Shown: in pieces, positions 1 through 64,000 of the stretch
How positions within the stretch are numbered: position 1 is the first letter of the stretch
Layout of the letters: every line of letters begins with the position of its first letter
From: an uncultured Anaerolineales bacterium
Lineage (GTDB): Bacteria; Chloroflexota; Anaerolineae; Anaerolineales; UBA11858
NCBI GenBank assembly: GCA_964603385.1
Contig: CAZRUS010000001.1
Span: forward strand, 12,187-76,186
DNA length: 64,000 nucleotides
Direction of reading: 5' to 3'
Notes under the pieces: generated by a model
Databases searched by the model: none
What the model saw: only the letters and a program-made list of their open reading frames with translations
What the model was told of the DNA's origin: nothing
Program-made: the position numbers and the translations under genes

Positions 1-1
1 C

Positions 2-637
2 CGGACGCTCTCCGGTACAGTGGCTGAGGAACTGCAGGGAGATGAGCATGATGCCATTCAGGAGGCGACCCTGGATACCGGAGAGCGGTTGGAGATCGAC
101 CTGGTGATTATGGGTGTGGGGATCGAATTAAACACGGCAGTGGCCGCCGATGCCGGACTGGAGTTAGCTGAGGGCGGAGCCGTACTTGTCAATGATTATC
201 TGCAGACCAGCCATCCGGATATTTTCGCCGCCGGGGATATCGTTTCCTGGCCTGATCCGGTGAGAAACCAGCGTCTGCAGATTGAACATTGGGATGTGGC
301 GCGGGCCCAGGGGAAAAGGGCAGGACGCAACATGGCCGGCGAAAAGGAAGCCTATACCCGGCTGCCTTACTTTTTCTCCGATATGTTTGACCTCAGTTTT
401 GAAGTCTGGGGGGTGCTGGACAGCTGGGATCAGACAGTGCAAAGAGGAGAGATCAAGGAGGGAAGCTTCGCGTTTTATTACTTCGACCAGGGACAGCTGG
501 TCGGTGTCCTGTCTGTAGGCAGACCGAAGGAAGAACGGGAAGCCATGAAATCCCTGCCTGGAAAAGGTATCACCCACGCTGAATCAGCCAGCAAGCTGGC
601 GGATGAAAGCTACGCCCTGGATCAGCTCCTTTCCTGA
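2..637 (+). CDS. FAD/NAD(P)-dependent pyridine-nucleotide-disulfide oxidoreductase, C-terminal part (5' end outside window)
   Basis: The frame is open from the window edge; the GTG at 20 is only the first in-window start. It has an AAGDI FAD-binding motif and a ferredoxin/rubredoxin-reductase-type C-terminal region (IEHWDVARAQGKRAG...). Confidence 0.75.
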   Translation, partial: RTLSGTVAEELQGDEHDAIQEATLDTGERLEIDLVIMGVGIELNTAVAADAGLELAEGGAVLVNDYLQTSHPDIFAAGDIVSWPDPVRNQRLQIEHWDVARAQGKRAGRNMAGEKEAYTRLPYFFSDMFDLSFEVWGVLDSWDQTVQRGEIKEGSFAFYYFDQGQLVGVLSVGRPKEEREAMKSLPGKGITHAESASKLADESYALDQLLS

Positions 638-666
638 GCAACCATCTCCTGGAATGTTTCCTGAAT

Positions 667-693
667 AGCCGTCCTGAAAGGGGCGGCTTTTCT
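667..693 (+). terminator. rho-independent terminator candidate
   Basis: Hairpin AGCCGTCC-tgaaag-GGGCGGCT (one G-U pair) followed by TTTCT, about 30 nt past the stop at 637. Confidence 0.5.
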
Positions 694-715
694 ATTATGA
701 TTATTTACAGCAGCA

Positions 716-1243
716 ATGAAGCCAGGTTTCAGAAAGATGATATTTGACCTCAGGAAAGAACAGGAATCCTTCCCCATACCAGCTCAATCCGGAGTATATC
801 TGCTGCTGCTCAATGTGTCGAGAGAAGCTCGCATCGAGGTAGGGCGCTTAGGCCGGCTGCGCCTGCAGCGGGGATATTATTTTTATCTCGGCAGCGCCCA
901 CGGTTCGGGAGGGCTCAGGGCTAGAATCCGGCGCCATGTGGAGGGATCCGAAAAATGTTTTTGGCATATTGATTATCTGCGGCCGGCCGCTGACCCTGTT
1001 CAAGTCTGGTTCAGCTGCGCGGGACCCGCCGGGGAGCACACGGCGGCAGCGCAGCTGGGTGAGGTCCCCGAGCTGGGAATTCCTCTCCCGGGTTTTGGCA
1101 GCTCAGACTGCAGCTGTCGGAGCCACCTTTTCTATGCGGGGGAGCGCTCCGCGGTCAGGAAAGCCTGGGGGGTCTTGAATCAGCACTTCCCCCAAGGACA
1201 GAAATGGCAGCGGGTGGAGATAAAAGGTGTGGAAAATCAATAA
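716..1243 (+). CDS. DUF123 / GIY-YIG-like (Uri superfamily) domain protein
   Basis: GVYLLLL...GYYFYLGSAHGSGGLRARIRRH...CFWHIDYL resembles the DUF123 signature as I recall it. Confidence 0.6.
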   Translation: MKPGFRKMIFDLRKEQESFPIPAQSGVYLLLLNVSREARIEVGRLGRLRLQRGYYFYLGSAHGSGGLRARIRRHVEGSEKCFWHIDYLRPAADPVQVWFSCAGPAGEHTAAAQLGEVPELGIPLPGFGSSDCSCRSHLFYAGERSAVRKAWGVLNQHFPQGQKWQRVEIKGVENQ

Positions 1244-1315
1244 CTCTGGCTCCTCAACAGTGTTAAAATCCATGAAGGCCGCACTCCTCTAGACGGAAAA
1301 CAAAGGACGGGATTC

Positions 1316-2662
1316 ATGGCAGCTTCCTTGACCAGGGGAAAGAAGATCATCTATGGGTCTGGTGATATCGGCTTCAGCCTGACCACGACCATCATCGGGG
1401 TGTATTTTCTGTTCTTCATGATCGAGGTGGTCGGCCTGCGGCCGGCTTTGGCAGGGATTCCCATTGCAGTGGGAAAATTTTGGGATTTTATTAATGATCC
1501 CATTTTTGGCTACCTCTCCGACCGGACGAGGACCCGCTGGGGACGGCGCCGTCCGTTTTTGCTTTTTGGTGCCCTGCCGCTGGCATTCACCTTTACCATG
1601 CTCTGGTACCGACCCGCTTTGACCACCCCAGCGGCTCTGGTGGCTTATTATTCACTGGCCTACTTGTTATTTGAAGCTTCCGCAACGCTGCTGTATATGC
1701 CCTACTTTGCCCTTACACCGGAGCTGACCGCGGATTACGATGAGCGCACCTCGCTGACCTCTTACCGGATGTTTTTCTCCATCCTGGGCTCTTTACTGGC
1801 GTTTACGGTTCCGCTGATGATCATCGGTGAGTTTTCTCCAGAAAACTCATCGCGGGTGCTGTTGATGGGGGGGATCTTTGGTCTGGCTTCGGCCCTGCCC
1901 ATGTACCTGGTCTTCTTTGGAACCCGGGAGCGGGAAGACTTTATTGAGGCTGAGAGGCCCCGGCTGTGGGAATCTTTGAAGGCGGTCTGGAGGAATGTTC
2001 CTTTTCGCTACAGTCTGGGAATTTTTCTGGCCACCTGGATTTCGGTGGATATTCTGCAGTCCAGCCTGCTGTTCTATATCAAGTATGTCATCGAAAGAGA
2101 AGCCCAGAATGATTTGATCATGGCCTCCATCTTTGTGGTGGCTATGTTTGCCCTCCCGATCTGGGATTGGGTTTCCCGCCGCTGGAGCAAGCGGCAGGCC
2201 TACATGTACGGGATTGCCTTCTGGGCTGTGGTCCAGATGCTTTTGATCATGGTCTCCCCCGAAACGGCCCTTCCCGTGATCCTCTTCCTGTGCACGCTGG
2301 CCGGGATTGGGGTGGCGGCAGCCCATGTACTGCCCTGGGCGATCATCCCCGATACCATCGAGTGGGACGAATATCACACCGGGGAGCGCCATGAAGGCAT
2401 GTTCTACAGCATGACCACCCTGACCCGGAAGGTGGCCTCAGCTTTTGCCATTCCCCTGATCGGCCCCCTGCTGGAGCTGACCGGCTATCAGGCAAACACC
2501 GCCCAGCAGAGCGCCAGCGCGCTGACCGGGATCCGTTTGATCATTGGACCCATCCCGGCTGTGCTGCTTACTGTCGGCATCCTGATTGCTTATAAATATC
2601 CTTTGAGCCGGCAGGAATTTTTGGGCATCGTCGAAAAGTTAAAACTGCGCCGGGCCAGCTGA
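1316..2662 (+). CDS. MFS transporter, glycoside-pentoside-hexuronide (GPH):cation symporter family
   Basis: Polytopic hydrophobic protein of 448 aa. The N-terminal YGSGDIGF and the DRTRTRWGRRRPFLL loop are typical of MelB/GPH transporters. Confidence 0.8.
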   Translation: MAASLTRGKKIIYGSGDIGFSLTTTIIGVYFLFFMIEVVGLRPALAGIPIAVGKFWDFINDPIFGYLSDRTRTRWGRRRPFLLFGALPLAFTFTMLWYRPALTTPAALVAYYSLAYLLFEASATLLYMPYFALTPELTADYDERTSLTSYRMFFSILGSLLAFTVPLMIIGEFSPENSSRVLLMGGIFGLASALPMYLVFFGTREREDFIEAERPRLWESLKAVWRNVPFRYSLGIFLATWISVDILQSSLLFYIKYVIEREAQNDLIMASIFVVAMFALPIWDWVSRRWSKRQAYMYGIAFWAVVQMLLIMVSPETALPVILFLCTLAGIGVAAAHVLPWAIIPDTIEWDEYHTGERHEGMFYSMTTLTRKVASAFAIPLIGPLLELTGYQANTAQQSASALTGIRLIIGPIPAVLLTVGILIAYKYPLSRQEFLGIVEKLKLRRAS

Positions 2663-2668
2663 TCGGGA

Positions 2669-3874
2669 GTGAGGCTTAATCGGAACAGCGCTGAGATGAG
2701 TGATCTGGTCATCAAGAAGGTCGAGAATCCGCTGCAGCGGCGGCAGTTTCTAATATTTCCCTGGAAAATCTACCAGAATGACCCCTGCTGGGTCCCCCCG
2801 CTAATTCCGGAAAGGACGAAGGTTATCAATCCTTCCCCGGGGGTTTTTTTTGAACGTGGGGAAGCGGACTTCTTTATTGCCTACCGGGGAGGAAAACCGG
2901 TGGGTACAATCTGTGCGGGAGAAGATCCGCCCAGCAATCAAAAAAGGGGGACGCGACATTGTCTGTTTGGATTTCTGGAAGTAGTGGATGATTTCCAGGT
3001 GTTCCAGGCCCTGATCCGCCGGGTGGAAACCTGGGGAGGAAATCGCGGGCTGACCGCGCTTTACGGGCCCTGGAATCTTGATTACGAGGACAGCTATGGT
3101 GTGTTGGTGGAGGGCTGGGATCGTCCTCCGGCATTAATGTGCGGGCATACCCCTCCCTATTACCGCGAATTTATAGAGCGGGCAGGATTTTTGCCCGGCC
3201 GGCCGGAGAATATCGCCTTGGAAATCAGCCTGGAAGAGTCAGATCAGTTTGCCCGTTTACAACGGCTGGCAGACCGCCTGCAAACGCAGGGGAGGATAAC
3301 GATCAGAAGCGCAGATTTTCAGAATTGGGACTCGGAAATCGATCGGCTGCATGGACTGCTCAACCACGCACTGGCTCATCTGGAAGACAGCATTGGCTGG
3401 CGGCGGGACAATCTGGAATCGATGCTGGCGCCCTTCCGCAGGATCGCTGACCCGGAGATGGTCCTTTTTGCTGAGGTTGGGGGAGAGACGGTGGGCTTCC
3501 TCCCGGGTGTCCCCAACCTTAATGAAACCCTGATCCATGCCAATGGTCTGCGTTTTCCCTGGGATTATCTCCGCCTTCTGTGGGCAGTGAAACGGCATCC
3601 TGCCCGGGGAATGACAGTAAAGAGTGTGCTGGTCCTCCCCGCGTATTGGAACACCGGCGTGGCGGTGATGCTGTTTGCAGAACTACTGCAGCGGGCAAGA
3701 CAACGGGGGTATCGATGGGCGGATTTGTCAATCACCAGCGCGGATAATCCTACCTCCGTGCTTACTGCTGAAAAGCTGGGTGCAAAGATTTATAAACGCT
3801 GGCAGGTGTATACCAGGAAAATACCCCAGGAGCGGATTTGTCTCTCGGGAGATGAGAGGGATTTTGGCCTCTGA
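2669..3874 (+). CDS. GNAT-fold N-acetyltransferase-like protein (about 400 aa family)
   Basis: Long ORF with the coding bias of its neighbours. The C-terminal LVLPAYWNTGVAVMLFAELLQRARQRGY looks like a GNAT acyl-CoA-binding core. The start is ambiguous: GTG 2669 or ATG 2696. Confidence 0.5.
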   Translation: MRLNRNSAEMSDLVIKKVENPLQRRQFLIFPWKIYQNDPCWVPPLIPERTKVINPSPGVFFERGEADFFIAYRGGKPVGTICAGEDPPSNQKRGTRHCLFGFLEVVDDFQVFQALIRRVETWGGNRGLTALYGPWNLDYEDSYGVLVEGWDRPPALMCGHTPPYYREFIERAGFLPGRPENIALEISLEESDQFARLQRLADRLQTQGRITIRSADFQNWDSEIDRLHGLLNHALAHLEDSIGWRRDNLESMLAPFRRIADPEMVLFAEVGGETVGFLPGVPNLNETLIHANGLRFPWDYLRLLWAVKRHPARGMTVKSVLVLPAYWNTGVAVMLFAELLQRARQRGYRWADLSITSADNPTSVLTAEKLGAKIYKRWQVYTRKIPQERICLSGDERDFGL

Positions 3875-3901
3875 CTGTGATCTACCAGCTGAAAGGATAT
3901 C

Positions 3902-3930
3902 TTGCCAGATTGCGGGGAACGCACTATAAT
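3902..3930 (+). promoter_or_regulatory. sigma70-type promoter for tRNA-Pro
   Basis: TTGCCA (3902-3907), 17-nt spacer, TATAAT (3925-3930), 10 nt before the mature tRNA 5' end. Confidence 0.55.
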
Positions 3931-3940
3931 GACGGTTGCT

Positions 3941-4018
3941 CGGGGCGTGGCGCAGTCCGGCTAGCGCGTTGCAATGGGGTTGCAAAGGCCGTCGGTTCGA
4001 ATCCGACCGCCCCGACCA
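3941..4018 (+). tRNA. tRNA-Pro (anticodon GGG), CCA encoded
   Basis: Hand-folded cloverleaf. Acceptor CGGGGCG/CGCCCCG, D stem GCGC/GCGC, anticodon stem TTGCA/TGCAA with loop A-T-GGG-G-T, T arm GTCGG-TTCGAAT-CCGAC, then A-CCA. Confidence 0.9.
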
Positions 4019-4028
4019 TAAAAAAAAA

Positions 4029-4052
4029 CCGCCTGAAGTCCAGGCGGTTTTT
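4029..4052. terminator. bidirectional rho-independent terminator
   Basis: CCGCCTG-aagtc-CAGGCGG hairpin flanked by A8 (4021-4028) and T5 (4048-4052). It lies between the tRNA-Pro 3' end and the stop of the convergent gene at 4075. Confidence 0.65.
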
Positions 4053-4074
4053 GCATTTTCAGACGGCGGGCCTG

Positions 4075-4824
4075 CTAACAGAACCCCATGAACGCTTTGG
4101 CCTGCTGGTAGATGGCATAGTCCTTCTGGTTGGCTTCCTGGAAGCGTTCAAAAAACTCTTTATCAATGCCCAGGTTTTTGTACCGGGAGCGGTTGAGCTG
4201 GGGGCCGCTGCCTGGCTTGCCGGTAAAATTCGTCCAATCTTCATTTTTCAGCTGGGCGATAAACCCGGGCAGGCAGTCGAATACACCCACCAGGTCGTAA
4301 TCTCCCAGCCGCTGGTTCCCCAGACAACGGGATTGGAAATTCGTATTTTTATCCAGGAAAGCAAAACTTTCAAAATCCATCTTTTTATCCCAGGGAATTT
4401 CAAACCGCCAATTGACGTCCCCTTTATGAGCTTTCCATTCCTCATAAATTGCCATGGTTCTCTCCAGGGGATCCCGGAGGATGATGCTGGTGAAAGGGTT
4501 TTCTATCGTTCCCCGAAACAGGCTGGGGGTGAAGTAGCCGTGGACTGCTTTGGTGTCATCCGGAAGGTGTTTCCGGGTATACCAGGTTTGACCGGGGAGC
4601 CCCTCGCCGGGATCGGCCGCCCCGCTTCTGAGCAGCTTCTTTCCTTTTTTCAGCAGGGATTGAAGCGGATTGAGGGGAATTTCACTCAAACGGATAAATA
4701 TCTTCTCAGGAAGCTGATAGACCAGCACACATTCTGCCCCATAGAGTTTCGCAAGATCTGCCAGATAGGAAGAATTGGTAGTTCCTTCGATGGCAACGCT
4801 GACATGAATTCTTTGACTCAACAT
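4075..4824 (-). CDS. sulfotransferase-family protein (putative)
   Basis: 249 aa. ILRDPLER resembles the sulfotransferase 3'-PB RDPxxR element, and the N-terminal IEGTTNSS sits where the PKxGTT 5'-PSB loop lies. The gene is visibly AT-richer than its neighbours. Confidence 0.5.
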   Translation of the reverse strand: MLSQRIHVSVAIEGTTNSSYLADLAKLYGAECVLVYQLPEKIFIRLSEIPLNPLQSLLKKGKKLLRSGAADPGEGLPGQTWYTRKHLPDDTKAVHGYFTPSLFRGTIENPFTSIILRDPLERTMAIYEEWKAHKGDVNWRFEIPWDKKMDFESFAFLDKNTNFQSRCLGNQRLGDYDLVGVFDCLPGFIAQLKNEDWTNFTGKPGSGPQLNRSRYKNLGIDKEFFERFQEANQKDYAIYQQAKAFMGFC

Positions 4825-4971
4825 AATTGTTCAATGTCTCCTAAAATACGACCGCAATTAATTCTATAGTGTAGCACAAGTCGTTTTTTTTTTCAGAAGG
4901 GCATGGAATGTGGGCTTGCTGGTGGCTATACGGTACAATTCAAGCAATTAAGCGCGCTGCGAAGGAGGGCC

Positions 4972-6783
4972 ATGAGCTACAGACCTATTGAAGATTACGG
5001 TGTGATTGGCGATCTCAACACGGTGGGGCTGATCAGCAGGGAGGGATCGATAGATTTTATGTGCTTTCCTGATTTCGACTCCCCGACCATTTTTGCCCGC
5101 CTGCTCGATGATCAACAAGGGGGCTTTTTTTGCATCCGCCCCGCCGACTTAAATGGGAAACAAAAACAGCTTTACATCTCCGATACCAACGTGCTGCTGA
5201 CCCGCTTTCTGCAGCATGAGGGGGTGGCAGAACTTTCTGACTATATGCCCATTGAAGAAATCCGGTTGATCCCCAATCTGGTCCGCCGGATCAAGGCCGT
5301 CCGAGGCACCATCAGAGCCCGGATGATCTGTGCGCCCAGATTTAATTATGCCTCAGCTGAGCACAGCATCGAACTTGTTGATCAGGGGGTGATATTCACC
5401 TCCCAGGGAGAGGATGGCCTGGTGCTGAGACTGCGCAGTGAGGTGCCGCTGAAGGTGGAGGCTGGGGAGGTCTCAGCCGACTTTACTCTGCAGCAAGGCG
5501 AAAGTGCAGCCTTCATCCTTGAGCAGGTCCGCCCGGGGGAAAAATCCCCTTGCGAGCAGGCTGCTTATGTCTCGGATACATTTAAAGACACAGTCAATTT
5601 CTGGCACAGTTGGATTGCAAATTCCAACTACACCGGGCGCTGGCGGGAGATGGTGAATCGATCCGCGCTGACTTTAAAACTGATCACCTCCCAGGTGCAC
5701 GGCTCCCTGGTGGCAGCACCCACCTTTGGTCTGCCCGAAGTGGTGGGTGGGGAACGCAACTGGGATTACCGGTATACCTGGATCCGGGATTCCGCTTTTG
5801 TGGTTTCCGCTTTGATGAAGCTGGGCTTTGATGCCGAAGCCAGAGCCTTTACAAACTGGATTAAGAAACGCACAACCCAAATGAATTCTGATAACTCCCT
5901 GCAGGTTGTCTATGCCCTCAGCGGGGAGAAAGATCTTTCTGAGCGCACGCTGCCTCATCTGGAAGGGTACCGGGGATCGCAGCCTGTCCGGGTGGGGAAC
6001 GGTGCTTTTGATCAGCTGCAGCTGGATATCTATGGTGAGCTGATGGATGCCCTTTATATCATGGACAGATACAGCAGCGAACTCTCTCATGATCTGTGGA
6101 TGAATTTGATCCGGATTGTCGATTATGTCACAGCGCACTGGAAGCAGCCGGATGAAGGCATCTGGGAGATCCGGGGGGAAAAGAAGCACTTTCTGTTTTC
6201 GCGGGTGATGTGCTGGGTGGCCATCGATCGGGGCATCCGGATTGCAGAAAATCGCTCCTTCCCGGCGCCGCTGGACCGCTGGAGGGCGGTGCGGGATGAG
6301 ATTTACCACGATGTTTATGATAACTTCTGGAATGAGGACAAGAACGCTTTCACCCAGATCAAGGGAGGAAAAACGCTGGATGCCTCCAGTCTGCTGATGC
6401 CGCTGGTGGGATTTATCTCTCCCAATGATCCCCGCTGGCTTTCTCACCTGGAAACCGTGGAGGAAGAGCTGGTCTATGATTCCCTGGTCTACCGCTACAG
6501 CCCGGAAGGCGATGCGCCCGACGGTCTCCCCGGGATCGAAGGGACCTTCAGCATCTGCACCTTCTGGTATGTGGAAAATCTGGCCCGGATCGGGGAGCTG
6601 CGCAAGGCCAGGTTGTTTTTTGAAAAGATGCTCGGGTATGCCAATCACCTGGGATTGTATGCGGAAGAATTGAGCCCGCAGGCGGAGCATCTGGGAAATT
6701 TTCCCCAGGCGTTCACACATCTGGCTTTGATCACGGCGGCATTTGAACTGGACCGCCGGCTGGAAGAAGCCGGGATCAACTGA
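4972..6783 (+). CDS. glycoside hydrolase family 15 (glucoamylase/trehalase-like)
   Basis: MSYRPIEDYGVIGDLNTVGLISREGSIDFMCFPDFDSPTIFARLLD is a classic bacterial GH15 N-terminus, and WIRDSAF belongs to the (alpha/alpha)6 catalytic region. Start moved to ATG 4972 behind RBS GAAGGAGG (4961-4968). Confidence 0.85.
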   Translation: MSYRPIEDYGVIGDLNTVGLISREGSIDFMCFPDFDSPTIFARLLDDQQGGFFCIRPADLNGKQKQLYISDTNVLLTRFLQHEGVAELSDYMPIEEIRLIPNLVRRIKAVRGTIRARMICAPRFNYASAEHSIELVDQGVIFTSQGEDGLVLRLRSEVPLKVEAGEVSADFTLQQGESAAFILEQVRPGEKSPCEQAAYVSDTFKDTVNFWHSWIANSNYTGRWREMVNRSALTLKLITSQVHGSLVAAPTFGLPEVVGGERNWDYRYTWIRDSAFVVSALMKLGFDAEARAFTNWIKKRTTQMNSDNSLQVVYALSGEKDLSERTLPHLEGYRGSQPVRVGNGAFDQLQLDIYGELMDALYIMDRYSSELSHDLWMNLIRIVDYVTAHWKQPDEGIWEIRGEKKHFLFSRVMCWVAIDRGIRIAENRSFPAPLDRWRAVRDEIYHDVYDNFWNEDKNAFTQIKGGKTLDASSLLMPLVGFISPNDPRWLSHLETVEEELVYDSLVYRYSPEGDAPDGLPGIEGTFSICTFWYVENLARIGELRKARLFFEKMLGYANHLGLYAEELSPQAEHLGNFPQAFTHLALITAAFELDRRLEEAGIN

Positions 6784-6787
6784 CCGG

Positions 6788-7774
6788 TCAGGCCTCCACT
6801 TCGGGGTTGACCAGATGGGGCAGCGGCTCACCTTTCAGACCGGCCAGCACGTTGCGGACGGCGATCTGAGCCATTTGTCTTCGGGTGTTCCAGGTGGCGG
6901 AACCAATATGGGGGGTGATCAGACAGTTTTCCAGCTGATAAAGGATGTGATCAGGCGGCAGCGGTTCCGGGTCGGTGACGTCCAGACCAGCGGCCCGGAT
7001 CCATCCCTGCTGCAAGGCCTCCACCAGGGCGTCCGTGTCGACCACTGCGCCCCGGGCGGCATTGATCAAGATGGCGGTTTCTTTCATACGCTGCAGGGCC
7101 TGCTGATTGATGATTTTTTTGGTTTCCCCGGTCAGGGGGATGTGAAGGCACAGGAAATCGCTCTCTGCCAGCAGGTCTTCCAGTGCGACCTGCTGGGCGC
7201 CAAGCGCTTCCTCAAGTTCCGGTTTGGGGCTGCGGTTGGTAAACAGAATGCGGCTATTAAAGGCGGCCGCACGACGGGCGACAGCCGAACCGATTTTGCC
7301 CAATCCCAGGATGCCGACCGTCCCGCCAGCAAGATCTGCTCCCAGCCACCCGGCAGGATCCCAGGTGGTCCACAATCCCGCTCTGGCGTCGGCGTTTGCC
7401 CGGGGGAGCTGACGGGCAACCGCCAGCAGCAAAGCCATGGTCAGGTCGGCTGTCCCTTCCGTCAGCACACCGGGGGTGTTGCCCACCCGGATCCCCCGCC
7501 GGGTGCAGGCAGAAATATCAATATTATCCACTCCCACCGCCATATTGCTGATCACCTTCAAGGAGGAAGCCCGCCCCAGGAGCTGTTCGGTAATGGGGTC
7601 ATCCAGCAGGCTGATCATCCCCTCCGCTTCCGGAAGCCTCTCCTGCAGCCCGGAACTCAAACCGCGCATTTCTTCCGGTCCGACAATCACCCGGCAGGAT
7701 TGATGGAGATCATGGATCCATTCCTGGGGGATAGGGTGGGTGACAATCACCAGCGGTTTCTGCTCAGCGTTCAT
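6788..7774 (-). CDS. D-isomer-specific 2-hydroxyacid dehydrogenase (glyoxylate/hydroxypyruvate reductase-like)
   Basis: GILGLGKIGSAVARR NAD fold, the AARGAVVD and PHIGSAT catalytic region, 328 aa. Confidence 0.85.
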   Translation of the reverse strand: MNAEQKPLVIVTHPIPQEWIHDLHQSCRVIVGPEEMRGLSSGLQERLPEAEGMISLLDDPITEQLLGRASSLKVISNMAVGVDNIDISACTRRGIRVGNTPGVLTEGTADLTMALLLAVARQLPRANADARAGLWTTWDPAGWLGADLAGGTVGILGLGKIGSAVARRAAAFNSRILFTNRSPKPELEEALGAQQVALEDLLAESDFLCLHIPLTGETKKIINQQALQRMKETAILINAARGAVVDTDALVEALQQGWIRAAGLDVTDPEPLPPDHILYQLENCLITPHIGSATWNTRRQMAQIAVRNVLAGLKGEPLPHLVNPEVEA

Positions 7775-7784
7775 CGCTCACCTC

Positions 7785-9170
7785 TCAAACTGTGAAAAGG
7801 AAGTAGAGATCATTGACGTTGGTATGGGTGGGCCCAATTTTAATCAGATCTTCCAGCTGCTCGAAGAAAAGGTAGGAATTGTGCTCCTGGAGATATTTTT
7901 GGGGATCGAGATTCTGGGTCGCGGAACGCGCCAAGGTTGCTCCGGTGGCAGCAGCGCCGGCGGCATCTGTTGGTCCATCCTCACCATCGCTGGCCAGGGT
8001 GATCAGCAGGGCATCTTTCAGGCCGGCGATCGTTTCCACCGCTGCCAGAGCAACCTCAGTATTCCTGCCGCCCTGGCCGCTTTCCAATTCTCCAGCAATC
8101 GCTACTGTTGGTTCTCCTCCCCCAATCAAGCAGGCCGGTCGGGAAAAAGGCTGATTGTTCCGGGCCATCGCCACCAGCAGTTCCCCCAGCTGTTGGCCCG
8201 TTTCTGCAGCCTGACCAAGAAAGGGTTCGGGCATTCGCCGGCAGAAAAATCCCTCTTTTCTGGCCTGCTGAAGGCCGGCTTCTACCGCCAGGCGGTTGTC
8301 CCCGAGAATGCGGTTGTGAACCTGGCCAAAAAGGGGATCTCCAGGCTTGGGGGTTTCGGTGCCGTCCTCTTTGGATCCAGCGTGGAGATGGTCCAGCACA
8401 GACGGCGGAACCTGGCTGCTCAACTGATATTTTTCCAGGATGGTGAGGGCATCCTGGCTGCGGGTTGGGTCCGGCATGGTGGGCCCGGAGGCAATGATAT
8501 CAACACGCTGCTGTAACACGTCAGAGAGGATCAAAGCATATACCGGCGCCGGGGCGGCGGTTTCAGCCAGCCGGCCGCCCTTGACAAGGGAGAGGTGTTT
8601 GCGAATGGTGTTGATTTCCACAATATCCGCTCCTGAGGCAATCAGCAGCTGGTTGGTCTGTTTCAGCTCGTCCAGCGAAATGCTCTCGACAGGAAGCGAG
8701 AGCAGAGCGGATGCTCCTCCGGAGAGCAGCAGCAGGACCAGATCGTCGCCGGTCAGATCCTGCAGGGTGCTGTGGATCTGGCGGGCAGCCTGCAGGCCGT
8801 TTTCATTTGGATGGGGATGACCGCCGGAAAATACCTGGAAGCGCTCCAGCGGTTTTTCCCAGCGCGCTAGCGAGGTCTGTTTGGTAAGCAGCAGCCCCAG
8901 GTCCAGACGCTGCCCCAAAACTTCTTCTGCAGCTGCGGCCATGGGCAGGGCTGCTTTGCCAACTGCCAGGACGATCAGACGGCCATCCCGGGGCAGTTCG
9001 ACTTTGTGGTCCCCAATCAACAGCAGGGAGCCTCGGCGGGAGAGATTCCAGCGGACGAGTGTTCCAGGATGAACAGCGTTCAGGGAAGCAGCCAGCACCC
9101 GGCAGATGCCCTTTCCGCCGGTCTGGTGGTACAGCGAGCGGGTGAGAAACGCCTCTGCTGAAAAGTTCAT
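7785..9170 (-). CDS. glycerate 2-kinase / hydroxypyruvate reductase-like (DUF4147 + MOFRL family)
   Basis: LLLSGGASALL and CLIGGGEPTV motifs and a C-terminal MOFRL-like region (GEDGPTDAAGA). Confidence 0.8.
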   Translation of the reverse strand: MNFSAEAFLTRSLYHQTGGKGICRVLAASLNAVHPGTLVRWNLSRRGSLLLIGDHKVELPRDGRLIVLAVGKAALPMAAAAEEVLGQRLDLGLLLTKQTSLARWEKPLERFQVFSGGHPHPNENGLQAARQIHSTLQDLTGDDLVLLLLSGGASALLSLPVESISLDELKQTNQLLIASGADIVEINTIRKHLSLVKGGRLAETAAPAPVYALILSDVLQQRVDIIASGPTMPDPTRSQDALTILEKYQLSSQVPPSVLDHLHAGSKEDGTETPKPGDPLFGQVHNRILGDNRLAVEAGLQQARKEGFFCRRMPEPFLGQAAETGQQLGELLVAMARNNQPFSRPACLIGGGEPTVAIAGELESGQGGRNTEVALAAVETIAGLKDALLITLASDGEDGPTDAAGAAATGATLARSATQNLDPQKYLQEHNSYLFFEQLEDLIKIGPTHTNVNDLYFLFTV

Positions 9171-9844
9171 AACAGGCCCGCCGGTTCGATACAGCGGGGG
9201 GAGTTATTGCCCGGGGAGTTGACATAGGGGGAGACCGGGTAGGCTTTCATCTCTTGGGCGGGATAGGGCTGGAGCAGTGCCTGCAGAGCCTGAGTATCTC
9301 CCTCTCCCGGCTGCAGCCAGCGCTGATGACTTTCTCTGGGCAGGATGACCGGCATGCGGTTATGGATGGGCCTCACCAGGGGGTTAGGTTCGGTGGTAAT
9401 GATGCAGGCCGAGCGCAGTGGGTCCCCGTGCGGGGAAATCCACTCATCCCACAGCCCGGCAAATCCGAACGGCTCCCGATCTTTCAAGGAAATAAAATAG
9501 GGTATTTTCGATGTACCAGGGTTCTTTTTCCATTCATAAAACCCATCCGCCAGGATCAGACAGCGCCTGCGGCGGAAGCTGGACCGAAAGGAAGGTTTCT
9601 CAGCCACAGTTTCAGCCCGGGCGTTGATCAAATTGTACCCGCCAAATTTTGCGTCTTTGGACCAGGAAGGGATCAAGCCCCAGCGGAAAAACGTCAGGGT
9701 TGGGTTTTTCTCATTGGGTACAACCGGAATCGGCTGGGAGGGGGCGATGTTATAGCTGGGAGGCAGATCCCCGGGAATATCAAAATCCGGAAAGGCCAGC
9801 CGGAGCTCATCGGGGGAAACGGTTAGGGTAAATCGTCCGCACAT
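9167..9844 (-). CDS. SOS-response-associated peptidase (SRAP/YedK family)
   Basis: N-terminal MCGRF (catalytic Cys2), ...NARAET..., ...ADGFYEW..., 225 aa. It overlaps the next gene by 4 nt. Confidence 0.85.
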   Translation of the reverse strand: MCGRFTLTVSPDELRLAFPDFDIPGDLPPSYNIAPSQPIPVVPNEKNPTLTFFRWGLIPSWSKDAKFGGYNLINARAETVAEKPSFRSSFRRRRCLILADGFYEWKKNPGTSKIPYFISLKDREPFGFAGLWDEWISPHGDPLRSACIITTEPNPLVRPIHNRMPVILPRESHQRWLQPGEGDTQALQALLQPYPAQEMKAYPVSPYVNSPGNNSPRCIEPAGLL

Positions 9845-9916
9845 CGGAACCCTCCGCAGGTGGGGAGTAGTGAATATGTCTGGTTATTATTGTAGCTGAT
9901 CTGATGAGATGAGGAT

Positions 9917-9943
9917 AAAAAAAACCCCTTGACCTGAGGGGGG
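9917..9943 (-). terminator. rho-independent terminator candidate at the end of the pfa-like operon
   Basis: On the minus strand: CCCCT-caggtca-AGGGG followed by T8. It lies about 110 nt downstream of the PPTase stop. The stem is short (5 bp). Confidence 0.45.
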
Positions 9944-9962
9944 CAGGCCAAGGAGCACGGTG

Positions 9963-9991
9963 ATTATCACATATCGGCCGACAGTTGTCAA
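9963..9991 (-). promoter_or_regulatory. promoter-like TTGACA-17-GATAAT (function uncertain)
   Basis: Minus-strand TTGACA (9991-9986) and GATAAT (9968-9963). It lies upstream of the hairpin-T8 at 9917-9943, so the two calls conflict (see findings). Confidence 0.35.
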
Positions 9992-10052
9992 GGGGAAGGG
10001 ATTTGACGGCGTTTCTGGAACAAAAAAGGCTGATTTTAGGGGAATTTGATGT

Positions 10053-10787
10053 CTATCGGATAGAAATATCAGCTTCGAGGGCTGTTATTTCAAATTCTTG
10101 TTGAATTTTTGGCTTTCTCGCAGGGTGAAAATCAATCACCTGGATGCGGTCAACCGGCTGGCTGACTGCCAGGGCCGCCTGATATCCGGCAGCGCTATCC
10201 AGATCAATCAGCTGGAGTCCGGGAAGGGCTGCTGCCATCAACAAGGGATCCCCCCCGGCTTCCTTGAAGATGGTGTTGTGGGCTTTATAGAGGGCTTCTT
10301 TCTGCGCCCAGCTGCGGAAAAATGCTTCCTCCTGTTGCTGTGGATTCAATCTCCGGAAATCTGTTTTTTCCTGGCTGCTGTACCAGCGCCGCTGCATTGC
10401 CTGGTAATCAGCAAGAGGATAATGTTCCTGGATATCGATCCCGACCTGTAGATTCCGGGCAAGAGCACATAGGAAATACTCGCCGGAGTGAGAGAGATTG
10501 AACACAAGGCTTTCCGCTGGAATAAATGGCTTTCCGGTTGGATTCCTTCGAATTTGGATCTCCCCCGGATCTTTGTGGAGCAGACTCCCCAGAATACGGC
10601 GCAGCAGGAACCGGGAGAGCAAAGCTGCCTGACGTGCCCTCTCACTGAGCAGCCGGAGGGCACGATCCTGCTCGGCCTGGCTGAGCAGACTGATCATGGA
10701 GGGGCTCACTGGAAGCCAAGGCTGAAAACTTGTTCGCCAGATGTGGATTTCGTTCTCCCGTGGACCGGGTATTTCAGAGGACGTCAT
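10053..10787 (-). CDS. pfaE: 4'-phosphopantetheinyl transferase, Sfp/PfaE type
   Basis: GKPFI...FNLSHSG... and W.QKEALYKA motifs, 244 aa. Its ATG overlaps the pfaD stop (ATGA). Confidence 0.8.
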   Translation of the reverse strand: MTSSEIPGPRENEIHIWRTSFQPWLPVSPSMISLLSQAEQDRALRLLSERARQAALLSRFLLRRILGSLLHKDPGEIQIRRNPTGKPFIPAESLVFNLSHSGEYFLCALARNLQVGIDIQEHYPLADYQAMQRRWYSSQEKTDFRRLNPQQQEEAFFRSWAQKEALYKAHNTIFKEAGGDPLLMAAALPGLQLIDLDSAAGYQAALAVSQPVDRIQVIDFHPARKPKIQQEFEITALEADISIR

Positions 10788-12400
10788 CAGTTAATCAGCC
10801 GGTTCCAGGCCGTGGGAACACGGATGCCCTGCAGCCGCAGGTCTGTCAGCCGATATAAATAAGCGGCTCCCTGGAGCAGGGCATCGGCAACAGAGACCAC
10901 ACTTCTGTTTTCCGGGTTTTCAAGCCAGGTACCGCGGACCCAGTCGTTGAAAGCGCCCATTGAGGGACCACACCAGATTTGATAATCATAAGCCCGCTGT
11001 GGATCCCCCTGGATTCCCCAGTGAGTGGCTAATCCGAGATACCAACGGAAGATCAAGGCCATCTGGCGCTTGGGATGATCCTCCGCTTTCTGCAGCTGTT
11101 CGGGATCACGTTGGCTGAAAAATTGGACGCATTCCTGCCAGATCTCGTCCAGGCTGCGCTGGAAATATTTTTCCTCCAGCTCTGTTCGTATCCCAGGAGC
11201 CAGCTCTGTGATGCTTTCATGCTGCCGGTAGATCTCGTAAAGCTTCTGCGCCCGCAGGGGAAACATGGACCCTCGTTTGAGAACCTGAACATTGACTCCC
11301 ATTTCGAACATATCGGCAGCGGGCGCCATCATGACATCCGTTGCAGCTGCTTCTGCCAGGAGAGTTTTCACCCGCCGGGAGGTGGCTGCCTCCAGACAGC
11401 TTTGATTCACGGATCCGGTGACGATGTAATCAGCGCCCATTGCAAATGCTGCCAGGGCAGAAGCTGGGGTTCCGATTCCCCCCGCCGCGCCTATCCTGAT
11501 TGACACGGGATAGGTGCGCTTCTCCTGGATCTCATCTCTCAAGGCCATCAGGGACGGCAGCAGGCTGGTCAGCGGCCGGTTATCGGTATGACCGCCAGAG
11601 TCGGCTTCCACAGTGATATCATCAGCTATGGGAAAACTTGCTGCCAGTTCAGCTTGCTGGGAAGTGATCCTGCCTTGTGCGACCAGAGGACGGAGGATTT
11701 TGTCGGGGGCGGGTTCAAGGAACTGCAGAGCGACTTCCCGGCGGGAGAGTTTTGCAATGATTTTATGGTGGGACCGAATTCTTCCCTGAGAATCCCGCCG
11801 CAGTCCAGAGGCACGGTACTGGACCAGGGTGGGGGTCATTTTCAAAAAGGCAGAGGCTTCGATGGTGTTGATGTCTTCCTGGAGATATAAATCTACAAGG
11901 GCCTGCTCCAGGGCTGCTTGGTGTGGGCTGTGAATGAGATTAAATGCAAAGGGTTTTTCCCCCAGTTCGGATTTGATCCGGGAGATGGCCTTTTGCAGGT
12001 GCGGGGGGGAAACACCTCCTGCACCATAGGATGCCAGATATCCGGCCTTTCCCATCGCGATCACCAATTCCTCACCGGAGATTCCGTTGGCCATCGCTCC
12101 AGCCATATAAGGACTGCTCAGGCCGTGATCCCGCAAAAAGCCTGCATCTCCGAAATCAGCAGGCCTCTGGGGGCGTAAATAAGCCGCCAGCGGCCTGCCC
12201 CCGGCAGATGCTGATGTGGGATAAACTTCACCCTGGTTGACAGCAGAGAGTGTGCCTTCTCCATGGAGGAAATACACCGGGGCTGTGAGATCCTCAAGCA
12301 GCTCCTTGATACCTGGGGGGTCACTGCGGATGGCACTTTCAGGGCCTATCCAGCTGCCCTTCCCTGTTCTGTGAGGGTCTTGGTTCTGAATTGTCCTCAT
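10787..12400 (-). CDS. pfaD: PfaD-family enoyl reductase (trans-acting, NMO/2-nitropropane-dioxygenase fold)
   Basis: 537 aa. AGAMANGI..., AGYLASYGAGG, ...EADSGGHTDNRP..., GAAGGIGTP are typical of PfaD/FabK-like ER proteins of PUFA synthases. Confidence 0.9.
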   Translation of the reverse strand: MRTIQNQDPHRTGKGSWIGPESAIRSDPPGIKELLEDLTAPVYFLHGEGTLSAVNQGEVYPTSASAGGRPLAAYLRPQRPADFGDAGFLRDHGLSSPYMAGAMANGISGEELVIAMGKAGYLASYGAGGVSPPHLQKAISRIKSELGEKPFAFNLIHSPHQAALEQALVDLYLQEDINTIEASAFLKMTPTLVQYRASGLRRDSQGRIRSHHKIIAKLSRREVALQFLEPAPDKILRPLVAQGRITSQQAELAASFPIADDITVEADSGGHTDNRPLTSLLPSLMALRDEIQEKRTYPVSIRIGAAGGIGTPASALAAFAMGADYIVTGSVNQSCLEAATSRRVKTLLAEAAATDVMMAPAADMFEMGVNVQVLKRGSMFPLRAQKLYEIYRQHESITELAPGIRTELEEKYFQRSLDEIWQECVQFFSQRDPEQLQKAEDHPKRQMALIFRWYLGLATHWGIQGDPQRAYDYQIWCGPSMGAFNDWVRGTWLENPENRSVVSVADALLQGAAYLYRLTDLRLQGIRVPTAWNRLIN

Positions 12401-12416
12401 GATGGTGATCCTTTTT

Positions 12417-15400
12417 TCAGCTGTTCTCCCCGATCAAAGCCAGGTTGGAAATCTGGTAAATTCGCAGATCTTCCCGGAGCAAATTCCCATCTCCGGTAAT
12501 CTCCAAACGGCTGCCGGTCTGGTTGACCTCTTTTAGGTGGATCTCAAGTTGAATGCTCTCAACTTCCCGGGTAATCTGTCCCCGGTATTTCCAGCGGATG
12601 ACCTCTTCCGGTTTGAGCCGCCAGTGCACTGGAGATGATTGACCCAGCTGATCAGCTGCAGCCTGAATTGTTTGAGACATCAGCTCCACACCCAGTGAGC
12701 CGGGCATGACCGGATCCTGATGGAAATGGGCTCTGAAAAACCAGGCTTGAGGGTCGATTTTTTCTGCCAGGTAGAGGGATCCAGCCTGATACTCTCCGCC
12801 GGCCGGCGCAAACCAGTAGCGTGTTACCGGAGGCAGGCAGGCCTCTCCTGGTGATAATTCCGGTTTGTCATCAGGAGAAAACCAGCGGCCGGTATCGGGG
12901 TGATTTCGAAAAAAAGTGCTGAATTGACGCCCGCCGTCGATTCCCTTCTGGCGGGATAGCATCCCAGACGGAAAATAGCCAAAGGAGGCTTTCCCGCGGA
13001 AGAACATCCTGCCGCTGGAGGAGAGCTCAAAGTTGTAATGCTGGATGATGGTGCTCTGCAGGGTGCTGGAGGTGGTCAGCTCTACCCGGGTGGAGATCGT
13101 CGAGCCCGGCGGAGGCGGATCAGCGGTTAACTCTGCCTGCCCATCCAGATTCCGGAAGTAATAATCAACCTTTGGGCCGCTGAGGATGGAACCCATGTAT
13201 GCTGAAAGAAAGCCGCAGGGTTGAAGAGCGATCTCCAGCAGGGCAACATAAGGAAGGCTGGAGCGGTTGGGTAGATACCAGGCTTTTTGGGGCAGGTCGT
13301 ATTCAGCCCGCAGGCTTGCTCCCGGCTGCACACGATTGGCTGCGGCATTCAGCTCCACCACTCGGTCAAGAAACTGCATCTTCCCATTGGGGAGCAGGGG
13401 AATCCGCTGCCCGGCAAAGGGGGTGTAGGAGCGCCCAAAACAGGCAGAGGGGTCCCCCAAAGTAAAGGCAGCGATCTGATCGTGGGTGAATAATACTCTC
13501 TTCGAGGGGGACCGGGAGCTATTCTGCAGGGAGGGGGAGGAAACCAGCTCAAGTGCTCGGGACAGGTTCCCGGTCAGGGTTTTCATGCTGGAAAAATAAC
13601 TGCGCTGAGCATTTGCCAATCTGGAGGATTGTCTGGCAAGCACTTCGAAGGGATCTGCAGCGATTTGTTCGCTGTGCGGGTCTGCCTTTGTGGAGGGCTG
13701 CTCAGGAAGCGCTCCCGGAGCGGCCTCCTTGGTTGTGGGCCGCTTCCGGGTCAGTCTCTGGCCAAGTCGTTTCCACTGGGAGACGTCTGATTTCCACCCT
13801 GGTAGCTGCTCCGCAATTAATGGGTCCAGCTGAAGGGGGACCCGGTGGCTGATCAACTGAGCGAGCACGTTCAGGATGCCATCCAGATCCGGTTGATATT
13901 TTTTATTAATGGCACAGACTGCGTGGGGACGATCCTTGAGGATGGCCTCTATCCAGCGAGTGCAGGTTTTTTGGGGGCCAACTTCAATGAACAAGCGGGT
14001 TCCATCCCGGTAAACCTGTTCTACCAAGCGGGGAAAATCAACCCGTCGGCAGATCATGCCTGCCAGTGAGCGGCCGATTTCTTTGGAGTCCGGGGAAAGA
14101 GGTTGATATTCTGCTGCTGAATAAAAATTAATTGCTTCCCCAGGGAAGACGGATTCTGTCAGGAGTTCAACAAACGCAGGGTATTCCCCGGCCATTGCAG
14201 GGTTGTGAATGGATGCCTGAAAGGGCATGGGCAGAGAGCGGCATCCCAGCGCTTTGATCACCCGCTGGCAGGCATTTTGTTCACCGGCAATGACCACCTC
14301 ATCCGGTGTGTTGATGATGGTCAGGAATGCCTTGGGCTCTTTTTCCAGGACGTCAAGGCATTCTTGGGGAGAAGCTTTGAGTATGTAGGAATCCCAGAAG
14401 CCAGCCTCAAATTCTTCAGGGGCCCAATAGTCTCTGACTGCGGTCATCGAACCGAACAGGCGCTCTTTAAAGAGGGCGGATCGCCGCCATTTGAGACTGC
14501 TCTGTTCTCCGTTTCGCCAGATTCCATTGGCCCAGAGCATGCTGATTTCACCCAGGCTGTACCCGAAGGCTGCCCGGGGTTGAAGGGAAAAAACTTCTTT
14601 CAGGATTAAAGTGTGGAGTACAGCCAGACTGGTCCCGGATTCAATTAGATCAATTGGCTGCTTGAAAAAGTGTTCTTGTCGTTCCTCCAGGTCCTTTTTT
14701 GAGAGAGGAGCTAAACTGCGGGGGTAGATCAGGGTCTCCGCCAGCGATTGGCGGATATTTCCGGTCGTTTTTTTAACCATTTCGTGCAGCCCAGGAAAGA
14801 TCTGGAATAACTCTCTGCCCATGCCTGGGTAGCTGTTAAAAGCCCCCGGATAAATCAATGCTGTTCCCTGATCTCCCAGCGGCTGGGGGACAAAACAACT
14901 GCCCGCAGGCGTGGTCAGCTGTTTTCCGGACTTGATGCATCGCTCCAAACCCTTCTGGAGAAGCCTAATTTCTTTCCTGCTCTTTTCCCGGTTCTCTGCC
15001 AGGATGCAGCCCCTCAGCCGGGGGTGTTCTTTTTCAGCCAGGAGCAAGCGCCGGGCAGCCAAGACTTTCAGCGGCTTTCCCTCTTCAATCCCACGTTGCA
15101 ATGCCTGGAGGGATACCTGAATTTCACGCAGCGATTGACCGGAAAACGGCAGAAGTGTCTTGCTTTCCGGAACCATCCCGGTCCGTATCCTGGGAAGGGA
15201 CTTGCGGTGGATGGCTTCCTCCAGCAGGATATCCTGCAGTCCTGCACCAGTAGAGAACAGCACCAGCGACCGGCGGGGAGTTTTTCCATGATCCAGCCAG
15301 GGTCGGGGAGATTCTGGAGCGTAAAAAGGACCGGCAGCAGGAACCCCCTCCAGCCGGGCGCGGAGCGTTTTCGGGAATCCGGGAATGGTCCGTCGGTGCA

Positions 15401-16064
15401 GGGTCAGCACAGCCTGGATAAAACCAGCCATACCGCTGTCAACCTCGATCGAGGTGGATACCCCTCCCAGGGCACAAATTCGATGGGAGGGATCAACCGG
15501 CCAGAGATCGGCCAGCTTTTCCCAGAGGTTTTTGTTGAGGTCTGCGGGATCAGCTGGCATCTGGAGATATTCGGGCGGATATTCTCCCCACTTTGTTGAG
15601 ATGCTTTCCAGGCTGCCATCAGTTTGCGGGTGGATTCCGTCCAGGACCAGACGGGCATAACTCTGCTGGGGGCTGCCAGGCGAGGAGATCACAAAGGCGC
15701 CGACGCCGATTGAATCTGATGCCAGGATCAGCACCTGATGGTGGGGATTTTTGTGCAGAAATACAGCTGCGGTGCTCAGAGCCCCAGGAATGGAAACATC
15801 CCCCGCCTGTTGTTCGAGGATGATGATGTCCTGGTTTTCTGAAAGAAAACGATCGTTCGAATCCCTGGGTTGGATCAGCAGAATCAAAGCGCAGCGATCC
15901 CGGCTGCTGATCCCCGCATCCTCCAGAGCGCTCTCAGCAACCCTGGAAAGCTCCGGAGGTGAGGAAGAGAGCAGGGATTTACCCTGGAAAAGGGCGGTTT
16001 CCAAGGAAGTTAAGGAAGGATGGCTGCCGTACGCTGCAGCCAATCCAGTGATGATCCCATTCAT
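12417..16064 (-). CDS. multidomain PKS/FAS protein: degenerate KS-like (no active-site Cys) + acyltransferase + FabA-type dehydratase region
   Basis: The N-terminus aligns by eye with the KS C-terminal half (RPWL...PRRSLVLFSTGAG) but has no DxACSS. The AT has GYSLGEISMLWANG. The C-terminus has FFRAHFHQDPVMPGSLG (FabA/PfaC DH active site), preceded by a pseudo-DH hot-dog. Confidence 0.85.
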   Translation of the reverse strand: MNGIITGLAAAYGSHPSLTSLETALFQGKSLLSSSPPELSRVAESALEDAGISSRDRCALILLIQPRDSNDRFLSENQDIIILEQQAGDVSIPGALSTAAVFLHKNPHHQVLILASDSIGVGAFVISSPGSPQQSYARLVLDGIHPQTDGSLESISTKWGEYPPEYLQMPADPADLNKNLWEKLADLWPVDPSHRICALGGVSTSIEVDSGMAGFIQAVLTLHRRTIPGFPKTLRARLEGVPAAGPFYAPESPRPWLDHGKTPRRSLVLFSTGAGLQDILLEEAIHRKSLPRIRTGMVPESKTLLPFSGQSLREIQVSLQALQRGIEEGKPLKVLAARRLLLAEKEHPRLRGCILAENREKSRKEIRLLQKGLERCIKSGKQLTTPAGSCFVPQPLGDQGTALIYPGAFNSYPGMGRELFQIFPGLHEMVKKTTGNIRQSLAETLIYPRSLAPLSKKDLEERQEHFFKQPIDLIESGTSLAVLHTLILKEVFSLQPRAAFGYSLGEISMLWANGIWRNGEQSSLKWRRSALFKERLFGSMTAVRDYWAPEEFEAGFWDSYILKASPQECLDVLEKEPKAFLTIINTPDEVVIAGEQNACQRVIKALGCRSLPMPFQASIHNPAMAGEYPAFVELLTESVFPGEAINFYSAAEYQPLSPDSKEIGRSLAGMICRRVDFPRLVEQVYRDGTRLFIEVGPQKTCTRWIEAILKDRPHAVCAINKKYQPDLDGILNVLAQLISHRVPLQLDPLIAEQLPGWKSDVSQWKRLGQRLTRKRPTTKEAAPGALPEQPSTKADPHSEQIAADPFEVLARQSSRLANAQRSYFSSMKTLTGNLSRALELVSSPSLQNSSRSPSKRVLFTHDQIAAFTLGDPSACFGRSYTPFAGQRIPLLPNGKMQFLDRVVELNAAANRVQPGASLRAEYDLPQKAWYLPNRSSLPYVALLEIALQPCGFLSAYMGSILSGPKVDYYFRNLDGQAELTADPPPPGSTISTRVELTTSSTLQSTIIQHYNFELSSSGRMFFRGKASFGYFPSGMLSRQKGIDGGRQFSTFFRNHPDTGRWFSPDDKPELSPGEACLPPVTRYWFAPAGGEYQAGSLYLAEKIDPQAWFFRAHFHQDPVMPGSLGVELMSQTIQAAADQLGQSSPVHWRLKPEEVIRWKYRGQITREVESIQLEIHLKEVNQTGSRLEITGDGNLLREDLRIYQISNLALIGENS

Positions 16065-17806
16065 ACTGCTGCAGACTCCAGTTGGTTTTGACGGAAAAGG
16101 GGCTGCAAACGTTGGCTGAGGGTGATTTCAGCGCCAGCAACCCGGCTGAAAATCCGACCCTGCCTGTCATGGCTGGTGACATCCGCGACCAGGGTATGGC
16201 TGCTGGAAGACCGAACAGTCATGGTGACATAACTGGTTTGTCCAAATTCCAATGGTCGATACTGGGTACCGCCGGCAATCTTCAAGGGCAGACCGACGCT
16301 GCCCTGATACAGGTGAGCCCAGATTAGAAGACTCTGCAGATGGACATCTGCCCAGAAAGGATTGAATGAACGAACAGGAAATTGACCCATCTGCTTTCTT
16401 GTCAACCTGGGAAGATGACAGCGAGTGGTCAGCCCGGCGGGAGAGTGGTTGAGTACTTCTTCCACCCCCTGGAAGCTGGCCCCGTGGAAAAGCGTCTGAT
16501 CTCCGTACAGGCGATCGCCCGGGATGGCTTCACGCTGCTGAAAATCAGCCGCAACAGGCGCTGGAGCCTCTAGTGATGAGCGGCGAAGGGTGATTTCAGC
16601 CTGATAATGCTGCTGTTGTTTTCCGTCCTTGGTTTGACTGCTGATCCGGGCTTCGAGAACCAGTGCCTGTTTTCCCCGTTTGGGGAGGTTTATGTCAAGT
16701 TGATATTCTGCAGATAGATCGTCATTAAAAACAATACCTTTGAAGACGCGGTAATCACTCACTGCAGAAAATTTGTATCCAGGAAAGAGATCTTCACAGC
16801 TGTTAATCATCCAGGCGACGGCACAGACAGTTGGGAGGACTGCCTGCCCACCAATGACATGATCCACCAGGAAAGGATTCTCAACCAGGGAAAGCTGCCG
16901 GTAGATCCGGAAGCTGTCCGGTGGATTTTCCAGCCCATGATCTGAAACAGGCAGCGGACTCCCCACCACCCACTGCGGTTGGTGAGGAACATTTCCAGAC
17001 AGCAGGTGGATCAGGGTTTCAGGTCCTTCTTGCTTGGAGATCAGGCCAACATTTTTTCTTTTCAGGATTCGCCTCAGCTGAGGGCTGACCATCCCGCCGT
17101 CCCAGGGGCCCCAGTTGATAGAGAGCACCTGGATGTCTGGCTGAGTGCGCTGAAGGTAATGGGCAAATTTATTGAGCACTTCATTGCTCAGGCTGTAATC
17201 CGCCTGGCCGGGGTTGCCATAGTAGGCCGCTACTGAGGAAAACAGCACCAGGTGCTGTAGATTAATCCGGGGAATGATTTCCAGCAGGTTCATTAATCCA
17301 TCTACTTTAACCCCGTAAACCAGTTCAAAATCCTTTTCCTGTTTATCCTGGAGATGTTTATCGGCCAATGCTCCGGCGCCGTGGATTATGCCTGTGATTT
17401 GATCAGCGATCGGGGAGAGCACTTCGCGCAGGTTGTCCAGATTCCGGATGTCTGCCTGAAGATAGATTGCCTGACCGCCTGCGAGCTGGATCTTTTCCAG
17501 CGTCCGCTGGATTTCCCGGCTGGATAACACCGCTCCGACCAGATGATCCAGTTCTTTCGGGGTAAGTTTGCCATGCTGAGAGTGATTAGCCTTGAGCGCA
17601 TTCTGCTTGAGCTCAGTCTCTTCCCATACACCTTCAGCCCAGGAGGGTTCCTCATCTAGAAGGGCTGAGCGGCCGAAGAGAGTCAGCCGGCAATGGAAGA
17701 CTGATGCCAGGGCGACTGCACAATCAGCAGTGATGCCTTTCCCTCCTCCACTGATCAGAAAATTGCTCTCGGAATCTGGCGTGGGGTTCGTAGAAGCCTT
17801 TGACAT
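16061..17806 (-). CDS. ketoreductase + PKS-type dehydratase (PfaA C-terminal equivalent)
   Basis: ISGGGKGITADCA Rossmann motif, YGNPGQADYSLSNE KR catalytic region, then LVDHVIGGQAVLP (HxxxGxxxxP PS-DH motif). It overlaps the next ORF by 4 nt (ATGA). Confidence 0.85.
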   Translation of the reverse strand: MSKASTNPTPDSESNFLISGGGKGITADCAVALASVFHCRLTLFGRSALLDEEPSWAEGVWEETELKQNALKANHSQHGKLTPKELDHLVGAVLSSREIQRTLEKIQLAGGQAIYLQADIRNLDNLREVLSPIADQITGIIHGAGALADKHLQDKQEKDFELVYGVKVDGLMNLLEIIPRINLQHLVLFSSVAAYYGNPGQADYSLSNEVLNKFAHYLQRTQPDIQVLSINWGPWDGGMVSPQLRRILKRKNVGLISKQEGPETLIHLLSGNVPHQPQWVVGSPLPVSDHGLENPPDSFRIYRQLSLVENPFLVDHVIGGQAVLPTVCAVAWMINSCEDLFPGYKFSAVSDYRVFKGIVFNDDLSAEYQLDINLPKRGKQALVLEARISSQTKDGKQQQHYQAEITLRRSSLEAPAPVAADFQQREAIPGDRLYGDQTLFHGASFQGVEEVLNHSPAGLTTRCHLPRLTRKQMGQFPVRSFNPFWADVHLQSLLIWAHLYQGSVGLPLKIAGGTQYRPLEFGQTSYVTMTVRSSSSHTLVADVTSHDRQGRIFSRVAGAEITLSQRLQPLFRQNQLESAAV

Positions 17807-17809
17807 GTT

Positions 17810-18502
17810 TTATCCCTTACCCAGAGTCAGGGTCACTCGGGACTGCCTGCTGAGTCCAACTTCCAGAAGATCATGGCGGGGATCATGCAGCTCCCGGATG
17901 ACAAAGGCCGCTTTCTCTTCCGCCTTCATGGAGGGGTCGAGATCAATGTATCTGCAAAAAACGTCCGGTACTTCCCGATAAAATGTTTTTACCAGACCGC
18001 TCAAACCGCCGCCTTCCTGGAAAGAACCTGCTGCTGAGGTACCCAGCCTTCCATCTAACTGGGTGATTGTCAGAAAAAATTTTCTACCTGGAGGCTGATT
18101 TTCCGTTTCTTTGAAATGCTGTGCCAGAAATTTTGCCAGGAAAAAGGTCATTTTTACTATGCCGCGGTCTCTCGCCTGGGAAAAAGCCAGCGGGTGTAAG
18201 TGAATAATTCCGGCAAAATCTCCCACCCTTTCAGCTTCCCTGGACAGCTGCTGCTGCATATCATCTGGATCCTCACTGTCGATCCTCAACCGGGAGAGGT
18301 CTGTCGGAAGCTCACGGGGATCTTCACTCAGGTACGGTGTTTGCACCAGCTGCAGCGGCCAGCCAACGTTTTGCAAAGCCTCAGCAAACTGAAGCGTGAA
18401 TTTGCTGCCGTCGTCGGTTACCAGCAGAGGATGAACAGGGTTGATCTCCAGCTCCAGACGATCAGGCCGGGGAAGATCCCTCAACTGTACCGGATTTGCC
18501 AT
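17810..18502 (-). CDS. probable KR structural (pseudo-KR) subdomain / linker protein of the split PfaA module
   Basis: 230 aa with no catalytic motif. By position it corresponds to the region between the ACPs and the KR in PfaA. It is in the same frame as the KR-DH ORF, separated only by TAA-AAC-ATG. Confidence 0.5.
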   Translation of the reverse strand: MANPVQLRDLPRPDRLELEINPVHPLLVTDDGSKFTLQFAEALQNVGWPLQLVQTPYLSEDPRELPTDLSRLRIDSEDPDDMQQQLSREAERVGDFAGIIHLHPLAFSQARDRGIVKMTFFLAKFLAQHFKETENQPPGRKFFLTITQLDGRLGTSAAGSFQEGGGLSGLVKTFYREVPDVFCRYIDLDPSMKAEEKAAFVIRELHDPRHDLLEVGLSRQSRVTLTLGKG

Positions 18503-19860
18503 CAGCTTTGAGGCTTTTTTTTTTCTTCTACCGGCTGCAGATGGGATCGTTCCCTCATAAGCGTGATGATCTCATCTAATGTGCGCATTTCTCCCAGGAG
18601 GTCTCCATCCACCGGAGGAAGGTCCGGGAAATGATCTTCTACCGCGCCGAGAATCTCCACCCGCTTGATGGAGTCGATTCCCAGGTCGGCTTCCATATCC
18701 ATTGATGTTTCCAGCATTTCCACAGGGTAGCCGGTTTTTTCGGCCACCGTTTCCAGCAGAAAGGCAGCGAGGTCCAAATTATCTGTCAAAGGCTCTTCCG
18801 CCTGTGGATCAACCTCCTCCGGCCCTGGAATTGGATCCGGCATCGGGGTTTCCGCCGGGGGTGTTTCCAGGTCCACTGGAGGGTCGGTCTCCAGCAGATT
18901 CTCCGCTGTTTTCAGGTAAACAATGATGTCTTCCAGGGTGCGGGATTCAGCCAGAATTTCTGTATCTGCAGGAGGAAGCTCCGGGTAGCGGTCTTCCAGC
19001 GCTCCCAGGATTTCGACTCTCTTGATGGAGTCAATACCCAGATCTGCTTCCATATCCATGGTCAGATCAAGCATTTCAGCCGGGTAGCCGGTTTTCTCAG
19101 CGACAATCTCCAGCAGGGAGCTGTTGATCTCTTCGAGATGGAAAGCTGATTGAAGAACGGGCGATGAAGTCATGAGCTGGGAACTGCGGACGGAAGACTG
19201 GATTTCCGGTCGGGGGGACTGCCCTGGTTGAAGAGGTTGCTCATCCACCTGATCAGCAGCGGAGGATGGGAGCGGAGATTCCAGAGCGGATGAAGGGGGG
19301 GGAAAGGAATCGGAGCCGGAAGACAGCTTGCTACCATCTAGCTGCTGGTACTGCTCTGTCAGCAAGGTCACGAAAGCGTGGGAATATTCCGCCTGATAGT
19401 GCAGGAACTGCTGATGAACCTCCAGTTCTTTTTCTTGCAGGCGATGAAAACCAGCCAGACTGTCCTGAATGACTTCCAGGGAATGGGCGCTGGCCGCGCC
19501 GCTGCCGTTTTCCAGCACCACTGCCTGCTGATCCAGAAGACCCTGGAAGATGCCCTGAAATTCTCTCAGCTGGGTCAGGTACTGCTGGTGGATATCCACT
19601 GTTCTCCGCTGATGATCAACGGCATGCTGGACACCCTGCTGAATGATTTCCAGCTGGGCACTGGGCTGCCTATCCGGCTTGCTGGGGAGAACGCTGGGCG
19701 GTAATGAGGACATCCTGGATCCATTTCCAGAGGATGTTTGCAGATATTTTGCCGGACTGGTCTGGATTTTGCGGCCGTCAGCCAGCGCTTCCTGAAATGC
19801 TCGCTTGCGTTCCGCAGGGGTGTAATTGCTGCCGTTGAGGGGAATCTGTAATTTAGCCAT
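18502..19860 (-). CDS. tandem acyl carrier protein (2 x ACP) with an N-terminal Q/H-rich domain of about 235 aa and unknown function
   Basis: Two copies of EADLGIDSIKRVEILGA (PUFA-synthase-type phosphopantetheine site) separated by a Pro/Glu-rich linker. The stop overlaps the next ATG (ATGA). Confidence 0.85.
   Translation of the reverse strand: MAKLQIPLNGSNYTPAERKRAFQEALADGRKIQTSPAKYLQTSSGNGSRMSSLPPSVLPSKPDRQPSAQLEIIQQGVQHAVDHQRRTVDIHQQYLTQLREFQGIFQGLLDQQAVVLENGSGAASAHSLEVIQDSLAGFHRLQEKELEVHQQFLHYQAEYSHAFVTLLTEQYQQLDGSKLSSGSDSFPPPSSALESPLPSSAADQVDEQPLQPGQSPRPEIQSSVRSSQLMTSSPVLQSAFHLEEINSSLLEIVAEKTGYPAEMLDLTMDMEADLGIDSIKRVEILGALEDRYPELPPADTEILAESRTLEDIIVYLKTAENLLETDPPVDLETPPAETPMPDPIPGPEEVDPQAEEPLTDNLDLAAFLLETVAEKTGYPVEMLETSMDMEADLGIDSIKRVEILGAVEDHFPDLPPVDGDLLGEMRTLDEIITLMRERSHLQPVEEKKKPQS
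18556..19125 (-). repeat. internal tandem duplication encoding ACP1 (about 18913-19125) and ACP2 (about 18556-18768)
   Basis: The two segments of about 210 nt align by eye at the DNA level (e.g. cttgatggagtc[g/a]at[t/a]ccca...gcttccatatccat...gggtagccggtttt). Confidence 0.7.
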
Positions 19861-19871
19861 AGCTGTACCCT

Positions 19872-22676
19872 TTATTTTGCATTCATGTAGATCTCAGGAG
19901 CGGGAGCAGTGGTTTTTGAGTAAGGATCAAAGCCGTTCAGTGGCAGACCGATCACCCGCAGTTTGGCGACTGCCTGCCGCAGCTGAAGGTCCGAGGACTT
20001 CTCCCTGCTGGGATTCAGAGAGACGGCATCATGGGGACGATCTGCCAGGATGTCCCTGACCAGGTTGCCCAGTACCTGTCGCGGTCCCACCTCCACAAAT
20101 ACCCGCACCCCGGATTGATAAAGCGCTTCTATCTGGGATTTGAAGATCACCGGATGGAGGATGTGTTGGGAGAGGATTTCCCTGACTGCAGTTTTATTTT
20201 CTGGGTAGGGCTTTCCCGTTGTGTTCGAAAATACCGGAATCGTTGCTGGATGAAAGTCTTCTTTGGCAACTGCAGCTGAGAAGGGTTGGGAGGCGTGTTC
20301 TACCAGCGGTGTGTGAAAGGCTGCAGAAACCGGCAGCCGGGTGAATTTAATTCCTTGACTGCTGAAATGATCCTCAGCCCGGGTGATGGAATCACTGGGG
20401 CCGGCCAGCACCATCTGGTCAGGCGAGTTCTCGTTGGCAATCACCAGATCAGGAAAACTGGATATTTCAGCTGCAATTAATGAATAGGGTGCTTTCACTG
20501 CAGCCATGGCGCCGGCATCAAAATCTGGGTTTTCCGGGGGACGCATGGCCTCTCCGCGGGCCTTGACAAGCCGGAGGAAAGCGGAATCATCCAGGACACC
20601 GGACGCCCAGAGAGCGGTTAATTCACCAAAGCTGTGACCAGCGGTAAAATCCGGCTGAAATCCTGCCTGCAGGAGGAGCTGATAAAGGCCGCAGCTGATC
20701 ACACCAATCGCAGCCTGGGCGTAATCGGTTTCCCGGAGAGATTTTTTCTGATTCAGCAGGGAGGTTTGAGTATAGGCCGGGGCAGGATATAAAACTTCTG
20801 AAAGAGGTTTCTGACCTGCCTCGGCAAACAGCAGATCCATGGCCTCGATCACTTCTCGCAGCGGGGGGAAATTGATTACTGCTTCCTGGAGCATTTGCAA
20901 GTACTGGGATCCCTGCCCGGGGAAGAGGGCGGCAATTTTTGCCTGGTTATCCAGACTCTGGGAACGGTAGGTAATTCCTCTGGGGTGATCCCACCCCGGG
21001 GAATCAGGATCTTTGTCCAGCAGCTCTGCCGCCGTTTCCAGATATGCTGCCGTTTCGGCTGCACTCCGGGCCACAAAGCCCACTCTGGGTTGATCAGCAG
21101 GCGGATTCCCCTGACGGCTCTTGTTGCACAACCTCTGGAAGGCACCTTCAGATCGGTCGTTTTTGAGCCCAGGGATCAGCTGCTGAATCTGCTCCCGCAT
21201 TGCTTTGGAGGTGGGAGCCGAGAGCAGGATGGTTTCTGCTGTCGGAGCCAGCCTGCTTCCAGGTCCTTGCGGATGGGGATTTTCTTCCAGGACAAGGTGA
21301 AAGTTGGTCCCTCCGAAACCGAAAGCACTGACCGCTGCCCTGCGGGGCTGCTGGTCAGTCCTGGAAAACCAGGGCCGGGCCTGATTATTGATATAGAAAA
21401 GGCTATCCTCGAGTTGCAAATCTTCCGCTGGCTGGGAAACGTTGATGGTGGGCGGCAGCACTTTTTGATCCAGCGCCAGAGCTGCTTTGATCATCCCGGC
21501 TGCGCCCGCGGCTGCCTTGGTGTGTCCGATCTGGGATTTGACCGAGCCAATTGCAATTGTTTGTCCTTTTCCGTTGGGAGGTCCAAAAACTGCGTTTAAT
21601 CCTGTGATTTCTGCTGGGTCCCCGGCTTTTGTACCCGTTCCGTGGGCTTCGATCAGACCGATGCTTCTGGGATCGATATCGGCATCCCGGTAAGCTCGCT
21701 GGACAGCCAGCGATTGTCCGGCGGGCCTGGGAGCATAAATGCTTTTGAATTTGCCATCGCTCGAGCTGCCAATCCCGCGGATAACTGCATAGATATGATC
21801 GCCATCCCGTTTGGCATCCTCCAGGCGCTTCAGGATCACCATGCCGAGTCCCTCCCCTATCAGCATGCCGTCCGATGATTGATCAAAAGGGCGGATTTCC
21901 TGGGAGGGGGAAAAGGCAGGTGTTTTGCTGAAACATAAGTACGTGAATGGGGAGTTGTCGGTGTCCACCCCGCCGGTGATCATCAGATCCGCCCGGCCTT
22001 CCAGCAGTTCCGACAGGGCCATTTTTACCGCCGCCAGACTGCTGGCACACGCAGCATCGACTACTGCGTTGATTCCACCCAGATCCAACCGGTTGGCGAT
22101 CCGACCGGCGATCACGTTCCCCAGCAGACCAGGAAAGGAGTTTTCATTCCAGGGGGCATAGGCAAGTTTGATCTTTTCGATAATCATCTCCGTGTCTTCT
22201 GTGGAAAGACCGCTGCTAATCAGCACCCTTCTCCAGATTGGATACTGCAGGCGTGCGCTGAGATCAGAGATCAGCTTTTGTCCTCCGGCAACACCAAGCA
22301 CCACACCAGTCCGGGAGCGGTCAAATTCCCGTTCCGCTCCATACCCGGCATCCTCCATGGCGTCACGGGCAACAACCAGACCCAGCAGCTGCGAGGAATC
22401 GGTCACCTCAAGCAGATTGGGCGGCAAACCGAACTCCAGCGGATCAAAATCAATATCCGGGATAAATCCCCCTCGTTTGCAGTAGGTTTTATCCTCTGCT
22501 TGAGGATCGGGATGGTAATAATCATTCACCCTCCAGCGGTCCTCTGGGACATCGGTGATGCAGTCAATCTTGTTAATTATGTTTTCCCAGTATGACCGTA
22601 GATCAGGAGATCGGGCAAAAACCGCAGCCTGACCAATTACCGCAACAGGAGTTTTTTGTAAAGAACCGGGGTTCAT
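19872..22676 (-). CDS. pfaA: beta-ketoacyl synthase + malonyl-CoA:ACP acyltransferase (PfaA N-terminal equivalent)
   Basis: KS motifs VDAACASSLAAV, EAHGTGT and GSVKSQIGHTKAAAG. The AT has GHSFGELTALWASG. 934 aa. Confidence 0.9.
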   Translation of the reverse strand: MNPGSLQKTPVAVIGQAAVFARSPDLRSYWENIINKIDCITDVPEDRWRVNDYYHPDPQAEDKTYCKRGGFIPDIDFDPLEFGLPPNLLEVTDSSQLLGLVVARDAMEDAGYGAEREFDRSRTGVVLGVAGGQKLISDLSARLQYPIWRRVLISSGLSTEDTEMIIEKIKLAYAPWNENSFPGLLGNVIAGRIANRLDLGGINAVVDAACASSLAAVKMALSELLEGRADLMITGGVDTDNSPFTYLCFSKTPAFSPSQEIRPFDQSSDGMLIGEGLGMVILKRLEDAKRDGDHIYAVIRGIGSSSDGKFKSIYAPRPAGQSLAVQRAYRDADIDPRSIGLIEAHGTGTKAGDPAEITGLNAVFGPPNGKGQTIAIGSVKSQIGHTKAAAGAAGMIKAALALDQKVLPPTINVSQPAEDLQLEDSLFYINNQARPWFSRTDQQPRRAAVSAFGFGGTNFHLVLEENPHPQGPGSRLAPTAETILLSAPTSKAMREQIQQLIPGLKNDRSEGAFQRLCNKSRQGNPPADQPRVGFVARSAAETAAYLETAAELLDKDPDSPGWDHPRGITYRSQSLDNQAKIAALFPGQGSQYLQMLQEAVINFPPLREVIEAMDLLFAEAGQKPLSEVLYPAPAYTQTSLLNQKKSLRETDYAQAAIGVISCGLYQLLLQAGFQPDFTAGHSFGELTALWASGVLDDSAFLRLVKARGEAMRPPENPDFDAGAMAAVKAPYSLIAAEISSFPDLVIANENSPDQMVLAGPSDSITRAEDHFSSQGIKFTRLPVSAAFHTPLVEHASQPFSAAVAKEDFHPATIPVFSNTTGKPYPENKTAVREILSQHILHPVIFKSQIEALYQSGVRVFVEVGPRQVLGNLVRDILADRPHDAVSLNPSREKSSDLQLRQAVAKLRVIGLPLNGFDPYSKTTAPAPEIYMNAK

Positions 22677-22723
22677 GATGGATTTACTCCGTCAATATCA
22701 GGGACAAATTAACTGGGGTGGAC

Positions 22724-23296
22724 TCAGCGGATTGATCTGGGTTTGAATTTTCCAGATCCGGACAGAAATACTGCGGCGGCGGTCAGTTTCAAAAGGTCCC
22801 CAATCAAGAAAGGGTAGAGGCCCAGATGCAGGATTCTTTCAATGCCGACAAATTCAGTCAGCCAGGCCAGACCGCTGAGATAAATCACAGCGCTCCCGAT
22901 CAGAAGAGCCAGCACCGCCTTGAGAAAGGATTGATCCCAGCCATAATCAATCAGGTAACCAACTGTAAACGCTGCGGCTGCAAATCCCAACAAATAGCCC
23001 CCTGTCGGTCCAAGAAGGACCGCCAGGCCAGCTTTTCCCCCGGCGAAGACCGGCAAACCAGCCGCACCTTGAAAGAGGTACAAACTGACTGCGGCCAGTC
23101 CGCGGTGCTTTCCCAGCAAGGCTGCCGAGAGCAGCACAGCCAGGGTTTGTAACGTGACCGGGACCGGGCTGAAGGGCAGGATCAGGGACACCTGGGCGCT
23201 GAGGGCAATCAGCAGCGAAGCGGTAAATACTAATCCCACGTTGTAGGCCCAGGCTGGCAGGGTTTTGGCTGGTTGAAAGATATCAGCGTAGCTCAT
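22724..23296 (-). CDS. bioY: biotin transporter BioY
   Basis: 190-aa polytopic protein with BioY-like content (LQTLAVLLSAALLG...GGYLLGF). Its ATG overlaps the BCCP stop (ATGA). Confidence 0.8.
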   Translation of the reverse strand: MSYADIFQPAKTLPAWAYNVGLVFTASLLIALSAQVSLILPFSPVPVTLQTLAVLLSAALLGKHRGLAAVSLYLFQGAAGLPVFAGGKAGLAVLLGPTGGYLLGFAAAAFTVGYLIDYGWDQSFLKAVLALLIGSAVIYLSGLAWLTEFVGIERILHLGLYPFLIGDLLKLTAAAVFLSGSGKFKPRSIR

Positions 23297-23811
23297 CAGC
23301 TACCTCCTTCTTCGTGTGATCCGGGATCGGGGTGGACTGTGATCAGGGGTTTGCCTTTCTCCACTTCAGCACCAACCTGCGTGTGAACATTTTTGATCGT
23401 TCCAGAGACAGCGGTGCGCACTTTCATCTGCATCTTCATGGCTTCCTGGATTAAAACTGGCTCCCCTTTGAGCACATGATCTCCTGGCTTGACGAGTACC
23501 TCGACAATCAGGCCGGGCATGGGGGAGATGATCTCTCCGGTATTCTCGGCTTTTTTGCGCTTGCTGCTTTGAAGTCCCAGATCTACTTCGGCGCAAAGAT
23601 GCTTGCCGTTAATCTGCACCTGATAACTGCTGGCAGAGACCGGTTCCAGGTAAGTTTCCACGTTACGGTTGGGGTGCCTGAGCAGATGGAGACCGTTGCC
23701 GTTAAGCGATTCCAGATTAATCTGATAACGATCGCCGTTAATTTTCAGCTGACTCTGGCCCACGGATACCTGGTAGATGTGCTCTCCCACATAAACTCGA
23801 TAATTGACCAT
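23296..23811 (-). CDS. biotin carboxyl carrier (BT-like + biotinyl domain) subunit of an acyl-CoA carboxylase
   Basis: The C-terminal SPMPG...VLIQEAMKMQMKV carries the EAMKM biotinylation motif. Confidence 0.8.
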   Translation of the reverse strand: MVNYRVYVGEHIYQVSVGQSQLKINGDRYQINLESLNGNGLHLLRHPNRNVETYLEPVSASSYQVQINGKHLCAEVDLGLQSSKRKKAENTGEIISPMPGLIVEVLVKPGDHVLKGEPVLIQEAMKMQMKVRTAVSGTIKNVHTQVGAEVEKGKPLITVHPDPGSHEEGGS

Positions 23812-23844
23812 GTTCTCCTCGCTGCTGATAAAGTTTGCTTCCTT

Positions 23845-25329
23845 TCAGCCCGAAATCTGCTCCCGCCAGGCCTGTTCACGCCAGGGGCTGAGGGTGGAGG
23901 GGGTATTCTGGCCGACTGGAAGGCGTCGGCGGTGAAGGTGGAGCGCTGCAGCCATGGCGGCATCCCGGGCGATGCGCTCTTCCAGCGGGCTTTGAGATTG
24001 AAATCCATCCAGCAGCGCCGTGTGGATCTCGCCGGTCTGGTATGGATGAGACTTCAGGATCCGCAAAGTAAAATCCAGATTGGTTTGCAAACCGCCGGTT
24101 TGCAGCTCCATCAGAGCCCGCTGCAGCCGGGAAATCGCCTGCTGACGACCCCTTCCCCAGGCGATTACCTTGGCGATCAGGGAATCGTAATTGACAGCGA
24201 TTTCCATCCCCTGATAAAGAGCGCTGTCCACCCGGATACCGGGTCCCCCTGGTTCTTTCAAGTAAGAAATTGTTCCACTGGTAGGGAGGAAATTTTCCTC
24301 TGGATTTTCGGAAAGAATTCGGGCTTCTATGGCTGCGCCGCTGCTGTTGATATCCGCTTGCTGGAGGGAGAGGGATCCGGTCAAAGCCAGCTGAATCTGC
24401 TCACGTATGAGATCGATCCCGGTGATCATTTCGGTGACCGGATGCTCCACCTGGATGCGGGGATTGACTTCTATGAAATAAAACTGCCGCTGGGCATCCC
24501 GCAAAAATTCCACCGTTCCCAGGCTGCGGTATTTCAGCTGGCGGCCGAGGTTGACTGCTGCCCTGACCAGGCATTGCCTTTCTTCAGAGTGCAGGTCCGG
24601 AGCCGGAGCCTCTTCAATTAATTTTTGATGCCGGCGTTGTATGGAGCATTCCCGCTCACCGAGAACCAGGACTTTTCCTTTGCCATCCCCTAAGATCTGA
24701 ATCTCAATATGTCGGGCGAGCTGAACAAGCGGTTCCAGATAGATAGTTTCATCACCGAATGCCCCTTTCGCCTCAGCTCGAGCGAGCTCGATTTCTCCTT
24801 CCAGTTCTTCCTCACATCGGGCCAGGCGGATACCTTTCCCCCCGCCACCCGCAGCAGCTTTGACCAGCAGCGGAAAGGTAAGTTCATCCGGAAGCTGATC
24901 GATTGAGAATTTATCCTGAAGCGGTTGGTCCGGGCCAGGCAGCACCGGAAGTCCGGCATCCCGGGCAGCCCTGCGGGCAGAAATTTTGTCACCGAGAACC
25001 TGCATGGTCTCGGACCGGGGACCAATAAAGATCATCCCGGCCCCCTCAACGGCCTGACAGAAGAGGGGGTTTTCTGAGAGAAAACCGTATCCGGGGTGGA
25101 CTGCTGTAGCGCGGGTCTTTCTGGCCGCCTGGAGGACAGCTTCAATATTCAGATAGCTCTGGGCAGCGCTGGTGGGGCCGATCAGCACAGCCTCATCGGC
25201 ATAGCGGGTATGCAAGGCACTGCGATCAGCCTCGGAGTAGACAGCGACGGTGGCCAGGCCCATCTCCCGGCAGGTACGGATGATGCGAACGGCAATTTCT
25301 CCACGATTGGCAATCAGCACTTTTTCCAT
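23845..25329 (-). CDS. accC: biotin carboxylase subunit
   Basis: MEKVLIANRGEIAVRIIRTCREMG..., ATP-grasp GGGGKGIR, and EVNPRIQVEHPVTE. Confidence 0.9.
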   Translation of the reverse strand: MEKVLIANRGEIAVRIIRTCREMGLATVAVYSEADRSALHTRYADEAVLIGPTSAAQSYLNIEAVLQAARKTRATAVHPGYGFLSENPLFCQAVEGAGMIFIGPRSETMQVLGDKISARRAARDAGLPVLPGPDQPLQDKFSIDQLPDELTFPLLVKAAAGGGGKGIRLARCEEELEGEIELARAEAKGAFGDETIYLEPLVQLARHIEIQILGDGKGKVLVLGERECSIQRRHQKLIEEAPAPDLHSEERQCLVRAAVNLGRQLKYRSLGTVEFLRDAQRQFYFIEVNPRIQVEHPVTEMITGIDLIREQIQLALTGSLSLQQADINSSGAAIEARILSENPEENFLPTSGTISYLKEPGGPGIRVDSALYQGMEIAVNYDSLIAKVIAWGRGRQQAISRLQRALMELQTGGLQTNLDFTLRILKSHPYQTGEIHTALLDGFQSQSPLEERIARDAAMAAALHLHRRRLPVGQNTPSTLSPWREQAWREQISG

Positions 25330-25336
25330 AGGTTTT

Positions 25337-26881
25337 TTAGAGGGGGATGTTTCCGTGTTTTCGCTTGGGGGTTTGCTGACGTTTTTCCTGCAGCATTTCC
25401 AGTCCCAGGATCAGCTGCTGCCGGGATTCTTCTGGCTTGATGAGATCATCCAAGTAGCCCTCAGCGGCTGCCAGCAAGGGAGAAGCCATCTCATCGCGGT
25501 AATCCGCAGCCAGCTTGTCCTGCATCTGATCCGGGTCCTGTGCTTCTTGAAGCTGGCGTCGGTGGAGGATTTTCACTGCACCTTCCGGCCCCATGACGGC
25601 GATTTCACTGCGCAGCCAGGCAAGGTTAAAATCACCGGAAAGATGCTTCGAGCCCATCACAATATAGGCTCCTCCATAGGCTTTACGGAGGATCAAAGTA
25701 ATCTTGGGAACCGTGGCTTCCGCGTAGGCAAAAATCATCTTCGCCCCGTGGCGGATGATGCCATTATGCTCCTGCTCGACACCGGGCAGGAAGCCCGGGG
25801 TATCCACCAGAGTGAGGATGGGAATGTGGAAGGCATCGCAGAAGCGGATGAAGCGGGCAGCTTTATCCGAGGCGTTGATATCAATCACCCCGGCAAGGTG
25901 GTCCGGTTGATTGGCGACCAGGCCTACCGACTGTCCCCCCAGCCGGGCAAAGCCGACCACCATGTTTTTCGCATAGCCATTGTGGATCTCTAAAAACTCT
26001 CCCCGATCCACAAGTTCTTGGATGACCAGGTGGATGTCATAGGGTTCCCAGGAGGAATGGGGAACCAGATCGGCCAGCTGCGGACATCTTCCCGGGAGAT
26101 CATCAGCGGGCAGCCGGGGAGCAGGGGAAAGGTTGTTGGATGGAAGGAAGGAAAGCAGGTTTCGAACCTGATTGAAGATCTCCTCCTCACTGGCTGCCTT
26201 GAAATGGGCCACACCGCTCTGTGTGGCCTGCGCTTCAGCGCCGCCCAGGGATTCCAGATCAATTTCCTCGTGGGTCACCTCCCGGATCACATCAGGACCG
26301 GTGATGAACATTTGGGCCGTGTCTTCCACCATAAAAACAAAATCTGTAATGGCCGGAGAATAAACCGCCCCGCCCGCACAGGGACCGAGGATAATGGACA
26401 GCTGGGGAACCACACCCGAAGCCTGGACATTCTGATAGAAAATATCCCCATAAGCCGCCAGCGACTTGACACCTTCCTGAATGCGGGCTCCGCCGGAGTC
26501 ATTTAATCCGATAATTGGAGCACCATTCTGGATGGCCAGCTCCATGATCCGGGATATTTTTCGTCCCTGGATCGACCCCACTGATCCACCCATAACTGTG
26601 AAATCCTGAGCAAAGAGGTACACCGGTCTGCCGTTAATTTCAGCCTGTCCGGTGGCTACGCCACCCCCGGGATTGTTTTTTCTGCTGTCAGCAGAGGAGT
26701 TGTGAACGACGCCTGCAAAGAGGCCAATTTCCTGAAAGCTGCCGGGATCAACCAGGGCAGCAATCCGCTCTCTGGCGGTCAGTTTTCCCTTATTGTGCTG
26801 CCGGGTGATCCGGGATGCCCCCCCTCCCTGCTGGGCGGATTTCCTCAACTCATCCAAACCTGCGTCATGCAGAGAACTCAT
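25337..26881 (-). CDS. acyl-CoA carboxylase carboxyltransferase (PccB/AccD5-type beta subunit)
   Basis: 514 aa. GKLTARERI..L.D.GSF.E, AQDFTVMGGSVG, and the typical C-terminal half (FCDAFHIPILTLVDTPGF). Acyl-CoA specificity cannot be read from the sequence. Confidence 0.9.
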   Translation of the reverse strand: MSSLHDAGLDELRKSAQQGGGASRITRQHNKGKLTARERIAALVDPGSFQEIGLFAGVVHNSSADSRKNNPGGGVATGQAEINGRPVYLFAQDFTVMGGSVGSIQGRKISRIMELAIQNGAPIIGLNDSGGARIQEGVKSLAAYGDIFYQNVQASGVVPQLSIILGPCAGGAVYSPAITDFVFMVEDTAQMFITGPDVIREVTHEEIDLESLGGAEAQATQSGVAHFKAASEEEIFNQVRNLLSFLPSNNLSPAPRLPADDLPGRCPQLADLVPHSSWEPYDIHLVIQELVDRGEFLEIHNGYAKNMVVGFARLGGQSVGLVANQPDHLAGVIDINASDKAARFIRFCDAFHIPILTLVDTPGFLPGVEQEHNGIIRHGAKMIFAYAEATVPKITLILRKAYGGAYIVMGSKHLSGDFNLAWLRSEIAVMGPEGAVKILHRRQLQEAQDPDQMQDKLAADYRDEMASPLLAAAEGYLDDLIKPEESRQQLILGLEMLQEKRQQTPKRKHGNIPL

Positions 26882-27100
26882 CTAGACTCCTGGAAGTTTC
26901 TGGATTTTCACCGGGTAATCGGCTGGTATAACACAGGGGACCGGGATTTGTTACGTTTTCTTAACCTTGTGTTAACATGCTCAGGTGGCTTCTATGTGGG
27001 GATGAAACAGCGTAGAATAGAAAGAGTTACGGTTTTTCCCGGAGTTAGGGATCATTTTTTTTTGAGAGTGGAAAAATTTTTACAGTTTGGGAAGGTGAGC

Positions 27101-27862
27101 ATGAGGAATAATCGCTGGTTCCGGATCTTTTTTAGTGTCATGCTGGCTGTAATCATGGTTGGGGCAGCAGGCTTTCTGATCTGGGCTTTGAATCCCCCGG
27201 CGATAGAGCCGGAAGCCCAAACCGCCCTTGAGTCTCTGGACACCAGCCGGCTGGAACGGGGGAAGGGGCTGGTCTTTTCTCCGCCCGAAGGGATCTCCAG
27301 GGTCGGTTTGATCCTCTACCCCGGCGGGCGGGTCCAGCCCGAAGCCTACGCCCCCTTGGCAGAGGCTATCGCGGACCGTGGGTATCTGACAATCATCCCC
27401 CGGATGAGGCTAAACCTGGCCGTGCTAGAAATTCAGGCGGCTGATGAGGTTCTGGCTGCCTATCCGGAAGTGGATCGCTGGGTGATCGGCGGTCATTCCC
27501 TGGGCGGCGCCATGGCGGCTGAATATGCCGCGGATCAACCGGAGAATGTTCAGGGGTTGGTTCTCTATGCCGCCTATCCTGCCGATAGCACGGATTTATC
27601 GGAACGCGATCTGGAGGTGCTTTCCATCTATGGCACCCGGGATGGGCTGGCTTCGATGGAGGAGGTACTCGCCTCGGCGGATCGTCTGCCTGAGGACACG
27701 GTCTGGGTGGAGATTAAAGGGGGGAATCATGCCGGGTTTGGCTGGTACGGACCTCAACGGGGGGATTTCCCGGCCACCATCCCAAAAGGGGAACAGCAAC
27801 TTCAGATTTTGGAGGCAACAGCGGATTTTTTATCGCACCTGGGAGGGCAAAATGGGCACTAA
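27101..27862 (+). CDS. membrane-anchored alpha/beta hydrolase
   Basis: N-terminal TM helix and GGHSLGGAMAAEYA nucleophile elbow. Start trimmed to ATG 27101, because the longer track ORF overlaps the carboxyltransferase gene. Confidence 0.65.
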   Translation: MRNNRWFRIFFSVMLAVIMVGAAGFLIWALNPPAIEPEAQTALESLDTSRLERGKGLVFSPPEGISRVGLILYPGGRVQPEAYAPLAEAIADRGYLTIIPRMRLNLAVLEIQAADEVLAAYPEVDRWVIGGHSLGGAMAAEYAADQPENVQGLVLYAAYPADSTDLSERDLEVLSIYGTRDGLASMEEVLASADRLPEDTVWVEIKGGNHAGFGWYGPQRGDFPATIPKGEQQLQILEATADFLSHLGGQNGH

Positions 27863-28319
27863 AGTAGACATCAATACGCCAGCGCCAGATTTCAATCTGA
27901 AGGATTGGCAGGGCAGGGAAATCAAGCTGTCAGATTTCCGGGGGGAGAAGGTCGTCCTGCTGGTCTTCAACCGGGGTTTTGGTTGACCGTTCTGCCAGGC
28001 CCATATGGCGCAGTTGCGCCGTGATTATCAGAAATTCCAGCAGGCAGATGTGGAGATCCTGGTTGTTGGGCCGGAGGGGGAAAAGGCTTTCCGGCGGTAC
28101 TGGCAGAAACATGAGCTGCCCTTTATCGGACTGCCTGATCCAGAGCATAGTGTGCTGAAGCGCTACGGACAGGAGGTTAACCTTTTCAAGCTGGGCCGGA
28201 TGCCGGCCATGATGGTTGTGGACTGCCAGGGATTGGCCCGCTTTGTGCATTACGGGCATTCCATGCAGGACATCCCTGACAATGAGCAGGTTCTTTCCCT
28301 GATCAAGGAGATCCGCTGA
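27852..28319 (+). CDS. peroxiredoxin/redoxin-like (AhpC/TSA-Bcp type) protein with in-frame TGA 27984-27986: candidate selenoprotein (U-P-F-C)
   Basis: Track ORFs 27525..27986 and 28005..28319 share one frame. Read-through gives a 155-aa thioredoxin-fold protein: PAPDFNLKDWQGREIKLSDFRGEKVVLLVFNRGFG-U-PFCQAHMAQL. RBS GGGAGGG precedes ATG 27852. Confidence 0.7.
28007..28020 (+). promoter_or_regulatory. candidate bacterial SECIS hairpin for the redoxin gene
   Basis: GGCGC-AGUU-GCGCC, extendable by U-G/A-U/U-G pairs. It starts 20 nt after the TGA and has G and U in the apical loop. Confidence 0.35.
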
Positions 28320-28392
28320 TTGACGCCCGCTGTCCAGCCGGTATAGTGGCCTGGAAAGAAGCCTGGCGGGGGACAGACCGGGGTGCTGCCCC

Positions 28393-29454
28393 TCAGCGGA
28401 GAAGGTCCTGGGAGATCAAGCGGTCCAGCTTGCCCATCGGGTAGTCCTGCAATGCCTGGAGGGGAACCCATTCTGCAGCTGTATGATAGGTCAGCTGCAA
28501 ATCCCTGGAGTGCAGGGTGCAGGAAAATGCATGCAGGGTGACTTTATAATGCGTATAGGCATGATGGTAGACGCCAATTTTTTCCTCAACGGAGATCTTA
28601 ATCTGAAATTCTTCCCAGATTTCCCGGATGAGTGCATCTGGAAGGCTCTCATCAGGCTCCTGTTTCCCCCCTGGAAATTCCCACATCCCTCCCAGCAGTT
28701 CTTCTGGAGGGCGTTTGGCCAGCAGCACTCGATGGTTCTGTAGGAAGACCGCTGCGGTAACCTGGAGGTGGGGCAGAGGGTCTTTCTTCTCACGAACCGG
28801 CCTGTCCTCCTGAGTTCCTGCCCTCTTTGCCAGGCAGGCGGACGCCAGCGGGCAGATGGGGCAGCTGGGCGATGCTGGCGTACAGATCAGGGCCCCGAGC
28901 TCCATCAGCGCCTGATTGTAGCTCCCCGCTTTTCCCGGGGGCAGATTTTCTTCCACCAGATTCCAGAGGACTCTTTCCGTTTCCGCTGTGCCTGATGGAG
29001 AGCTGATGTCAAAATAACGGCTGAGCACACGACGGATGTTGCCATCCAGCGCTGCGGCATCTTTTCCGAAGGCGATCGATGACAGGGCGGCGGCTGTATA
29101 GCGGCCAATGCCGGGCAAGTTTCGCAGCGCGGCAGGATCCTCCGGCAGCATCCCACTGTACTCCTCCCGCACCATCCGGGCTGCCCGGTGCAAATTGCGG
29201 GCCCGGCTGTAATAGCCCAGGCCCTCCCAGAGGCCCAGCACTTGATCCTCCTCGGCATCTGCCACATCCTCCAGGGTGGGGAAGCGTTCCATCCAGCGCT
29301 GAAAGTAGGGGATGACTGTCTCTACCCGGGTTTGCTGGAGCATGATCTCAGAAACCCAGATGGCATATGGATCTGAGGATCTCCGCCAGGGGAGGTCCCG
29401 GGCATTCTCCCGGTACCATTTCAACAAGGCGTTGGTGTCGATGGGCTTCATCAT
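28393..29454 (-). CDS. mutY: A/G-specific adenine DNA glycosylase MutY (with C-terminal NUDIX-like domain)
   Basis: LLKWYRENARDLPWRR..DPY.IWVSEIMLQQTRV, a C-x6-C-x2-C-x5-C Fe-S cluster loop, and GGMWEFPGGK in the NUDIX-like domain. Start trimmed to ATG 29454. Confidence 0.85.
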   Translation of the reverse strand: MMKPIDTNALLKWYRENARDLPWRRSSDPYAIWVSEIMLQQTRVETVIPYFQRWMERFPTLEDVADAEEDQVLGLWEGLGYYSRARNLHRAARMVREEYSGMLPEDPAALRNLPGIGRYTAAALSSIAFGKDAAALDGNIRRVLSRYFDISSPSGTAETERVLWNLVEENLPPGKAGSYNQALMELGALICTPASPSCPICPLASACLAKRAGTQEDRPVREKKDPLPHLQVTAAVFLQNHRVLLAKRPPEELLGGMWEFPGGKQEPDESLPDALIREIWEEFQIKISVEEKIGVYHHAYTHYKVTLHAFSCTLHSRDLQLTYHTAAEWVPLQALQDYPMGKLDRLISQDLLR

Positions 29455-29715
29455 TGAGGACCAGTTAGAATTCAAGTAGAGGGCAGCAAATTTGTCCCAG
29501 TGTACCACAGGCGGGCGAGGCAGGCGCAAGCCCCGGAGGCTGCAGGTGAAAATTCCTGATTGCGCCGGCGGGAGCTCTCCTGTATACTTTGTAATACGGC
29601 AGGATGTCAACACGGCAATGTTCATCCACTGGCTGCCCCTCCAAGGCGCCTGCTGCCACAGCCCAGGCTGAACCACAGTCAATCCCCCCGACGGGAAGGA
29701 TTTGGCAGGATTCTG

Positions 29716-30888
29716 ATGAAAAAGACACAACCATTGTTAATGGCAAGATTCCTTTTCCTGGTGGTGATGGCAGCGCTTCTGCTCACCGCCTGCCAGCAGG
29801 AGGAAGCCGGCACACCTTTGCCCGAGAATGTGGTCAAAGCGGGTGTGGCTGCCACCCTGACCAAACAGGCCTTTGCCAGCAGTGTGGATGCTGTTCGGCT
29901 GACAGAGACAGCGGCCAATCTGCCGACCAGCACACCGGATTTTACCGAAACTCCAACCGCAGCCCCAACCTTTACCCCTTCCCCGGAACCGGCTCATTAC
30001 ATCATTCCCGGGGCCCCCAGCATCCGGAACACATTTGTCACCGATCTGATCACAGTCGATCTCGCCAAGGACAAAACAGCTGTCGGGGATAACTATTCCT
30101 GGAGCAGGATGGAGCGTCCCTACACGCCAGAGACGATGGAATACCGCGGGGATCTGGATATCATGCGGGTCGATTTTCAAGTAGCGGAGCCCTGGGTCTA
30201 TCTGACGTTTATCCTGGTGGAGGATCTGCCTCTGGAAGGGGAGTCCCGATATGCGGTGGAGCTGGATACCGATCACGACGGGCGGGGAGACGTTTTGGTG
30301 ACTGTACCCGTCCCGGCCAGCGCGGAATGGACCACGGACGGAGTCCAGGTATTTGAGGACAGGGATGAGGATATCGGAGGGTTGTTCCCTCTCTATGAAG
30401 ATACCTCCGATCCGGATCAGAACGGGTATGAGACCCGGGTGTTCCCAGAGGGGACCAGCGAAGATCCTGATCTGGCCTGGGTGCGTCGCGATCCGGAGGA
30501 GGACAGCCAGCTGCAAATGGCATTCAAGAAAGAGCTCATCGGTCAGAGCGGTCTGTTGTGGAGCGCCTGGACCAACGGGGGATTAATGGACCCATCTTTA
30601 TATGATTTCAATGACCACTATCCATTTGAGGAGGCAGGCAGTCCCAACAAAGGGAACTACCGCTACCCGGTCAAAGCGGTCGCCCTGGTGGACAGCACCT
30701 GCCGCTCCTGGTATGGGTATATCCCGACGGGAACGGAGCCCGGGTTGTGCTACACCAACCAGCAGCCCCAAAAGGATCAGCCCGGCCTGGGGTACTGCGT
30801 GGCCACCTACTCGCCGCAGGGCTGTCAGTCTTCCTGTTTGGTGGAGTGCCCGGAAGGGGAGCTCTGCGTTCCCTGCCGGCGGAAATGA
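29716..30888 (+). CDS. secreted lipoprotein, unknown family, paralog 1 of 3 (acidic DxDxDGxGD core, 8-Cys C-terminal module)
   Basis: Signal peptide with lipobox LLLTA-C, a Pro/Thr linker, and the conserved core EYRGDLDI...YAVELDTDHDGRGD...DPDLAWVRR...VDSTCRSWYGY..G.EPGLC. Confidence 0.7.
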   Translation: MKKTQPLLMARFLFLVVMAALLLTACQQEEAGTPLPENVVKAGVAATLTKQAFASSVDAVRLTETAANLPTSTPDFTETPTAAPTFTPSPEPAHYIIPGAPSIRNTFVTDLITVDLAKDKTAVGDNYSWSRMERPYTPETMEYRGDLDIMRVDFQVAEPWVYLTFILVEDLPLEGESRYAVELDTDHDGRGDVLVTVPVPASAEWTTDGVQVFEDRDEDIGGLFPLYEDTSDPDQNGYETRVFPEGTSEDPDLAWVRRDPEEDSQLQMAFKKELIGQSGLLWSAWTNGGLMDPSLYDFNDHYPFEEAGSPNKGNYRYPVKAVALVDSTCRSWYGYIPTGTEPGLCYTNQQPQKDQPGLGYCVATYSPQGCQSSCLVECPEGELCVPCRRK

Positions 30889-30972
30889 AAGCTGAAGATT
30901 GCCCGGAATAGACATTTCACCTTTAACGTAGAACATGGATTCCATTTTCCATTCTCGTGAGGAGAGAAACAG

Positions 30973-32130
30973 ATGAACAAGCGCTGCTCCCTGCTGATGA
31001 TCTTGGTCCACCTTTCCCTGCTGGCAGCATCCTGCGGACCGGCTGACACTCAGGAATCGCAGGATTTGGGGGAAGTTATTGCCGCTGGTGTGGCCTCCAC
31101 CCTCACCCAGGAGGCGCTGGAGCAGGCTCTGGGTCAGAGCCAGGAGGATCAGGTAACTGAGGAACCTACCGCTGTGCCGCCCACCCAGACCCCGGAGCCG
31201 GAAATTGTTCATACCATGCTTCCGGACGCCCCGTTCGAAAAGATCAATACCTACCTGACCGACTTCAATTCCATCGATTTTGCCTTTGAGGGCTAATCCT
31301 ACGGGGATCAATTCATCATCAACCGCTTTGAGCGGCCCTTTACCGCTGAGATGGTGGAATACCGGGGATACCTGGATATTATCCGTTCCAACATGCGGGT
31401 AAACCCGCCCTGGATTTATGTGGATATTCTTTTCGCCGAGTCTCTACCCGAAAACAGCCAGGCCCGCTACGGGTTGGAGCTGGACCTGGACGAGGACGGC
31501 CGGGGAGATGTGATTGTTCTGGCCAGGCAGCCGGTCAGTTCGGAATGGACGGTGGAAGGCGTAGCTGTATATCAGGACACGGACGGCGATGTCGGCGGAG
31601 CACAGCCGCTGCTCTCTGATCCGGTGGATGAGTCCCTGACCGGGTATGAAGAGGTCATCTTTGAGGAAGGACGCGGGGAAGATCCTGATCTCGCCTGGGT
31701 GCGGCTGCATCCCGAGGAGGAGAACATCCTCCAGATGGCGGTTAAGACGGATCTGACCGGATCCGCCGGTTTTTTGTGGAGTGTGTGGGCCGACGAGGGG
31801 CTGGACGATCCGGCGATGTTTGACTACAATGACCGCTTCACCTTCTCCATGGCCGGCAGCCCCTTCCCGGATCATCAATTTCATCCCATCAAAGAGATTT
31901 ACCTGGTGGACAGCACCTGCCGCTCCTGGTATGGGTATGAGCCGGCAGGGGACGAACCCGGCCTCTGCCAGGTATACATCAAAGAAGGACCCGATAAGGG
32001 ATGGAAGTTATGCTACCAGGTGTCAGACACCTTTTTTGTATGCAGTGATATTTGTCAAAAGAGGTGCCCAGCGGATCTTCCTGATCGATATTTCTGTGAG
32101 CCCTGTACTATCCCCAAATCACAGGAATAA
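30973..32130 (+). pseudogene. paralog 2 of the lipoprotein family, interrupted by in-frame TAA (31294-31296)
   Basis: Track ORFs 30973..31296 and 31351..32130 are in the same frame. FEG-TAA-SYGDQFIINRFERPF aligns with EEGYTYGDVYYLNRFERPF of paralog 3, so the stop sits at a Tyr codon position. Lipobox LLAAS-C, RBS GAGGAG. Confidence 0.6.
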
Positions 32131-32283
32131 CTTCCAGAGCCTGCCTTTCCCGGCGGGCTCTTTTCATCCCTGGGATTGTGAAATCAATCAGTTGATTACA
32201 GCAGTCAATCAAGGACTTTATTGACGTTTTCTGATTTCTTGATTAAACTTCATCCTGGTATGTCATCCATTGAGGAGAAGGGT

Positions 32284-33486
32284 ATGAAGCGTTTGACGGC
32301 GGCTCAGCTGCTGCTGGTACTCAGCCTGCTGCTATCGGCCTGCGGAGGATCGCGCCCGTCGGGTGGAGGCAGCATTGAGGAGGCCGTGCAGGCCGGTGTG
32401 GCAGCCACCCTGACCAAGGAAGCCTGGCTGGAGGGAGTGGAAGCTGCCCGCCAGACTTCGATTGCCGGGGAAGCCGACCAGGCTCAGGGCACCTCGGCCC
32501 CTGAGCTGGCGTCTCCATCAGCCACGGGAACTCCCCAGCCAGCTGGGGATACCAGCACCCCCGAGGGGCCCGATGCAGCCCAGGCGGTGGAGCACAGGAT
32601 GACCCCGGGCGCGCAGATGGAGCGGATTAACACCTTTGTAACCGATTTCAATTCCATCGATTATGGGGAGGAAGGCTACACCTATGGGGATGTATACTAC
32701 CTCAACCGCTTTGAACGTCCCTTCACAGCTCAGTCCATGGAGTATCGGGGATACCTGGATATCACGCTGGTCAACTGGAAGGTAAATTCTCCCTGGATCT
32801 TTGGCATAGTTTTCCTTGCCGAGGAGCTGCCGGAAAGCGGCAGTGTTCGCTACGCCCTGGAGATTGATCTGGATGAGAATGGTCGGGGGGATTATCTGAT
32901 CCTGGGGGATCTGCCCACCAGTCAGGAATGGAGTACAAACGGCGTTCGGGTGCTGACTGACCAGGATCAAGATGTCGGGGGGGATACCCCCCTGTTTGCC
33001 AATAATCCAGACCCGGAGCTCAATGGATATGAAACGGTGATATTTGACCGCGGGTCCGGCGCTGACCCCGATCTGGCCTGGGTACGCAGGAATCCAGCGG
33101 ACCCCCGCAGTGTGGAGATCGCGTTTAAAGAGAGTCTGCTCGGCCCCGGCGGTTATATGTGGAGCGCCTGGGCTGATGAGGGGATCCAGAATCCGGGCTG
33201 GTTTGATTATAATGACCGCATTCCCTTCACCAACGCGGGCAGTCCCAACCCGGATCATCCCTACTATCCCATCAAGGAAATTGAGCTGGTGGACAGCACC
33301 TGCCGCTCCTGGTACGGCTTTCAACCTACCGGAAATGAGCCCGGACTCTGCGCAGCATCCACCGGAACAGAAAAAATTGAAGGATTTTGCCCTCGCTACG
33401 AATCCGGGGTTCAGCCGGACTGCAGCCAGGTCTGTCTGACCTACTGTCCATCCGATGCGGATTTCTGTATTCCCTGCCGCCGGTAG
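32284..33486 (+). CDS. secreted lipoprotein, unknown family, paralog 3 of 3
   Basis: Lipobox LLLSA-C and RBS GAGGAG 6 nt before ATG 32284. It has the same conserved core and 8-Cys C-terminus as paralogs 1 and 2. Confidence 0.7.
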   Translation: MKRLTAAQLLLVLSLLLSACGGSRPSGGGSIEEAVQAGVAATLTKEAWLEGVEAARQTSIAGEADQAQGTSAPELASPSATGTPQPAGDTSTPEGPDAAQAVEHRMTPGAQMERINTFVTDFNSIDYGEEGYTYGDVYYLNRFERPFTAQSMEYRGYLDITLVNWKVNSPWIFGIVFLAEELPESGSVRYALEIDLDENGRGDYLILGDLPTSQEWSTNGVRVLTDQDQDVGGDTPLFANNPDPELNGYETVIFDRGSGADPDLAWVRRNPADPRSVEIAFKESLLGPGGYMWSAWADEGIQNPGWFDYNDRIPFTNAGSPNPDHPYYPIKEIELVDSTCRSWYGFQPTGNEPGLCAASTGTEKIEGFCPRYESGVQPDCSQVCLTYCPSDADFCIPCRR

Positions 33487-33509
33487 GTCAGAGAAGTTTT
33501 TTTTCCTGC

Positions 33510-33547
33510 AACGGCTGTGGCACCCAGCGCACAGCCGTTTTCTTTTG
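33510..33547 (+). terminator. rho-independent terminator after the lipoprotein genes
   Basis: AACGGCTGTG-gcacccagcg-CACAGCCGTT (10-bp perfect stem) followed by TTCTTTT. Confidence 0.7.
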
Positions 33548-33573
33548 ACAGGCAAGGGCATCCATGCTACACT
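33545..33573 (+). promoter_or_regulatory. sigma70-type promoter of the ABC transporter operon
   Basis: TTGACA (33545-33550), 17-nt spacer, TACACT (33568-33573), about 40 nt before ATG 33615. Confidence 0.55.
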
Positions 33574-33614
33574 GGCGGCGGTGAAAGACCGGTTTACTGG
33601 AATGGCAAGGACCG

Positions 33615-34571
33615 ATGAAAACTTCTTCTCTCTCCTGGATGTTGGGAATCCTGATAATGACAATTGTGATGCTGACCGGTTGTGAAACGGCAGCTGAGGA
33701 GCAGGTCACCATCCGTCTGGCGCTGCTGCCAATTGTAGACAGCCTGCCAGTGCATGCCGCTCTTCAGGAAGGCTATTTTGAGGCCTACGATCTCCAGGTG
33801 GAGGTTATCCCGGTTGCCTCAGCACCGGAGCGGGATCAGCTGGTGGCGGCCGGCAGAGCGGAGGGTATGATAAATGAGCTGGTCTCCACCATGTTTTTCA
33901 ACCGTCAGGAAGAACGGGTGCAAATCATCCGTACCGCCCGGGCAGCAACGGAAAAGCAGGCCGTCTTCCGTATTCTGGCAGCTCCGGACGCCGGTGTGAA
34001 AACCCCTGAAGATTTGAAAGGTGTCGATATCGGCATCTCGGAGGGGACCGTAATAGAATACCTTACCGACCGGCTGCTGACTGCAGAAGGCCTCTCCGAG
34101 GAGGAGATCAAAAAGGTGGCTGTGCCCCGCATTCCCGATCGGCTCTCCCTGCTGGCATCCGGGGAGCTTACGGCAGCGGTTCTCCCTGATCCCTTGGCAT
34201 CGCTGGCTATTCAGGAGGGGGCCGTGGTGGTGCTGGACGATTCCAGCCACCCGGAGTTTGGACTCAGCGTGTATACATTTCGGGTTGAATTCCTGCAGGC
34301 CCACCCTCAGGCTGTCCGCGGGTTTCTGCTGGCGCTGGAAAAAGCTGTCGGGGAGATTAACAACCAGCCAGAAAAATACAGTGGGCTGTTGATGGAAAAA
34401 GAATTGGTCCCGACACAGCTGCTGGAAAATTATCAAGTGCCGGATTTTCCACTGGCTGCGGTGCCGGATCGATCCCAGTGGGCAGATGCCCTGGCCTGGG
34501 CGCTGGACAGGGAACTTCTGGAGAGTGAGCTGGAGTACCAAAAATCGGTCAACGGAAATTATCTTCCCTGA
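33615..34571 (+). CDS. ABC transporter substrate-binding lipoprotein, NMT1/THI5 (sulfonate/nitrate/taurine, SsuA/TauA-like) family
   Basis: Lipobox MLTG-C, periplasmic-binding-protein size, and genomic coupling to SsuB/SsuC-like genes. Confidence 0.7.
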   Translation: MKTSSLSWMLGILIMTIVMLTGCETAAEEQVTIRLALLPIVDSLPVHAALQEGYFEAYDLQVEVIPVASAPERDQLVAAGRAEGMINELVSTMFFNRQEERVQIIRTARAATEKQAVFRILAAPDAGVKTPEDLKGVDIGISEGTVIEYLTDRLLTAEGLSEEEIKKVAVPRIPDRLSLLASGELTAAVLPDPLASLAIQEGAVVVLDDSSHPEFGLSVYTFRVEFLQAHPQAVRGFLLALEKAVGEINNQPEKYSGLLMEKELVPTQLLENYQVPDFPLAAVPDRSQWADALAWALDRELLESELEYQKSVNGNYLP

Positions 34572-34576
34572 GAACC

Positions 34577-35398
34577 ATGGCCGGGATCGCCAACGGATGT
34601 GATCGTTCACTCATGAGTACATCTGCTAAGCTGCAGTTTCGGAACGTATCCTTCTCTTACAGCGATGAGCAGGAGCTTTTCTCTGCATTTAATTGGCAGG
34701 TTTTCAGCGGTCAGAGCTGGGCCGTGCTGGGTCCGTCTGGCTGCGGAAAAACCACCCTGCTGACGCTGGCGGCCGGGTTGGAGTTTCCCCGGCAGGGGGG
34801 AATTAGGGTCGCTGGCCGTCCCCTGGAGCGTCCCCGTCCCGGTACCGGGCTGATCCTGCAGGATTACGGCCTTTTACCGTGGGCAACAGTCCAGGAGAAT
34901 GCCGGCCTGGGCCTGCGAATCCGCAGATTTTACGGCCCGGACGGAACGCATGCCCCGCTGCAAGAAGTCCCTCAGGGGGATATCTCCCACTGGTTGGAGC
35001 GGTTGGGCATTGCCGCGCTGGCCGATCAATATCCGGCTCAGATCTCGGGGGGGGAACGCCAGCGAACCGCCATCGCCCGCACGCTGGCCTTAAATCCTGA
35101 TCTGCTGCTGATGGATGAACCTTTTGCCTCTCTGGATGCGCCGACCCGGCGCAGCCTTCAGGAGCTGGTTTTGGAGCTGAAAGCAGAACATGAGCTCACC
35201 CTGGTCACCGTCACCCATACCCTGGAAGAAGCAGCCGTGCTGGGGGAAAAGATTCTCCTGCTCGGCCATCCTCCCCACAGGGAGTTGACCGTAATTGATA
35301 ACCCCCAGGGGGGGAAGCCGGGATTCAGGGGAAGCAGCGCTTACTACCGTTTCTGTGCCCGGATCAGCGAGGAGATGGATCGGGAGGTGAAGGGGTGA
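34577..35398 (+). CDS. ABC transporter ATP-binding protein (SsuB/TauB-like)
   Basis: Walker A GPSGCGKTTLL, signature ISGGERQRTAIAR, Walker B LLLMDEPF. An alternative start is at ATG 34613. Confidence 0.85.
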   Translation: MAGIANGCDRSLMSTSAKLQFRNVSFSYSDEQELFSAFNWQVFSGQSWAVLGPSGCGKTTLLTLAAGLEFPRQGGIRVAGRPLERPRPGTGLILQDYGLLPWATVQENAGLGLRIRRFYGPDGTHAPLQEVPQGDISHWLERLGIAALADQYPAQISGGERQRTAIARTLALNPDLLLMDEPFASLDAPTRRSLQELVLELKAEHELTLVTVTHTLEEAAVLGEKILLLGHPPHRELTVIDNPQGGKPGFRGSSAYYRFCARISEEMDREVKG

Positions 35399-36141
35399 AA
35401 ATGCGCCCACGTGATGTCCTGCTGGCCTTGATCGGGGTATTCTTATTCTGGGAGGTCCTGGCGCTGGGTTTCAATCAAGCGATCTTTCCACCTGCTCACC
35501 AGGTTCTGGTGGTCTTTACCCAGGAGATCGGCAGCGACCTGGGAGGGCATTTTCTGGCCAGCCTCTACCGGGTGGTGGCCAGTACGATCCTGGCCCTGCT
35601 GCTGGCGGTGCCGGTAGGTCTGGCTCTGGGGCAGTCACCGCGCTGGAACAATTTCTTTTCCCCGGTGATTTATCTGCTCTATCCTTTCCCCAAGGTGGTG
35701 CTGGTGCCCATCCTGATCATCCTGTTTGGCATCGGGGACCTGCCCAAGATATTGATCATTCTGATCATTCTTTTCTTTCAGATCCTGGTGTTGGTGCGGG
35801 ATCAAGCAGCAGGACTGCAGACAGAGCTGATCCAGAGTGTGCGCAGCCTGGGGGCAGGGAGGCGGGCGCTGTTCCGGTATGTTTATCTGCCAGCCAGTCT
35901 GCCGGCGGTGCTCACTGCTTTACGGCAGTCAGTGGGCACTGCGGTGGCTGTCCTTTATGTGGCCGAACTGTTTGCCACCCGCTGGGGGCTGGGATATTAC
36001 ATCTATCTGCAAGGTAGCACGCTGTTTGATTATCCGGCCATGTATGCCGGGATCCTGGCCATGAGTCTGCTGGGCTTCGGGTTGTATTTCAGTGTAGAGT
36101 GGCTGGAAGACAGACTCTGTCCCTGGCTACATGCAGATTGA
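35395..36141 (+). CDS. ABC transporter permease (SsuC/TauC-like, BPD_transp_1)
   Basis: Six-TM protein with an EAA-like loop (SVRSLGAGRRALFRYVYLPASLP). Its GTG start overlaps the upstream stop (GTGA). Confidence 0.8.
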   Translation: MKMRPRDVLLALIGVFLFWEVLALGFNQAIFPPAHQVLVVFTQEIGSDLGGHFLASLYRVVASTILALLLAVPVGLALGQSPRWNNFFSPVIYLLYPFPKVVLVPILIILFGIGDLPKILIILIILFFQILVLVRDQAAGLQTELIQSVRSLGAGRRALFRYVYLPASLPAVLTALRQSVGTAVAVLYVAELFATRWGLGYYIYLQGSTLFDYPAMYAGILAMSLLGFGLYFSVEWLEDRLCPWLHAD

Positions 36142-36533
36142 GGCCGGATCAAGCAACAATAAAGCACCCACTCCCTGCGGCACCTCGTTTGATGCTGAGG
36201 GGCGGGGTCAGGAATGAACCGACAATCATGGGAGTTAGCTCACCCGCCTGGAAACTGTATCTCACCACCATGACGCGGTCATCTCTTGATATGATTTCTA
36301 CCCAAATACCGCGGATGGATAAATTCCGTTAAATCCCAGGCTCATGCTTCATAACCAGGCGATAAAAATTAACTCCTCCTGCTGAATGCGGGATGGACCG
36401 CAGGTCCACATAGAAATATCGGGTCTGTGATCATCACCCGGTTGAACGGATCAGGCCAAAACGATCTCTTCCCCCCGAGTTTTCTCTCAGCTTAACCAGG
36501 AAAGGCAGCCTTTTCCCCGATGTATGGATAGAT

Positions 36534-37091
36534 TCATTCATCAAACGCTTGCCACTGCTTGATGACATCATCATAGTGCAGTTGATCGTGATACACCCCT
36601 ATCTGAAGGGTTAGAATGAGATTGATAAAACCAAACAGGGGATCAAAAAGATAAACATGGCCCAGCAAAGATTCATCTTTTCCTTCATAGAACGCCCGTA
36701 CATCCTGATGAACACGTCGTGTTTCATCAAGTAATGTTGATAAAGAAACTGGATTTTTTTCTGAGTATTTAGGTGTCCATAAAAAGCCTACCCTGTGTGG
36801 AAAGCTTTGCTGGCGATAGGGATCTTCCATTTCTTTCTTATATGGCGTGTTTTTCAATAGATTTCCCAGCCATCGAAACCTGCGCCAGGCAAATTTGACC
36901 AGGGGGAACATGCTTCGAATGAGCAGAATATTATGGTGAAGGATCTCTCCGATACTCCATTCTCCAGGAGTGGGTTGCTGCCAAAGCTGTTCCTGGCTGA
37001 TACCATCCAGATTGGCAATCATCATTTCCCGTTGAGATTCCATCAGTTCCAGGTATTTATTTACAACGTGATCTTCCGTTTCTTTCGACAC
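36534..37091 (-). CDS. DinB-family (DinB_2) four-helix-bundle protein
   Basis: ...QQPTPGEWSIGEILHH... and a C-terminal ...YHDQLH... His triad pattern. The gene is AT-richer than its surroundings. Confidence 0.6.
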   Translation of the reverse strand: MSKETEDHVVNKYLELMESQREMMIANLDGISQEQLWQQPTPGEWSIGEILHHNILLIRSMFPLVKFAWRRFRWLGNLLKNTPYKKEMEDPYRQQSFPHRVGFLWTPKYSEKNPVSLSTLLDETRRVHQDVRAFYEGKDESLLGHVYLFDPLFGFINLILTLQIGVYHDQLHYDDVIKQWQAFDE

Positions 37092-37326
37092 AGCCCCATC
37101 CTTTTCTGGTGAGTATTTTGGGATCTCTCCTACGGGGATTAATCAGGGTTTAGATCATGAAATTGCGCATCAAGGTCTGATGGGATCTGGTTCCGGGATC
37201 AAGCAATCCAGAAAGCCCCGACTTATTCCTGGATAATTATTTGAAAATTCCCCTTTTCCATGGTCTATTTAAAACACAACGAACACTCCTTTGAGTGCCC
37301 GTTATCCCCTTATAGGTCTCGATAAG

Positions 37327-37398
37327 TGGCGAGGGTCGGGATTGAACCGACGGCCAAGGGCTTATGAGTCCCCTGCTCTACCACTGAGCTACCTCGCC
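37327..37398 (-). tRNA. tRNA with CAU anticodon (elongator Met-type; Ile2/lysidine type not excluded), CCA not encoded
   Basis: Reverse complement folds as GGCGAGG-TA-GCTC-AGTGGTA-GAGC-A-GGGGA-CTCATAA-GCCCT-TGGCC-GTCGG-TTCAATC-CCGAC-CCTCGCC-A. The G1-C72 pair argues against an initiator tRNA. Confidence 0.85.
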
Positions 37399-37410
37399 AG
37401 GACGGAAAAT

Positions 37411-37439
37411 AGTGTACTATGGGGCAGGATATTTGTCAA
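37411..37439 (-). promoter_or_regulatory. sigma70-type promoter for tRNA-CAU
   Basis: Minus-strand TTGACA (37439-37434), 17-nt spacer, TACACT (37416-37411), 12 nt before the tRNA 5' end. Confidence 0.55.
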
Positions 37440-37711
37440 TTCTCAGGGCTATTTTGGGGAGGGGAAAGAGAAAAAAAGCAGGATTGGGTTGAAACCCGGT
37501 AGCGCGGGGTAAATGGCTTCAGGGAGGAGGATAAAGTATTTAACCAGTTAAACAGGGACATCAGGTCCCTCTTGACGACGGCTGCTGGGGGAGTGACGTT
37601 AAAGCCCGGGCTGACCTGGGTCACCGGCGCAGTTCGTATGGGTCGCATTTGGGGACTGCGGGACCAGGGCTCTTTGTCCAGCATCTGCCGGAGGAAAAAA
37701 GCTCACCCAAT

Positions 37712-37738
37712 AAAAAAAACCCCGATCCACGATCGGGG
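37712..37738 (-). terminator. rho-independent terminator after tRNA-His
   Basis: Minus strand: CCCCGATC-gtg-GATCGGGG followed by T8. Confidence 0.7.
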
Positions 37739-37748
37739 TCTTTTCCTG

Positions 37749-37822
37749 GGCGAGCGACGGGACTTGAACCCGCGACGACTGCATCCACAGTGCAGCGCTC
37801 TACCAACTGAGCTACGCTCGCC
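37749..37822 (-). tRNA. tRNA-His (anticodon GUG) with encoded G-1
   Basis: G(-1)-GCGAGCG-TA-GCTC-AGTTGGTA-GAGC-G-CTGCA-CTGTGGA-TGCAG-TCGTC-GCGGG-TTCAAGT-CCCGT-CGCTCGC-C73. The G-1:C73 pair is the bacterial tRNA-His hallmark. Confidence 0.9.
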
Positions 37823-37840
37823 GTACAGTGAAAAATTATA

Positions 37841-39130
37841 TCACGGGGCAGGGGCCTGATCAAGTAATTTCGAAATGAACCCAGCAGCCTGGTCCCGGGG
37901 GACAGCAGTCTGATCCCTTTCCTGGAGATCTTTGACGGCTACAGTCCCGGCAGCGATTTCCTCCGGTCCCAGGATGACCGCAATCCGGCTGCCAATCCGG
38001 TCAGCATGGCGGAACTGCTTACCCAGTTTATCCACCTCGGGGTAGCAAAAAACATCCAGTCCAGCCTTTCTAAGCTCCGCGGCGATCCGAAAACTGTCCA
38101 GCAGCGTGTCTTCGTCAAATACGGTGACAATCACCTCTGCCGGTGTGCGGTCCCGCTGTTCCGGAAGCAGGCCCAGCTCCTCCAGCACCACCGCGACGAC
38201 CATATCCCCCATGGCGAATCCCACGCCGGGCAGGGGATCCCCGCCCACATCCGCCAGCAGGTCGTCATAGCGCCCCCCGCCGGCAATTGACCGGGAGACG
38301 TCTGCAGTCACCGCCTGGGCTTCAAAGACGTTTCCTGTGTAATAATCCAGTCCGCGGATAATCTGGGGCGCGTATTCCACGTAAGCCGAGACACCCAGGG
38401 CATCCACCGCTGCAAAGAAGCGCACCAGCTCCTGCGATTTTTCCCACAGACCGCTGTGGTTAATCAGAGCCTGGAGGCCCTGAAACTGCTGGATGGAAAT
38501 CCCCTTATCGAGGGCATAAGCCTGCCAGTCGTCTGGCGCCAATTTTTCCCGGCGGTCAATAATCTTGAAAACCGCATCCCGCTGTTCCTGAGGGATGTCC
38601 AGGGCGCTGAGCTCGCTTTCCATCAGCCGCCGATTGTTGACCAGCACCTTGACCTGTGAGGGGGAAAGCCCTACCTGCTGAAAGAAATCAGCCATCAGAG
38701 CGGCCATTTCCGCATCAGCCTCCGGGCTGTCCACACCAATCAGATCCGCGTTCCACTGGAAGAATTCCCTTCCCCGGCCTTTCTGAGGGCTTTCATAGCG
38801 CCAGAAGGGGCCGAAAGACCACCAGCGCAGCGGGTAGTAAAGCTGCTGCTGGCGCTGAGCGATCATCCGCACCAGGGAGGGGGTTAACTCCGGCCGCAGA
38901 GCGATCAGGTTTCCGCTTTTGTCCGGAAAAACAAAGGACTGCTCTTTGACCAATTCGTCACCGGATTTCGCTGCGTACAGGTCAATGGTCTCCAGGAAAG
39001 GACCATCATATTCTTGATACCCGTAGGCTTCTGACACCTGCCGGATGGTCTCGTGCAACCAGGTGATGACGGCTTTTTCCTGCGGGTAAAAATCGCGCGT
39101 CCCTTTGACGGGTTGGATGATATCTTTCAT
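37841..39130 (-). CDS. hisS: histidine--tRNA ligase
   Basis: MKDIIQPVKGTRDFYP..., the class II motifs (...FRYE.PQKGR.REF.Q...) and ...GGGRYD.L..., 429 aa. Confidence 0.9.
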   Translation of the reverse strand: MKDIIQPVKGTRDFYPQEKAVITWLHETIRQVSEAYGYQEYDGPFLETIDLYAAKSGDELVKEQSFVFPDKSGNLIALRPELTPSLVRMIAQRQQQLYYPLRWWSFGPFWRYESPQKGRGREFFQWNADLIGVDSPEADAEMAALMADFFQQVGLSPSQVKVLVNNRRLMESELSALDIPQEQRDAVFKIIDRREKLAPDDWQAYALDKGISIQQFQGLQALINHSGLWEKSQELVRFFAAVDALGVSAYVEYAPQIIRGLDYYTGNVFEAQAVTADVSRSIAGGGRYDDLLADVGGDPLPGVGFAMGDMVVAVVLEELGLLPEQRDRTPAEVIVTVFDEDTLLDSFRIAAELRKAGLDVFCYPEVDKLGKQFRHADRIGSRIAVILGPEEIAAGTVAVKDLQERDQTAVPRDQAAGFISKLLDQAPAP

Positions 39131-39513
39131 GAATTTGGTCCCTTCTTTCCTGCATCAGTATTCCAGGCCGGGCAGTGTGGACAGTCCTCGCCCATGGGGT
39201 AATCGACGCCCTCTTCATGGGGACAGGAAAGCACCCATTCGCTGGTGATCACCCGCTCCACATTGTGCTCCTTTAAAAAGGTGGCGATTTCGCGGGCGGC
39301 GGTGGTGTCCTCGGCGATGTTCTCCCCCCTCCAGTGGCGGACCAGCGGTTGATCTTCCTGGTTGGGAAGCACTGCAACGGAAATCCGGGTAGCCTGCTCA
39401 GGGTCCGGGCCGTGATAGGTGATGGTGGCCAGCGGATAGGTGTCGTTCTCGGCGACCAGCTTACGGAATCTTTGCTGACGTTTATCTGCCAGTGATCTGG
39501 GGGAGGGGCTCAT
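39127..39513 (-). CDS. hypothetical protein (128 aa) with C-terminal CPHEEG...CPHCP cluster
   Basis: ORF with host-like codon bias, translationally coupled to hisS (4-nt overlap). I recognise no family. Confidence 0.45.
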   Translation of the reverse strand: MSPSPRSLADKRQQRFRKLVAENDTYPLATITYHGPDPEQATRISVAVLPNQEDQPLVRHWRGENIAEDTTAAREIATFLKEHNVERVITSEWVLSCPHEEGVDYPMGEDCPHCPAWNTDAGKKGPNS

Positions 39514-39550
39514 GGCTATCTCATCTGTCTCGGCATCTAATCTGGCAAGG

Positions 39551-39580
39551 ATTGTAGCATTGATATCGGAGGAGCGTCAA
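39551..39580 (-). promoter_or_regulatory. sigma70-type promoter of the ORF128-hisS-tRNA-His unit
   Basis: Minus-strand TTGACG (39580-39575), 18-nt spacer, TACAAT (39556-39551), about 35 nt before ATG 39513. Confidence 0.5.
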
Positions 39581-39690
39581 TCCTCACCACGGGTCGGGGG
39601 GAGCGGGCAGGTGGCATGCTACTTGCAAGCTGTACACTGCCGGAGAGATGCTCCGGGTCAAACAGACCTGCCAGCCATGATGAGGCGCTT

Positions 39691-40455
39691 ATGAAAAGAA
39701 ACCATGCATTTTCCGTGATTGTGCTGTTCAGCCTGCTGCTCTCAGCCTGCTCCGCTGTTCCCACCCTTCCCCCGCTGGAATCTACACTTACCATCAGGAC
39801 GCCGCGGTTTACTCTGATCCCCAAGGAAGAGGAGACACCGATTCCGACCTCCACGGTCGAGCCCACCGAGAGGCCCAGCGCATATCCAACGGCTACCAGC
39901 ACGAGGATCCCGCCCAGCAGGACACCGACCAGCTCGCCCACACAGCCGGCCACGGAAACACCCCTTCCGACCGCCACGCTGAAACCCACCCGGACCCCGA
40001 CGGAGGCAGCCACTTCGACTCCCTTGCCGACGGCGACCTTCACCAGCACACCAACTGCCACCCAGGTGCCTTATCAGGTGCAGGTCAAAAATCCTCTCTA
40101 CCTGGCCAATTTTGTTCATGAAGAGGAGGGATGCAGCTGGATGGGAGTCGCAGGACAGGTGTTTAATGATCAGGGAGCCGTGGTAAAAAATGTCATCATC
40201 CGGGCTGGCGGGAAGCTCAATGGGGCACCGCTATTAGAGGATATGACCATGCCTTTGACCAATCCGGAGACGGATCTGGCTTATGGTCCCGGCGGCTATG
40301 AGCTGCTGCTTGCCCAGGAAACAGCAGCTTCGGAAAACCAGGTCTGGGTGCAGCTCTTCAACCTTGACGGGGAGCCGCTGTCGGAGCGAGTTTTCCTGAC
40401 CACCTATGATGATTGTCAGAGAAATCTGCTGCTATTAAATTTCATTCAGCGCTGA
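39691..40455 (+). CDS. lipoprotein with long Pro/Thr-rich linker, unknown function
   Basis: Lipobox LLLSA-C. About 100 aa of PT-rich low-complexity sequence (TPTSSPTQPATETPLPTATLKPTRTPTEAATSTPLPTATFTSTPTAT), then a globular C-terminal domain of about 130 aa. Start trimmed to ATG 39691. Confidence 0.6.
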   Translation: MKRNHAFSVIVLFSLLLSACSAVPTLPPLESTLTIRTPRFTLIPKEEETPIPTSTVEPTERPSAYPTATSTRIPPSRTPTSSPTQPATETPLPTATLKPTRTPTEAATSTPLPTATFTSTPTATQVPYQVQVKNPLYLANFVHEEEGCSWMGVAGQVFNDQGAVVKNVIIRAGGKLNGAPLLEDMTMPLTNPETDLAYGPGGYELLLAQETAASENQVWVQLFNLDGEPLSERVFLTTYDDCQRNLLLLNFIQR

Positions 40456-40481
40456 TTCTCTTCCTGCTTCTCCTCTCTCCT

Positions 40482-40516
40482 GGGGCTGAATTCTATTTTA
40501 TTCAGCCCCATTTTTT
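40482..40516 (+). terminator. rho-independent terminator
   Basis: GGGGCTGAAT-tctatttt-ATTCAGCCCC (10-bp perfect stem) followed by ATTTTTT. Confidence 0.75.
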
Positions 40517-40753
40517 GTTGCACCCGCGGGCAGGGCAGACACAGCAAGTGCAGAAAGAATATTTCTTCATCCCGGCCGGGCGGCGTGCGGGCATTTCCTG
40601 CCGTTGAGGAGAGGAAGTTCGGGATTCAGGCGCCGGATGAGGAAGAATGTCAGGCACAAAGGGATGAGTTCTCTCACTTCCTGCAGGGGAAAAGATGGTA
40701 AGATAAGGGATGCCTTAACAATCAGCCCGAAAAGAATTCAGGAATACCATAAG

Positions 40754-41410
40754 ATGATGGAGACGAAGACCGAGATCAGCGAAAACATACAGATGTACCT
40801 GGTGAATATCTTTCGGCTCAGGGAGGGGGATAAGCCGGTGCCGGTGCCGGCCCTGGTGGAGGAAATGGGGATCACCTCCGCCTCTGTCAATGAGATGTGC
40901 CGAAAGCTGGAAAAAGCTGGATTTATTGATTATATTCCCTATTCCGGCGTGGAGCTGACCTCCATGGGGCTGGAACAAGCCCGTTCGGTTCTCCGCAAGC
41001 ATCGTCTCTGGGAAGTATTCCTGGTCGGCAAACTGGGCTATGAACACGAAGAAGCTCATCAGACAGCCTGCCAGCTGGAACATGCCACGCCGGATAAACT
41101 GGCTGATCTGCTGGAGGAGTATTTAGAAAGGCCGCCTGTCAATCCTGCCGGGGAGCCAATCCCGGGCAGCTGGCGGGAGGACGGGGGTCCCCTGGTCCGG
41201 ACGCTGTTAACGCTGAATCCAGGGATGACGGCCAGGATTTCCCATATCAGCGGACAAGGACCAGAACAGGCGTTTTTGGAGAAAAACGGACTGCGTTCTG
41301 GAGCGGACATCACCCTGCTTGCCGGCGATGAGGGCAGTTATCTGGTGCTGGTTGGGGAGAAGAGGATCACGCTGGCCAAGGATGTGGCAGGATTGGTTTA
41401 TATCCGCTGA
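40754..41410 (+). CDS. DtxR/MntR-family metal-dependent transcriptional regulator with C-terminal FeoA/SH3-like domain
   Basis: MYLVNIFRL..., a winged-helix region (LVEEMGITSASVNEMCRKLEKAGFIDY), LRKHRLWEVFL, and HQTACQLEH metal-site residues. Start trimmed to ATG 40754. Confidence 0.8.
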   Translation: MMETKTEISENIQMYLVNIFRLREGDKPVPVPALVEEMGITSASVNEMCRKLEKAGFIDYIPYSGVELTSMGLEQARSVLRKHRLWEVFLVGKLGYEHEEAHQTACQLEHATPDKLADLLEEYLERPPVNPAGEPIPGSWREDGGPLVRTLLTLNPGMTARISHISGQGPEQAFLEKNGLRSGADITLLAGDEGSYLVLVGEKRITLAKDVAGLVYIR

Positions 41411-41449
41411 GGAGCTCAGCGGTAAAAGCCTGTTAAGGAACGGAGGATA

Positions 41450-41677
41450 ATGAGATTAATTGACGCTGCAGACAACACCGTAGTAGAAATAACCGGTTTT
41501 ATTGGCGGGAAGGGGATTGCTGATAAGCTCCGGCAGCTGAGCTTGATGCCGGGGGATGAGGTGAAAATCACCCAGCGGGCCCCGTTTCGGGGGCCGGTGA
41601 TGGTCGAAGCACATGGCCGTTCGGTAGCGCTGGGTCGGGGGGTTGCCTCCCGGATTGAGGTGATCCCATGCGAATAG
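41450..41677 (+). CDS. feoA: ferrous iron transport protein FeoA
   Basis: 75-aa SH3-like protein (..KLRQLSLMPGDEVKI...) directly upstream of feoB and overlapping it. Confidence 0.8.
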   Translation: MRLIDAADNTVVEITGFIGGKGIADKLRQLSLMPGDEVKITQRAPFRGPVMVEAHGRSVALGRGVASRIEVIPCE

Positions 41678-43599
41678 CCCTGATTGGACAGCCCAACTGC
41701 GGAAAAAGCACCCTGTTCAATCAGGTTGCCGGCTACAAGGCCGATACCGGAAATTTTCCCGGGACTACTGTCACCTATACGGAGAGTAACGTCCGGGTGC
41801 TGGGAGAAAAACTGGAGCTGGTGGATTTACCCGGGACGTATTCCCTGACCACGTCCAATCTGGCGGAGCAGGAAGTGATTAAGTATCTTTCCTCCCATCA
41901 GGTGGACGCCATTCTCAATCTGGTGGATGCCTCTCATCTGATGCAGGGCCTGGAGCTCACACTGGAGCTGATGGAGCTGGGAAAGCCTTTGATAGTTGGG
42001 ATGAATATGATGGACGAGGCAGCCCGCCTGGGATACACAATTGACGGGCCGCAGCTGCAGCAGATTTTAGGGGTGCCGGTGATTCCGCTGGTGGCCAGCA
42101 AAGGCCGGGGGGTGAAAGCGCTGTTCACCACCGTGCTTCGTGTAGCCAGATCCGGGGAGGGGGCCCAGCGGCTGCCCTATAAGGATTCCCGCCTGGAAGC
42201 GCTGATCTCCGAGCTCAGTCAGCAAACAGCAGAGCTGGAGATGGAATGGGACCCCGAGGCCTCCGCCATCTGGCTGCTGGAGGGAGGAGGGGCCCTGCTG
42301 AACGGCGCAGCTCAAGCTGCCGGGGGCATCAGCCAGCTGGTCACAGAAAAGCGCCAGATGATCAGAGAGAGGTACGGTAAGGATCCTATCTGGGTGTTTT
42401 CCGCTGAGCGACATACCCGGGCCCAGCAAATCAGCCGTCAGGTCCTGGAAAGGGGGGAGGAACGCGTTACCTGGCAAACCAGGGCGGATGATCTATTGCT
42501 CCATCCTGTATGGGGCTATCTGATTCTGATCGGCATTCTATGGGGCTTTTTCCAGATGGTTTATCTGGTGGGAACAACACTGGAAGGACCTCTGCTGGCT
42601 CTTTTTGATCGCCTGATCAACAGTATGGCCGGGTTCACGGGGGAGGGAACCCTGCTGACCGGGATCATCACCGGCGGACTGCAGGGTATTGCCGGGGGAG
42701 CAGCCATCGTCCTCCCTTATCTGGTGCCCTTCTTGCTGGGTATGGGTTTTCTGGAGGACATCGGATATTTACCCCGACTGGCCTTTATGATGGATTCCCT
42801 GATGCAGCGCATGGGACTTCATGGAAAAGCCATTGTGCCCTTTATTCTTGGGTATGGCTGTAATGTCCCTGCTGTGATGGCCACCCGGACGCTGGAGGAC
42901 CGTCAGGATCGTTTTCTGGCAGCGACTTTGGCCATCATGGTGCCCTGCGCAGCCCGTGTGGCGGTGATTTTCGGCTTAATTGCCTATTATCTGGGCTCGG
43001 GAGCGGCCCTGGCCATCTACATTTTTAATATCCTCATCATTGCTGTCACTGGAAAGCTGCTCTCCCGCAGAATCCTCAAAGAGAGCCCGGGCATGATTCT
43101 GGAGGTCCCGCCGTACCGGGTACCTACCCTGAAGACCATGCTGCAGAAGACCTGGTTCAGAGCCAGGGAGTTTGTCATTGAAGCCTGGCCGATTCTGATT
43201 GTGGGCAGTGTATTTTTAGAGCTGGCTCAGCGCTATCAGTTTGCCGACCTGCTTAACTGGCTGGCCCAGCCGGTTACCTGGCTGCTGGGGCTGCCTGATG
43301 CGGTCGGATTTCCGCTGATTTTTGGCATCCTCCGGAAGGAGCTCTCCCTGATTATGCTCCGCCAGGCGCTGCAGGTCAGCGATATATCCCAGGCCTTGAA
43401 TCCGGTTCAGATGGTCAGTTATACGGTATTTGTGGTCTTCTACATCCCCTGTCTGGCCACTCTGGTCGCCCTGCGTCGAGAGCTGAACAATCGCGATATG
43501 ATCTTTATCGCGGTGCTCAGTGTCATCATAGCGCTGCTGGCAGCACTGCTGGCCCGGGGAGCCCTTTTGGGAGGGGATCTGGTCTTTCGATATCTTTAA
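41668..43599 (+). CDS. feoB: ferrous iron transporter FeoB
   Basis: N-terminal G-domain (GQPNCGKSTLFN, DLPGTYSL) followed by a polytopic membrane domain, 643 aa. Confidence 0.9.
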   Translation: MRIALIGQPNCGKSTLFNQVAGYKADTGNFPGTTVTYTESNVRVLGEKLELVDLPGTYSLTTSNLAEQEVIKYLSSHQVDAILNLVDASHLMQGLELTLELMELGKPLIVGMNMMDEAARLGYTIDGPQLQQILGVPVIPLVASKGRGVKALFTTVLRVARSGEGAQRLPYKDSRLEALISELSQQTAELEMEWDPEASAIWLLEGGGALLNGAAQAAGGISQLVTEKRQMIRERYGKDPIWVFSAERHTRAQQISRQVLERGEERVTWQTRADDLLLHPVWGYLILIGILWGFFQMVYLVGTTLEGPLLALFDRLINSMAGFTGEGTLLTGIITGGLQGIAGGAAIVLPYLVPFLLGMGFLEDIGYLPRLAFMMDSLMQRMGLHGKAIVPFILGYGCNVPAVMATRTLEDRQDRFLAATLAIMVPCAARVAVIFGLIAYYLGSGAALAIYIFNILIIAVTGKLLSRRILKESPGMILEVPPYRVPTLKTMLQKTWFRAREFVIEAWPILIVGSVFLELAQRYQFADLLNWLAQPVTWLLGLPDAVGFPLIFGILRKELSLIMLRQALQVSDISQALNPVQMVSYTVFVVFYIPCLATLVALRRELNNRDMIFIAVLSVIIALLAALLARGALLGGDLVFRYL

Positions 43600-43640
43600 A
43601 AAAAACAAGCCGGTGGGCGTCTTGCCACCGGCTTGTTTTC
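43597..43640. terminator. bidirectional rho-independent terminator between feoB and the convergent DUF1015 gene
   Basis: A8, then CAAGCCGGTGG-gcgtcttg-CCACCGGCTTG (11-bp stem), then TTTTCT. Confidence 0.7.
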
Positions 43641-43659
43641 TGTGACCTGGTCGTCGGAG

Positions 43660-44985
43660 TTAGATTTCCTCCTCCGGGCCGATCGGCAGCATGACAAACC
43701 CTGTGATCACCTTGGGATAAAAATCAGTGGATTTTTGAGGCATTTTTTCCCCGGCCTTGGTGCAGGCCTTTACCTGTTCAATCCGGGTGGCGTTGAGGAT
43801 GAACAGGAAGGAGGTCTCTGTTTCGCTGACCTCATCATATCCCATATCCGGTTCCCGGAGATATTTGATGTTCTCCAGGTGATCGATTTTCTCCTCGCTG
43901 ATCTCCATAATTTCTTCCAGGAGAAGCTTATGCAGGATGCTCACGTCCAGCTCGCGCCAGGCCTCAACCCGATCCGGTGCCAGTTTTTCCATCACCTGGG
44001 AATCTTCCAGAGTCAGGAAATAGAACCCTTCCTGATGGACTAGTCCTATCCGGCCGACCTCTCCCAGTTCCTCTGCCATGCATTTTTCCAGTGCCTGCCG
44101 GTCTGCGACCTCTTCCACCTGGAAATATTTTCCGGCCTTTTCAAGAACAGTGTCGATGGGAAGCTGTTCGTAGTCGAAGATCAGCCGGTGGGTGGGCAGA
44201 ATGGTCAATCCCGGATTGCTCATGCTGACCATGGCGACCATCCGGTAGTTGAATCCAGCGTTATCCGGTGCCTGAGGATATTTTTCCTGCATCTCCGCCT
44301 GGTAATTGAGCGCTGTCTCGTAGCGGTGGTGGCCGTCGGCAATAATCAAATTGCGTTTGGCGGCCATCTCCTTGCTGACTGCATTGATCACCTCGGGATC
44401 GGTCACCACCCAGACCCGATGAAGAACGTCCTTCTCATGCAGTTCTTTGGCTTCAATGTCCGGCGGCCGCTGAATGGCCTCAGTGAAGATGGCATCGACC
44501 TTGTTTTCAGGATCCGGATAGAGCATAAAGATATTCCCGAAGTAGGTTTCGGTCGCCCTGGTGAGATTCAGGCGGTCCACCTTTGGACCGGCATGGGTTT
44601 TCTCATGGGGCAGGACAATCCCCTCTTCAAATTTTGCCAGTTCAAAGGCATTTATAAAGGCTTTCCGGGTGACCTTGCTGCCGTCTGGCAGGGGGAAGAT
44701 TTGATGATAGACATAATAGGCAGGCTGGTCTTCCCTGTGGAGGATGCCCTCCTCCAACCAGCGGTGCAAATACTCCCTGGCCCGGGTGTATACATTACTG
44801 GTTTCCTGGTCATCAGCATGTTCTTTCCCCTTAATGATCCGGGTGATGTTGTAATCACTCAGATCGTAGTATTGATCCTGCAGTCCATAGCGCACGCGAT
44901 CATACGGCTGGCTGATGACATTGTCAATGCTGTCAATCTTATCCTGGTTGTAGCGAATACCTCGGAATGGTTTTGTGTTGGCCAT
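43660..44985 (-). CDS. DUF1015 domain-containing protein
   Basis: N-terminal KPFRGIRYN and ADGHHRYETAL motifs characteristic of DUF1015, 441 aa. Confidence 0.8.
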   Translation of the reverse strand: MANTKPFRGIRYNQDKIDSIDNVISQPYDRVRYGLQDQYYDLSDYNITRIIKGKEHADDQETSNVYTRAREYLHRWLEEGILHREDQPAYYVYHQIFPLPDGSKVTRKAFINAFELAKFEEGIVLPHEKTHAGPKVDRLNLTRATETYFGNIFMLYPDPENKVDAIFTEAIQRPPDIEAKELHEKDVLHRVWVVTDPEVINAVSKEMAAKRNLIIADGHHRYETALNYQAEMQEKYPQAPDNAGFNYRMVAMVSMSNPGLTILPTHRLIFDYEQLPIDTVLEKAGKYFQVEEVADRQALEKCMAEELGEVGRIGLVHQEGFYFLTLEDSQVMEKLAPDRVEAWRELDVSILHKLLLEEIMEISEEKIDHLENIKYLREPDMGYDEVSETETSFLFILNATRIEQVKACTKAGEKMPQKSTDFYPKVITGFVMLPIGPEEEI

Positions 44986-44995
44986 GCTTTCTTCC

Positions 44996-45895
44996 CTATC
45001 CTTTCAGTGCGCCGATAACTTTTTCAGCTGCCACCAGCCCAACGCGTTCTTTGGCTTCTCTAGTCCCAGCCCCGACATGGGGGGAGCCGATCACTGCATC
45101 GAGGGTGAACAGCTGGGTTCCTTGGGGAGGTTCCTGTTCATAGACATCCAGCGCTGCGCCGGCGACCTTGCCCTCCTGAATGGCCTGGTAAAGGGCGTCC
45201 TCATCAATGGTGCCTCCCCGTCCGCAGTTGACGATGCGGACTCCGGTTTTCATTTTCGAGAAGGCTTCAGCGTCCAGGATGTGGTGGGTTTCCTCATTGT
45301 GGGGGACATGCAGGCTGATGTAATCTGCCCGGGAGAGCAGTTGCTCGAAGCTGACCAGTTCGCCCTGGGGGAGTTCGTCCAGGTAGGGGTCAAAGGCGAT
45401 CACGGTCATTCCCAGGGCCAGCGCCCGGTCAGCCACTGCTGATCCGATGCGACCGGAGCCGATCAATCCCAGGGTTTTCCCGGCGATCTCTCCGCCAACA
45501 AAGGCTTTTTTCTGCCATTTCCCCTCGCGCATGGAGGCGGTCATCTGGGGGATGCGGCGGGCCAGCGCCAGCAGGTAGCCGGTGGTCAATTCAGCGACTG
45601 ATTGGGTGGAGGCGGTGGGGGTATTGAGCACCTGGACGCCCTTCTTTTGCGCATAGTCAACAGCGATATTGTCCAATCCTACCCCGGCACGGACGATGGC
45701 TTTCAGAGTAACTCCGGCATCAATGACTTCTTCGGTCACCTTCGTCCGACTGCGGACCACCATGCAGGGAAAATCTGGAATGATCTCCAGAAGTTCTTCA
45801 GCCGTAATATCTGGTTTGTTGATAACTTCAATGCCTGCATCTTCAATTAATTGCAGGGCTTTGGGATCAGTGGGATCACATATCAGAACTTTCAT
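44996..45895 (-). CDS. serA: D-3-phosphoglycerate dehydrogenase-like 2-hydroxyacid dehydrogenase (short form, no ACT domain)
   Basis: GLIGSGRIGSAVADR NAD fold, NCGRGGTIDE, and the catalytic region ending ...GSPHVGAGT. 299 aa. Confidence 0.75.
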   Translation of the reverse strand: MKVLICDPTDPKALQLIEDAGIEVINKPDITAEELLEIIPDFPCMVVRSRTKVTEEVIDAGVTLKAIVRAGVGLDNIAVDYAQKKGVQVLNTPTASTQSVAELTTGYLLALARRIPQMTASMREGKWQKKAFVGGEIAGKTLGLIGSGRIGSAVADRALALGMTVIAFDPYLDELPQGELVSFEQLLSRADYISLHVPHNEETHHILDAEAFSKMKTGVRIVNCGRGGTIDEDALYQAIQEGKVAGAALDVYEQEPPQGTQLFTLDAVIGSPHVGAGTREAKERVGLVAAEKVIGALKG

Positions 45896-45955
45896 TACTT
45901 CCTCTCAGAGTTGAAAAAAGGAAACAGGCATTGCCCGGGCAATGCCTGTTCGGGT

Positions 45956-47023
45956 TTACAGGTCGAGAATCTCGTCAATTTGGGCGGTAAGCCACTCCAC
46001 ATCAGAGAGCTGCAGATCTCCCATATGAGCAATTCGGAAGCAGGTTCCCTTCAACGTTCCATAGCCGTTGGAGATCATCGCGCCCCGTTTGGCCAATTGG
46101 GCATTGAGGTCAACCACATCAATCCCATGGGTATTGTGCACATTGGTGACCGTGTTGGAGAGATATCTTTCATCCCCATAAAGGGCAAACTGTTCCCGGG
46201 CCCAGCCGCGAACGTGCTCAGCCATCTTGATATGGCGCTGGAAGCGGTTTTCCAGCCCTTCCTCGGCGATCCGGTTCAGCTGCACATTCAGCGCGTTGAT
46301 GATGCTGATCGCCGGCGTGGCCGGAGTCTGGTGTTTAACAGCTTTCTTTTCAAAGACCTGGAAGTTGAAGTAATACCCTTTGTCTTCCACTTCTGCAGAG
46401 CGGTCAAAGGCGGCATCGCTTACTGTGACAACACAGAGCCCGGGCGGGAGGGCAAAGGCTTTCTGGGTTCCGGCCAGGACGACATCCAGTCCCCAATCAT
46501 CCACTCTGATCTCCGCACCGGCCATGGAGCTGACGGCGTCCACCATGATCAGCACATCAGGGTACTTTTCCTTGACCATGGGTCCAATTTCCTCGATCGG
46601 GTTCATCACACCGGTCGAAGTTTCATTGTGAGTCAGGCAGACAGTGTCAAACCCGCCCTTAGATAGATACTCATCCACCATTTCGGGGGTGATGGCTTGG
46701 CCCATCTCCACTTCAATGACCTCTCTTTCCTTGCCATTCATTTCGGCAATTTGCGCCCAGCGCTTGGAAAAGGCGCCGCAGTTGGTCATTAAGGCTTTTT
46801 CCTTAACCACATTGCGGATCGACCCCTCCATCATGCCGGTGGAAGAGGAGGTGGAGAGGTAAATCCGGTTTTCTGTGAAGAGCATTTTTTTGAGTTTTTG
46901 GACCACTTCGCCGTGCAGATCGGAATAAAGGGAATCGCGGTGCCCGATCATGGGCATGGCCATGGCATCCAGCACCTCGTCATCTACATGAGTGGGTCCG
47001 GGGATAAACAACTTTTTGTACAC
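45956..47023 (-). CDS. class V aminotransferase (serine-glyoxylate / archaeal-type phosphoserine aminotransferase family)
   Basis: KKLFIPGPTHV... N-terminus, a ...DAVSS.. segment and ...GTQKAFALPPG... (PLP Lys region). GTG start behind RBS AAGGAGG. Confidence 0.8.
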   Translation of the reverse strand: MYKKLFIPGPTHVDDEVLDAMAMPMIGHRDSLYSDLHGEVVQKLKKMLFTENRIYLSTSSSTGMMEGSIRNVVKEKALMTNCGAFSKRWAQIAEMNGKEREVIEVEMGQAITPEMVDEYLSKGGFDTVCLTHNETSTGVMNPIEEIGPMVKEKYPDVLIMVDAVSSMAGAEIRVDDWGLDVVLAGTQKAFALPPGLCVVTVSDAAFDRSAEVEDKGYYFNFQVFEKKAVKHQTPATPAISIINALNVQLNRIAEEGLENRFQRHIKMAEHVRGWAREQFALYGDERYLSNTVTNVHNTHGIDVVDLNAQLAKRGAMISNGYGTLKGTCFRIAHMGDLQLSDVEWLTAQIDEILDL

Positions 47024-47108
47024 TAGGGCCTCCTTGGAGGAATGACATATGCTTGATGTTCAACCGTTCCTGGAGGTATAAGCCTTTCTAAAAAGCAACC
47101 TCCTCAGA

Positions 47109-47137
47109 TAGTATAAATTATCACAAAAAGGGTGTCA
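47109..47137 (-). promoter_or_regulatory. sigma70-type promoter of the aminotransferase-serA-DUF1015 operon
   Basis: Minus-strand TTGACA (47137-47132), 17-nt spacer, TATACT (47114-47109), about 80 nt before the start codon. Confidence 0.55.
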
Positions 47138-47240
47138 ATCAAGGGGAAAATTAAAACCCAGAAGGAGAGGGGAAGGGTGACCTTCTTCCTCACTCCGCAG
47201 TGATTTCTGTCTGACTGCTGCCGGTGTCCCGAGGTCAGGA

Positions 47241-47786
47241 TTAGCAGGCAAAGGGCTTCAAACAGGCATCGCAGATGATTTTTGCTTCGGCCAGAATGGA
47301 TTGTCTGATCTTGATGAAGCGGGGGGGCGAGCAGCCGCAGCGGGCGACGATACAGGGGTCGTTTTCTTCATCCTGCATTAATCTCTCCACCAGCATCAGG
47401 CCTTGAATCAATCCGATGTTGCTGGAAATGGCTTTACGCAGGCGCTGGATTGGCACCAACCAGCGAATATAAGTGTCTACCGTGAGCATCCATTGATGGC
47501 AGCCAAGCTCACAGTCCAGCACAGAGACCAGTCCGAATTCTGAGGCCGGTTGGGTGTAATGGGGCGAGAATCTGTCCACCAGAGAGATCACATCCAGGAG
47601 CATATTGGTGACCACGGTTTCCGCGGCTTCTTCCGGCGTGCTCAGATCGACATTCTGAAATAAATTCTCCCAGGCAGGGGTGTCGGCCTGGACGTCATAG
47701 GCTGAACAGACTTCTTCCCAGGCACGCTCAATCACTTCGCTTAGGTAGGCTTCAGATTGATGAGCATCTGACGGTTGTCTGTTCAT
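47241..47786 (-). CDS. hypothetical Cys-rich protein (181 aa), last gene of the hdr/met string
   Basis: ORF 58 nt downstream of hdrCB on the same strand. Cys clusters LDCELGCH, DPCIVARCGC and IICDACLKPFAC. I recognise no family. Confidence 0.45.
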   Translation of the reverse strand: MNRQPSDAHQSEAYLSEVIERAWEEVCSAYDVQADTPAWENLFQNVDLSTPEEAAETVVTNMLLDVISLVDRFSPHYTQPASEFGLVSVLDCELGCHQWMLTVDTYIRWLVPIQRLRKAISSNIGLIQGLMLVERLMQDEENDPCIVARCGCSPPRFIKIRQSILAEAKIICDACLKPFAC

Positions 47787-47844
47787 TGGACACTCCCCAT
47801 TTCTTAGCGCAATGGATCAGAGGGCATCCCGTTTTGCAGGGATC

Positions 47845-49278
47845 TCAAGAGCTGTCCCACAAGTTCTTTTCTCGCAGCATTGGCCGGGGATCAACCACGT
47901 TTTTATGCAAGACAGCGGCCTTGGCGGGCAGTCCCAGGGCCAGAGCAATCAGCTGTGTGAAATAGAGGATGGGCAGCGAACGGCTGACATCCATCTGGAA
48001 CTGACGGGCATCCAGGTTCATATGGCAGAGTGGACAGGCAACAACCACAGCATCTGCCCCCACATCCAGCGCCTGTTGGACAAGCGTGCCGCTCAGATCA
48101 ACCACAATATCCGGCCTGGTCAATGAATGGCCGGCACCGCAGCAGGTGGTTTTATAGGACCAGTCCACCACCTGGGCACCCAGCGAATCCATCAAGACAT
48201 CCATGTCCGTGGGGTTTTCTGGATGAGCAGCGCCGGTGATCTCTGGGGGCCTGGTGAGCAGACAGCCGTAGTAGCAGACCAGCTTGAGGTCCTGAAGTGG
48301 TTTCTTGACCTGCTCCTGGAGCTTCTCCGGACCGATATGATGGTAGATGGCTTCGATCATTGTGGTTACAGCTATCCGATCTTGATAGTGATAGCCCAGC
48401 TGCTCATCCATCTGCTGCCTTTTTTCCGGGTGATGCCGCATTTCATACACCGCGGCTTGGTGGCGGTTGTAGCAGGCCGCGCAGGGCATGGTCACTTCCC
48501 GGTAGCCTTTTCTCTCCAACAGGGCCAGGTTTTCCATGGGCAGGTGCAGGGCAGCCTGGGGATCAGCCCGGTGGGCTGCTGAGCTGCCGCAGCAAACCCA
48601 GCCTTTGGGTTCCTCCAGAGGAAAGTCCAGCGCTTCACAGACAGCCAGCGTGGAGTGGTTGTACTCTGAGGCAGTGGTCTCCAGGGAGCAGCCCGGATAA
48701 TAGGCTACGGTTTCGGCGGCGTCCTCCACCGGTTGAATTTTCCGTTTACTGGGCATGCGGGCCGGATGCGGAAACAGTCCCACTTTCCCTTTCTGGAAGA
48801 ATTTCCAGTACAGCTCAAGATCCTCCAGGGCAGCCATGGGCTTGTGGAGGATCATTTCTGCCATCAGTCCCGGTTCATAGGAGCGGCCCCAGATGTTGAC
48901 CTCCCGCATGAAGGCTTTGTTGAAGTTGTCCGTTTCCGGAACACGTGGCTTGATGCCTCTTTCCAACGCTTCCCGGGTGAGGAATTCCATGATGGCGGTG
49001 ATGTCCAATCCCTGCGGACAGCGGGAGGTGCAGGTCAGGCAGCTGGCACACAGCCAGGGGGTTTTGGATTTCAGAGCAATTTCTTCCTGACCGAGCTGCA
49101 CAGCGCGCATGATCTGGTTGGGCTGCCAATCAAAAAAATCAGCTACCGGACAGCCGCTGGTGCATTTGACACACTGATAGCACAGGTAGACATTCTGTCC
49201 AAGGGCTTCCTGGATCCTTGTGGCCAGCCCAGGTTGGATGGTGATGGTTTCCGGTATCTGCCGGCTGTTCTCTGTCAT
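47845..49278 (-). CDS. fused heterodisulfide reductase HdrC-HdrB-like protein
   Basis: The N-terminus has two ferredoxin-like motifs (CYQCVKCTSGCP, CASCLTCTSRCP). The C-terminus has two CCG domains (VCCGSSAAH, TCCGAGHS). Start trimmed to ATG 49278, removing the overlap with metF. Confidence 0.8.
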   Translation of the reverse strand: MTENSRQIPETITIQPGLATRIQEALGQNVYLCYQCVKCTSGCPVADFFDWQPNQIMRAVQLGQEEIALKSKTPWLCASCLTCTSRCPQGLDITAIMEFLTREALERGIKPRVPETDNFNKAFMREVNIWGRSYEPGLMAEMILHKPMAALEDLELYWKFFQKGKVGLFPHPARMPSKRKIQPVEDAAETVAYYPGCSLETTASEYNHSTLAVCEALDFPLEEPKGWVCCGSSAAHRADPQAALHLPMENLALLERKGYREVTMPCAACYNRHQAAVYEMRHHPEKRQQMDEQLGYHYQDRIAVTTMIEAIYHHIGPEKLQEQVKKPLQDLKLVCYYGCLLTRPPEITGAAHPENPTDMDVLMDSLGAQVVDWSYKTTCCGAGHSLTRPDIVVDLSGTLVQQALDVGADAVVVACPLCHMNLDARQFQMDVSRSLPILYFTQLIALALGLPAKAAVLHKNVVDPRPMLREKNLWDSS

Positions 49279-49307
49279 TTCGAGTTCCTCTTTGCTGGAA
49301 ATGGTGG

Positions 49308-50327
49308 TTAGTGGGCTTTCTCTTTCACCCTGGGTCGGGGGAGCAGGCCGGCACCTTCCACGATGGGTTGGACTGCTTCCTCCCATTCAATGGCCATGAT
49401 ATGCACTCCGGCCACCCCTTCAATCTCCCGGATTTCCCGGATCAGGTCGATGCAGATCTGGATGCCTTCCTGCTGCCAGGCCTGGGAGCGGGCTTTCTTT
49501 TCCTCCGGGGTGAGGTCTGAGGACTTCTTCCCAGCCCATTCGCTGCCGGCTTCCGTCATCCGCTGAATGATCTCATCCGGCACCAGAATCCCTGGAACGT
49601 TATTTTTCATATATCGGGCCATCCCCGGGCTCTTAATGGGGCCGACGCCGGCCAGGAGGAAAGTCTTTTCATGGATCCCCAATTCCCGGACTTTCTTCAT
49701 GTATTTTTTAAACTCCGGGATGTCGTAAACAAGCTGGGTTTGGATGAAGTTTGCCCCGGCGTGGACTTTTTTTGCCAAACGGAGCGGACGGAAGTCGATC
49801 GGATCCGCAAAAGGCGCTGCCGCAGCCCCAACGAAGAATTTCGACGCGGGGCCGGTAAAGGCATCCCCGGATTGGAAGACAGCTTTATCGCGCATCTGGG
49901 CCACCATTTCCACCATCTGGAGGGAATCCAGATCAAATACGTTCTTCGCCGTGGGATGATTTCCAAACCGTTGATGATCCCCGGTCAGGCACAGCAGGTT
50001 GCGCATCCCCAGGGCGTAGGCGCCGAGTAAGTCACTCTGAATGGCCAAGCGATTTCGGTCCCGGCAGGTCATCTGGATCACGGGTTCCAGTCCTTCCTCC
50101 ACCAGGAGGGCTCCGGCACCGATGCTGGACATTCTGACAATGGCTGTCTGGTTGTCAGTGATATTTACTGCATCCACAAATCCAGCCAGCAGAGCAGCTT
50201 TTTCCCGGATCACTTCCAGGTCGGCGCTCTGGGGGGGACCTAACTCCCCGGTGACAGCGAATTCTCCAGCTTTGAGCACCTGCTCCAGACGGGATCCGAC
50301 CAGATATCCGTTATCGTTGTTGCTCAT
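49308..50327 (-). CDS. metF: 5,10-methylenetetrahydrofolate reductase MetF
   Basis: ...AVNITDNQTAIVRMSS...MTCRDRNR...LCLTGDH... pattern of acetogen/anaerobe-type MetF, 339 aa. Confidence 0.9.
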   Translation of the reverse strand: MSNNDNGYLVGSRLEQVLKAGEFAVTGELGPPQSADLEVIREKAALLAGFVDAVNITDNQTAIVRMSSIGAGALLVEEGLEPVIQMTCRDRNRLAIQSDLLGAYALGMRNLLCLTGDHQRFGNHPTAKNVFDLDSLQMVEMVAQMRDKAVFQSGDAFTGPASKFFVGAAAAPFADPIDFRPLRLAKKVHAGANFIQTQLVYDIPEFKKYMKKVRELGIHEKTFLLAGVGPIKSPGMARYMKNNVPGILVPDEIIQRMTEAGSEWAGKKSSDLTPEEKKARSQAWQQEGIQICIDLIREIREIEGVAGVHIMAIEWEEAVQPIVEGAGLLPRPRVKEKAH

Positions 50328-50344
50328 TGTCTGCTTCTCCTCTG

Positions 50345-51028
50345 TTATTCCTGTTCAGATACCAGTCTCAAATCGTCGCGGATGATCTTCCGGGGACCCC
50401 CGTCCCGGGAGGTTTGCCAGTTCTTGGGCTGCTGGATTTCTAACAGCACCTCTGTTTTCCCCAGCGCGCTTAACCGGTCGTAAATCAGCTGCCAGGCGCA
50501 GGGGACATCCGGATCGATCTCGCAGTGTCCCTCCTCCGAGCCGCCGCAGGGGCCGTTGAGCAGGGACTTGGAGCAGCGGGCGATGGGACAGATCCCTCCT
50601 GTCAGCCCCAGGATGCAGTCTCCACAGGCCGCACAGCGCTCCTCCCAGACACCCTGCTCGGCGGGGATCCCCAGGAAGGTGGTGTTCAGTCCCGGCACCA
50701 CCCATTTCTCTGGATAACGCTCGGCAATGGCCTGCACACCAATGCCGCAGCCCAGGGAGAGGATGACCTCTGCTGAGGAAATCTCCTCCTTGATCTCATC
50801 CAGATATTCCCATTCGCATTGGCGCTGCACTGTGGCATCCGCGACTTCCCGGGGATGGCCGTTTAGTTTGGAGTTCATCCGGAGAGAAGCGGACAATATC
50901 TGGGCTTCCCGATCTCCTCCGGCAAAGCACACGGTCACACAGGTGCCGCAGCCTACCACCAGCACCTGTTCCGCATCCCCCAGTAAGGTCTGGATTTCAT
51001 TGAGCGGTTTTTGTTCGGCAATGATCAT
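50345..51028 (-). CDS. metV: MetV (methylene-THF reductase C-terminal-domain / zinc-ribbon Fe-S protein)
   Basis: GCGTCVTVC, CAACGDC, CPIARCSKSLLNGPCGG motif. It lies directly upstream of metF, as in acetogen metVF clusters. Confidence 0.8.
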   Translation of the reverse strand: MIIAEQKPLNEIQTLLGDAEQVLVVGCGTCVTVCFAGGDREAQILSASLRMNSKLNGHPREVADATVQRQCEWEYLDEIKEEISSAEVILSLGCGIGVQAIAERYPEKWVVPGLNTTFLGIPAEQGVWEERCAACGDCILGLTGGICPIARCSKSLLNGPCGGSEEGHCEIDPDVPCAWQLIYDRLSALGKTEVLLEIQQPKNWQTSRDGGPRKIIRDDLRLVSEQE

Positions 51029-51082
51029 GGCTGTCTCCTCATCGTTCCGGAATGTCCGGAGAGAATGGACCTTCCCCAGCTG

Positions 51083-51505
51083 TCATGGAGAGGTTCGCAG
51101 TGGATTGGGTCCCAGGTTCTTGATTTCTTTACTGATCTCCTCCGCTTTGGTGACAAATTCACCGGCCATAGCAGCGGAGACGTTGATCATCTGTGCGCGT
51201 GCTGGTTCAATCCCGATCTCCCCAAGAATCTCCTGCAGTCTGTTCACTCTTCTTTTTGCGTTGGTATTACCTTCCAGGTAATGGCAATCTCCGGGCAGTC
51301 AACCGGCGACCATCACCCCATCTGCTCCCTCTTCGAATGCGTGCAGGGCCAGCAGGATGTCCAGCTTGCCTGTGCAGGGGATTTCCACGATTTTGATGGT
51401 GGTGGGATACTGCAGTCTCAAGCCGCCAGCCAGGTCCGCTGCAGCATAGGCACAGTGCGTGCAGCAGTAGGACAGAATCTGTATCTTGCTGCAGTTTTCT
51501 TTCAC
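51083..51505 (-). CDS. mvhD: MvhD/FlpD-like [2Fe-2S] electron-transfer protein with in-frame TGA (51301-51299): candidate selenoprotein
   Basis: The track ORF ends ...EEGADGVMVAG-TGA. The same frame continues LPGDCHYLEGNTNAKRRV... to TGA 51085-51083, giving a 140-aa MvhD-sized protein. The TGA replaces the Cys of the GC.xGDCHY motif. The GTG start overlaps the hdrA stop (GTGA). Confidence 0.75.
51266..51282 (-). promoter_or_regulatory. candidate bacterial SECIS hairpin for mvhD
   Basis: Minus strand AUUACC-UGGAA-GGUAAU, starting 16 nt after the UGA, with G-rich apical loop. Confidence 0.35.
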
Positions 51506-54500
51506 GACGCTGTCTCCTTGCAGGGGTCTAAATAGTCAGGGACCGAGTTTTTCCACTCCTGTTGATCTGTTAATTGGGCAATTTCCTGAGCAAGCTCCGG
51601 GTGGAGCAGGGCGTGCGCTTTGGCTTGCAGCTGGAGGTCAGTGAAATGCATCAGCTCAATGGCCTTGGCCGGGCACTCCGCAGCGCAGGAGCCGCAGCCC
51701 TGGCAGACCGCGGGCTCAATATAGGCCGCGCCCTGGAGGCGGCCGATTCCAGCTGCCTCCGCCTGCATGACCGGAACTTCAAAGGGACAGATCCGCAGGC
51801 AGGTAAGACAGCCGGTGCATTTCTGCTGATCGACCTGCGCTACCCGACCGCCAGCCTTGAGGTGATCCTGACTGAGCACGATAGCTGCCCGGGAAGCCGC
51901 TGCCTGCGCCTGGATCATGCTTTCATCAAGCAGTTTTGGATAATGGGCCATCCCGGCCATGAATACGCCTTCCGTGGCAAAATCCACCGGCCGCAGCTTG
52001 ACATGGGCTTCCATGAAATACCCTTCTGCCCCCAGAGAGACTTTGAATAGGTTGGCCAGCTCCTGGCTGTCTGAGGAGGGAATCATCGGTAGTGAAAGCA
52101 CCAGCAGGTCCGCCTCAAGCTCGAGATACGAGTTCAATTTACATTCCCGGACCCGTATGGTCAGGGGCTGGGAGGGGGAGAGTCCCTCCCCCCCCTCGAG
52201 CAATTGCGGAGGGTGATCATCGTCATATCTGACGAATAACACCCCTTCCCGCCTTGCTTTGGTATAGAGCTGCTCCTTTAGACCAAAGACCCGGATATCC
52301 TTGTACAGGATGGTCACCAGAGTCTCCGGATGTTGTTGTTTTGCGGCCAGGGCATTTTTGAGAGCGGTTGTACAGCAGATCCGGCTGCAGTAGCGCTCGG
52401 CCGGGCCTATGCACTGGATCATGACCACGGATTTGAGGTCGGTGCCAGCGGGGGAAGGTTTCCGATGGGTAAGGATGGCTTCCAGGTCCTGTTGGTTGAT
52501 CACCGCGGGATGGCTGCCGTAGCCGTATTCCGCGCCTTGATACATTTCAGCCCCTGTGGCCAGGATGGTCGCCCCATGAACAATCTCCTGGTGCTTCCCG
52601 CTGGCATCTGCCGCTGTGGTGGTGAAATTCCCTTTAAACCCGGTGGTGTCAACCACCCGGGTTCCCAGATGCACGTTGATATCGGGATGATTGTCAACAT
52701 CCCTGATCAGCCGTCCCAGCACGGTTTGGGGATCCCGGTCGGTTTGAGAAAGGTAGAGCTGTCTGAGCTGTCCTCCAAGCCGATTCTCTTTTTCAATCAA
52801 ATCCACCGGGAAGCCGCTTTCAGCCAGAGTGAGGGCTGCGGTCATTCCCGCCGCGCCGCCGCCCACCACCAGGGCGGTTTTGGTGACCGGGACATCGATG
52901 GTTTTCTGCGGCTGGAGGCGGGCTGCTTTGGCAGCTGACATTCTGACCAGTTCTTTGGCTTTCTGGGTGGCTTGATCCCAATCATGGGAGTGCACCCAGG
53001 AGCATTGATTACGGATATTAGCCATTTCAAACAGGTAAGGATTGAGACTGGCGTTCCGGATGCTGTCCTGGAATAAGGGTTGATGGGTAAGCGGTGTGCA
53101 GCTGGCCACCACCACCCGGTTGAGATCTTTTTCCAACACGGTATCCGTGATGTGTTTGATACTGTCCTGCGAGCAGGTGTAAAGATTGGACTCGGCATGA
53201 ACCACATTCGGCAGGGTGCCGGCGTATTCGGTCACTTCTGGGACATCGAGGTAGCCGCCGATATTTGAGCCGCAGTGACAGATGAACACACCCACTCGAG
53301 GTTTTTGAGCACTGACATCCTTCTCCGGGGGATATTCCCGCTGCTGGGTGAGTGAAAAGCGGGCCTGACCGAGGTGGGTGCCAATGCCACCCGCTGCGCC
53401 GCTCGCTTCCATAACCGATTCCGGAATATCTTTCGGCTCCCGGAATGGTCCTGCCGCATAGATCCCTGGACGGCTGGTTTCTACGGGATTGAAGCGTACG
53501 GTGTGGCAGAATCCATATTCATCCAGCTCAATTCCCAGCTGCCTGGCCAGGGCCTGGACGCTGTCTGCGATCTCCATACCCACGGAAAGCACCACCAGAT
53601 CAAATACTTCTTCAACGGGGGCGGAGGCCCGACCGTTTTCCGGGGGACAGCGGAGAATCAGATTTCCGGTGGAAGGATCTTGTTTTATCTCGGAGATCCG
53701 ACAGTGGTGATAGTGGACCCCGTAGTGATCGCTGGCTCGCTGAAAGTATTCCAGATACCCTTTGGAAAAGGCCCGGTTGTCCATGAAAAAGATCTCGATC
53801 TCGGTTTCCGGGTAGTGGTCCCGGGTGATCAGCGCTTCCTTGGTGGCATACATGCAGCACACAGAGGAGCAGTAATCATGCTGCTGGTCCCGGGAGCCGA
53901 TGCACTGCAGAAAGGCAATCCTCCGGGGGGTTTTCTGGTCGGAAGGGCGTTCAATATGACCCATGGTAGGCCCGGAGGCGGAAAGCAGCCGTTCATACTG
54001 CAGGGAGGTGATCACATTGGGATAGCGGCCGAACCCGAATTCCTCGGAGAGCTCTGCCTGATAAGTTTGATATCCGGGAGCTAGAATGATCCCGCCAACC
54101 GGGAGGGTTCTCTCGGTGGCGACCATGTCGTGATCGATGGCATCCCGGCCGCAGGCAAAAACACAGGACATGCATTCGGAGCATATGCCGCAGGCCAGAC
54201 AGCGGGCCGCCTCGGCACGAGCGCTTTCCTCGTCATACCCGGATTCCACTTCGGCGAAATTGTTGACCCGCTGGGAGACATCCAGCTCCGGCATAGGCAC
54301 CCGCGGTTGAGGGCTGATCTCCCCGCGAGCCTGACGTTCTTGAATTTCCTGCTCGGAGAGTTCAACCACCGGCAGGGGAGGTTTCCGGGGAGGCTCGAGG
54401 TGTTTCCCCTCCAGGTAGCGCTGCATGGAACGGGCAGCGGTGTGTCCGCTGGCAACGGATTCAATCACAAAAGCTGTTCCAGAAACGCTGTCGCCGGCGG

Positions 54501-56130
54501 CAAATACCCCCTCTCTGGTAGCAGCCAGAGTGTTGGGATTGATAGCAATGGTTTGTTGATCCGTGACCCCCACCCCGGCATCATCGGGGATAAAGGCCAG
54601 GCCGGCGCGCTGACCGACAGAGAAAATCACCGTATCGCAGGGAATTTCATGCTGGGACTCAGGTATTTTTTCAACATGCAATCCCCCACTTTCATTGAAG
54701 CTGAAGCGGGCAACTTTCTGCAGCTCCATTCCCCGCACCCGGCCGTTGCCGTCTCCCAGGATGCGTTCGAAGGATCGACCAGGATGAAGGATGACTCCTT
54801 CCTGCTCGGCGGCTTCGATCTCCCAGTCATGGGCCGGCATTTCTTCCCGGTTTTCCAGGCAGGCCAGATGGACTGTCTTCCCCAGCCGAACCGCCGTCCG
54901 GGCACAGTCAATGGCCACATTGCCGCCGCCCAGCACCAGCACGCGCTCTCCCAGCGGAAGACCCTGATCACTGGCCCGGTCGCTGTATTTCCCCAGCCGG
55001 ACATCCCGCAGGAAACGCGTGTTGATGATGACACCATCCAGCTGGGAACCGGGAATGGGCAGGCGAACCCCCTCGTGGGCACCCACGGCGATGAGCACCG
55101 CCTGGAACCCCTGCTCGAAGAGTTCATCGAGATCATCCACTCGATGATTGAGCCGCAGATCCACGCCGAGATCAATAATGTCCTGCACCTCACGTTCGAT
55201 GATCTCTGTGGGCAGGCGGTATTCCGGGACCCCCAGCCGGAGCATCCCGCCGGCAACCGGCATGGCTTCGAAGACGCTGACCGGATAGCCAGCAAGAATC
55301 AAATCCTGCGCAGCGGTCAGGCCGCAGGGTCCGGCGCCGATGATGGCGGCCTTTTGTTCAGGAAAATGAATTTCTGCCGGTTCAACAGGGTCTCTGGGGG
55401 TCTCGTAGACTTTGTCGGTCACAAACCGTTTCAAGGCCCGGATGTTGATGGGTTCATCAAATTTCCCGCGGTTGCAGGCATCTTCGCAACGGTGGTTGCA
55501 GATCCGACCGCAGATTCCCGGGAAGGGATTGTCCATCTTGATCACCCGCAGGGCGTCCTCCCAGCGGCCTTCTCGGATCAGGGCGATGTAGCCCTGGGCG
55601 CGCTGTCCGGCAGGACAGGCATCCCGGCAGGGAGCAATGCCAGCTTTTTGAATCGCAAAGGCATTGGGAACCGCTTGAGGATACTGTTTGTAGACCGCAT
55701 GGCGGGTAGAAAGGCCCTCGTTAAAAATGTCCGGGATGATCACCGGGCAGACCTCAACGCAGTCGTTGCAGGCAACGCAGGCATCGACGTTCACGTAGCG
55801 GGGCTGCTGCTGGACCCGGACGGAAAAGTTGCCCACCGAACCGGAGACATCCAGGACTTCAGCATTGGTGATCAATTCGATATTGGGATGCCGACCGGTT
55901 TCTACCAATTTGGGAGAGATTGTACACATGGCGCAATCATTGGTTGGAAAGGTCTTATCCAGCTGGGCCATTTTCCCCCCGATGGCGGATTGTTTTTCAA
56001 CCAGATAGACTTTGTAGCCCTGATCTGCCAGATCGAGGGAGGCCTGCATCCCGGCAATTCCCCCTCCCACAACCATAGCGGCGCCGATCACATCGTGTGG
56101 ATTCACTTCTTGATGCCTTGAAGTCGACAT
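51502..56130 (-). CDS. hdrA: giant HdrA-like flavoprotein with inserted NfnB/GltD-like NAD(P)H module and a second HdrA-like module (HdrL-type)
   Basis: GGGIAGMQASLDLA FAD fold. GltD-like region (AIIGAGPCGLTAA, VLVLGGGNVAIDCA, AAGD). HdrA cluster signature CIGSRD...YCSSVCCMYA. Second module VVGGGAAGMTAAL...CIGPAERYCSRICC. Several CxxCxxCxxxCP motifs. Start set at ATG 56130 behind RBS GAGGGAG (track GTG 56154). Confidence 0.85.
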   Translation of the reverse strand: MSTSRHQEVNPHDVIGAAMVVGGGIAGMQASLDLADQGYKVYLVEKQSAIGGKMAQLDKTFPTNDCAMCTISPKLVETGRHPNIELITNAEVLDVSGSVGNFSVRVQQQPRYVNVDACVACNDCVEVCPVIIPDIFNEGLSTRHAVYKQYPQAVPNAFAIQKAGIAPCRDACPAGQRAQGYIALIREGRWEDALRVIKMDNPFPGICGRICNHRCEDACNRGKFDEPINIRALKRFVTDKVYETPRDPVEPAEIHFPEQKAAIIGAGPCGLTAAQDLILAGYPVSVFEAMPVAGGMLRLGVPEYRLPTEIIEREVQDIIDLGVDLRLNHRVDDLDELFEQGFQAVLIAVGAHEGVRLPIPGSQLDGVIINTRFLRDVRLGKYSDRASDQGLPLGERVLVLGGGNVAIDCARTAVRLGKTVHLACLENREEMPAHDWEIEAAEQEGVILHPGRSFERILGDGNGRVRGMELQKVARFSFNESGGLHVEKIPESQHEIPCDTVIFSVGQRAGLAFIPDDAGVGVTDQQTIAINPNTLAATREGVFAAGDSVSGTAFVIESVASGHTAARSMQRYLEGKHLEPPRKPPLPVVELSEQEIQERQARGEISPQPRVPMPELDVSQRVNNFAEVESGYDEESARAEAARCLACGICSECMSCVFACGRDAIDHDMVATERTLPVGGIILAPGYQTYQAELSEEFGFGRYPNVITSLQYERLLSASGPTMGHIERPSDQKTPRRIAFLQCIGSRDQQHDYCSSVCCMYATKEALITRDHYPETEIEIFFMDNRAFSKGYLEYFQRASDHYGVHYHHCRISEIKQDPSTGNLILRCPPENGRASAPVEEVFDLVVLSVGMEIADSVQALARQLGIELDEYGFCHTVRFNPVETSRPGIYAAGPFREPKDIPESVMEASGAAGGIGTHLGQARFSLTQQREYPPEKDVSAQKPRVGVFICHCGSNIGGYLDVPEVTEYAGTLPNVVHAESNLYTCSQDSIKHITDTVLEKDLNRVVVASCTPLTHQPLFQDSIRNASLNPYLFEMANIRNQCSWVHSHDWDQATQKAKELVRMSAAKAARLQPQKTIDVPVTKTALVVGGGAAGMTAALTLAESGFPVDLIEKENRLGGQLRQLYLSQTDRDPQTVLGRLIRDVDNHPDINVHLGTRVVDTTGFKGNFTTTAADASGKHQEIVHGATILATGAEMYQGAEYGYGSHPAVINQQDLEAILTHRKPSPAGTDLKSVVMIQCIGPAERYCSRICCTTALKNALAAKQQHPETLVTILYKDIRVFGLKEQLYTKARREGVLFVRYDDDHPPQLLEGGEGLSPSQPLTIRVRECKLNSYLELEADLLVLSLPMIPSSDSQELANLFKVSLGAEGYFMEAHVKLRPVDFATEGVFMAGMAHYPKLLDESMIQAQAAASRAAIVLSQDHLKAGGRVAQVDQQKCTGCLTCLRICPFEVPVMQAEAAGIGRLQGAAYIEPAVCQGCGSCAAECPAKAIELMHFTDLQLQAKAHALLHPELAQEIAQLTDQQEWKNSVPDYLDPCKETAS

Positions 56131-56226
56131 TGTCGTTTCTCCCTCAAACACCAATAGAAATTACTGACTGCTGCAGGAAGGCGTCAACGATGCGCTGATA
56201 AATCCACCATTCAAAGCTGAAGAAAG

Positions 56227-56259
56227 AACCGCCCATCTGCCTGAACAGCATGGGCGGTT
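56227..56259 (-). terminator. terminator/attenuator-like hairpin inside the hdrA leader
   Basis: Minus strand AACCGCCCAT-(13-nt loop)-ATGGGCGGTT followed by CTTTCTTC. It lies about 100 nt upstream of the hdrA ATG. Confidence 0.35.
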
Positions 56260-56463
56260 TGAGTGCAGTGAAAGAGAAACCGGACCAGCCAGCAGGTGGT
56301 GTGGACGAATATTGTTTATTAATGACACAGCCGCCCAGGCTCAGGGACTGAGGGGCGGCAGCGTTGAAATATTCGTGGCCCTTTGAACCTGTGGGGGGAC
56401 CGCAGGTTCAGTATTTCATTTCTTCTTGAAGCACATTGTATTTGAACTGCGATGTTGACTGTA

Positions 56464-56492
56464 TTGTAGCAAGGTGGGATACCCTTGTCAAT
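56464..56492 (-). promoter_or_regulatory. near-consensus sigma70 promoter upstream of the hdrA-mvhD-metVF-hdrCB string
   Basis: Minus-strand TTGACA (56492-56487), 17-nt spacer, TACAAT (56469-56464). Confidence 0.6.
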
Positions 56493-56690
56493 CACCTGTC
56501 TAGACAAATAGCGGTTATCTATTTGGGCTGGGCAGGCTTCTGTCCATTTTTCAGGAAAAACGGAGAAAATTCCCCTGCCCGCTGAAAAGCAAAGCTGATT
56601 TTCTGGCGCTTGAAGGGTGGGTTCTCCCCCTGAAACAGCCTTCATGAGGAGGGGCGGGAAGCTTTGTGGGACTGTTAAGCTGTGAGCGAA

Positions 56691-57755
56691 TCAGCAAATT
56701 CTGGGAAGTAATTCGCCGGCCAGGGTGTCCACGATCCTGGTGGAGCCCAGTGCTGTTTTCAACAGCAGTCTTCCCCGGGGGGAGTCCTTCACCCGGCCGA
56801 TGACAGCCGCATTTTCCCCGTAGCGTGTCTGCTGCATGACGGCCAGCACCCGGTCGGCATCTTCCTCTGCCACCACGGCGAGGAGCTTGCCCTCATTGGC
56901 GATGTAAAGCGGATCGAAGCCCAGCATCTCGCAGGCTGCCGCGACTTCCGGTTTGACGGGCAGACGCCCTTCTTCCAGCAGGATGCCAACCTGAGATTGG
57001 CGGGCGATTTCGTTCAGGGCGGTTGCTACCCCGCCCCGGGTGGGATCACGCAGGACATGGATCTGGTCGCTGGCCTCCAGCATGGCTGCCACCAGGTGGT
57101 TAAGCGGAGCGACATCACTTTCCAGGGAGGTCTGGAATCCCAGCTCTCCCCGGGCTTCCAGCACGGCGATGCCGTGATCTCCCATGGTTCCGGAGAGGAT
57201 GACCACATCCCCCGGCTGCGCCTGCGCTCCGCCGATCTCTGCACCCCGTTTCAACCAGCCCACCCCGCTGGTGGAGATATACATGCCGTCCGCCTCGCCG
57301 TGGGCGACCACTTTGGTATCCCCGCTGATCACCTCCACTCCGGCTTCTTCCGCTGCTGCCTGCATGGACTGCACCACCTGCTTAAGCTGCTTCATCTGCA
57401 AGCCTTCTTCCAGGATAAAGCTGGCGGTAAGAAAGCGGGGTTTTGCTCCCACCATGGCCACGTCATTGACTGTGCCGCATACGGCCAGCCGGCCAATATC
57501 GCCGCCCGGAAAGAACAGGGGCGAGACCACATGAGCATCCGTGCTCACGGCCAGAGAACTGCCATCCGGCAGGGGGACCACGCCGGCGTCGTTGCCAGCC
57601 AGCAGTGCAGAATTGGCCAGCGGAGGGTGAAAGGTGCCTTGGATGAGATCCCCCATCATTTTCCCTCCGCTCCCATGTCCGAGAACGATTTTTTGGTCAT
57701 GCTGCCGGGGGAGTGGGCAGGCAGCGCCTTCCAGCGAGATTTCTTTTTCACTCAT
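56691..57755 (-). CDS. hypE: hydrogenase maturation protein HypE
   Basis: AIR-synthase-like fold (GHGSGG...) and the diagnostic C-terminal ...PRIC. Confidence 0.9.
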
Positions 57756-58864
57756 CGGAGAGCTTCTTCTTCCTGACGGAATTGATTCCGGTAGCGGTAA
57801 TAGGCCGCACAGGCCCCTTCATCAGACACCATGGTCGCGCCCAGCGGATGCTCCGGGGTGCATTCCCTTCCAAAGGCCTGGCACTCGTCGGGTTTCTTCA
57901 ACCCCTGCAGCACCAGTCCTGAGATGCAAATGGGGGATTCCTCAGTTTCGATCGTTGCCACATCGAAGCGTTTTTCGGCGTCGAAGGAGGCATACGCCGG
58001 ACGTAATCGCCAGCCGCTGCCGGGGATGGTGCCGATGCCGCGCCATTTTCGATCGCAAGTTTCAAAAACACGGTTGATCATCTTCTGGGCGGATTGGTTG
58101 CCTTGCTCGGTCACGGCCCGGGAGTAAGCGTTTTTCACAGCGGATTCCCCCGCTTCCAGGGAAGTCACCGTGTCCAGGATGCCGTGAGCGACATCCAGCG
58201 GTTCGAAGCCGGTGATGGTGATGGGAATCTGAAATTTCTCAGCAAGCGGAAGATATTCCCAGTAGCCCATCACGGCGCAAACATGCCCGGCCGCCAGAAA
58301 GCCCTGCACCCGGTTGTTAGGGGAGTTAAGGATGGCTTCTATAGCGGGGGGCACCCGCACGTGGGAGACCAGGATGCTGTAATTGTCCAGGCCCAGTTTC
58401 TCGGCCTGCAGCACACTCATCACATTGGCCGGTGCGGTAGTCTCAAAACCGATGGCAAAGAAAACCACCTGCTTGTCGGGGTTTTTCTGGGCGATGGAAA
58501 CCGCATCCAGGGGAGAATAAACCACCCGGACATCCCCACCGGCAGCGCGCACAGAGAATAAATCTGCCCGGCTTCCCGGCACCCGGAGCATATCTCCATA
58601 GCTGGTAAAAATCACCCCGGGGCGGGAGGCAATTGCCAGCGCTTTATCAATCAGCTCCAGCGGGGTGACGCAGACCGGGCATCCCGGTCCATGAACCAGC
58701 TCAATCTCCTCCGGCAGCAGCTGATCCAGACCGTTTTTGATGATGGAATGGGTCTGGCCGCCGCAGATCTCCATCAACGTCCACGGTCTGGTGACCAGGG
58801 AAGAGATTTTCTGGATGGTCGACCGCACCAGATCAGCATTGCGGTATTCTTCCAGATACTTCAT
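57752..58864 (-). CDS. hypD: hydrogenase maturation protein HypD
   Basis: MKYLEEYRN..., [14 protein letters not shown] and FETT motifs, 370 aa. Confidence 0.9.
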
Positions 58865-59118
58865 CTTGTCAGCTCTTCCCCTGCCTGCTCACCGGCTTCC
58901 ATGATCTCCCGGAGCAGATCCATGGTTTCCAGCGCTTCTTCCTCACTGAGCAGACTGATGGCAAAGCCGACATGGATGATGGCGTAATCGCCCACCTCTG
59001 CTTCCGGAACATGCTCGATGCAGGCCTCTCTGGTCACACCGCTGAAATCCACCTGGGCCATGGAGAGCCCTTCTTTTTGATAAATTTCGACAATCTTACC
59101 GGGTACACCTAGACACAT
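58861..59118 (-). CDS. hypC: hydrogenase maturation protein HypC
   Basis: Start set at [12 protein letters not shown], because the essential N-terminal Cys must follow Met. RBS GGAG is upstream. The track ORF begins 7 codons earlier. Confidence 0.85.
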
Positions 59119-59131
59119 AGTAAATTTCTCC

Positions 59132-61495
59132 TTAATCACCGATCAAATACTGACCGGCAGCTACCTGTCCTAAGGCAATGCCGCCGTCATTTGCGGGGAC
59201 CTGTTGATGAATGTATATCTGAAAACCGTCCTGCTCAAGCAGCCGGCTGGTTTGTTTCAGCAGGGTAATATTCTGCCACACTCCTCCGCTGAGGGCAACC
59301 CGCTCGAGGCCGTGATCCCGGCGGATCAGCCTGGCGGCATCCCGCACCACCGCTGCCAGCCCGTTATGGAAGCGGGCAGAAATGCGGGGGAGGGGGGTCC
59401 CCTGCTGGAGCTCGTCGACAATCTTTTCCAGCGCGGGGGAGGGGTCAATCTCCCCGCTGCGGGTAATCTGGAAGGGATAGCCCCCAGATTCATCCGGGTC
59501 TGCCAGGGCTTCCAATTCCACCGCCGCCTGCCCCTCATAGCTGGTCTGCTGCCGGATACCCAAGAGAGAAGAAACGGCATCAAACAGGCGGCCCACGGAG
59601 GAGGTCAGCGGTGAATTAATTCCGGATTTCAGCTGCTTACGGAGCACATCAATTGCCCGCACGCCGAGCGGATTCTTTCGGGCCGTGAGGGCATGTTTCA
59701 CGGATGGGTAGGCGGCATCCCAGCCGAGATCCAGGCTGTGCAGATAGGATAGAGCCATCCGCCAGGGTTCCTTTACTGCCAGGTCCCCCCCCGGAAGGGG
59801 GACATAGCGAAGATGAAAGGCCCTTTGAAAGCTGCGGTAATCCGCAATCAGGAATTCTCCTCCCCAGATCTGCCCGTCTGTTCCGTAGCCGGTGCCGTCA
59901 AAGGCCACCCCGATGACCGGTTCTCCAGCAGGATGGCGGTTATCCGCCAGGCAGGAGGTAATGTGGGCGTGATGGTGCTGGACCCCGAGAGACGGAATGC
60001 CGTCTGATTCACAGCGCTGCTGGGCATACCGTGTGGCCAGGTAATCCGGGTGCAGGTCATGCACCAGCAGTTCCGGCGCTGCCCGGAAGAGCTGTTCAAA
60101 ATGGAGGATGCTTTTTTCGTAAACGGAGAGGGTCTCGTAATTTTTTAGATCGCCGATGTGCTGGCTGAGAAAGGCGTAGCTGTCCTTGCTGATGCAGAAG
60201 GTATTTTTCTGTTCTGCGCCAGTGCCCAGAATGACTGGGCTCTCCCTTTGAAGGCGGACCGGATAGGGGGTATATCCCCGGGAGCGCCGCAGTGGATAGG
60301 GGTGGGAGAGGGTTTTTTGCTCCGGTGCAGGGATTCTGGTCACGGAGTCATCGCAGGGAACATGAATGTCCCGATCATGCAGCAGAGCAGCATCAATCAC
60401 ATCGGCAAGCTTTTCTTTCAAAGACTGGTTATTGATCAAAATGGGATGATCACTGTAATTCCCGCTGGTCATCACCAGCACCTGATAAGGGGCCTCCGGA
60501 AAACGGTCTTCCCGTGAGAAGAGCAGATAATGGAGCGGTGTGTAAGGCAGCATCACGCCCAGCGTATGCTGTCCAGGAGCCAGCACATCGGGCAGGAAGG
60601 ACTCCGCCCGTTTCTCCAGCAGGAGGATCGGCCGCCGGACGGAACTGAGCAGCTTTTCTTCCTCCTCGCTCAGCCGACAGTGCCTCCGGACTGTTTCCAC
60701 ATTCGGCATCATCACCGCCAGGGGTTTATGGGGACGAATTTTCCGGCTGCGGAGGCGTTCCACCGCAGCTTGATCAGCGGCATCACAGGCCAGATGGAAT
60801 CCACCCAGCCCTTTCACAGCCACAATTTTCCCCTGAGCCAGGAGGGACTGCACCTGATTAACTGCCTGGTCCCTGCTGGCAGCGCGTTGGAACTTGTTTG
60901 GTGTGCCCGGTGTTTTCATTTCCAGCCAGATCTGAGGACCGCATTCCGGACAGGCTACCGGCTGGGCATGAAAGCGGCGGTCCAGCGGATCCTGATATTC
61001 CCCGGCGCAGGGATCGCACATCGGGAAATCAGCCATGGTGGTTTCCGGCCGGTCGTAGGGGATGTCTTTGATGATTGTGAAGCGGGGGCCGCAGTTGGTG
61101 CAGTTGATGAAGGGGTATCGATAGCGGCGGTCCTCAGGGGTGAAGAGTTCCTGCAGACATTGATCGCAGATGCTGACATCAGGTGAGATCGGCTGAAAGC
61201 CTCCGGGAACACTTTGCGAATGGCGGATTTGAAAATCCTGGTATTTGCCGGGAGAGATTTTCTCCCGGCGTAAGGAGTCGATCTGAGCCAGGGGAGGCGC
61301 CTGCTTTTTCAGGTCGGATAAAAAAATCTCCAATGCATCCTGGCTTCCTTCCACTTCAATTTCCACTCCAGATGAAGTGTTTTTTACCCAGCCGGCAAGG
61401 CTGCAGCGGGAGGCAAGATTGTAAACAAAGGGACGGAATCCCACCCCTTGAACAATGCCTTGAATGCTGATTCGCATTGCAGCCTGTTCGGTCAT
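59132..61495 (-). CDS. hypF: carbamoyltransferase HypF
   Basis: Acylphosphatase domain (GIVQGVGFRPFVY), two zinc-finger CxxC pairs (CDQC...CTNCGPRF; CDPC...CPECGP), and YrdC-like and Kae1-like domains. Start proposed at ATG 61495, overlapping the hypB stop. Confidence 0.9.
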   Translation of the reverse strand: MTEQAAMRISIQGIVQGVGFRPFVYNLASRCSLAGWVKNTSSGVEIEVEGSQDALEIFLSDLKKQAPPLAQIDSLRREKISPGKYQDFQIRHSQSVPGGFQPISPDVSICDQCLQELFTPEDRRYRYPFINCTNCGPRFTIIKDIPYDRPETTMADFPMCDPCAGEYQDPLDRRFHAQPVACPECGPQIWLEMKTPGTPNKFQRAASRDQAVNQVQSLLAQGKIVAVKGLGGFHLACDAADQAAVERLRSRKIRPHKPLAVMMPNVETVRRHCRLSEEEEKLLSSVRRPILLLEKRAESFLPDVLAPGQHTLGVMLPYTPLHYLLFSREDRFPEAPYQVLVMTSGNYSDHPILINNQSLKEKLADVIDAALLHDRDIHVPCDDSVTRIPAPEQKTLSHPYPLRRSRGYTPYPVRLQRESPVILGTGAEQKNTFCISKDSYAFLSQHIGDLKNYETLSVYEKSILHFEQLFRAAPELLVHDLHPDYLATRYAQQRCESDGIPSLGVQHHHAHITSCLADNRHPAGEPVIGVAFDGTGYGTDGQIWGGEFLIADYRSFQRAFHLRYVPLPGGDLAVKEPWRMALSYLHSLDLGWDAAYPSVKHALTARKNPLGVRAIDVLRKQLKSGINSPLTSSVGRLFDAVSSLLGIRQQTSYEGQAAVELEALADPDESGGYPFQITRSGEIDPSPALEKIVDELQQGTPLPRISARFHNGLAAVVRDAARLIRRDHGLERVALSGGVWQNITLLKQTSRLLEQDGFQIYIHQQVPANDGGIALGQVAAGQYLIGD

Positions 61496-62160
61496 TAACG
61501 CGGCTCCTCCTGCTCCAGTCTTGCAGCCAGCCAATCCAGCCAGGCATCCAGCCCTTCTCCAGTCCGGCAGGAAAGCGGGAAACTGACCAGGCTCGGATTG
61601 AGGATCCGGACCCCTTTCTGAAAATAATCCATATCAAAGTCTACATGGGGAAGCAAATCGATTTTATTGATGATCAGGGCATCCACATCCTGATACATGG
61701 CAGGGTATTTATAGGGTTTGTCATCCCCTTCCGGGATTGAGGCGATGAGCACATTTTGATGGGTCCCCAGCTGAAAGGATGCCGGGCAGATCAGGTTGCC
61801 GACATTTTCAACCAGCAGCAGGTCGAATTTCTCCAGCTGCAGGGCTCGAAGGGCGTTGCGGAGCATATTGGCATCAATATGACACTGCCCGCCGGTGTTG
61901 ATCTGGACGGCCGTGGCTCCCGCTTTCGCTGCCCGGTCCGCATCAATGCTGGTGGCGACGTCGCCGTCGATGACGGCGATCTGAAAGCGATTGTGCAGGG
62001 ATTGCAGCGTGCGTTCGATCAGGGATGTTTTTCCTGCGCCTGGGGAAGCCATCAGGTTCAGACCCAGCACACCGGACTGGTCCAGCTGCTGGCGGTTCTC
62101 CAGCGCCAGCTGGTCATTGGCATCATGGATTTTTTCCACAACAGAGACTTTTTTTGTCAT
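61495..62160 (-). CDS. hypB: hydrogenase nickel-incorporation GTPase HypB
   Basis: GSPGAGKT-type P-loop (MASPGAGKTSLIE), ENVGNLICP, and NKIDLL. Start trimmed to ATG 62160, 1 nt after the hypA stop. Confidence 0.9.
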   Translation of the reverse strand: MTKKVSVVEKIHDANDQLALENRQQLDQSGVLGLNLMASPGAGKTSLIERTLQSLHNRFQIAVIDGDVATSIDADRAAKAGATAVQINTGGQCHIDANMLRNALRALQLEKFDLLLVENVGNLICPASFQLGTHQNVLIASIPEGDDKPYKYPAMYQDVDALIINKIDLLPHVDFDMDYFQKGVRILNPSLVSFPLSCRTGEGLDAWLDWLAARLEQEEPR

Positions 62161-62161
62161 T

Positions 62162-62515
62162 TCATTCCTCAGAGGTGATGTTAATGCTGTCGAGGTGGAA
62201 TTCCCTGCCCTGCAGGATGTCCACATTTCCGCTGCTGCAGTTAGGGCAGGGGGTGAGCTCGCCCTCCTCCAGCCGAAAGACATGCTGACAGTCCCGGCAG
62301 CGAAATTCTGCCGGGAGACGCTTAAAGTGCAGCTTTGACCCTTCACAAAGGGTGCCCTCTGTGATCAGGTCCCAGTAGAACTGAACGGATTCATCGACAA
62401 CGCTTGACAGCTCACCAATTACCAGGTAGAGATCGGTGATCTTCCGGGCATGGTTCTTTTCCGCGTGCTTGATGGCCAGATCAGCTATTTGCTGCGTAAT
62501 GGTAAGTTCATGCAT
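62162..62515 (-). CDS. hypA: hydrogenase nickel-insertion protein HypA
   Basis: MHE N-terminus and a CxxC...CxxC zinc site (CRDC...CPNC), 117 aa. Confidence 0.85.
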   Translation of the reverse strand: MHELTITQQIADLAIKHAEKNHARKITDLYLVIGELSSVVDESVQFYWDLITEGTLCEGSKLHFKRLPAEFRCRDCQHVFRLEEGELTPCPNCSSGNVDILQGREFHLDSINITSEE

Positions 62516-62534
62516 GGTCAGTTGCTGTTAATGG

Positions 62535-63584
62535 TCAGGGTCTCTGAAAGACCTGAGCCTGTTTGGCAGCGCGCGTTGCCAGGAGGAATAAAAGGGTCAT
62601 AATCACTGCAGAGCCCAGGCACCACAGGCAGCTGGCCCCGATAACAAAGGGTTCCAGAAAAGTCAGGTAGATGGAAAACAGCGTGCCGACCAGGGTGACC
62701 CCCCAGAGTGCAAAGCAGCTGGCTTTTTGCCAGCGCTGGGGACCGTAGGATTGCAGGGCCCAGGCGATTAGAACAGCCAGGTATCCCAGCACCCCAAGGA
62801 ATCCCATGGGGACGACCCCGAAGAGATACGCGTAAGGGCTCTGCTGCACAGTGTTGCATTTTCCTACCGGACCGCAGACAGCCTCTGTACTGGAAAATTC
62901 CACATAAGCCAGATAAGCTGCTACGCCGGTTCCAATCACAGCCAGCACTGGAATCAGCCAGCCGGATTGCCCGCTGGAACCAGGGTTGGCAGGTTTGCGG
63001 AGGTTAATCCCAACCCCGATGACAGCTGCCAGCATACCGATTAACACCAGCACGGAAAGGGAATTGGCTGCCAGGTCGGCTGTAAAACGCTCCCGAAGGG
63101 TAGTCCTGTGATTCAGCCCTCCACCAGGATCCGCTGCTGACTGCTCAGCGGCTGCTCTGGCTTCAGTCAGCCCGGGGAGATCCGGCCAATCGATCCCTCC
63201 CTGTTGAAGGCCTTCCTGAATGATCCCGGGAAATTTTTCCGGGATTTCCAATGAGCCCAACAGCAGCTGATCATCAACGACCATGGCGGGAACCCCCCGG
63301 TTCTCTGCCGGGACCTGAAATTGGTTCATGGCCGTATCAAAGAGCCGCCCCCCCTGCTCGGTGTAAGTGTCTACTCCAAAAATTTGCAGCTGGGTGCCGT
63401 ATTCCTCCACCAGGGGAGGGAGAACGTCGTTGATCACATCCAGGCAATGGGGACAGGAAGGGGAGTAAAACAACACCGCTCTGATGACCGGCTTATCTTC
63501 CTGGGCCTGAACCTGATTGCTCCCGGAGAAGAAACTGCTCAGGATTACCAGGGCGATCAGGAGGGTGTAAAAGGACTTTTTCAT
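62535..63584 (-). CDS. thioredoxin-like (DsbA-type CPHC) domain fused to vitamin K epoxide reductase (VKOR) membrane domain
   Basis: Signal/anchor, FYSPSCPHC, then TM domain with the loop CGPVGKC and CLWC motifs typical of bacterial VKOR. Start trimmed to ATG 63584 behind RBS GGAGG. Confidence 0.8.
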   Translation of the reverse strand: MKKSFYTLLIALVILSSFFSGSNQVQAQEDKPVIRAVLFYSPSCPHCLDVINDVLPPLVEEYGTQLQIFGVDTYTEQGGRLFDTAMNQFQVPAENRGVPAMVVDDQLLLGSLEIPEKFPGIIQEGLQQGGIDWPDLPGLTEARAAAEQSAADPGGGLNHRTTLRERFTADLAANSLSVLVLIGMLAAVIGVGINLRKPANPGSSGQSGWLIPVLAVIGTGVAAYLAYVEFSSTEAVCGPVGKCNTVQQSPYAYLFGVVPMGFLGVLGYLAVLIAWALQSYGPQRWQKASCFALWGVTLVGTLFSIYLTFLEPFVIGASCLWCLGSAVIMTLLFLLATRAAKQAQVFQRP

Positions 63585-63775
63585 GCCGCCTCCGCGATAG
63601 AACATGGATGCCAAACCCGTCGGGGGTCGGCTATCCCTGAATGTTTTTCCACCGCTCCATTATAGTACATTTAGTTTGTGAAGATAAGCACAAATTAATC
63701 TCCTGCTAAGGCCGGAAAGAGGGTGGGTTGAGACTGTTTGTCGATCCGGATGGTCATATCTGCCGGATTTAGCAG

Positions 63776-64000
63776 TCATCCACAGCGCCTTCCAGGATCG
63801 CTATGTGGGGACCGCTTAATGATCATCTCCCCAGCCAGGTAGTGCTGGGTCAGTGGGGGAGATGGTGCGGATGGCGAGGTCGGCTGCCCCTGCGGGGAAG
63901 CTGCATCAACCTGGAGATGGCTTTCGTTGGGGGGCTGACCGGGCAGGTCCTCCGCGGGAAGTTTCGTATAGGTATAGAGACCGCTGTGGATCAGGTACAG
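63776..64000 (-). CDS. possible 3' end of a gene whose 5' end lies beyond the window (unknown function)
   Basis: Minus-strand frame open from the window edge for 74 codons (...LYLIHSGLYTYTKLPAEDLPGQPPNE...) ending at TGA 63778-63776. It is Pro-rich with no recognisable motif and is not in the ORF track because it has no in-window start. Confidence 0.2.
   Translation of the reverse strand: MYLIHSGLYTYTKLPAEDLPGQPPNESHLQVDAASPQGQPTSPSAPSPPLTQHYLAGEMIIKRSPHSDPGRRCG

Follow-up and report, generated by a model that had tools for sequence, protein, structure and literature searches.

A conserved, structured 5′ leader upstream of the hdrA–flpD–metV–metF–hdrCB operon of an uncultured Anaerolineales bacterium

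The 64-kb stretch of DNA analysed here is called the window throughout. On its minus strand the genes hypB-F-C-D-E (62346-56691) are followed by a 560-nt intergenic region and then by an HdrA-type gene, with flpD/mvhD, metV, metF and an HdrCB-like gene beyond it (Table 1). The region 56155-56492 is the promoter and ~330-nt 5′ leader of this hdrA–flpD–metV–metF–hdrCB operon. In anaerobes, Hdr–MvhD–MetVF complexes reduce methylene-THF as a step of the Wood–Ljungdahl pathway. The HdrA protein of the window falls in Anaerolineae (Chloroflexota), its best species-representative matches being about 70% identical. It is a fusion with the layout HdrA N-terminus, Fer4_20, Pyr_redox_2 (GltD-like), second HdrA-type FAD domain and C-terminal 2x[4Fe-4S], and this 1542-aa form is common across Anaerolineae and also present in MAGs labelled Proteobacteria and Thermodesulfobacteriota.

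Two other features of the neighbourhood were seen. A small terminator-like hairpin (GGGGAATTTTCTCC and GTTTTTCC, 56555-56575, minus strand) lies upstream of the hdrA promoter, about 115 nt past the hypE stop, and is likely the end of the hyp operon. The flpD/mvhD gene is a single reading frame with one in-frame TGA at 51301-51299 (GVMVAG-TGA-LPGDCHYLEGN), at what we take to be the conserved Cys position of the family; judged from its sequence, it probably encodes a selenocysteine-containing MvhD rather than being a pseudogene. A possible SECIS-like hairpin, ATTACC-TGGAA-GGTAAT, lies about 17 nt downstream of the TGA.

Table 1. Positions of the operon genes and leader features in the window
Feature	Position	Strand	Details
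hdrA-type gene	51502..56130	-	1542-aa flavoprotein with inserted GltD-like NAD(P)H module; Pfam
flpD/mvhD	51505-51083	-	3′ of hdrA; Pfam
metV (DUF5981)	51028-50345	-	Pfam
metF (MTHFR)	50327-49308	-	Pfam
HdrCB-like gene (CCG/Fer4)	49386-47845	-	Pfam
Sigma-70-type promoter P1	56463..56491	-	-35 TTGACA 56491-56486; 17-nt spacer; TG-extended -10 TACAAT 56468-56463
Hairpin 1 (H1)	56383..56411	-	CTGAACCTG / CAGGTTCA(A), 11-nt loop
AGGGCC box, conserved single-stranded	56377..56382	-	Directly 3′ of H1; alignments
Composite Hairpin 2 (H2)	56305..56376	-	Closing helix ACGAATATT 56376-56368 / AATATTCGT 56313-56305
Pyrimidine-rich anti-Shine-Dalgarno segment GUUUCUCUUUCA	56269..56280	-	Complementary to UGAGGGAGAAAC 56146-56135
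Hairpin 3 (H3) and tail	56217..56259	-	AACCGCCCAT 56259-56250 / ATGGGCGGTT 56236-56227; tail CUUUCUUC(AG)
Weak candidate proximal promoter P2	56158..56187	-	TTGACG-18-TAATTT, 8/12, under scan threshold, read by eye
Ribosome-binding region and hdrA start	56128..56146	-	GGGAG Shine-Dalgarno 56143-56139; ATG 56130-56128

The leader promoter, P1, matches the consensus at 11 of 12 positions and carries the TG extension, and its predicted transcription start is near 56457. An earlier reading of the letters without database searches (the sequence-only reading) had reported TTGACA-17-TACAAT at 56492-56464; sequence and spacing are as it described them, but the position is one base off. Its estimate that the hdrA ATG lies about 330 nt downstream agrees with the 332 nt measured from the -10 hexamer. 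Sites of the form TTGACA-N17-TATAAT with one mismatch or fewer occur five times in the window, where 0.11 would be expected: 3902-3930(+), 9963-9991(-), 44899-44927(-), 47110-47138(-) and 56463-56491(-), the last being P1 itself. The site at 47138-47110 is just upstream of aminotransferase, hydroxyacid dehydrogenase and DUF1015 genes; the hdr–metVF operon probably ends there.

The 341-nt transcript has a minimum free energy (MFE) of -116.7 kcal/mol, compared with -94.3 +/- 5.3 in dinucleotide shuffles (z = -4.25), and none of 100 shuffles equalled it. Three strong hairpins had been proposed for this transcript, and direct reading of the sequence and an inverted-repeat search located all of them at the positions given; H1, composite H2 and H3 are present in both the MFE and the centroid structures. 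The arms of H1 are GAACCTG (56409-56403) and CAGGTTC (56391-56385). The region of the AGGGCC box that follows (GGTTCARAGGGCC) occurs exactly once in the window. The interior of H2 has GCCGCCC (56359-56353) and GGGCGGC (56336-56330) as its conserved base and CTCAG/CTGAG at the top. Hairpins of the type CCGCCC-N-GGGCGG number three in the window against 0.61 expected, and two of the three are in the hdrA leader. Read on the plus strand, H1 (56383-56411) is flagged as terminator-like, with 12 pairs and the tail TATTTCATTT. This tail derives from an A-rich tract 5′ of H1 that is present in the window and in three related leaders described below (L009, L112 and L034); no antisense promoter to serve such a terminator was found in the window.

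H3 has the make-up of an intrinsic terminator in the window, with a perfect 10-bp stem and the tail UUCUUUCUUC, placed between promoter and start codon; CTTTCTTC is directly 3′ of it. The anti-Shine-Dalgarno helix (12 nt, 83%) is likewise part of the MFE and centroid structures, and the mean probability of being unpaired is 0.30 for the Shine-Dalgarno region. An alternative helix can be drawn between the 3′ strand of H2 (56341-56331) and the 5′ strand of H3 (56257-56247), pairing 10 of 11 bp. Forcing this antiterminator fold gives -68.2 versus -83.4 for the fold with H2 and H3, that is, 15 kcal/mol worse, so that the predicted default state is terminator-on. Beyond the shared GGGCGG/CCGCCC core, the alternative helix is not kept in L034.

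Conservation in relatives, which the sequence-only reading had made a test of its proposal, was found: the same promoter, H1 and H2 stand upstream of hdrA-type genes in other Anaerolineae. A search by nhmmer with the window intergenic region returned locus L034 (E = 5.7e-9), the homology beginning exactly at the -35 hexamer and ending just past H3. A two-sequence profile returned L009 (nhmmer E = 6e-11), and the look-up of a 79%-identical HdrA fragment led to the L138 leader (nhmmer 1e-15), which a covariance model built without it scores at 61.9 bits (E = 1.5e-11). Covariance model R1 finds the five close members and, with filters off, L138 as well. The metagenome-wide pattern GGTTCARARRGCC-N-CCGCCC-N-GGGCGG gave 56 matches, of which three were real, namely L124, close to L034, and L112 and L121, relatives of L009 and L012 respectively; the rest were discarded as coding or GC-rich chance matches. 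These three are no independent evidence for conservation of the arms, since the arms were used to find them. In a protein scan of the genome collection the leader was present at 3 of the 80 hdrA loci returned (L034, L009 and, distantly, L012), and eleven contig look-ups of close HdrA fragments added only L138. Loci L019 and L021 share just an H2-type hairpin. The other HdrA loci looked up have no leader; there hdrA follows flpD or hdrBC inside an operon, or has unrelated upstream DNA.

The family has eight members, made up of the window, L138, L034/L124, L009/L112 and the distant pair L012/L121. All eight carry a perfect TTGACA, a 17-nt spacer and TAnAAT, with 262-332 nt from the -10 hexamer to the ATG, and all eight lie on the same strand as, and directly upstream of, an hdrA-type gene. 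The core (start of H1) is 73-78 nt past the -10 hexamer in the four close lineages. HdrA proteins of the leader-bearing loci are 60-79% identical to that of the window, and the upstream neighbours vary (hypE, an NTP-transferase gene, a CBS gene on the opposite strand, an ADP-ribosylglycohydrolase gene). These varied neighbours, together with the lack of a leader where hdrA is internal to an operon, indicate that the element travels with the start of the hdr operon. A repeat element was ruled out, as there is one copy in 64 kb.

The L012 and L121 leaders precede a different HdrA paralogue (1075 aa), the first gene of an hdrA–flpD–hdrA operon. Their nhmmer E-values are about 1e-3 to 2.5e-2, and because L012 scores only 14.1 bits (E = 0.67) in covariance model R1, the membership of this pair rests on nhmmer and on the blocks shared with the close leaders, which are GTTCAAATA, GGTTCAGAAGGCC and the H2 base. 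Both have an extra 5′ hairpin, ACTGGTAGCC…GAGGGCCAACCAGT, with a second copy of a GAGGGCC box (L012:897-975, L121:7175-7230). Next comes GTTCAAATA, a block that the window and L034 leaders also have close to their 5′ ends.

Across the family, conservation extends over the promoter, a purine-rich stretch, the H1 arms CTGAACC/GGTTCAG, the AGGGCC box (AGGGCC, AGAGCC, AAGGCC or AGGGCA in relatives), a 16-24-nt linker and the H2 base GCCGCCC/GGGCGGC. The H2 top (10-17 nt) varies, as does nearly everything 3′ of H2. Between its conserved 7-nt arms H1 has loops of 13-17 nt (15 nt in the window), the sequences of which are unrelated among members. Indels and substitutions are confined to the loops, the arms being near-invariant, and only about six unpaired positions are invariant. 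RNAfold places H1 and H2 in the MFE structure of all five close members, H1 being weak in L034 and L012 (-4 kcal/mol). The leader feature is real, non-random and conserved by selection.

Covariation, the other sign looked for in the hairpins, was not seen in H1 or H2 among the six sequences compared, which are few and similar; 253 of 500 shuffles do as well. A pair count over the six gave 96% of cells paired, with 11 of 14 pairs never varying and one pair with a double change. The outermost H2 pair is G-C, G-U or A-U depending on the member, and in H1 each change affects one side only and disrupts the pair (C·A in the window, A·G in L034 and A·C in L012). Since the stems are almost invariant, covariation is uninformative and speaks neither for nor against the helices. 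Compared with shuffled loops, the variable tops of the hairpins show greater self-complementarity (p ~0.02-0.03 per hairpin when independent lineages are combined by Fisher's method). Several further pairings were considered and rejected. RNAalifold predicted a long-range helix in which GGGCC pairs with a GGYYY some 100 nt downstream; this helix is disrupted in L112 and L138. By eye, no conservation was seen for an antiterminator between the AGGGC box and GCCCU of H2, pseudoknots between the H1 loop and the linker, pairing of the 5′ arm of H1 with an upstream copy of GUUCA, or a small ORF initiated by ATGGGCGG.

The part of the leader 3′ of H2 differs between members. H3 had been described as terminator-like and about 100 nt before the ATG, which is true of the window, with its stem and U-rich tail, but not of the family, where H3 is kept only in L034. 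The homologue there (L034:2845-2882, ACCGCCT…AGGCGGT) has the tail GCTGTTTTTT, its U-rich tail also being given as GCUGUUUUUU, and differs from the window hairpin by one compensatory change, C-G to T-A (CCGCCC/GGGCGG to CCGCCT/AGGCGG). H3 is absent in L138 and a degenerate relic, GGTGGTTCT, in L009/L112. A U-rich tail directly after H2 is present in L034 (TCTTTTTA), L009 (TATTTTAA) and L012 (TTGGTTTA), and absent from the window, L138, L112 and L121. The H2 base helix of the window is homologous to the U-tailed hairpin of L034, L009 and L012. No single expression platform is thus conserved, given the absence or decay of H3 in relatives and the presence of an H2 tail in some members only. The ancestral layout is likely a terminator-like H2 about 130 nt past the start; in the window lineage H3, with its repeat of the CCGCCC/GGGCGG core, has apparently taken over the terminator role. 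Nearer the gene, an anti-Shine-Dalgarno-like pyrimidine segment was found among the relatives in L138 only, which also keeps the block TATTGGTG..AGGGAGAA..CAATGTCGA at the hdrA start region.

We tentatively favour a reading in which the leader acts in cis as an attenuating RNA for the hdrA–metVF operon, together with a putative trans factor. Transcription would start at P1, ~330 nt upstream of the ATG, and the transcript would carry the module of H1, AGGGCC box and H2, followed in the window by the terminator-like H3 and the anti-Shine-Dalgarno segment. The RNA alone would fold into H1, H2 and H3 and be OFF by default; with such a default fold, most transcripts should stop near 56220 or have their ribosome site masked. 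Read-through would require a factor acting on the H1/box/H2 module and freeing the 3′ strand of H2, which could then pair with the 5′ strand of H3 as an antiterminator. Conservation in stems and not in junctions makes a protein a more likely factor than a metabolite. The stem sequences may be held constant by sequence-specific recognition or because they have a part in more than one pairing. Several points weigh against attenuation. The family is tiny (three real among the 56 metagenome matches, 3 of 80 genome loci), few unpaired nucleotides are conserved that might point to a ligand pocket, no covariation was seen in H1 or H2, the expression platform varies between members, the forced antiterminator fold is 15 kcal/mol worse than the terminator fold, H1 is weak in L034 and L012, and P2 could make hdrA of the window independent of the leader. 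The sequence-only reading had proposed either a cis-attenuator or an sRNA; a long structured leader conserved upstream of hdrA stands, while a terminator at H3 shared beyond L034 and support from covariation do not.

An independent sRNA, ~130-240 nt long, made from the strong promoter, ending at H2 or H3 and acting in trans, with hdrA read from a proximal promoter, appears unlikely to us. The near-consensus promoter followed about 240 nt downstream by a stable, U-tailed, terminator-like hairpin would suit it, as would the two such hairpins with good tails in L034 and a default fold that favours termination; an own promoter together with an own terminator was found in the window and L034 only, and H3 is not kept in L138 or L009. 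Its proximal promoter could be the weak P2 (56187-56158), with a TATAAT at the homologous place in L138, and through this candidate the window hdrA might also be transcribed independently of the leader. In L034 and L009, however, neither a P2-like nor any other promoter-like site was found between the leader hairpins and the ATG, so that hdrA must there be read from P1. Nor is the element independent of its position: all eight copies are co-oriented with and adjoin an hdrA-type gene despite differing upstream neighbours, and the distance to the ATG is conserved. The hairpins could also belong to a long 5′ UTR with no regulatory role, conserved by descent along with the promoter, that stabilises or processes the mRNA or insulates it from the hyp operon. 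The lack of covariation and of a conserved expression platform fits this, and so do the small terminator-like hairpin with which the hyp operon likely ends just upstream and the terminator-like opposite strand of H1 (tail TATTTCATTT), which could block antisense transcription. Against it, the arms are perfectly conserved and the loops scrambled across lineages with proteins 60-79% identical, a pattern that implies a sequence-specific constraint beyond mere hairpin formation; a stabilising hairpin would moreover be expected at the extreme 5′ end and not at +50 to +150. We hold such a passive UTR to be unlikely too.

A new class of metabolite-binding riboswitch, with H1, box, linker and H2 as the aptamer for a redox or C1 metabolite and H2 or H3 as the expression platform, would account for the link between a single metabolic operon and a leader that is long, conserved and structured, for a terminator with alternative pairing and for the lack of any matching known family. 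From the sequences compared, it is nonetheless distinctly unlikely, as conservation is in the stems and not the junctions, with ~6 invariant unpaired positions; no covariation was seen, the H1 loop is large and unconserved (13-17 nt), H1 is weak in some members and the distribution is very narrow. Invariant repeat arms with unconserved spacers would also be expected of operator half-sites, and TGAACC…GGTTCA and GCCGCCC…GGGCGGC might be DNA sites at which transcription factors block elongation from the promoter; a Rex-box-like TTGTGATTTACTTCACA does occur in the L012 and L121 leaders. The window leader, however, has no Rex box, two factors would be needed for the two different palindromes, and at +50 to +130 these are a long way from the promoter. 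Spacers of 13, 15 or 17 bp in H1 and 10-17 bp in H2 would rotate the half-sites, the G·T pair of L034 works in RNA only, and the variable tops keep extra complementarity. Taken together, indels restricted to the loops, spacers varying by ±2, the G·U pair of L034 and the self-complementary tops favour RNA hairpins over DNA operators, which we regard as very unlikely.

A conserved leader would offer a testable handle on how uncultured Anaerolineae switch the energy-conserving Hdr–MetVF module, and would be a candidate for a search for ligands or protein partners. It would be a long shot, judging by these sequences, for H1–AGGGCC–H2 to be either an aptamer that represents a riboswitch class not yet described or the place where an equally undescribed RNA-binding regulator docks, and in that role to report redox or C1-carrier state and gate the Hdr–MetVF operon. 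If true, the signal could be, for example, NADH/NAD+ or methylene-/methyl-THF, and the target would be the electron-bifurcating methylene-THF reductase operon (Hdr–MetVF) of Anaerolineae. With few members, a restricted set of lineages and a mechanism that is proposed only, the family is at present a well-delimited orphan candidate, not a discovery.

The THF-I, THF-II/folE, SAM, SAH, cobalamin and ZTP riboswitches control folate and methionine genes, and the hdrA leader resembles them in being a structured leader upstream of a metF/metV (C1 metabolism) operon. It differs in that none of their models matches at E <= 10 on the window leader or on four homologous leaders. When 55900-56900 was scanned against Rfam 15 at E up to 10, the hits were all at chance level (13-17 bits; snoRNA, miRNA and Xoo2 models), and none of the families, THF, THF-II, SAM-I to VI, SAH, cobalamin, ZTP, NAD+ and T-box included, reached its gathering threshold. 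No consistent match came from the leaders of L138, L124, L112, L009, L034 and L012. The statement in the sequence-only reading that the leader could not be matched to the THF, ZTP, cobalamin or SAM riboswitches is thereby upheld. A full-text literature search returned nothing relevant on a cis-regulatory RNA for Hdr–MetVF operons. As far as the sequences go, the hdrA leader belongs to no described RNA family and is probably a regulatory RNA.

Two other kinds of leader were set aside. Six-frame peptides of 56100-56700 had no significant match in homologous leaders, and each lineage has different short ORFs near H1; with no conserved short ORF, leader-peptide attenuation of the trp type was ruled out. 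ANTAR targets have two short hairpins with hexanucleotide loops, and were rejected on the H1 loops of 13-17 nt and the H2 tops of 10-17 nt with internal pairing.

Rex is an NADH/NAD+-sensing repressor of redox operons with the operator consensus TTGTGA-N6-TCACAA. The likeness to Rex systems is that Hdr-type redox enzymes are regulated and that L012 and L121 carry a Rex-like TTGTGA-N6-TCACA, the palindrome TTGTGATTTACTTCACA(G/A) lying inside their leaders just 5′ of the H1-like element (L012:1026-1043, L121:7282-7299). This suggests possible NADH/NAD+-dependent control of their hdr operons, and hints at redox state as the relevant signal for hdr operons. The differences are that no Rex box with up to two mismatches was found in 56100-56700 and that the H1 and H2 arms are unlike the Rex consensus.

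Closest to the attenuating-leader reading are the known transcription-attenuating leaders that alternate between terminator and antiterminator (riboswitch platforms; protein-dependent attenuators such as those of PyrR and BglG/RAT). As in those systems, a long untranslated stretch follows a strong promoter, the element is tied to one operon, a GC-rich, U-tailed hairpin lies about 100 nt before the ATG, and a candidate alternative helix uses one strand of the terminator. It differs in having no Rfam match, no conserved leader peptide and a terminator that is not family-wide, and in that its conserved part consists of two hairpins with invariant stems and free loops. Among structured regulatory 5′ leaders it is a rare, lineage-restricted and unclassified family.
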